32,000 bases of DNA from Psychrobacter sp. HD31 (GTDB taxonomy: Bacteria > Pseudomonadota > Gammaproteobacteria > Pseudomonadales > Moraxellaceae): positions 1,140,001 to 1,172,000 of the forward strand of contig NZ_CP142525.1 of NCBI RefSeq assembly GCF_051097895.1. The letters run 5' to 3'. The notes under the pieces are model-generated. The model did not search any database, was not told where the DNA came from, and saw only the letters and a list, made by a program, of their open reading frames with translations. The position numbers and the translations under genes were made by a program. This document shows positions 1 through 32,000 of the stretch, in pieces (the first letter of the stretch is position 1; each line of letters opens with the position of its first letter).

Positions 1-340
1 CTTCTTCGGCATTTTTATCTTGCTGTTCAAACAGATACACCAGCCCAGTAAAAACGATAACAGCTAACAACGTATAGATGATGGTTTTAAAGGAGTTACC
101 CCACGCCAAACCAACATCTTGCATAATAGTTTGGGTGTTTATTTTTTTATTTGGAGACTGACGAGTAAGTAACCATAACAAGAGTATTGGCAGTAGCAAC
201 ATTAACCACATGCTAATATGGTGATTAATACCAAACAAAAGCAAGATGATAGAAAATATATAGGCTATCAGTGCAAACCACCAACGCCAGTTGCCAGCAT
301 ATAAATCCAAACTAAAAAGGTGTGAGGTGTTTTTGTTCAT
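1..340 (-). CDS. Hypothetical multi-pass membrane protein, 5' part only (the gene runs off the left edge)
   Basis: The reverse strand has an ATG at 340-338 and stays open to position 1. It translates as MNKNTSHLFSLDLYAGNWRWWFALIAYIFSIILLLFGINHHISMWLMLLLPILLLWLL..., which is strongly hydrophobic. It is absent from the ORF track because its stop lies outside the window. Confidence 0.45.
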   Translation of the reverse strand, partial: MNKNTSHLFSLDLYAGNWRWWFALIAYIFSIILLLFGINHHISMWLMLLLPILLLWLLTRQSPNKKINTQTIMQDVGLAWGNSFKTIIYTLLAVIVFTGLVYLFEQQDKNAEE

Positions 341-495
341 AGTGTTGGTCCATGGTCGAGTTGCGCTCCTGTCTAGCTAACACCACCTGTTGTTAATTTA
401 CGCATTGATAACCGCAATTTTCCAAGCTCATGTATAAGATTTTCGATATAAATTTTATGAGAATTAATATGAAATTCATCAAATTGATTAAATTA

Positions 496-855
496 TTATT
501 TCGAGATACAACTTCCATAATACTGAGATGGGATTAGCTTACCAAATATCACAGAGTTTCGCGAATGTACTGCTTCAAGTTTTGAAGTGATTGTAGTTGT
601 CATCACATTACCAGTATCTGTTATTTCTATGAATGTTCTCGCTTCATCATTAAATATATAAGCCACTTCCTTACTCCCATTATTACCAATAATATATGCT
701 TTTCCGGAGATATCATCTAACAAGAAAGTAAGTTTGAGATCCTCTTCATCTAAAGTTTTACCATTTGAAAATGAATCAAAATTACAATCATAATTTACTG
801 TAGCAAAGACATGTGTACAGACAAAAAATAACATAATGGAAGTTAATAATTTCAT
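496..855 (-). CDS. Small secreted or periplasmic protein of unknown function (119 aa)
   Basis: An AAGGAG Shine-Dalgarno sits 7 nt upstream of the ATG (reverse complement cttAAGGAGtcagtaATG). The N-terminus MKLLTSIMLFFVCTHVFA/TV looks like a signal peptide. I recognise no family motif. Confidence 0.7.
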   Translation of the reverse strand: MKLLTSIMLFFVCTHVFATVNYDCNFDSFSNGKTLDEEDLKLTFLLDDISGKAYIIGNNGSKEVAYIFNDEARTFIEITDTGNVMTTTITSKLEAVHSRNSVIFGKLIPSQYYGSCISK

Positions 856-954
856 TACTGACTCCTTAAGTAAACAAGTAAAAAGATTGATATCGAATTA
901 TAATTCAACACTTACAATACTACCATCTAATCTACAACAAACTCCAAACCAACC

Positions 955-990
955 AATAAAAAACCGCCCCACTCAGTGAGCGGGGCGGTT
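955..990 (-). terminator. Rho-independent terminator of rrn operon 1
   Basis: The minus strand reads CCGCCCCGCTCACTGAGTGGGGCGG followed by TTTTTTATT, directly downstream of the 5S gene. Confidence 0.85.
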
Positions 991-1020
991 TTGGAGTAAC
1001 CGGTTGGGTTACGAATAAGG

Positions 1021-1134
1021 AGCTGACGATGACCTACTCTCACATGGGCGAACCACACTACCATTGGCGCGAAGACGTTTCACTTCTGAGTTCGGGAAGG
1101 GATCAGGTGGTTCCATCTTGCTATTATCGTCAGC
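1021..1134 (-). rRNA. rrf: 5S rRNA (operon 1)
   Basis: The reverse complement contains CCACCTGATCCCTTCCCGAACTCAGAAGTGAAACG and GGTAGTGTGG...GAGAGTAGG. The terminal helix pairs gctgacgat with atcgtcagc. Confidence 0.92.
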
Positions 1135-1279
1135 GAAGGGGTTTTAACAACAGCAACCGACTAGGTTGCTAGTAGAAATGAGTTTTATATATGTCTTTCG
1201 ACTTTCAAGATTATTATCTGATATCAAGCTTATGATGATATCGAAATTATATTAACTATATAAACCATTTTGGTATTGT

Positions 1280-4133
<2,854 letters not shown>

Positions 4134-4343
4134 CAATCCAAAATAGTTTGCAATGTATAGGTAATTTAATTAACGATATCACCATTTGTGTTGTTATCTA
4201 TCTTCCAATAAATAACGCGCTTGATTCAGTTCTCTTTACTTTTCGATAGTTAACGGTGGGATAACATTACAATGTCATTCCGTTAACTATCAGGTTAAAC
4301 ACATTCTTGTTGGAACAGTGTGTTTAACCCAGACTCATTTCTA

Positions 4344-4357
4344 TGTTGTTAAATAGT
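4344..4357 (-). promoter_or_regulatory. boxA-like antitermination motif in the tRNA-Ala to 23S spacer (operon 1)
   Basis: The minus strand reads CTATTTAACAAC and contains the TTTAACAA core of the E. coli rrn boxA (GCTCTTTAACAA). Confidence 0.4.
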
Positions 4358-4443
4358 TTATGATGCTCTCTTCAAGTCATCATGTTCTTTCTGCTTTCAC
4401 AGATATAAATAATCTTCCCAAATTACTTATATCTGTAAATTAA

Positions 4444-4519
4444 TGGTGGAGCCAAGGAGAGTCGAACTCCTGACCTCCTGCGTGCAAGGCAGGCGCTCTA
4501 CCAACTGAGCTATGGCCCC
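4444..4519 (-). tRNA. tRNA-Ala (anticodon UGC)
   Basis: The reverse complement is GGGGCCATAGCTCAGTTGGTAGAGCGCCTGCCTTGCACGCAGGAGGTCAGGAGTTCGACTCTCCTTGGCTCCACCA. It is cloverleaf-compatible and has an encoded CCA. Confidence 0.97.
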
Positions 4520-4520
4520 A

Positions 4521-4597
4521 TGGTGGGTCTAATAAGACTTGAACTTATGACCCCCGCGTTATCAACACGGTGCTCTAACCAGCTGAGCTATAGACCC
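4521..4597 (-). tRNA. tRNA-Ile (anticodon GAU)
   Basis: The reverse complement is GGGTCTATAGCTCAGCTGGTTAGAGCACCGTGTTGATAACGCGGGGGTCATAAGTTCAAGTCTTATTAGACCCACCA. Confidence 0.97.
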
Positions 4598-4657
4598 TTA
4601 TAGCTTACTTCTTAAAAAACAACTTGTTGTGAATTCTTGCCAATTGAATGCTTTCGT

Positions 4658-6192
<1,535 letters not shown>

Positions 6193-6459
6193 ATCTTTGT
6201 TGAGACCTTTTAAGATGGTCCCTAATCTTGGCTCATTCGTACTTTACTAGCATATTTACTTAAGTATGTTCGTATATGAATTAACTTTGGTATTTCTACT
6301 AATTTCGTCGAATGATTATCTTTTTAAAGTCATTCTAAATTAGCAAAAATCCACACAAGTTGTTTTTTAAGTTTGTTTTTAATGAGTTAGATTACCTTCG
6401 TCAGGTTAATCTTTACCCCCTTTGTCTTCAACGTATGCTGTGCGACTCAGGGAAGGCAT

Positions 6460-6487
6460 ATTATATAGTGTTTATCTCTCGTGTCAA
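6460..6487 (-). promoter_or_regulatory. rrn operon 1 promoter P2 (proximal)
   Basis: The minus strand reads TTGACA, a 16-nt spacer, then TATAAT. An A/T-rich UP-like tract (aaaaaactttaaaaaggcgtaaaaaagtg) lies upstream and a G/C-containing discriminator (atgccttccc) lies downstream. Confidence 0.7.
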
Positions 6488-6614
6488 CACTTTTTTACGC
6501 CTTTTTAAAGTTTTTTCGCTTCGCTTTTCTTTGTTTTAAGCTTAACTCAATTTCACTTTAATTTACGCTACAAAACTTCGCTTTGTCAGCTCTGCCCCGT
6601 TTGCGTGAGGGCGT

Positions 6615-6642
6615 ATTATACGCAGTTTTTTTAGGTTGGCAA
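6615..6642 (-). promoter_or_regulatory. rrn operon 1 promoter P1 (distal)
   Basis: The minus strand reads TTGCCA, a 16-nt spacer, then TATAAT, followed by the GC-rich discriminator acgccctcacgc. This is typical of stringently controlled rrn promoters. Confidence 0.7.
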
Positions 6643-6888
6643 GGGGTTTTTAAAGATTTGTGAAATTTGTTTGTAAGGGGCTGGTTTGAAAGGGGGTTTT
6701 GATGGAAGTTTGTTTGCTAGCCAATGGGTGGTTATTTGACTTTATATATGTGTCTTTAGTTTCCAACCTTTATTATTTATTTTTTCTTCCTACTATAAAT
6801 GTTTTCGACTTCTAATGTAGAAATTTAACGCCCTCACTTACAGCTGGTTTATTGCGCAGCAGAATATCAGTCCTACAACATTCACTTG

Positions 6889-8133
6889 TTAGCTCTCACT
6901 CTCCGTTTCAATCATATTTTTCAAATCAGAGAAAGCCCTATTTTGCTGATTAAGATTGCTCTTAAAGTCTATTGCTTTAACGGAACGCTCATGTCCCTCA
7001 CCATGATGCTCGTATATTTCCAAATAGCCCTCTTGCTCTAACTGATCGATGAGATCATAGCTTGACTTGAAATCATAACCCATGGGCCCTAGATAATTGA
7101 CGACAAATGACTTAAGACCCATAAATTCGTATCCGTTTTCATCCGTAAATCTTTTGCTAGCCCTAAGTTTAGATAGCATCTCTGACTTTGAAATTGCTTT
7201 CAGAGAAGACTCACTTGCAATTACATCTCTTATTGCATCTCTGTCATCAGACGAAAATTGAACTGCAGCAATTTTCTCTTCAGCATCTTTAATTATTTTT
7301 TCAAGATCTTCTGTTAGCTCTTTTGCAGTAATTCGATCTTTTTCAACAAAAAGGCTGTTATGAGCTACCTTATGTCTAATTTTCTCTAACTGCTCCCATT
7401 TTTGCTGGAAGTTCTGATCTTTAAACGACTCTTTAAAAAATTTATTGTAGTTAGATTGAAGTTCAATTTTTAAGGCAGCGATTGCTTCTTGAGTTTCCTC
7501 CATTTCCATGACCTTGGTATAGATGTCATCTCTTGAAATAAAACCAGAAGATTGAGAGTAGACGATTTTACCTAACTCTCCAAAATCGATTAAGTAAGCC
7601 TTACTATCAGCTTTAGATGAAAAATTTGTCTCGTTATTCTTCCTGTTAATAACTTTCTTTTTCATTTCTGAATCAGCTGTCAAAGACCACCAGTTCGGAC
7701 CAAGTTTTGTTACAAGAAACTTAATTAGATATCTGCGCAAGGAATTTTCAACTTTATTGATTTCAGGGTAAATATCATTCGCAATATTCGAAGACGCTTC
7801 ATCCGTAAGCACATATATGTGCTCAAACTTTAGCTCCTTAAGATGCGATAAGATTTTTAATCTAAAGGGCTCTAGAAACTGTAATTGTGCAGATATTCTA
7901 ACAATGAATCCTGTCCCTATTTGATCTTTAACTTCATCATCTGGATCGACCTTTGCTATTTGGATATTTAGACCTTGGTCTCGATCTTCAATTTGAGTAT
8001 TATCATGCTTGAGTCTTGGATTCTCAAACAAAGAGGAATTCGACATTAAGGCGTAACAAAGCTCTTGTTCTGCTTTGACAACACACTTTCCTATATTATC
8101 TACGCAAAGTAGTTCATATTCCAATTTGCTCAA
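6889..8133 (-). CDS. HEPN-domain protein (414 aa): unknown N-terminal domain, central Swt1-like HEPN with an Rx4H motif, and a possible winged-helix C-terminal domain
   Basis: This is a long clean ORF in an otherwise non-coding spacer. R253-H-K-V-A-H258 (nt 7360-7377) fits the HEPN Rx4-6H catalytic motif. Upstream helices read VENSLRRYLIKFLVTKLGPNWW and YLIDFGELGKIVY, the pattern I associate with Swt1-like HEPN domains. The C-terminal segment FMGLKSFVVNYLGPMGYDFKSSYDLIDQLEQEGYLEIY looks like a winged helix-turn-helix, which is an inference. Confidence 0.8.
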   Translation of the reverse strand: MSKLEYELLCVDNIGKCVVKAEQELCYALMSNSSLFENPRLKHDNTQIEDRDQGLNIQIAKVDPDDEVKDQIGTGFIVRISAQLQFLEPFRLKILSHLKELKFEHIYVLTDEASSNIANDIYPEINKVENSLRRYLIKFLVTKLGPNWWSLTADSEMKKKVINRKNNETNFSSKADSKAYLIDFGELGKIVYSQSSGFISRDDIYTKVMEMEETQEAIAALKIELQSNYNKFFKESFKDQNFQQKWEQLEKIRHKVAHNSLFVEKDRITAKELTEDLEKIIKDAEEKIAAVQFSSDDRDAIRDVIASESSLKAISKSEMLSKLRASKRFTDENGYEFMGLKSFVVNYLGPMGYDFKSSYDLIDQLEQEGYLEIYEHHGEGHERSVKAIDFKSNLNQQNRAFSDLKNMIETESES

Positions 8134-8179
8134 TTTTATTTCCTATTTTTTGATTATTTCTTAATAGCACTAACAATTT

Positions 8180-8209
8180 ATTATCTTGCTATCCTAGCAT
8201 TGATGTCAA
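8180..8209 (-). promoter_or_regulatory. Candidate sigma70 promoter for the 414-aa HEPN gene
   Basis: The minus strand reads TTGACA (8209-8204), an 18-nt spacer, then GATAAT (8185-8180), about 45 nt upstream of the ATG at 8133. The spacing is suboptimal. Confidence 0.35.
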
Positions 8210-8268
8210 TCACTGACAATATATAAACTCAGTAGGTTGGTATCGAGGAGTCGAGAACCAACACCCCA

Positions 8269-8296
8269 GTGTCAACACTTTTTTACGCCTTTTTTT
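8269..8296 (-). repeat. Third copy of the rrn P2 UP-element and -35 segment, lacking the -10
   Basis: The 26-bp string 'gtgtcaacacttttttacgccttttt' also occurs at 6481-6506 and 13885-13910, within the P2 promoters. Here the flanks on both sides are unrelated, and no -10 hexamer follows the TTGACA. Confidence 0.85.
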
Positions 8297-8360
8297 ATAT
8301 AATATTCATTATAGATAGAATAATACTACCATCTAATCTACAACAAACTCCAAACCAACC

Positions 8361-8396
8361 AATAAAAAACCGCCCCACTCAGTGAGCGGGGCGGTT
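8361..8396 (-). terminator. Rho-independent terminator of rrn operon 2
   Basis: It is identical to the hairpin and T-tract at 955-990. It lies between the operon-2 5S gene and the HEPN gene. Confidence 0.85.
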
Positions 8397-8426
8397 TTGG
8401 AGTAACCGGTTGGGTTACGAATAAGG

Positions 8427-8540
8427 AGCTGACGATGACCTACTCTCACATGGGCGAACCACACTACCATTGGCGCGAAGACGTTTCACTTCTGAGTTCG
8501 GGAAGGGATCAGGTGGTTCCATCTTGCTATTATCGTCAGC
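8427..8540 (-). rRNA. rrf: 5S rRNA (operon 2)
   Basis: It is identical to 1021-1134 at offset 7406. Confidence 0.92.
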
Positions 8541-8685
8541 GAAGGGGTTTTAACAACAGCAACCGACTAGGTTGCTAGTAGAAATGAGTTTTATATATGT
8601 CTTTCGACTTTCAAGATTATTATCTGATATCAAGCTTATGATGATATCGAAATTATATTAACTATATAAACCATTTTGGTATTGT

Positions 8686-11539
<2,854 letters not shown>

Positions 11540-11749
11540 CAATCCAAAATAGTTTGCAATGTATAGGTAATTTAATTAACGATATCACCATTTGTGTTGT
11601 TATCTATCTTCCAATAAATAACGCGCTTGATTCAGTTCTCTTTACTTTTCGATAGTTAACGGTGGGATAACATTACAATGTCATTCCGTTAACTATCAGG
11701 TTAAACACATTCTTGTTGGAACAGTGTGTTTAACCCAGACTCATTTCTA

Positions 11750-11763
11750 TGTTGTTAAATAGT
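11750..11763 (-). promoter_or_regulatory. boxA-like antitermination motif in the spacer (operon 2)
   Basis: The sequence is the same as at 4344-4357. Confidence 0.4.
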
Positions 11764-11848
11764 TTATGATGCTCTCTTCAAGTCATCATGTTCTTCTGCT
11801 TTCACAGATATAAATAATCTTCCCAAATTACTTATATCTGTAAATTAA

Positions 11849-11924
11849 TGGTGGAGCCAAGGAGAGTCGAACTCCTGACCTCCTGCGTGCAAGGCAGGCG
11901 CTCTACCAACTGAGCTATGGCCCC
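11849..11924 (-). tRNA. tRNA-Ala (anticodon UGC)
   Basis: It is identical to 4444-4519. Confidence 0.97.
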
Positions 11925-11925
11925 A

Positions 11926-12002
11926 TGGTGGGTCTAATAAGACTTGAACTTATGACCCCCGCGTTATCAACACGGTGCTCTAACCAGCTGAGCTATAGAC
12001 CC
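11926..12002 (-). tRNA. tRNA-Ile (anticodon GAU)
   Basis: It is identical to 4521-4597. Confidence 0.97.
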
Positions 12003-12062
12003 TTATAGCTTACTTCTTAAAAAACAACTTGTTGTGAATTCTTGCCAATTGAATGCTTTCGT

Positions 12063-13595
<1,533 letters not shown>

Positions 13596-13863
13596 ATCTT
13601 TGTTGAGACCTTTTAAGATGGTCCCTAATCTTGGCTCATTCGTACTTTACTAGCATATTTACTTAAGTATGTTCGTATATGAATTAACTTTGAGTATTTC
13701 TACTAATTTCGTCGAATGATTATCTTTTTAAAGTCATTCTAAATTAGCAAAAATCCACACAAGTTGTTTTTTAAGTTTGTTTTTAATGAGTTAGATTACC
13801 TTCGTCAGGTTAATCTTTACCCCCTTTGTCTTCAACGTATGCTGTGCGACTCAGGGAAGGCAT

Positions 13864-13891
13864 ATTATATAGTGTTTATCTCTCGTGTCAA
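13864..13891 (-). promoter_or_regulatory. rrn operon 2 promoter P2
   Basis: It has the same TTGACA-16-TATAAT arrangement as 6460-6487. Confidence 0.7.
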
Positions 13892-14018
13892 CACTTTTTT
13901 ACGCCTTTTTAAAGTTTTTTCGCTTCGCTTTTCTTTGTTTTAAGCTTAACTCAATTTCACTTTAATTTACGCTACAAAACTTCGCTTTGTCAGCTCTGCC
14001 CCGTTTGCGTGAGGGCGT

Positions 14019-14046
14019 ATTATACGCAGTTTTTTTAGGTTGGCAA
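14019..14046 (-). promoter_or_regulatory. rrn operon 2 promoter P1
   Basis: It has the same TTGCCA-16-TATAAT arrangement as 6615-6642. Confidence 0.7.
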
Positions 14047-14295
14047 GGGGTTTTTTAAAGATTTGTGAAATTTGCTTGTAAGGGGCTGGTTTGAAAGGGG
14101 TTTTAGAATACTCTTAAGTAGTCTCTTTAAGCAACCTCCCTCTGTAATGCTTTGCATTCGATTTTGGTATCTGTCTATATATAAACATGCACATTATCTT
14201 ATAATGTTTATGTATGGTATTTTATACCAACCGACTATCTCCATAAGTAGATAGTACATAATATAGCAAAATATAAACATAGCTAGGAGATTAAT

Positions 14296-14655
14296 ATGTT
14301 TTTTGTTGAAATTGATGATGACGGATTAACCGTTGACGATATTAAAAGAATTGCCAATCATTTAATTGATGATCATAACGATTTATTACAGCAATTGAGT
14401 CAAAAGCAGCTAGATGACTTATCATTAATAACAAAACCAACACTGGAGAGTGATTATAGTGAAGTCGAAATCAAAAAACATTGGGATGAGTTTATTAAAG
14501 ATTTTGTTGTAAAAGATGTTAATGGTAATTCAATGCGTTTTTATAAAGGCTCAGATGGTTGTTTTTATTTTGGTGATGAACGTGGAATGGAAATGGCTTT
14601 AAATCTTAGTAAAAATAGCCCTTATCCTAATAAAAACTATAGAAGTGACGATTAG
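14296..14655 (+). CDS. Small, highly acidic hypothetical protein (119 aa)
   Basis: An AGGAGA Shine-Dalgarno sits 6 nt before the ATG (agctAGGAGAttaatATG). The protein is rich in D and E. I recognise no family. Confidence 0.65.
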   Translation: MFFVEIDDDGLTVDDIKRIANHLIDDHNDLLQQLSQKQLDDLSLITKPTLESDYSEVEIKKHWDEFIKDFVVKDVNGNSMRFYKGSDGCFYFGDERGMEMALNLSKNSPYPNKNYRSDD

Positions 14656-14664
14656 TCTATTACT

Positions 14665-15618
14665 TTATATCAGCAATAGCCCAACAACAAATAGTAAATT
14701 AACAGCCAAGGTACTCATAACCACAGTTTTTAATTGTGTACCTAGTTGTTGTGGGTTATTGCGGTTGTTATACACAAAAATAAGATGCTTTAAGATAAAG
14801 GGCAATACTAATAGCCACAATAAACTGCCTAAACTATTAAATCTTGCATACGCAAAATAACACATCATGGCTAGCAATATAATCACATAATAACCCAAAG
14901 CCATGGTTTGCTTGCCTAGCAATACAGCAATGGTTGTTTTTTTAGCCAATTTATCGCTGTCAATATCTCGCATATTGTTAACATAAAGCACACCTGCCGA
15001 CAGTAAGCCACATCCTGTTGCCGGTAAAATCATGCCGCCTTCAAGATAATGTAATTGTAGATAGCAGCTACCTAGCACACCTAGCCAGCCAAAAAACATT
15101 AACACCGATGCCTCACCCAATGCTCTATAACCATAAGGTCGCTTACCCATGGTATACGCACAAGCGGCAATAATCGCCAAAATACCCAATGATAAAAACA
15201 CCAAAAACTCATTTAATGTTTCAAGTCCTAAATAAATGAGCAATACGCCACAAAAAAAGGTAAAAGCGCCCCAATAATAAATTACTTTTTTTAAATCATT
15301 GGCATTAATCTGCCCCGTAACGGTAATTCTTTCAGGACTTTGTGCATCTCTTAAATTATCCGCCCCACTCACACCATCTCCATAGTCATTTGCAAGATTA
15401 GAAAGTATCTGCAAACAAAGTGCGACCCACAAAGTTAACAAAAAAATACACCAATGCGTAAGATCAAAACCATTCAATGCATGATATGCGAGCCCATTAC
15501 CACAAATAATACTGGCAGCAGCAAGTGGAAACGTTCTTGGTCTTGTGGCTTTCCAAAGTACCGCTAATAAAGCATTTTTATGCTGATTTTTACCGATTAA
15601 ATTCATTACTAATTTCAA
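14665..15618 (-). CDS. menA: 1,4-dihydroxy-2-naphthoate polyprenyltransferase (UbiA superfamily)
   Basis: It is colinear with E. coli MenA. Shared segments include LQILSNLANDYGDGVSG (the NDxxD motif), RPYGY, VLMFFGWLGV and NNMRDIDSD. Confidence 0.9.
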   Translation of the reverse strand: MKLVMNLIGKNQHKNALLAVLWKATRPRTFPLAAASIICGNGLAYHALNGFDLTHWCIFLLTLWVALCLQILSNLANDYGDGVSGADNLRDAQSPERITVTGQINANDLKKVIYYWGAFTFFCGVLLIYLGLETLNEFLVFLSLGILAIIAACAYTMGKRPYGYRALGEASVLMFFGWLGVLGSCYLQLHYLEGGMILPATGCGLLSAGVLYVNNMRDIDSDKLAKKTTIAVLLGKQTMALGYYVIILLAMMCYFAYARFNSLGSLLWLLVLPFILKHLIFVYNNRNNPQQLGTQLKTVVMSTLAVNLLFVVGLLLI

Positions 15619-16235
15619 CTCACTTTATTAACAGACTTAAAAAACGCACGATAAGCAGCAACTTTTTTGGCAAATGATAATGGATATGCACGAGAGGTAG
15701 AAGGCAAGCGCACCAAATCAAACGTTTTGTTTAGGTGCTTCCCTTCAAATATATACTCAATGCTTTGATTTGTTTTTGGCATCTTACGTTGGTTTTTTTC
15801 ATTCAACAGGCTGAGTAACACTTCTGTTGCTTTGCCGCCTGTTGTAAAAATAGTCGTTACCTTAGGTACTTGCTGAAGTACTTTGTCTAAATCAACTGGG
15901 CTAACAACCGTTAAATGTTTATCAGAGGCATTGCCCTCTTCTCTAATCGCCTGACGAACTGTGGGACAAGAAGCAATGCCTTTGTAATGTAAAAAGTCAA
16001 TAATCGCCTCATAATCAAAGCGTTTTTCTAAACCAACTCTAAAATGATCTTGGTTTTGAAAAAAAACTTGCCCATATACACGCCACATATCATTATAAAA
16101 ATTTGGATAATGAAATGGCATTGCCCATTTATCTTGCGTAGGTGGAAAGCTACCCATCATCATAATTGTTGCATTTTGAGGCAATACAGGCTCAAAAGGA
16201 TGATTCTCGACTTTTTGGGTAGATAAAATTGACAT
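15615..16235 (-). CDS. Uracil-DNA glycosylase superfamily protein, probably a DNA-deoxyinosine (hypoxanthine) glycosylase-like member
   Basis: The motifs [17 protein letters not shown] and LPSTSRAY resemble UDG-superfamily family 6. I place the start at the ATG at 16235 (MSILSTQKV...) rather than the track's GTG at 16295. The stop overlaps the menA start as ATGA. Confidence 0.6.
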
Positions 16236-16352
16236 AAAAGAGATATTTATCGTGATTTTGTAAAAAAAGAACCTGTTTTTTTTGTTATTATACACAATAA
16301 TTCAAAGTTCACTCCCATTCAATTTTACAAACTATATAATCAGGATAAAGAT

Positions 16353-16988
16353 ATGAACGTTACCGTCATCGATCACCCTTTAGTGCGCCATAAAATCAGC
16401 CTAATGAGACAGGCAGACTGTAGTACATACAAGTTTCGCACCTTAACAGACGAACTGGGTCGTTTAATGGCCTATGAAGCCACTCGTGATTTTGAAGTAG
16501 AAACTTACCCAATGCAAAGTTGGGACAATCAACCAATACAAGCTGAACGCATTGCTGGTAAAACAGTAACTGTTGTTCCTATTTTGCGTGCTGGGCTTGG
16601 TATGCTAAATGGTGTTTTAGATTTGATACCAACTGCCAAAATATCAGTCGTTGGTCTACAAAGAGATGAAGAGACCTTAGAACCTCTACCATTTTTTGAA
16701 AAATTTGTACGAGATATTGATATCCGCCCTGCATTGGTAATTGACCCAATGCTGGCAACTGGTGGCTCAATGAATGCTACTATAGACATGTTAAAAAAAC
16801 ATGGCTGTAAAAAAATCACAGCCATTGTACTAGTGGCAGCACCAGAAGGCGTGAAAGCTGTAAATGATGCGCACCCAGATGTACAAATCTACACAGCCGC
16901 ATTAGACAGCCATTTAAATGAAAACGGCTATATTATCCCGGGCTTGGGTGATGCAGGTGATAAAATATTTGGTACTAAACAAGCCTAA
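16353..16988 (+). CDS. upp: Uracil phosphoribosyltransferase
   Basis: The N-terminus [15 protein letters not shown], the PRPP-binding loop [11 protein letters not shown] and the C-terminal [17 protein letters not shown] are all diagnostic of Upp. Confidence 0.95.
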
Positions 16989-17012
16989 TAAAACTTTACC
17001 CATCATATGATT

Positions 17013-17057
17013 AAAAAGTTCGCATATTAAGTTATTAACATGCGAACTTTTTTTGTT
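17013..17057 (+). terminator. Rho-independent terminator after upp
   Basis: The arm aaaaagttcgcat pairs with atgcgaacttttt across a 14-nt loop, followed by a T-run. Confidence 0.75.
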
Positions 17058-17286
17058 TTATAACAGCTTGATATCAATAGAGAAATGTAAAAAAACAAAT
17101 TTTAAAAAAATAATTAATTACTAAAAACTATTTTTTTATTGGACTTTTGTTAAGAATTAGTTTAAAAATATAGGTGTGTGACTTGTCAGGAAGACAAGGG
17201 CAAAATTTGACCGAGTTAGTCACTTTTTATGAAAAGATTAACATAGGCAATATTTTTTAGGATTATTTGTAAAAGGAGTTACCGTT

Positions 17287-17556
17287 ATGGATAACAACCC
17301 AAATACCCCAGACTCATCAGGCTACTGGAAAGCAAACGTACGCCTGATTTTATTATGCTTGGTTGTATGGGCAATTTGCTCATTCGGATTTGGCATCATC
17401 TTACGCCCGCTTGTTGCTGGCATTCAATTTGGCGGTACAGACCTAGGTTTCTGGTTTGCTCAACAAGGCGCCATCATTTCTTTCATTATTGTCATCTTTT
17501 TCTATGCTTTTCGTATGAACAAGCTAGATAAAGACTTTGGCCTAGACGAGGAGTAA
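17287..17556 (+). CDS. DUF4212-type small membrane subunit of a sodium:solute symporter
   Basis: It is 89 aa with two transmembrane segments. The sequence YWKANVRLILLCLVVW...FWFAQQGAIISF resembles that family, and the gene sits 4 nt upstream of an SSS transporter. The Shine-Dalgarno is AAGGAG. Confidence 0.75.
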   Translation: MDNNPNTPDSSGYWKANVRLILLCLVVWAICSFGFGIILRPLVAGIQFGGTDLGFWFAQQGAIISFIIVIFFYAFRMNKLDKDFGLDEE

Positions 17557-17560
17557 CACT

Positions 17561-19417
17561 ATGAGTCAATTTATGATTAACGTTATCTTCGTTGGTTTGT
17601 CATTTGCATTATATTTTGGTATTGCAATTTGGGCACGTGCCGGTTCTACCAGTGAATTTTATGTTGCTGGCGGTGGTGTTCACCCAGTAATGAACGGTAT
17701 GGCAACGGGTGCAGACTGGATGAGTGCTGCATCATTTATTTCTATGGCTGGTTTGTTGGCAATGGGTGGCTATGGTGCTTCATCATTTTTAATGGGCTGG
17801 ACAGGTGGCTACGTATTGCTAGCCATGCTACTAGCACCTTACTTACGTAAATTTGGTAAGTTTACAGTACCAGATTTTATTGGCGACCGTTTTTATTCTA
17901 AAACAGCTGCATTGGTTGCCGTCGTTTGTTTGATTGTGGCTTCAACTACTTACGTAATTGGGCAGATGTCTGGCGCAGGTGTTGCTTTCTCTCGCTTCTT
18001 AGAAGTTGATAAAAACACTGGTTTGATTATTGCTGCTTGTGTGGTTTTCTTCTACGCTGTACTTGGTGGTATGAAAGGTATTACTTATACACAGGTTGCT
18101 CAGTACGTTGTATTAATTATTGCGTATACAGTACCTGCGGTATTCATTTCATTAGAACTAACTGGCAACCCAATTCCTGGTTTAGGCTTGTTCTCTAACG
18201 AAGTTGAATCTGGCATGCCTTTACTTTCTAAATTAGATCAAGTAGTACAAGACTTAGGCTTTGCATCTTACACAGCAGATGTACCAAACAAACTGAACAT
18301 GGTGTTATTTACTTTAACACTGATGATTGGTACAGCAGGTTTACCACACGTTATTATCCGTTTCTTCACGGTACCAAAAGTTGCTGATGCACGTTGGTCA
18401 GCTGGTTGGGCGCTTGTTTTTATTGCCCTACTATACTTTACTGCACCAGCAGTTGGTGCGATGGCTCGTTTAAACCTAATTGACACGATTTACCCTCAAG
18501 GTGTAGAACAACCAGCGTTAGAATATGAACAACGCCCTGATTGGATGAAAACTTGGGAAAAAACAGGTCTGTTAAAATATAACGACTTAAACGGCGATGG
18601 TCGCATCCAGCTTTATAGCGATGGTGGACTTGGTAAAGCACAAATCGCCCTTGATTCTGCAGAAGCTGATGGCGGTGACGTTGCTGCGGCAACTGAAGCT
18701 GTAACTGCGGCTCAAGCAAAACAAGATGCTAAGTTTACTGACCAAGGTTGGAAAGGTAACGAACTTGATGTAAACAAAGACATCTTGGTACTTGCTAACC
18801 CAGAAATTGCTCAGCTTCCACCTTGGGTTATTGGCTTGATTGCAGCGGGTGGTTTGGCTGCGGCGCTATCTACTGCTGCTGGCTTATTACTAGCAATCTC
18901 ATCAGCAGTTAGTCATGACTTAATTAAAGGTCATATCAATCCAAATATTAGTGATAAAGGTGAGCTAACAGCTGCACGTGTTGCTATGGCAGTTGCTATC
19001 TGTGTGGCAACATACTTAGGCATGAACCCACCAGGATTCGCCGCTCAGGTTGTTGCATTAGCCTTTGGTATTGCTGCTGCATCATTGTTCCCAGCATTGA
19101 TGATGGGTATTTTCTCAAAACGTGTTAACAATCTTGGTGCAATTGCAGGTATGTTATCTGGTCTAATTATCACCCTTGTTTACATCTTTATGTTTAAAGG
19201 TTGGTTCTTTGTAGCTGGTACAGCTAACTTCCCAGATACCGCTGAGTATTGGTTCATGGGCATTTCACCACTATCATTTGGTGCAATTGGCGCAATTATT
19301 AACTTTACTGTTGCATTTATTGTGTCAGCCATTACTAAAGCACCGCCACAAGAGATTCAAGATCTTGTAGAGAGTGTACGCTACCCTCGTGGTGCAGGTG
19401 GTGCGGTTGACCATTAA
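17561..19417 (+). CDS. Sodium:solute symporter (SSS) family transporter, of the subgroup partnered with DUF4212
   Basis: It is 618 aa and polytopic, with SSS-like segments (GGMKGITYTQVAQY, GTAGLPHVIIRFFTV) and a large soluble insert. The Shine-Dalgarno is GAGGAG. The substrate cannot be inferred from sequence. Confidence 0.85.
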   Translation: MSQFMINVIFVGLSFALYFGIAIWARAGSTSEFYVAGGGVHPVMNGMATGADWMSAASFISMAGLLAMGGYGASSFLMGWTGGYVLLAMLLAPYLRKFGKFTVPDFIGDRFYSKTAALVAVVCLIVASTTYVIGQMSGAGVAFSRFLEVDKNTGLIIAACVVFFYAVLGGMKGITYTQVAQYVVLIIAYTVPAVFISLELTGNPIPGLGLFSNEVESGMPLLSKLDQVVQDLGFASYTADVPNKLNMVLFTLTLMIGTAGLPHVIIRFFTVPKVADARWSAGWALVFIALLYFTAPAVGAMARLNLIDTIYPQGVEQPALEYEQRPDWMKTWEKTGLLKYNDLNGDGRIQLYSDGGLGKAQIALDSAEADGGDVAAATEAVTAAQAKQDAKFTDQGWKGNELDVNKDILVLANPEIAQLPPWVIGLIAAGGLAAALSTAAGLLLAISSAVSHDLIKGHINPNISDKGELTAARVAMAVAICVATYLGMNPPGFAAQVVALAFGIAAASLFPALMMGIFSKRVNNLGAIAGMLSGLIITLVYIFMFKGWFFVAGTANFPDTAEYWFMGISPLSFGAIGAIINFTVAFIVSAITKAPPQEIQDLVESVRYPRGAGGAVDH

Positions 19418-19440
19418 TCACTAAATTGTAAACACAGCAC

Positions 19441-19473
19441 AAAACGCACTGATAAAAATCGGTGCGTTTTTTT
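19441..19473 (+). terminator. Rho-independent terminator after the symporter
   Basis: The arm aaaacgcac pairs with gtgcgtttttttg across a 12-nt loop. Confidence 0.7.
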
Positions 19474-19566
19474 GTAAAGATTATTAATCCCTATACAACT
19501 AAATCAACCAATAAGCTGTTATACTTAATTGGTTTTAGCTTAATAAAATATAAAGAAGTAAGTATT

Positions 19567-20091
19567 ATGATTTATGAGTTTATTGCAACTCTATCGGCAG
19601 GATTTGCACTTGCAGGCATTGCGTTAGTGATACGCCATTTAGCCAAACTTGTGTTTAAAAAAAATCTACCAAAATGGATAATTCCTTTATTTGCGGCCAT
19701 TGGCATTTTTGGTTTTCAGATTCATCAAGAATATAATTGGTACAAACAAACAGCTCAACAGCTACCCAAAGGCACTGAAGTAATTAAGTCGATAGAAACA
19801 TCCACTTGGTATCGCCCTTGGACATATTTAAAACCTTATACTGTCCGTTTTATGGCACTAGATACAGCAAACGTTGCCACAAATAGTAAACATCCAAACA
19901 TTAAACTTGCCAACCTATACTTGTTTGAACGTAGATTAAGCACAAAACAAATACCACAAATTATTGATTGCAAAAATAATAAGAGAGCTGACTATACCCA
20001 AACGATGGATTTGACCAGTTTAGAAGTAAATAAACTGAGTTGGCAACCCTTAAGTAAGGACGATAAGCTATTAACACTGGTATGTGATTAA
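19567..20091 (+). CDS. Hypothetical membrane-anchored protein (174 aa, two N-terminal transmembrane segments)
   Basis: I place the start at the ATG at 19567 (MIYEFIATLSAGFALAGIALVI...). The track's GTG at 19462 lies inside the upstream terminator hairpin. Confidence 0.6.
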   Translation: MIYEFIATLSAGFALAGIALVIRHLAKLVFKKNLPKWIIPLFAAIGIFGFQIHQEYNWYKQTAQQLPKGTEVIKSIETSTWYRPWTYLKPYTVRFMALDTANVATNSKHPNIKLANLYLFERRLSTKQIPQIIDCKNNKRADYTQTMDLTSLEVNKLSWQPLSKDDKLLTLVCD

Positions 20092-20142
20092 AGTGGTAAG
20101 TAATTAATAAAAAATAGAGGGGAAGTAAGACCACAAATATAA

Positions 20143-20868
20143 TTAAAACGGTACTTCGCTTCCCCACTCCATCCATGTATTTAAGGTTGGGTGTTTTAAC
20201 CTTAGTTTATGGGCATGTAAGTTAAGCCTTGGTGCAATATCATACGCAATTCCATCTGCATAAATTGGATCCCCAATCATCACATGCCCAATATGTACCA
20301 TATGCACCCTCAACTGATGGCTACGCCCAGTAACTGGTAATAGTTTGACTCTCGTTACTGGCACACTTTGGTTTGCATGCCCACGTAACTCATGGTGCAA
20401 CACTTCATACTTTGTAAGCGCGTGTTTTTTCCAGCTCATATCAACAATATGTCTTGGTTTGGTTGTTGGCTCATAGCGCACTGGCACATCAACAATGCCT
20501 TTTTTGCCAACCACTTCAAGCGTGCCCATCACTACGGCTTGATATTCTTTTTGTGGCAGCCTATCAATAAATTGCTTACTAATATGACTTTGTGCTTCTT
20601 TATTTTTTGCAAAAATCATAACACCCGAAGTATCCATATCTAACCGATGAATCAACTTAATGTTAGGATTAACACGCTCCAGCCGATTTAATAAACTAAC
20701 CTTTAAAACCTTACCATCAACACTCAATAAACCAGCCGGTTTATCCACAACCAAAATGTCTTCATCTTCATACAATGTGATAGACTTTGCAAAGTCTTCA
20801 AAAAAAGTGTGAGCATGAGCAAGCTCTTGCTTGTTCATTTGTAAAATGTCTTGTTCAGAAATACGCAT
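20143..20868 (-). CDS. rluA: RluA-family pseudouridine synthase
   Basis: The motifs DKPAGLLSV, HRLDMDTSGVMIFAK (catalytic Asp motif), TGRSHQLRVHM and GDPIY are colinear with E. coli RluA. Substrate specificity is not established. Confidence 0.85.
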   Translation of the reverse strand: MRISEQDILQMNKQELAHAHTFFEDFAKSITLYEDEDILVVDKPAGLLSVDGKVLKVSLLNRLERVNPNIKLIHRLDMDTSGVMIFAKNKEAQSHISKQFIDRLPQKEYQAVVMGTLEVVGKKGIVDVPVRYEPTTKPRHIVDMSWKKHALTKYEVLHHELRGHANQSVPVTRVKLLPVTGRSHQLRVHMVHIGHVMIGDPIYADGIAYDIAPRLNLHAHKLRLKHPTLNTWMEWGSEVPF

Positions 20869-21176
20869 AATTAACCAGCTAACTTATTATTGACGGCTTA
20901 ATTTTAAACAAGTAAGTATATACAAAAAACCTTTTTTTTGCGCACTTAACATTGCAAATAACTAATTTTTGCAAGCAATAAGGTATAATTAAACTAATTA
21001 ATACCTGTTATTTATCAAATTCACTATAAATTTTTAAAAACATCCCTATTATATATAATATAGAATCATGCATAATGTATTTATTTTTAATGATTGATTA
21101 ATACCAAAACTCGCAATCGCATTTTGTATAGACTAAAAAGTAAGACTTAAATGAAACTTAAAACAAGGAGACGATT

Positions 21177-21503
21177 ATGTCAGCAACTATTTTAACAACT
21201 ACCGATGCAAGCTTTAAAAGCGATGTATTAGAATCAACCGTACCTGTATTGGTTGACTTTTGGGCACCTTGGTGTGGTCCTTGTAAGGCAATTGCCCCTG
21301 TACTTGAAGAGCTAGCAACCGACTACGAAGGCAAAGTACAAATTGCTAAAATAAACGTAGATGAAAATAACCAAATCGCTGCACAATTTGGTATCCGCAG
21401 TATCCCTACTTTATTTGTATTTAAAGGTGGTGAGCGTGTAGAAGCACTTGTGGGCTTGCAGTCAAAAGAGCAGCTAGCACAAGCGTTAGATAAGCATATC
21501 TAA
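21177..21503 (+). CDS. trxA: Thioredoxin 1
   Basis: It is 108 aa with the WCGPC active site ([12 protein letters not shown]). The Shine-Dalgarno is AAGGAG. Confidence 0.95.
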
Positions 21504-21530
21504 ATTTAGAGTTATTATCTTAACCGCATC

Positions 21531-21557
21531 AAAAAACCCTCGTTTGAGGGTTTTTTA
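21531..21557. terminator. Bidirectional rho-independent terminator between trxA and the convergent orphan gene
   Basis: The sequence is aaaaaaCCCTCgtttGAGGGtttttt, with an A-run on one side and a T-run on the other. Confidence 0.85.
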
Positions 21558-21563
21558 TTAAAA

Positions 21564-22259
21564 CTATTTATAAATCTCATCAATAAAATTTTGAATCATA
21601 TTTCTCATTTTCATACCTTCATATTGAAAAATAGGTATGACTCTTTGACAGTGTTGATTCAGCACCTCTTTTAAATCAAGAGCCTCTCCGGTTCCGTCTT
21701 TCTTAAATAACATGTTATTTTTCATAGAAAAATCTACTAAAGTAAGAATATAATCCTCTTCACTATTCCATACAACTGATTTATGGACAAGTATATTCCT
21801 TATAGAAATCATTTCTTCATGAGCCTTATAAAAACGGTTTTTTAACAAACTCACTTGCTCCTTTTTTAAATGTTCTTGTGATTTAAAACCATGCAAAGTT
21901 TGATTGAAAATATCTCTTGTTCTAGAGAACTCATAGAAGTAAGTTCGCTTTAATAGATATAATCTCTTTCGAGGAGAGCCTATCAATAAATTTAATCTGT
22001 CAGGAAGAAAATACAAATCATCTAATACAATATTTAAGTTTTCGATTACTTCATCAATCTCTTTATACAATAAAAAAATAGTAAACCCAGTCAGTTCTTC
22101 TTCCGTAAGTTCAGTATTCTTCAAAATGGCGATTTTATCTAAACTAGAATCAGGTAAAATATTAATTTTTTTAGCAACATCACTTAAAACTTTAATCAAC
22201 TTACTTGGCAAAACTAAATGCTCAATTTTACGCTTATTTAAACTTTCTTTAGACTCCAT
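21564..22259 (-). CDS. Orphan HEPN-like protein (231 aa) with an RNxxxH motif
   Basis: R154-N-I-L-V-H159 (nt 21783-21800) fits the Rx4H motif and lies in a predicted helical context (AHEEMISIRNILVHKS). The gene looks AT-richer than its neighbours by eye. The Shine-Dalgarno is weak. Confidence 0.65.
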   Translation of the reverse strand: MESKESLNKRKIEHLVLPSKLIKVLSDVAKKINILPDSSLDKIAILKNTELTEEELTGFTIFLLYKEIDEVIENLNIVLDDLYFLPDRLNLLIGSPRKRLYLLKRTYFYEFSRTRDIFNQTLHGFKSQEHLKKEQVSLLKNRFYKAHEEMISIRNILVHKSVVWNSEEDYILTLVDFSMKNNMLFKKDGTGEALDLKEVLNQHCQRVIPIFQYEGMKMRNMIQNFIDEIYK

Positions 22260-22326
22260 ACACCGACCAAATTTTTATAAAATACTTGAACATAAGAAAA
22301 CACGATCCCATCTATATTTAAGAAAT

Positions 22327-23259
22327 TTAATTATTCTTAACACCAAATGGGATATGAACTGATGGCACAACCGAACTGGTTGAGGTTAGATGTTTAGATT
22401 GATCATCAAAGAAAATATGTGGTTTTAGCACACCCAAAACCAACTGTTTATCTATCCCACCCAAGAAAAAGGCATCATTGGTCATCACGCCCCACTCTTT
22501 TAACGTATTTAACGCACGCTCGTGCGATGGTGCATTACGAGCCGTCACGATAGACACCCTTAACCTATTTTCATAATCAGGATGTTTTTGCTTTTTTTGT
22601 TCCTCAATTTTTTGAATGGCAGATATTTTAACCAAAAACTCTTTTAATGGACCTGGATTATGCGGTTGCGTTACTTTTTTGCTTTCATGCTCATGAAACT
22701 TGTTCAAATCGTTTGTTGTATGCATTACGGTTTCTGACTCATCATCTGCCAGCACACCATCAAAGTCAAAAGCAATCCTTAAATCCTTATCTTCTTCATC
22801 AATTATGGCAGATTTCATAACATGCCCAGCGGGAAAACCTAGGCTAATTGCCTCTTTAACATCGGTAGAATTACCTGATAAAAACAAAGAAATATTTAAC
22901 GCTGGGATATAATCATAAGGAGATTTGCCTTGCATAAAAATAGCACGGGAAATTGGTAAATTATGATACTCAATAGACTTCATCACTCTAAGCCCTGTAT
23001 CAGGGTCGTTACGAGATAAAAGCATCACTTCAACCAGTGGGTCTGCTATTGGATTGTCACTTAAATCATTAAGCGATAACAAACGTTTAACAAATGAAAA
23101 TGATACCCCCTTTTTAAGCGGTACATCCACATTTTTAGCTTGGTATTTGCGGTAGGCTTCTTCGCCTTTGGTACGAAAAACACGGTCAGATTCTGATAAA
23201 TCAAACATGGCACTTGATGCAACACCAATAACCAACCTATTACCCAGCTCGTAAGACAT
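22327..23259 (-). CDS. 5'-nucleotidase, bacterial PF06189-type (HAD-like)
   Basis: The segments LVIGVASSAMFDL, VEVMLLSRNDPDTGLRV, IAFDFDGVLADDESE, IVTARNAPSHERALNTL and FFDDQSKH match my recollection of this family. Confidence 0.8.
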   Translation of the reverse strand: MSYELGNRLVIGVASSAMFDLSESDRVFRTKGEEAYRKYQAKNVDVPLKKGVSFSFVKRLLSLNDLSDNPIADPLVEVMLLSRNDPDTGLRVMKSIEYHNLPISRAIFMQGKSPYDYIPALNISLFLSGNSTDVKEAISLGFPAGHVMKSAIIDEEDKDLRIAFDFDGVLADDESETVMHTTNDLNKFHEHESKKVTQPHNPGPLKEFLVKISAIQKIEEQKKQKHPDYENRLRVSIVTARNAPSHERALNTLKEWGVMTNDAFFLGGIDKQLVLGVLKPHIFFDDQSKHLTSTSSVVPSVHIPFGVKNN

Positions 23260-23420
23260 AAAAACTCACCAATTTTTTATTGCTTGTTTATTTATAGCAA
23301 ATATAGCACACAAACCAATATGGAATACGACCAACACAATCAAAAGTAACACTCAATGGATAATCATGAGCCTAATTTTAGATAAAAAACACAAAATTGG
23401 TTAAAAACCCAATAAAACCA

Positions 23421-23449
23421 TTGACAAGCCTGCCCCCTCGCTATATATT
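23421..23449 (+). promoter_or_regulatory. Candidate rho promoter
   Basis: TTGACA (23421-23426), a 17-nt spacer, then TATATT (23444-23449). This would give an untranslated leader of about 250 nt before the rho ATG. Confidence 0.55.
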
Positions 23450-23703
23450 TAGCTACTAGAAAAACACACCTTTTTTATGGTCTTTATTTACTATAAATCA
23501 TTATCTCTTCTGTGTTTTCTTCATTAAGCATTCATTGAGTTAATATTTTCTTTTAATTTTCAATTCATTTAATTGAAGTAACTCATGTTTGTAAATCAAT
23601 ATTTTTATTTTTTCTAACACTGCAATGGGCACCAACTGCATATTTAAAATATTCTATTTTAGTATCTAACACCTATTACCTATTTTCTACAAACGACATA
23701 TCT

Positions 23704-24972
23704 ATGAATTTAACCGAACTTAAGAAAAAATCAATCGCCGAGCTATTATCAATTGCTTCTGAAATGGGCATGGACAACATGGCTCGTAACCGTAAGCAAG
23801 ACATTATTTTTGCCATCTTAAAAACGCATGCACACAATGGTGAAGCCATTTTTGGCAATGGCGTTTTAGAAATATTACCAGATGGGTTTGGATTTTTACG
23901 TTCTTCTGAAGGCTCATATTTAGCGGGTCCTGATGATATTTATGTCAGCCCAAGCCAAATCCGTCGTTTTGGGTTAAAAACTGGTGACAGCATTGCCGGC
24001 ACGATCCGACCACCAAAAGATTCAGAAAGATACTTTGCTTTATTAAAAGTACGTGAAATTAACTTTGATACGCCAGATCGCTCTCGTCATAAGCTAATTT
24101 TTGAAAATTTAACGCCTTTGTTTCCAACAAAACAGCTTAAACTTGAGCTGGGTAATGGTTCTACAGAGGATTTAACAGGACGTGCAATTGATTTAATTGC
24201 TCCAATCGGTAAAGGACAACGCTCCATTATTGTCGCACCGCCAAAAGCAGGTAAAACCGTATTATTGCAAAACGTTGCTCAGTCCATTACTCGCAACAAC
24301 CCAGAATGTTACTTAATTGTACTTTTGATTGATGAACGCCCTGAAGAAGTAACAGAAATGCAGCGTACCGTACGTGGTGAAGTGGTTGCCTCAACATTTG
24401 ATGAGCCACCACAGCGTCATGTGCAAGTTGCAGAGATGGTAATTGAAAAAGCCAAAAGATTGGTTGAGCATAAACAAGATGTGGTTATTTTACTCGACTC
24501 TATCACTCGTTTGGCACGTGCCTATAATACCGTTATTCCATCTTCGGGTAAGGTATTAACTGGTGGTGTCGATGCCCATGCATTAGAACGCCCTAAACGT
24601 TTTTTTGGTGCTGCCCGTAATGTAGAAGAAGGTGGTAGCCTTACTATTATTTCAACCGCCTTGATTGACACTGGTAGTAAAATGGACAGTGTGATTTTTG
24701 AAGAATTTAAAGGCACAGGTAACAACGAAATAACGCTAGAACGTAACTTGGCAGAAAAACGTGTTTTCCCAGCGATTAATATTAAAAAATCAGGCACACG
24801 CCGTGAAGAGCGTTTACTTGATGAAGATATGCTACGTAAAGTATGGATTTTGCGTAAGCTATTACAGCCGATGGATGAAGTACAGGCAACTGAGTTTTTA
24901 CTTGATAAGTTAAAAGATGCCAAAACAAACGATGAGTTTTTTGAACAAATGAAGCGTAAATCGCAAAATTAA
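23704..24972 (+). CDS. rho: Transcription termination factor Rho
   Basis: It has the N-terminal [15 protein letters not shown], the Walker A motif PPKAGKT and other full-length Rho hallmarks. Length is 422 aa. Confidence 0.97.
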
Positions 24973-24994
24973 TTGGTTCGATTACAACATAAAA

Positions 24995-25024
24995 GGGCTA
25001 TGTTAATCATAGTCCTTTTTTTTA
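24995..25024 (+). terminator. Rho-independent terminator after rho
   Basis: GGGCTATG-ttaat-CATAGTCC (one G-U pair) followed by T9. Confidence 0.8.
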
Positions 25025-25198
25025 TAACAAATCATAACAATTTGATTACAGATATCCTCTCGTCTACTTTAACAATGACAGTTAAAATAAAAGTATATTT
25101 ATTGGGGTTCAGCTTAGCTGATTTAACGTTAACTTAGCTTTAAATTTAAACGGCAAGAATCGCAATAATGACCAAGATTTAATTTTAGGTAATTTATT

Positions 25199-25489
25199 AT
25201 GAAAACTTCAAAAATTTTAGCTGTAACGGCTTTGTTAACATCAATTATCGCAACGGGTTGTGCTTCTACCACACCGACAAACAGTGCCTATGAGGCAACT
25301 GCCGCTAATGTCACAAACTCTGCTTTATCTGGTGCTATTAACTCTGCAATAAAAACAGGGGCGACATCTGCTGATATCAAACAAGCAGCAATTAGTGGTG
25401 CCGTAAATGGGCTGATTAATGGAGCAGCAACACCGCAAAAAACAAACACAACCAATAACCCAAGTACAACAACCGCTACCGCTCAATAA
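25199..25489 (+). CDS. Small lipoprotein (96 aa), Gly/Ala/Ser/Thr-rich
   Basis: It has a signal peptide with a lipobox-like IATGC. The mature part is low-complexity (SGAINSAIKTGA...ISGAVNGLINGAA). Confidence 0.6.
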   Translation: MKTSKILAVTALLTSIIATGCASTTPTNSAYEATAANVTNSALSGAINSAIKTGATSADIKQAAISGAVNGLINGAATPQKTNTTNNPSTTTATAQ

Positions 25490-25526
25490 GTATAGTGACC
25501 ATTGGTGTCTCGATAGGATATTTAAT

Positions 25527-25757
25527 ATGAAAGCCTCAACAAAATTACTCGCAACAGCCGTCATTTCATCAACGATGCTGACAAGCTGTGCATCGCTATC
25601 AGACAATCACTCAACAAAAGCATATAGTGGAGTTGCAAAAAATGTACTGCTTGGTGCTACCTCAGGCGCAGTTACCCAAATTAATGGCAACAGTAAAGAT
25701 GTGCGTGAGGCTGCAACGGTTGGTGCCTTACTTGGTTTATTAGGTAGTCTGTATTAA
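25527..25757 (+). CDS. Small lipoprotein (76 aa), similar in kind to the preceding gene
   Basis: I place the start at the ATG at 25527 (MKASTKLLATAVISSTMLTSC, lipobox LTSC). The C-terminus VGALLGLLGSLY is glycine-zipper-like. The track's upstream extension overlaps the preceding gene. Confidence 0.6.
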   Translation: MKASTKLLATAVISSTMLTSCASLSDNHSTKAYSGVAKNVLLGATSGAVTQINGNSKDVREAATVGALLGLLGSLY

Positions 25758-25785
25758 AAAGCTTTATCGTACCAACTATAAAAAG

Positions 25786-25811
25786 AAAAGCCGCAAAAGC
25801 GGCTTTTTTTA
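25786..25811. terminator. Bidirectional rho-independent terminator
   Basis: The sequence is aaaAGCCGCaaaaGCGGCTttttttt, between the lipoprotein genes (+) and ypfJ (-). Confidence 0.85.
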
Positions 25812-25854
25812 TAGATTACTAATAGATTTAGGCTCAGTATTTAGATAGCAGGCT

Positions 25855-26748
25855 TTAAATAGCACCACTAAAAGTATCACAAACATTCACATCACCCGTT
25901 TGCAGTCCTTTTTTAAACCAGCGCATTCTCTGTTGACTGGTACCATGAGTAAAGTTATCTGGCATCGCCACCTGACCATGATTATGTGCGATACGATCAT
26001 CACCAATTTGGCTAGCTGCATGCATGGCTTCTTCAATGTCACCAGGGTCTAAAAAATTCGTCAATTTTTGATTACGGTTTGCCCAAACCCCTGCAAAACA
26101 ATCCGCTTGTAGCTCCTGACGCACTGACCACTCGTTTGCCTGTGCTTCTGTACGTGCTTGTTTTTGTGCTTGGCGAACCTGCTTTGATATGCCCAATAGG
26201 TATTGCACGTGGTGTCCTACCTCATGTGCAATCACATAAGCTTGCGCAAAGTCACCCGCCTTACCACGGTTTTCGGCATCGCCAGCCCCTTGTTGATCGC
26301 CTGTTACCCCAAGCTCTCGACGCATATCAGCAAAAAAAGAGGTATCTAAATATACTTTTTGGTCTGCTGGGCAATAAAATGGTCCTGTTGCTGCGGATGC
26401 CATACCACATGCGGAGTTGACTCGACCATTAAACAAAATCAGTTGTGGTTCTTGGTAAGTTCGACCATTTTCTTGAAAAATTTGGTTCCAAATGGTTTCT
26501 GTATCTTTTAAAACAACCGATACAAATTGCGCATCTCGCCCATCATCAGACCTCACCTCAGTCATTGATGCATTGCCAGAGCCACCACCTGTTACAGACT
26601 GCCCAGTCTGGAAAGCTGACATTGGGTTCATACCAAATACCAGCCATAGTACCAAACCAATTAAAATACCACCAATCCCTAGTCCGCCTGCTTTACCACC
26701 ACGGCTAACACGCACATTGGAGCTGCCGCTACGATTTTTCCATTTCAT
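25855..26748 (-). CDS. ypfJ: Neutral zinc metallopeptidase, YpfJ family
   Basis: It is colinear with E. coli YpfJ. Shared segments include GPFYCPAD, FAQAYVIAHEVGHHVQ (HExxH), ELQADCFAGVW and FTHGTSQQR. I place the start at the ATG at 26748 (MKWKNRSG) rather than the TTG at 26772. Confidence 0.92.
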   Translation of the reverse strand: MKWKNRSGSSNVRVSRGGKAGGLGIGGILIGLVLWLVFGMNPMSAFQTGQSVTGGGSGNASMTEVRSDDGRDAQFVSVVLKDTETIWNQIFQENGRTYQEPQLILFNGRVNSACGMASAATGPFYCPADQKVYLDTSFFADMRRELGVTGDQQGAGDAENRGKAGDFAQAYVIAHEVGHHVQYLLGISKQVRQAQKQARTEAQANEWSVRQELQADCFAGVWANRNQKLTNFLDPGDIEEAMHAASQIGDDRIAHNHGQVAMPDNFTHGTSQQRMRWFKKGLQTGDVNVCDTFSGAI

Positions 26749-26971
26749 CGTATTACCTTTATAAAATACCAAAATTGAGTATGTTCAAACTAACAAATTT
26801 AGCTCATTTAATTCTATACATTCTACAACATTATATAGCAATCTTCATGAAATAATATTTATGGAGTTTCTCTATGCCTTGTTAATTTGTAGTCAAATGT
26901 AAAACACTTTGGCAAATGATTAAACTTGTACTAATATGATTGTATTGTCAAACATAAATGGTATCACTGCT

Positions 26972-27331
26972 ATGAATAAAAAATCAGCTCAATTTAAACT
27001 GTTGGCACTATCAACGCTTATTGCGTCTTCTATGGCAATCTCTGCTTGCGGCGCAAAAGATGATGCAGAAACGTCTGCTAAAACTAGCAAAGAAGAAGCC
27101 GTACAAACTACCGAACCTATGCTAGATACTGAAAAACCTGAGGTAATGCAAGCTGAAGAAGTTCCGACTGATGAACAAATCGCAGCCGAGCAGCAGGCTG
27201 AACAAGCAGCGCTTGCTGAGTCAGATAAGACAACTGAAGGTGATACTCCAGAACAAGCTGGCAATGAGGTGACTCAAGCTGAAGCTGAAGCAGCGGCTGA
27301 AGCACTTGCTGCTGCCGATGAGGTTCAATAA
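26972..27331 (+). CDS. Acidic, low-complexity lipoprotein (119 aa)
   Basis: I place the start at the ATG at 26972 (MNKKSAQFKLLALSTLIASSMAISAC, lipobox ISAC). The mature part is rich in E, A, Q and T. Confidence 0.6.
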   Translation: MNKKSAQFKLLALSTLIASSMAISACGAKDDAETSAKTSKEEAVQTTEPMLDTEKPEVMQAEEVPTDEQIAAEQQAEQAALAESDKTTEGDTPEQAGNEVTQAEAEAAAEALAAADEVQ

Positions 27332-27390
27332 CAGCATCAATAAGCAAATAGATAATTGGTTATCACCAGTTACTTACTTAAAACTAAAAC

Positions 27391-27427
27391 AAAAAAAAGA
27401 GGGACTCATCGAGTTCCTCTTTTTTTA
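27391..27427. terminator. Bidirectional rho-independent terminator serving the lipoprotein gene (+) and ihfA (-)
   Basis: The sequence is aaaaaaaAGAGGGACTCatcGAGTTCCTCTttttttt. Confidence 0.8.
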
Positions 27428-27465
27428 ATGTTTATAATGATGCGCTTACATCATATAAAGGCAAC

Positions 27466-27765
27466 CTATCCAGCATCTAGATTTTCATCAACCATCTGGC
27501 GTAACTTTTGCCCAGCCTTAAAAGTTACCACACGACGTGCTGATATGGTGACTTCCTCGCCTGTTTTAGGGTTACGCCCAGGGCGTGGACGCTTATCTTT
27601 TAATTCAAAATTACCAAATCCAGAAAGCTTTACCTCATTACCTTCAATTAAACTTTGTGACAACTCTTCAAAAAAGTTATCAACCAGTAAACGCCCCTCT
27701 TGATGCGTTAGGTTTAATGAATGAACAATATGCTCAACCATGTCTGCTTTTGTTAACGTAGCCAT
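27466..27765 (-). CDS. ihfA: Integration host factor alpha subunit
   Basis: The segment LSGFGNFELKDKRPRPGRNPKTGEEVTISARRVVTFKAGQKLR is diagnostic. The AGGAG Shine-Dalgarno lies just after the pheT stop codon (2 nt downstream). Confidence 0.95.
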   Translation of the reverse strand: MATLTKADMVEHIVHSLNLTHQEGRLLVDNFFEELSQSLIEGNEVKLSGFGNFELKDKRPRPGRNPKTGEEVTISARRVVTFKAGQKLRQMVDENLDAG

Positions 27766-27777
27766 TCTTTTCTCCTA

Positions 27778-30216
27778 CTAGCTATCGCGTAATACAGCTT
27801 GATGCTGACTTTCTAACGCCTGAACTACTTTATCAGTTATATTATTTACCACTTCATCAGATAAGGTTTGGTTGGTATCTTGATACACCAAAGCAAAAGC
27901 TAATGAACGTTGACCTTGTGGCACATGCTCACCTTGATACACATCAAACAACCATGTATTGGCAAGCAAGTTACCAGCTGATTCACGAATCGTGGTTTGC
28001 AAGGTTTGCCATTCGATGTCTGCATCTACCAAAATAGCTAAGTCACGGCGCACTTGTGGGAACTTACTTGGTGTTGCAACTGGGTTCTTTTCACGTGCCA
28101 CTTCGGCAAGTGGGTTAGTTGCCAACTGTGCTACCCAAACGGTTTGTGCTTTTTGTAAAGGCAAATCAAGCGTTTTAGCAACACTTGGATGTAACTGCCC
28201 CAACCAGCCTATCACTTTACCATCAAGTAATAGGTTTGCACTTTGCCCTGGATGTAAAAATGCCAAGTCAGCACGTTGGTAGCTAATGCGATTAGGTGAT
28301 AACTCGGTAGGTAATAACTGCTCTACATCATGCTTTAAGTCATAAAAGTCCATTGCACGATTTTGATAGCTGCTATCTGCTTGCTCTGGCTCAACATCAC
28401 CCACGGCGACAATCGCTATACTTGGTGTTTGCACCAACTCACTTACACTGGCACCAACAAAGGTTAAGCCAGTTTCAAAAAAGCGTACACGGCTTTGCTG
28501 ACGATTTAAATTATATTGCACACAAGGCAATAAGCTAGACAGCATCGTACGGCGCATGACTGCCAAATCACTAGAAATTGGGTTAGCCAAAGGCAATACT
28601 GCACCCAATTTTTCATCATTTAAAATATTTTCTAGTTTTTCATCACTAAAACTAAAACTAACCGCTTCCATGTAACCTGCATCAACTAAATTGAGTTTCA
28701 TGCCATGCAATAAATCGGCACTGTCATCATAGTTCATGTCCGCTTCTAGTTTTGGTAGCTGGTTTTCGATATTATCATAACCATAAATACGAGCCACTTC
28801 TTCTACCAAATCTTCTGGTAAGCTCATATCAAAACGCCATGTTGGCGGCGTGCATTCAAACGCATCGCCTGTTTGCTTAACTTCGATACCAAGTTGAGTT
28901 AAGATACGGGCAATTTCATCACTGCTAATATCGGTACCCAAAACGGTATTTACTTTATCAGTAGTGATGCTTATTTGGCTAGGCTGTGGTAGTTTGTTAA
29001 TATCTTCTACCGTGGTAATTTGCCCAACTTGGGCGCCAGCAACTTCTACCAATAGCCGGGTAGCACGCTCAAGCGCAAGTTTAGGTAAGTCATAATCTAC
29101 CCCACGCTCAAAACGCTGTGAAGCGTCTGTATGTAAACCAAAACGACGGGCTTTACCCGCAATGGTGATTTGATCAAAATGGGCACTCTCTAGCACGATG
29201 TTTGTGGTAGCGTCTATTACCGCTGTGCGTGCGCCACCCATAATACCAGCTAGGGCAATCACACCCTCATCATCGGTAATAACAAGCTCATCGCCTTTTA
29301 GGGTAATCTCGTCATCATTTAGCAAGGTTAACTTTTCACCTTCTTTTGCTAAGCGAACGCTGATATCGCCCACCAACTTATCTGCATCAAAGGCGTGCAT
29401 TGGCTGACCAAGCTCCATCAATACATAGTTGGTAATATCTACTAAAAAGTTATGAGTGCGGATACCTGACTGTACCAATACATCGCTCATCCATTTTGGC
29501 GTCGCAACACTGCGGTCAATATTTAATACTGGCTGTGCTAAATAACGAGGGCAAGCATCGGCTGACTCAACTTTTACACCTTGGTTTGCATCGCTAGTGA
29601 TTGCAGGTGCTTGTATGTTTGGCGCATTCACTGGCATGTCGTTAATAACTGATATTTCACGGGTTATGCCACGCACGCTAAAGCAGTCACCACGGTTTGG
29701 CGTGATAGAAATATCCATGATTTGATTATCTAACCCTAAATATTCACGGATGTCTGTCCCTACTGGCGCATCTTCTGGTAACTCTAACAAGCCGTCAATG
29801 TCGTCTTCTAAATCAATTTCTGATGCACCGCAAAGCATGCCAAAAGACTCGATGCCACGTAGTTTGCCTTTTTTAATTTTAAAAGGCTTTAGCACACCAT
29901 CTTTGTCAGCAATAGGAGGTAGTACCGCACCAATGGTTGCCAATGGCGCTTTTAAACCCACACGCACGTTTGGCGCACCGCAAACAATTTGTACTGGTTC
30001 TGCTTGCCCAATGTTTACTTTGGTTACACGCAGTTTGTCCGCATCTGGGTGTTGCTCTACTTCTACAACCTCACCAACCACAACGCCTGTAAAAGGCTTG
30101 GCTACGCTAAATTTGTCGTCTAACTCTAGCCCTGCCATGGTTAGCTGCTCTGCCAACCCATCGCTGTCCACGCTTGGGTTAACCCACTCACGTAACCAAT
30201 TTTCACTTATTTTCAT
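27778..30216 (-). CDS. pheT: Phenylalanine--tRNA ligase beta subunit
   Basis: It is 812 aa, with the N-terminal MKISENWLREWV, the tRNA-binding, B3/4 and B5 domains, and a typical C-terminal anticodon-binding segment. Confidence 0.96.
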   Translation of the reverse strand: MKISENWLREWVNPSVDSDGLAEQLTMAGLELDDKFSVAKPFTGVVVGEVVEVEQHPDADKLRVTKVNIGQAEPVQIVCGAPNVRVGLKAPLATIGAVLPPIADKDGVLKPFKIKKGKLRGIESFGMLCGASEIDLEDDIDGLLELPEDAPVGTDIREYLGLDNQIMDISITPNRGDCFSVRGITREISVINDMPVNAPNIQAPAITSDANQGVKVESADACPRYLAQPVLNIDRSVATPKWMSDVLVQSGIRTHNFLVDITNYVLMELGQPMHAFDADKLVGDISVRLAKEGEKLTLLNDDEITLKGDELVITDDEGVIALAGIMGGARTAVIDATTNIVLESAHFDQITIAGKARRFGLHTDASQRFERGVDYDLPKLALERATRLLVEVAGAQVGQITTVEDINKLPQPSQISITTDKVNTVLGTDISSDEIARILTQLGIEVKQTGDAFECTPPTWRFDMSLPEDLVEEVARIYGYDNIENQLPKLEADMNYDDSADLLHGMKLNLVDAGYMEAVSFSFSDEKLENILNDEKLGAVLPLANPISSDLAVMRRTMLSSLLPCVQYNLNRQQSRVRFFETGLTFVGASVSELVQTPSIAIVAVGDVEPEQADSSYQNRAMDFYDLKHDVEQLLPTELSPNRISYQRADLAFLHPGQSANLLLDGKVIGWLGQLHPSVAKTLDLPLQKAQTVWVAQLATNPLAEVAREKNPVATPSKFPQVRRDLAILVDADIEWQTLQTTIRESAGNLLANTWLFDVYQGEHVPQGQRSLAFALVYQDTNQTLSDEVVNNITDKVVQALESQHQAVLRDS

Positions 30217-30289
30217 AATTTACTCTATTGTTTTGTTTAACTTTTAATTTGTTTAACTCTTCAAAAAATCCACTTAAAAAATAACTTCT

Positions 30290-30895
30290 TTAATCTGTTC
30301 TTAACCAACCTTGTTCTACCGCATAATTAATACTATTTATAAACCATGCATAAACCTCTAAGTTCTCATGCTCTATAAATGCATGCATTTTTAATACTTG
30401 GTCTTTATGGATATTCATATCCTTCCAAGCTTGACCTTCACTTGTCATGTTATGCAAAAAGGGCAAAAGTCTGTCCACTACCTTTAATAGTTTGGTTTCT
30501 TTACTTGTCCCAAATTCTTGCTCGTCCCATAAACTTAGTAAATTACTAATATTGTTGCCTTTATGGTTAGCTAAATTTTCAATACTTTCTCTTTCGGCAA
30601 TGTGAGCATTGCTACGATTTTCACTATATAAAAACGTATCCCCTGCTTCCATTTCGCCAAGGTCGTGCACCAATGCTAATTGGATTATTTTGCCAATGTC
30701 ATAATCCTGACCATCTTGTTTATTAAACATTTCTGCAAACGCCCAACACGCCATTGCCAAATGCCAAGAATGCTCAGCCGAATTTTCTACTCGCTTTCCA
30801 CCATTAATGTAAGTTTTACGATTAACCGACTTTAACTCATCAAGTTTAAATAAGAACTCATTTATCTCGGTTAAGCGTTGCGAATTTTTTAACAT
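30290..30895 (-). CDS. HD-domain phosphohydrolase (HD_3, YfbR/HDDC2-like; possible 5'-deoxynucleotidase)
   Basis: The H...HD...D signature is present: NSAEHSWHLAMACW and LALVHDLGEMEAGD. The gene looks AT-rich compared with pheT. Confidence 0.75.
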   Translation of the reverse strand: MLKNSQRLTEINEFLFKLDELKSVNRKTYINGGKRVENSAEHSWHLAMACWAFAEMFNKQDGQDYDIGKIIQLALVHDLGEMEAGDTFLYSENRSNAHIAERESIENLANHKGNNISNLLSLWDEQEFGTSKETKLLKVVDRLLPFLHNMTSEGQAWKDMNIHKDQVLKMHAFIEHENLEVYAWFINSINYAVEQGWLRTD

Positions 30896-30954
30896 AAACT
30901 TTACGATTTTTGCTCTTTAATTGATATTTGTAATATCTTTTACCGATACAATTA

Positions 30955-31290
30955 TCAAAATTTATCTTTAATAAAAACAAAAATCGACAACCCTGCCAAA
31001 ATAATACCCCAATGTTCCATTGGTATAAAAAATAACGAGTGTTTATCTTTCATGATAACTTCTTGACCAGTTTCTTTATCAATAAAAACCTTTGCTTTAC
31101 GAGTATTTAGCCAATTTCCTAAAAAGCCTGATATTAAGCCTGCAAGTAATAAAGCAATTGCTAATGGTGCTGAATTTTCTTGGTAATAGGTTTCACTACC
31201 CATCATTTTCTCACTGAACCACTCTAAAAGAAAAGAACACCCAAAAGTAATAACAGCGACTAAAAAGCCCCAACCGTTCCAAATAATCAT
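30955..31290 (-). CDS. Small hypothetical membrane protein (111 aa, about three transmembrane segments)
   Basis: It has hydrophobic segments GWGFLVAVITFGCSFLL, LAIALLLAGLISGFLG and GIILAGLSIFVFI. It is co-oriented with pheS and pheT. Confidence 0.6.
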   Translation of the reverse strand: MIIWNGWGFLVAVITFGCSFLLEWFSEKMMGSETYYQENSAPLAIALLLAGLISGFLGNWLNTRKAKVFIDKETGQEVIMKDKHSLFFIPMEHWGIILAGLSIFVFIKDKF

Positions 31291-31423
31291 AAATTTTCTC
31301 TACTGTAATGTTATCAAAAATCCAGTCAATCCTATCATCTATAAAAAATTCAAACAAAAACACGAAGCTGATATAGCCTTGGTAGTAGCAAATTGTCGCT
31401 GCTCTAATCAACAGTTTATTTTC

Positions 31424-32000
<577 letters not shown>

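Follow-up and report, generated by a model that had tools for sequence, protein, structure and literature searches.

A three-domain Swt1-like HEPN protein gene between two rRNA operons of Psychrobacter sp. HD31, probably derived from an integron cassette

We analysed a 32,000-nt stretch of DNA from Psychrobacter sp. HD31 (the window; coordinates are counted from its first nucleotide). Rfam and ARAGORN identified two complete rrn operons on the minus strand, each comprising 16S, tRNA-Ile, tRNA-Ala, 23S and 5S genes. Operon 1 runs from the 16S gene at 4658-6191 to the 5S gene at 1021-1134, and operon 2 from the 16S gene at 12063-13594 to the 5S gene at 8427-8540. The two units form a direct repeat (approximately 916-6700 equals 8322-14100), and the ends of the repeat units delimit a unique spacer at 6701-8321. 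The only substantial ORF in the spacer (6889-8133, minus strand, 414 aa) is flanked by 188 nt on each side, and these flanks contain no tandem repeat, no Rfam family and no second plausible ORF. The ORF is located between the strong intrinsic terminator of operon 2 (8398-8366, minus strand), which has a 15-bp stem and a T tract, and the P1 (6642-6615) and P2 (6487-6460) promoters of operon 1, both on the minus strand. This arrangement is the one described in an earlier reading made from the sequence without database searches (the sequence-only reading), which had placed a single gene between the two tandem operons.

Upstream of the gene, a 26-nt copy of the rrn P2 UP/-35 segment lies at 8269-8294 on the minus strand without a -10 element. 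The segment is present in three exact copies, against zero expected, and its orphan copy indicates that the spacer has undergone rearrangement. A simple tandem duplication of one rrn operon was rejected because the spacer corresponds to neither native flank. The flanking 119-aa ORFs were also considered as a repeat pair and were found to be unrelated to each other.

Exact matches of Rho, PheT, a sodium:solute symporter and the two hypothetical proteins on either side assign the window to Psychrobacter sp. HD31, whereas an exact-sequence look-up with the ORF product gave no entry. The ORF corresponds to VH441_04930 (WP_434352571.1), annotated as a hypothetical protein. It is not a chance reading frame, because its homologues were detected at E values of 1e-256 to 1e-94 over 93-100% of the length. 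The TTG start codon is supported by the homologue with 96% protein identity, in which ATG occupies the same codon behind the same ribosome-binding site (RBS). The ORF begins 233 nt past the operon 2 terminator and is co-oriented with both operons. A candidate sigma-70-like promoter, TTGACA-18-GATAAT, recognised by consensus match alone (11/12), is located at 8209-8180 on the minus strand and ends 6 nt ahead of the cassette boundary described below. Since a terminator follows the 5S gene of operon 2 and this promoter-like site lies upstream of the ORF, the gene is probably transcribed from a promoter of its own that lies outside the cassette. No terminator-like site was found between the stop codon of the ORF and P1 of operon 1. 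The dN/dS ratio between the window gene and its 96% relative was 0.06 at a dS of 0.30, indicating that the protein has been kept by selection in both lineages. The gene is intact and under purifying selection.

The protein matched the Pfam profile HEPN_Swt1 (PF18731) over aa 129-279 at E = 2.6e-5; its score of 24.9 bits falls slightly short of the gathering cut-off (27.5). The same profile was matched by all 33 aligned family members from across phyla, with a best E value of 1.9e-9. Nucleotides 7380-7357 encode IRHKVAHN, in which the catalytic-type Rx4H motif, R253-HKVA-H258, occupies 7360-7377 on the minus strand. Residues R253, H254, K255, A257, H258 and N259 (RHKxAHN) were invariant in the 33 sequences, which represent at least six phyla, and E129, N130 and R133 of the N-terminal HEPN helix (VENxLRxY) were invariant or nearly so. 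We consider it almost certain that the protein is a HEPN member. The sequence-only reading had assigned it to the Swt1-like HEPN group from this motif and two helices, both of which are present in the protein, had proposed a profile search, and had made the assignment depend on conservation of the Rx4H residues among homologues; the profile matches and the invariance of the motif in 33/33 sequences bear out the assignment. Its suggestion of an undescribed system was overstated. Public databases already hold the family, unnamed, with entries titled "Swt1 family HEPN domain-containing protein" or "hypothetical protein". Integron-borne defence cassettes with one HEPN gene have also been published as a category (bioRxiv 10.1101/2024.07.02.601686). 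The three-domain architecture and the function of the family are uncharacterised. At E ≤ 1e-3 we detected 181 homologues, 120 of them full-length (approximately 400 aa), and 788 matches among 1.84 billion representative proteins. A profile search of PDB chains with the family gave zero matches.

The AlphaFold2 model of the window protein (overall pLDDT 79.9) consists of three parts. The first, an alpha/beta domain of aa 1-111 (7801-8133, minus strand), was modelled with a pLDDT of approximately 90. It had no sequence or structure relative in Pfam, NCBIfam, PDB, BFVD or Foldseek searches, in line with the sequence-only reading, which could not place an N-terminal region of about 120 aa. Invariant residues listed for this part are E7, D50, E88, R91, Y107, D111 and S114. 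The second is the HEPN domain of aa 112-290 (7264-7800, minus strand), delimited by the PF18731 match, conservation and the predicted helices, whose layout in the model is compatible with HEPN. A conserved insert of approximately 75 aa, with the motifs LIDFGELGK, QSSGF and NYxKFF, separates HEPN helices 2 and 3. The HEPN region including this insert is the best-conserved part of the family, averaging 67% identity with the window protein, whereas the N- and C-terminal domains evolve faster (40-45%), the N-terminal domain being the most variable at 40%. The third part is a probable winged-helix domain of aa 315-392 (6958-7191, minus strand), modelled as a helix-strand module. Foldseek returned PadR, Pex, LmrR, RTP and phage HTH proteins for it, and some family members gave weak matches to Pfam wHTH profiles. 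The winged helix proposed earlier for this segment is plausible from the match probabilities of 0.9-1.0, but the matches are local, with E values of 0.2-0.5.

Homologues were found in Geobacter, Bacteroidota, cyanobacteria, Saccharibacteria, Kapabacteria, Desulfobacter, Acidobacteriota and Chloroflexia. A search of 185,579 species genomes (one genome per species) yielded 37 loci, none with more than 50% identity to the window protein and none gammaproteobacterial, which indicates that the gene occurs sporadically and has spread by horizontal transfer. The family is broadly distributed and strongly conserved, but its occurrence across phyla is patchy. No homologue was detected in phage genomes, and plasmids contained none beyond distant HEPN-domain relatives.

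We clustered all neighbouring genes within 6 kb at 43 distinct loci and found no conserved partner gene. Together with the lone position of the ORF between pairs of attC sites in integron arrays, this agrees with the earlier description of a stand-alone gene lacking an antitoxin partner. Histidine kinases, recurrent in Kapabacteria, and glutamate synthase, recurrent in Microcoleus, were considered as partners and were attributed to clade-level synteny. In Saccharibacteria (loci L026 and L040), the gene is embedded in a type I restriction-modification (R-M) operon, in the order hsdM-HEPN-hsdS...hsdR with overlapping stop and start codons. Defence-related neighbours at other loci include mad2, type IIG R-M, NERD-UvrD, RecD-like helicases, DUF4917, FRG and SoFic; IS transposases also occur among the neighbours, and one homologue is adjoined by an MNT-HepT pair. 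None of the 68 other homologous loci had rRNA genes within approximately 10 kb.

The closest relative (P0001 on contig L042) shares 96% protein and 93.5% nucleotide identity with the window gene, and the nucleotide homology is limited to 8154-6888, which comprises the RBS and the ORF. By eye, similarity extends from a shared GTTAG (8174-8170) to a GCTAAC that overlaps the stop codon. The core sites of integrons are R' (GTTRRRY), belonging to the preceding attC, and R'' (RYYYAAC), belonging to the cassette's own attC. In the window, the 5' cassette boundary is GTTAGT at 8169-8174 on the minus strand (core site G/TTRRRY), where homology to the 96% relative starts, and the ORF is bracketed by this box and a second core-site-like box, GTTAAAT, at 6829-6823. 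GTTAGC likewise precedes the RBS in L042, L052 and L066.

Several homologues are found in recognisable cassettes. In L042, an imperfect hairpin (ATCTAAC...GTTAGC) precedes the ORF and a 145-nt hairpin (GCTAAC...GTTAGC) follows it. The homologue in L052 (69% identity) is flanked on either side by a VCR-like attC hairpin of approximately 110 nt, with no other ORF in between, and is followed by a small cassette and IS110. That in L066 (67%) has the same GTTAGC leader and the same attC start, which is likewise VCR-like. The gene in L055/56 (60%) has a 72-nt attC; a group II intron directly precedes the gene, and small cassettes for glyoxalase and DUF1801 proteins follow. More distant homologues in L021, L037 and L038 (38-44%) have attC-like hairpins 3' of the stop codon. 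In the integron arrays, the HEPN gene is the lone ORF between two attC sites.

A probable decayed attC of 71 nt is located at 6823-6893 on the minus strand of the window, with R'' GCTAAC over the stop codon, the R'-like GTTAAAT and a central CTGCTGCGCA. In an alignment with the attC of L055, the two were about equal in length and had in common GCTAACAAGTG, the central CTGCTGCGCA and terminal GTT..AT. The shared 10-mer had a P of approximately 0.001 per comparison; an ungapped comparison of the two elements was not significant, so that significance is limited to the 10-mer and the terminal boxes. A foldable attC in the window was rejected, as the region 6815-6900 does not fold (MFE -3.2 kcal/mol, z +1.9) and stem complementarity has been lost, whereas the homologue attCs do fold (L052, L042, L055, L021, L037 and L038). 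The window copy is thus not a functional integron cassette. The 32-kb window contains no integrase and no further attC-like hairpin, which together with the relic attC points to a former cassette that is now immobile. It is highly probable that the spacer gene originated as an integron cassette. The locus would then be a clear case of a cassette that left its integron, lost its attC and became fixed, with a separate promoter, in an intergenic region between rRNA operons.

We compared the family with known HEPN systems. It shares the HEPN-core profile match, the Rx4H motif, the N-terminal acidic helix and an association with R-M operons and conflict systems with the Swt1-like HEPN group (PF18731; Abi2/Swt1 clade, PMC3710099). 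The bacterial Swt1-like architectures described are a fusion to an AAA+ ATPase (Ava_2192) and giant helicase/transglutaminase/REase proteins (PMC3710099), whereas the present family combines an unplaced N-terminus of approximately 110 aa, the insert and a C-terminal winged helix. Integron cassettes are documented to harbour a store of streamlined Abi-type defence systems, which often consist of one gene and include HEPN proteins (bioRxiv 10.1101/2024.07.02.601686; PMC3710099). By their descriptions, the 3jrt-family cassettes (PMC3710099) and Taranis and Esos (10.1101/2024.07.02.601686) resemble the present gene in being lone cassette-borne HEPN ORFs; the present family has no detectable sequence relation to any PDB chain. 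The window copy differs from the cassettes of sedentary chromosomal integrons in that it lies outside any integron in the window and its attC is degenerate.

The position between hsdM and hsdS in Saccharibacteria is shared with PrrC/RloC, and is the classic position of PrrC. Searches against Pfam and NCBIfam, however, revealed no ABC-type ATPase N-terminal domain in the present protein, and R-M genes are missing from the neighbourhood of the window copy. All 33 aligned members matched the PDC-M34B profiles of the PADLOC candidate PDC-M34 (best E 6.5e-14), but the match is confined to aa 115-197, the first half of the HEPN domain. This candidate comprises two genes, A and B; the spacer contains no second gene, and PDC-M34A was absent among the 25 most frequent neighbour families. 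A literature search on PDC-M34 found nothing. With HEPN-MNT (HepT-MntA), the family shares the logic of a HEPN RNase toxin, but no MNT gene is adjacent in the spacer or conserved in the 43 loci, and the present protein has several domains and three times the size. The protein is not a member of HEPN-MNT, PrrC/RloC or PDC-M34, since each of these is defined by a partner or domain that was looked for here and found absent.

On balance, we favour the view that the gene is a fossilised integron cassette for an autonomous, single-polypeptide HEPN RNase of the phage-defence type, whose position between rrn operons is accidental. [quoted passage not shown] The mechanism proposed here draws on HEPN biology (PMC3710099) and on the integron defence work (10.1101/2024.07.02.601686; references within 10.64898/2026.03.17.712381). 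By likeness to AbiJ-like, PrrC-like and integron HEPN proteins, two copies of the protein would probably pair and build a composite Rx4H RNase site between them. The flanking domains would keep this site from acting until a trigger is perceived, for which phage infection is the likeliest candidate. Cleavage of RNA from the cell or the phage would follow, and growth would be arrested. Judged by its faster evolution, the N-terminal domain is the likeliest candidate for the sensor, and the winged helix may serve nucleic-acid binding or dimerisation. Transcription would probably start at the promoter-like site 6 nt from the cassette boundary, and the location between two rrn operons would be an accident of horizontal acquisition in HD31, outside the mechanism. 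The cassette boundaries show that the family functions as a single gene, and it is therefore an easy candidate for phage-defence and toxicity screens.

The sequence-only reading had instead suggested that the location could couple the RNase to rRNA synthesis through rrn read-through or supercoiling. In a fuller form of this model, the RNase would possibly act on rRNA or ribosomes as a growth-rate-linked sensor-effector. The co-orientation of the gene, its distance of 233 nt from the operon 2 terminator, the terminator-free stretch from its stop codon to the P1 promoter of operon 1, and the orphan P2 fragment upstream are consistent with coupling, and rRNA processing is known from HEPN enzymes, Las1 among them (PMC3710099). 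Yet proximity to rRNA genes recurs in 0/68 homologous loci, the 96% relative has unrelated flanks, and the typical contexts of the family are integron arrays, R-M operons and variable islands. In the window itself, the strong terminator and the separate promoter-like site stand between the gene and operon 2, and the orphan P2 fragment has no -10. We consider coupling very improbable. A domesticated RNase whose dosage or activity tracks rRNA transcription via read-through, supercoiling or the orphan P2 fragment would tie a HEPN effector to ribosome synthesis or growth rate, and we give such exploitation of the rrn position equally little credence. It is more plausible that the whole family could be a new autonomous one-protein anti-phage system, with the N-terminal domain as a new kind of sensor. 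The analysis delineates this three-domain family and reveals no new tie between RNases and rRNA operons.

Among the functions to be weighed against defence, stress-activated translation arrest was proposed for integron-borne HEPN proteins by Anantharaman et al. (PMC3710099), and the occurrence of the family in integron cassettes and the MNT-HepT toxin-antitoxin pair beside one homologue fit a stress or dormancy RNase, or a selfish stabiliser of cassette arrays. Classical addiction is unlikely because no antitoxin partner is conserved, and embedding in R-M operons, the defence-gene neighbours and the number of similar cassettes that are phage-defence genes (10.1101/2024.07.02.601686) favour defence; we regard this reading as unlikely. 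A non-toxic nucleic-acid binder or regulator combining the winged helix with a binding HEPN domain, or a housekeeping RNA-processing enzyme, would accommodate the C-terminal domain and the tolerance of the gene as a lone ORF, and a non-catalytic binding role has been put forward for some HEPN domains, that of eukaryotic Swt1 among them (PMC3710099). This is less probable still, as the invariance of the catalytic R, H and N and an acidic residue across phyla would point to catalysis, and the patchy, horizontally driven spread is atypical of housekeeping genes. That the window copy is a decaying, non-functional leftover of horizontal transfer agrees with its decayed attC and its isolation within a rearranged spacer, but hardly with an uninterrupted frame of 414 codons that keeps all invariant residues, has an RBS and a promoter-like site, and shows the low dN/dS given above. 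We hold such decay to be highly unlikely, and retain the fossilised defence cassette as our preferred explanation.

Two minor observations concern composition and environmental occurrence. The ORF had been judged by eye to be AT-richer than the housekeeping genes; its GC content is indeed lower than that of the non-rRNA window (35.3% against 37.9%), but the difference is marginal, and a compositional anomaly was rejected because its GC3 of 32.5% falls within the 21-42% of the neighbouring host genes. A metagenome scan with the single protein as the query returned nothing, and a scan with the clade alignment as the query recovered 12 loci.

In several loci, homologues of the Swt1-like HEPN gene were found beside defense-related or mobile elements. 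Two loci from Candidatus Saccharibacteria (L026, 6111–13887; L040, 7455–13247) carry it inside a type I R-M operon, with the gene order hsdM-HEPN-hsdS...hsdR and overlapping stop and start codons. PrrC in E. coli occupies the same place in its type I R-M operon. In L067, the homologue P0009 is directly followed by an MNT (NTP_transf_2) and HepT toxin-antitoxin pair (5530–6191), which lies within a small variable islet flanked by psd and tatD. A group II intron with an RT and maturase ORF (Rfam RF02001/RF01998; L055, 697–2390) is located directly upstream of the homologous HEPN gene cassette in L055. attC-targeting group IIC introns are known to be positioned in this manner.

In Psychrobacter sp. 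HD31, the spacer holding the gene contains a 26-nt exact copy of the UP-element/−35 segment of the rrn promoter P2 (AAAAAGGCGTAAAAAAGTGTTGACAC; window 8269–8294, minus strand), approximately 70 nt past the operon 2 terminator, with further exact copies at 6481–6506 and 13885–13910. No −10 element matching the copy at 8269–8294 was present, and this orphan fragment resembles either the trace of an earlier rearrangement or a third promoter that has been truncated. It is followed by a small stable hairpin, GTTGGTtctcgactcctcgatACCAAC (8236–8262, minus strand), which precedes the promoter-like site of the HEPN gene; the 116-nt region containing the hairpin gave a folding z of −2.3 to −2.9. The gene is also bracketed by the arms of an AT-rich 13-nt inverted repeat (6737–6749 and 8219–8231; 92% complementary; spacing 1469 nt). 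The repeat is probably due to chance, but its arms might delimit an insertion larger than the gene.

The 16S genes of the two operons differ from each other (4658–6191, 1534 nt, 1582 bits in Rfam vs 12063–13594, 1532 nt, 1560 bits). The register of the tandem repeat shifts between 7403 and 7406 nt, indicating small indels in the otherwise near-identical operons. The rrn pair is flanked on each side by a hypothetical gene of 119 aa with very low GC (30–31%), one at 496–855 (minus strand) with a signal-peptide-like N-terminus and the other at 14296–14655 (plus strand); they are mutually unrelated.

pheS and pheT are neighbours in most cases. Here, pheT (27778–30216) and pheS (31424 to the window end) are split by two additional minus-strand genes within 30290–31290, namely an ORF of 111 aa with no assigned identity and a 201-aa HD-domain, YfbR-like 5′-deoxynucleotidase.

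Follow-up and report, generated by a model that had tools for sequence, protein, structure and literature searches.

We propose, as a reading that we hold to be rather probable, that the trxA-rho interval of the window (the whole stretch of 32,000 nucleotides from Psychrobacter sp. HD31 that was analysed) combines a resident 5'-nucleotidase gene with a hot spot in which an acquired stand-alone cassette is lodged, and that this cassette codes for a HEPN-like protein of 231 aa acting as a trigger-activated RNase. The preliminary description of this DNA had placed two minus-strand open reading frames, of 231 and 310 aa, between the plus-strand genes trxA and rho, and this layout was confirmed (Table 1). 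PF00085 (Thioredoxin) matches were obtained on identical or orthologous trxA products in loci L001, L003, L004 and L026-L028, and the rho orthologue in L002 contains the Rho_N, Rho_RNA_bind and ATP-synt_ab domains. The spacer separating the two minus-strand genes, described before as free of an obvious terminator, indeed shows no terminator-like site in the terminator scan. The single promoter-like match near this spacer is weak (9/12; 22358-22330) and lies within the 3' end of the nucleotidase gene, and a promoter-like site with the sequence TTGACA-17-TATATT (11/12; 23421-23449) is located between the nucleotidase and rho. Judging from its shape, the hairpin downstream of trxA would be a terminator serving both trxA and the slot gene. 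L001-L004 all retain it regardless of the slot content; a simple terminator scan did not include it among its listed sites.

Table 1. Features of the trxA-rho interval, with positions in the window.
Feature	Position	Strand	Remarks and basis
trxA, thioredoxin, 108 aa	21177..21503	+	Left conserved flank of the variable slot; ORF
Hairpin AAAAAA-CCCTC-GTTT-GAGGG-TTTTTT	21531..21556	.	Bidirectional intrinsic terminator by shape; read from the sequence
Strain-variable slot, ~770 bp	21557..22326	-	231-aa cassette plus 67-bp upstream spacer; blastn against L002-L005
231-aa gene, uncatalogued HEPN-like family	21564..22259	-	ORF; N-terminal helical region and C-terminal motif domain
R154-N-I-L-V-H159, putative HEPN catalytic motif	21783..21800	-	Family conservation; AF2 model
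67-bp spacer, nucleotidase stop codon to 231-aa start codon	22260..22326	-	Assigned to the cassette
PF06189 5'-nucleotidase (NT5C1A-type, HAD-fold), 310 aa	22327..23259	-	Apparently resident; right flank of the slot
rho, 422 aa	23704..24972	+	ORF; divergent from the nucleotidase

When the window was compared with L002-L005 by blastn, an identity of 98-99% broke off at 22323-22328 and resumed at 21556-21559. In conspecific strains the DNA between these points is precisely swapped for unrelated genes of either 142 or 165 aa, the former coding for a signal-peptide protein and the latter for an acidic cytosolic protein, neither of them obviously defence-like in appearance, and the nucleotidase beside these alleles is 99.7% identical to that of the window. 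All slot alleles re-converge at the trxA terminator hairpin, which forms the left boundary. Since the 67-bp spacer is kept with L001 but swapped in L002-L004, it is part of the cassette and lies outside the conserved flank. From these comparisons the slot can be described as an accessory-gene hot spot of about 770 bp, lying between the stop codon of the nucleotidase gene and the bidirectional terminator of trxA, with three or more alleles in a single species. Neither direct or inverted repeats nor attC sites were found around 21557-22326.

The cassette also differs from its flanks in age and composition. With respect to L001, dS is 0.19 for the cassette versus 0.86 for trxA and 0.68 for the 3' end of the nucleotidase gene, and the divergence of the cassette is thus much younger than that of the flanks. 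The 231-aa gene had been called AT-rich, which agrees with its GC content of 28.0% versus 38-41% in the neighbouring genes. On account of this low GC content and the low dS, the gene is regarded as a horizontally acquired single-gene cassette of foreign origin. It is a real gene under purifying selection, as evidenced by a dN/dS of 0.26 against its 89%-identical orthologue in L001.

The 231-aa protein had no match in Pfam, NCBIfam, PADLOC or PHROGs, and the family consensus had none in PADLOC. A word-indexed homologue search returned one relative (89% identity) and the same search with the family alignment returned four, but an exhaustive HMMER scan recovered 103 proteins at E <= 1e-3, 63 of them at E <= 1e-10. 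The relatives form about 100 clusters of 210-270 aa, so the earlier label of an orphan has to be abandoned. In an alignment of 66 sequences with a mean column identity of 25%, R154 and H159 are the sole invariant columns, and N155, N76, D81, R99, E110 and R113 are conserved in at least 90%. Two parts can be distinguished in the protein, namely an N-terminal helical region (residues ~1-95), which is family-specific and contains the conserved P18, N76 and D81, and a C-terminal helical region (~96-231), which bears the motif.

The segment AHEEMISIRNILVHKS is present in the 231-aa translation and includes the R-N-x3-H motif. Since R154 and H159 are the only columns that do not vary at such a low mean identity, the motif stands far above chance. 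R[NHDG]xxxH was found in 92 of 102 relatives, with RNxxxH in 86, RH in four and RD in one. Of the ten relatives that lack it, eight are spurious or truncated (≤177 aa), and in P0148 the R is followed by a different residue. In the fetched loci, the motif is present in every one of the 14 family genes that extend to this region. The preliminary description had reported R154-NILV-H159 in a helical context, a claim that would have fallen had the motif not been conserved among homologues; it stands, the R and H being invariant and the predicted model all-helical. Likewise, no relationship outside the motif had been seen to the 414-aa protein encoded on the minus strand at 6889-8133, and the likeness of the family profile to this protein by hhalign is indeed a stretch of 21 columns at the motif (E 0.12). 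Kinship with this Swt1-like protein was rejected, as was kinship with a LA2681 HEPN, the alignment being in both cases restricted to the motif and not significant.

HEPN proteins are defined by an Rx4-6H motif in which the R is directly followed by a polar residue (N/D/H); further hallmarks are that this motif ends helix 3 and that helix 2 contains an acidic residue (PMC3710099). The 231-aa family has both the motif and the polar residue. An AlphaFold (AF2) model built from the 66 sequences reached a pLDDT of 91.9 and a pTM of 0.88; input of one or two sequences gave a pLDDT of 52 and was unusable. The model is all-helical, with a predicted helix 148-159 that has H159 as its last residue and gives way to a loop (160-166), which places the motif at a helix end, and with a helix 96-127 that holds E110 and R113 in E-x2-R spacing. 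For the two consensus sequences of the family, the leading Pfam matches were HEPN_RiboL-PSP (E 0.0038; 17.6 bits versus a cut-off of 28.4 bits, below threshold) and HepT-like (E 0.0099, also below threshold); both cover the motif. Among the 28 weakly matched Pfam families, five belong to the HEPN group: RiboL-PSP, HepT, Apea, Hypoth_Ymh and RiboL-PSP again via the consensus. A sub-threshold hhalign match to a Cthe_2314-like neighbour protein (E 3.3e-4, probability 38%) has the motif in register. Among PDB sequences, the full-length profile matched nothing but coronavirus spike HR2 (E ~0.006, coiled-coil-like); these matches were put down to the composition or heptads of the N-terminal helix and discarded as spurious. 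Trimming the profile to the C-terminal domain made them disappear and revealed a match to Cas13b (E 0.019, below threshold), in which RN..H falls on the catalytic R116/H121 of HEPN1. Foldseek with the pLDDT-92 model yielded no significant match in PDB or BFVD, the first HEPN toxin in its list, 7ae6_B, being at rank 42 (E 1.1, TM 0.17-0.25). Because the sequence matches are sub-threshold and Foldseek returned no HEPN structure, we regard membership of the family in the HEPN superfamily as probable, not proven. Thus, of the original HEPN assignment, the invariant motif holds and the best matches do fall on HEPN families and on Cas13b HEPN1, but none reaches threshold and the fold search gave none.

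Several relatives are found beside defence genes. In L007 and L021, the family gene is surrounded by Septu PtuA (E 1.7e-203) and PtuB (E 5.8e-58), a type II methyltransferase and a LA2681 HEPN; an Old nuclease gene (E 2e-88) lies near it in L020, HipBA and IS110 in L006 and an integrase gene in L009, and in L013 it is directly downstream of an AbiU2 gene. The Vibrio metschnikovii copy (L008) is a one-ORF cassette between attC/VCR repeats of a 9-cassette array, with nine VCR-like repeats in the locus and the family gene between those at 2382-2503 and 3231-3354. This relative is therefore an integron cassette, which the window copy is not, as it lacks such repeats. Across these loci the family travels as a one-gene unit. 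The defence role would be drawn from few neighbourhoods, about 7 of 16, since the family is absent from PADLOC and no match was obtained in 72,556 plasmids, 50,697 phage genomes and IMG/VR. The earlier statement that the 231-aa protein has no recognisable antitoxin partner was upheld. The slot holds a single ORF, no neighbour protein recurs across the 16 loci with a family member, and the slot contains neither tandem repeats nor an Rfam match, so that an antitoxin RNA, whether of type III (ToxI-like) or of another kind, was rejected for it.

The identity of the 310-aa protein as a PF06189-type 5'-nucleotidase was verified by an end-to-end Pfam match (E 1.4e-125; residues 1-309 of 310, profile positions 1-301 of 302) with a score of 418.5 bits versus a gathering cut-off of 28.2 bits. 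It also matches the PADLOC HMM PDC-S08 (E 1.5e-137). Its identity is 99-100% in L002-L005 and 73-86% across Gamma- and Betaproteobacteria, every related strain has it, and its GC content and dS are flank-like, all of which is consistent with a resident, vertically inherited gene between rho and trxA.

The preliminary description had speculated that both genes form a dedicated two-gene module, in which nucleotide or signal degradation by the nucleotidase is coupled to the 231-aa protein as RNase effector. The genes are co-oriented, 67 bp apart and with no terminator in the gap, the arrangement is found again in L001, the nucleotidase matches a phage-defence candidate, and HAD phosphatases can act as defence effectors in other systems (PMC12715507, PMC12871103). 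However, the pair is seen only in the window and L001: by tblastn, the nucleotidase occurs in L001-L005, the window's own lineage, and a PF06189 gene in none of the 16 other loci with a family member, while no family member was found in the nucleotidase loci of Psychromonas and Providencia, outside this lineage. Moreover, the conspecific strains show that the slot gene is interchangeable beside a nearly unchanged nucleotidase, the dS values of the two genes correspond to different divergence times, and PDC-S08 is a putative single-gene candidate that was divided evenly (50/50) among P. aeruginosa strains resistant and susceptible to phage (PMC10855318). The module is thus largely refuted by the missing co-occurrence, which the preliminary description had itself named as a ground for refutation. 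Nothing in the analysis indicates that the two genes act together, and we consider such a pairing extremely improbable. A looser form of coupling, in which the nucleotidase is a constant anchor for exchangeable, co-transcribed partners or effectors (231 aa, 165 aa and the secreted 142 aa) and the slot genes are not random hot-spot cargo, would suit the facts that the three alleles are co-oriented with the nucleotidase and start ~60-95 bp from its stop codon, that no terminator precedes them and that the downstream terminator is common to all three, as well as the unusual conservation across genera of this PADLOC candidate. Nevertheless, the three products, one HEPN-like, one with a signal peptide and one acidic and cytosolic, share no similarity or theme, and the nucleotidase has other company elsewhere: in Providencia it follows pyrBI-ridA-nrdDG and the next gene is convergent, and in Psychromonas it is upstream of a gene for an AraC-type regulator. 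Since the slot boundaries are the ends of the conserved flanking DNA, a pattern that homologous recombination at a hot spot would produce, this possibility is also judged very improbable.

The remaining alternative concerns the 231-aa protein itself, which might be a non-catalytic helical protein, for example a regulator that binds ligands or nucleic acids, or a protein of the immunity type, whose R and H serve binding or structure. This would explain why no significant fold match to HEPN structures was obtained and why every HEPN profile match is sub-threshold, and it would avoid a supposedly toxic RNase with no antitoxin or other restraint encoded alongside; the other slot alleles, not being obvious defence genes, fit it too. 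Yet R-[N]-x3-H occurs as an exact, invariant pattern at a helix end, an acidic residue is conserved in the helix before it, each of the independently obtained weak matches hits a family of the HEPN clan with the motif in register, and five of the 28 weakly matched Pfam families are of the HEPN group. As for the missing antitoxin, stand-alone HEPN Abi proteins that lack one are known, such as AbiU2 and AbiJ (PMC3710099) and Esos in Vibrio integrons (bioRxiv 10.1101/2024.07.02.601686). A non-catalytic protein therefore seems unlikely to us, if clearly more credible than either form of coupling to the nucleotidase.

Judging from sequence and model, the most likely role of the 231-aa protein is that of a self-contained trigger-activated RNase in abortive infection or addiction. 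Its C-terminal domain would be a HEPN-type metal-independent endoribonuclease, and the protein would probably work as a dimer whose R/H site is composite. As long as no trigger is encountered, for example phage infection or stress, its activity may be held back by the N-terminal ~95 residues or by the oligomeric state; once activated, it would cleave cellular and/or phage RNA and growth would stop. The nucleotidase would be a mere neighbour, contributing at most transcript read-through into the cassette.

These results define a rare family of stand-alone proteins with no entry in Pfam, NCBIfam, PADLOC or PHROGs, and document a tiny, sharply bounded hot spot. Given the relatives that adjoin Septu, Old, AbiU2 and HipBA and the one carried as an integron cassette in Vibrio, the family can reasonably be put forward as a candidate single-gene RNase of abortive infection that would be new and have an N-terminal control region of its own. 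Defence genes of the stand-alone HEPN type and accessory-gene hot spots are already well known; the finding adds no new principle, and coupling of a nucleotidase to an RNase is unsupported.

With regard to known systems, the 310-aa neighbour is a full-length member of the PF06189/NT5C1A-type nucleotidases and PDC-S08, resident here and in Providencia placed amid nucleotide-metabolism genes, and nothing links it to the 231-aa gene. With HEPN-MNT (HepT/MntA) and RnlA/RnlB the family shares the same putative toxin chemistry, that of an Rx4H RNase, and a HepT-like profile is among its best weak matches; unlike them, it has no adjacent antitoxin gene in its one-ORF slot and no recurring neighbour, tandem-repeat RNA or Rfam RNA. 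The integron-cassette HEPN proteins (PDB 3jrt) and Esos, a single-gene defence system of the Vibrio cholerae superintegron (bioRxiv 10.1101/2024.07.02.601686), resemble the V. metschnikovii relative in being one-gene cassettes, while the window copy lies outside an integron; the family profile did not match 3jrt among PDB sequences, and the likeness to Esos is one of description alone. The closest parallels are the stand-alone HEPN Abi branches (AbiU2, AbiJ/Taranis, ApeA, Cthe_2314 and LA2681; Anantharaman et al. 2013, PMC3710099). Unlike these, the 231-aa family stays below the threshold of every Pfam and PADLOC HEPN model, retrieves no HEPN structure with Foldseek, has its own N-terminal region of ~95 residues (P18, N76, D81) and shows E-x2-R in place of the typical HEPN E-x3-[KR]. 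The AbiU2-linked relative in L013 recalls, by description alone, the Bxe_C0808 family, which was reported in an operon with AbiU2 (PMC3710099). Like the stand-alone branches, the family combines an invariant R-N-x3-H at a helix end with a predicted all-alpha domain of ~135 residues, the acidic residue conserved in the helix before the motif may be a counterpart of theirs, its best weak profile matches are HEPN families, and its relatives reside in defence islands and mobile elements.

Two minus-strand genes between trxA and rho had been described in the window, and ORFs and sequence confirmed this arrangement, together with the coordinates, the 67-bp gap between the nucleotidase and the 231-aa gene, and the motif of the latter. 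No terminator-like site was detected in this gap by a terminator scan and sequence inspection. The GC content of the 231-aa gene is 28%, versus 38-41% for trxA, rho, rluA and the nucleotidase. Since the hairpin near trxA is flanked by an A-tract and a T-tract, its shape suggests a putative terminator able to end transcription of both trxA and the convergent 231-aa gene. About 250 nt upstream of rho there is a near-consensus sigma-70-like site, which would give a leader as long as one expects where rho regulates itself.

Features of the window and of related contigs and loci
Feature	Location	Coordinates	Strand	Remarks
rRNA operons	window	1021-6191; 8427-13594	-	tandem, near-identical; 5S, 23S, two tRNAs, 16S each
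414-aa protein	window	6889-8133	-	alone between the rRNA operons
trxA	window	21177-21503	+	ORF
Hairpin (putative terminator)	window	21531-21556		AAAAAACCCTCGTTTGAGGGTTTTTT; downstream of 231-aa gene stop codon; A-tract on one side, T-tract on the other
Slot	window	21557-22326		strain-variable; nucleotidase stop codon to trxA-side terminator
231-aa gene	window	21564-22259	-	ORF between trxA and rho
R154-H159 motif	window	21783-21800	-	within peptide AHEEMISIRNILVHKS
Nucleotidase	window	22327-23259	-	ORF between trxA and rho; PF06189, 310 aa
Sigma-70-like site	window	23421-23449	+	TTGACA-17-TATATT, 11/12
rho	window	23704-24972	+	ORF
142-aa slot protein	L002; L004; L005; L028	L002 11026-11454; L004 2727-3155		signal peptide (MKRALLMGVLGLLSVCASA...)
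163/165-aa slot protein	L003; L027	L003 2449-2946		acidic, Trp-rich
Split nucleotidase	L027	1370-2301		two ORFs, 102 + 204 aa
Tandem HEPN-like pair	L012	5258-5947; 5968-6714		family member preceded by 229-aa distant relative
Fused family fragment	L009, Nitrosospira sp. NpAV	4472-5608		P2 GPA-like fusion; integrase
Family gene	L007; L021			upstream: type II methyltransferase, Septu PtuA (E 1.7e-203), PtuB (E 5.8e-58); downstream: TPR-LA2681 HEPN protein
Family gene	L020			Old-family nuclease beside it (E 2e-88)
Family gene	L013			AbiU2 directly upstream
Family gene	L006, Polaromonas			HipBA and IS110 nearby
Family gene	L011			HNH protein nearby
Family gene	L008, Vibrio metschnikovii			single-gene cassette with VCR/attC repeats on both sides, array of nine

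In same-species contigs, whose DNA is 98-99% identical to the window and whose nucleotidase is 99.7% identical, the order rho, nucleotidase, slot, trxA was kept while the slot content varied. Two other slot proteins were found (L004 and L026 being the same contig), and neither had a Pfam or PADLOC match. Identity to the window ends 1-5 nt from the nucleotidase stop codon and returns at the terminator A-tract, and no repeat-like sequence brackets the window slot. In L001, a contig from a more distant lineage, a relative of the 231-aa gene occupies the same site, in the order nucleotidase 3' end, 231-aa gene, trxA. Between the window and L001, dS was 0.19 for the 231-aa gene versus 0.86 for trxA and 0.68 for the nucleotidase 3' end, indicating that the flanks had long diverged when lineages exchanged the cassette. 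The best-supported reading is a small recombination hot spot beside the nucleotidase; in the window genome, this hot spot would have taken up a HEPN-like gene that stands alone.

The nucleotidase seems to be a resident gene: its GC content and dS are flank-like, and all related contigs carry it. As had been proposed, it is a PF06189 5'-nucleotidase, with a full-length Pfam match (E 1.4e-125), and PDC-S08, a single-gene candidate in PADLOC, gave a match as well (E 1.5e-137). It is unusually conserved across genera: homologues (P0008-P0122) share 80-86% identity in Psychromonas, Aliivibrio, Photobacterium and Providencia, and 72-76% in Pseudomonas and Variovorax. In other genera its surroundings are unrelated: it directly follows pyrBI-ridA-nrdDG in Providencia rettgeri and precedes an AraC-type gene in Psychromonas. 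The former position suggests a role in nucleotide metabolism rather than the defence implied by the PADLOC label, and a housekeeping-type enzyme flanked by the hot spot is the best-supported view. The split copy of one same-species contig comes from an error of assembly or from a frameshift that left a pseudogene.

The 231-aa protein had no match in Pfam, NCBIfam, PADLOC or PHROGs, and a word-indexed search returned a single relative, P0002 (89% identical), encoded by the L001 gene. Purifying selection at the protein level is indicated by the dN/dS of 0.26 between the two copies. When 1.84 billion cluster representatives were scanned exhaustively with HMMER, 103 proteins were recovered at E <= 1e-3, 63 of these at E <= 1e-10, mostly of 210-270 aa and 20-41% identical to the query. 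The ORF is a genuine gene that belongs to a family, and the term orphan used in the preliminary description does not hold. In an alignment of 66 sequences (mean column identity 25%), R154 and H159 were the sole invariant columns, and N155, N76, D81, R99, E110, R113 and P18 were conserved in at least 90%. The motif R[NHDG]xxxH was present in 92 of 102 relatives (RN in 86 of these) and in 14/14 family genes reaching it among the fetched loci; of the 10 relatives that lack it, 8 are either truncated, at ≤177 aa, or spurious, and P0148 carries another residue after R. In the published description of HEPN proteins (PMC3710099), the motif ends helix 3, its R is followed by a polar residue (N/D/H), and helix 2 carries a conserved acidic residue. 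The N-terminal helical region (profile positions 18-102, window residues ~15-100) matched coronavirus spike HR2 at E ~0.006 (NEVAKNLNESLIDLQEL versus NEIIENLNLVLSDLRLL), which was judged a chance or heptad-type resemblance.

An AlphaFold2 model built on the 66-sequence alignment (pLDDT 91.9, pTM 0.88) comprises helices 53-91, 96-127, 133-146/148-159, 167-180 and 196-230 and a short hairpin at 186-193. Helix 148-159 carries the motif at its C-terminal end and leads into a loop, and the conserved E110 falls within helix 96-127. For the two family consensus sequences, the best Pfam matches were HEPN_RiboL-PSP at E 0.0038 and HepT-like at E 0.0099, each covering the motif; the 28 families weakly matched by individual members include the HEPN-group families RiboL-PSP, HepT and Apea, and Hypoth_Ymh, which we take to be a HEPN clan member. 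The C-terminal-domain profile matched Bergeyella Cas13b (E 0.019), with RN..H aligned to LRNFYTH (residues 116-121, counted from the alignment), R116 and H121 presumably being the catalytic HEPN1 pair. By hhalign, the family matched its 229-aa neighbour in L012, itself with a weak Cthe_2314 HEPN match, at E 3.3e-4 and in register at RN..VH. At the sequence level, this support is weak but consistent. Two of five defining features of HEPN were found and none was clearly absent. The HEPN assignment is supported by motif conservation and modelled helix-end placement, but no family profile match reached a curated HEPN threshold, and Foldseek gave nothing significant in PDB or BFVD, a HEPN toxin appearing first at rank 42. 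We consider membership of HEPN likely. The other putative HEPN protein of the window (414 aa) has a sub-threshold HEPN_Swt1 match (E 2.6e-5, 24.9 bits versus a 27.5-bit cut-off) and, in PADLOC, a match to the candidate PDC-M34B (E 1.5e-10); the location of this AT-rich putative defence gene between rRNA operons is unusual.

Nucleotidase and HEPN protein had also been proposed to form a two-gene module. This fails on the absence of the pair elsewhere: in 16 further loci fetched for their family members, tblastn with the window nucleotidase found no match in any (0/16). A weaker variant, in which a constant nucleotidase has interchangeable partner genes in the slot, is considered unlikely, though compatible with all three slot alleles being co-oriented with the nucleotidase with no terminator between. 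The preliminary interpretation is partly supported, as regards the HEPN-like character and neither the orphan status nor the module. All-against-all comparison of the 16 loci revealed no recurring neighbour protein, save where one metagenomic locus was represented twice, and the window slot contained no second ORF, tandem-repeat RNA or Rfam RNA. Together with the one-gene Vibrio cassette, this identifies the single gene as the unit of inheritance.

The association of the family with defence comes from about 7 informative neighbourhoods among the 16. Searches of 72,556 plasmids, 50,697 phage genomes and IMG/VR gave no family member. In Nitrosospira, a phage-type integrase directly precedes an in-frame fusion of the N-terminal ~130 residues of a family member with a P2 GPA-like replication protein; this is probably a copy that was disrupted within a P2/P4-like element. 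The 231-aa protein may act as a metal-independent RNase whose active site comprises R, N and H and which its own N-terminal region or oligomeric state would keep inactive until a trigger, e.g., phage infection, frees it and translation is arrested. Single-gene HEPN defence cassettes have precedent in Esos of the Vibrio cholerae superintegron (bioRxiv 10.1101/2024.07.02.601686) and in the 'Integron cassette HEPN' family of a 2013 survey (PMC3710099).
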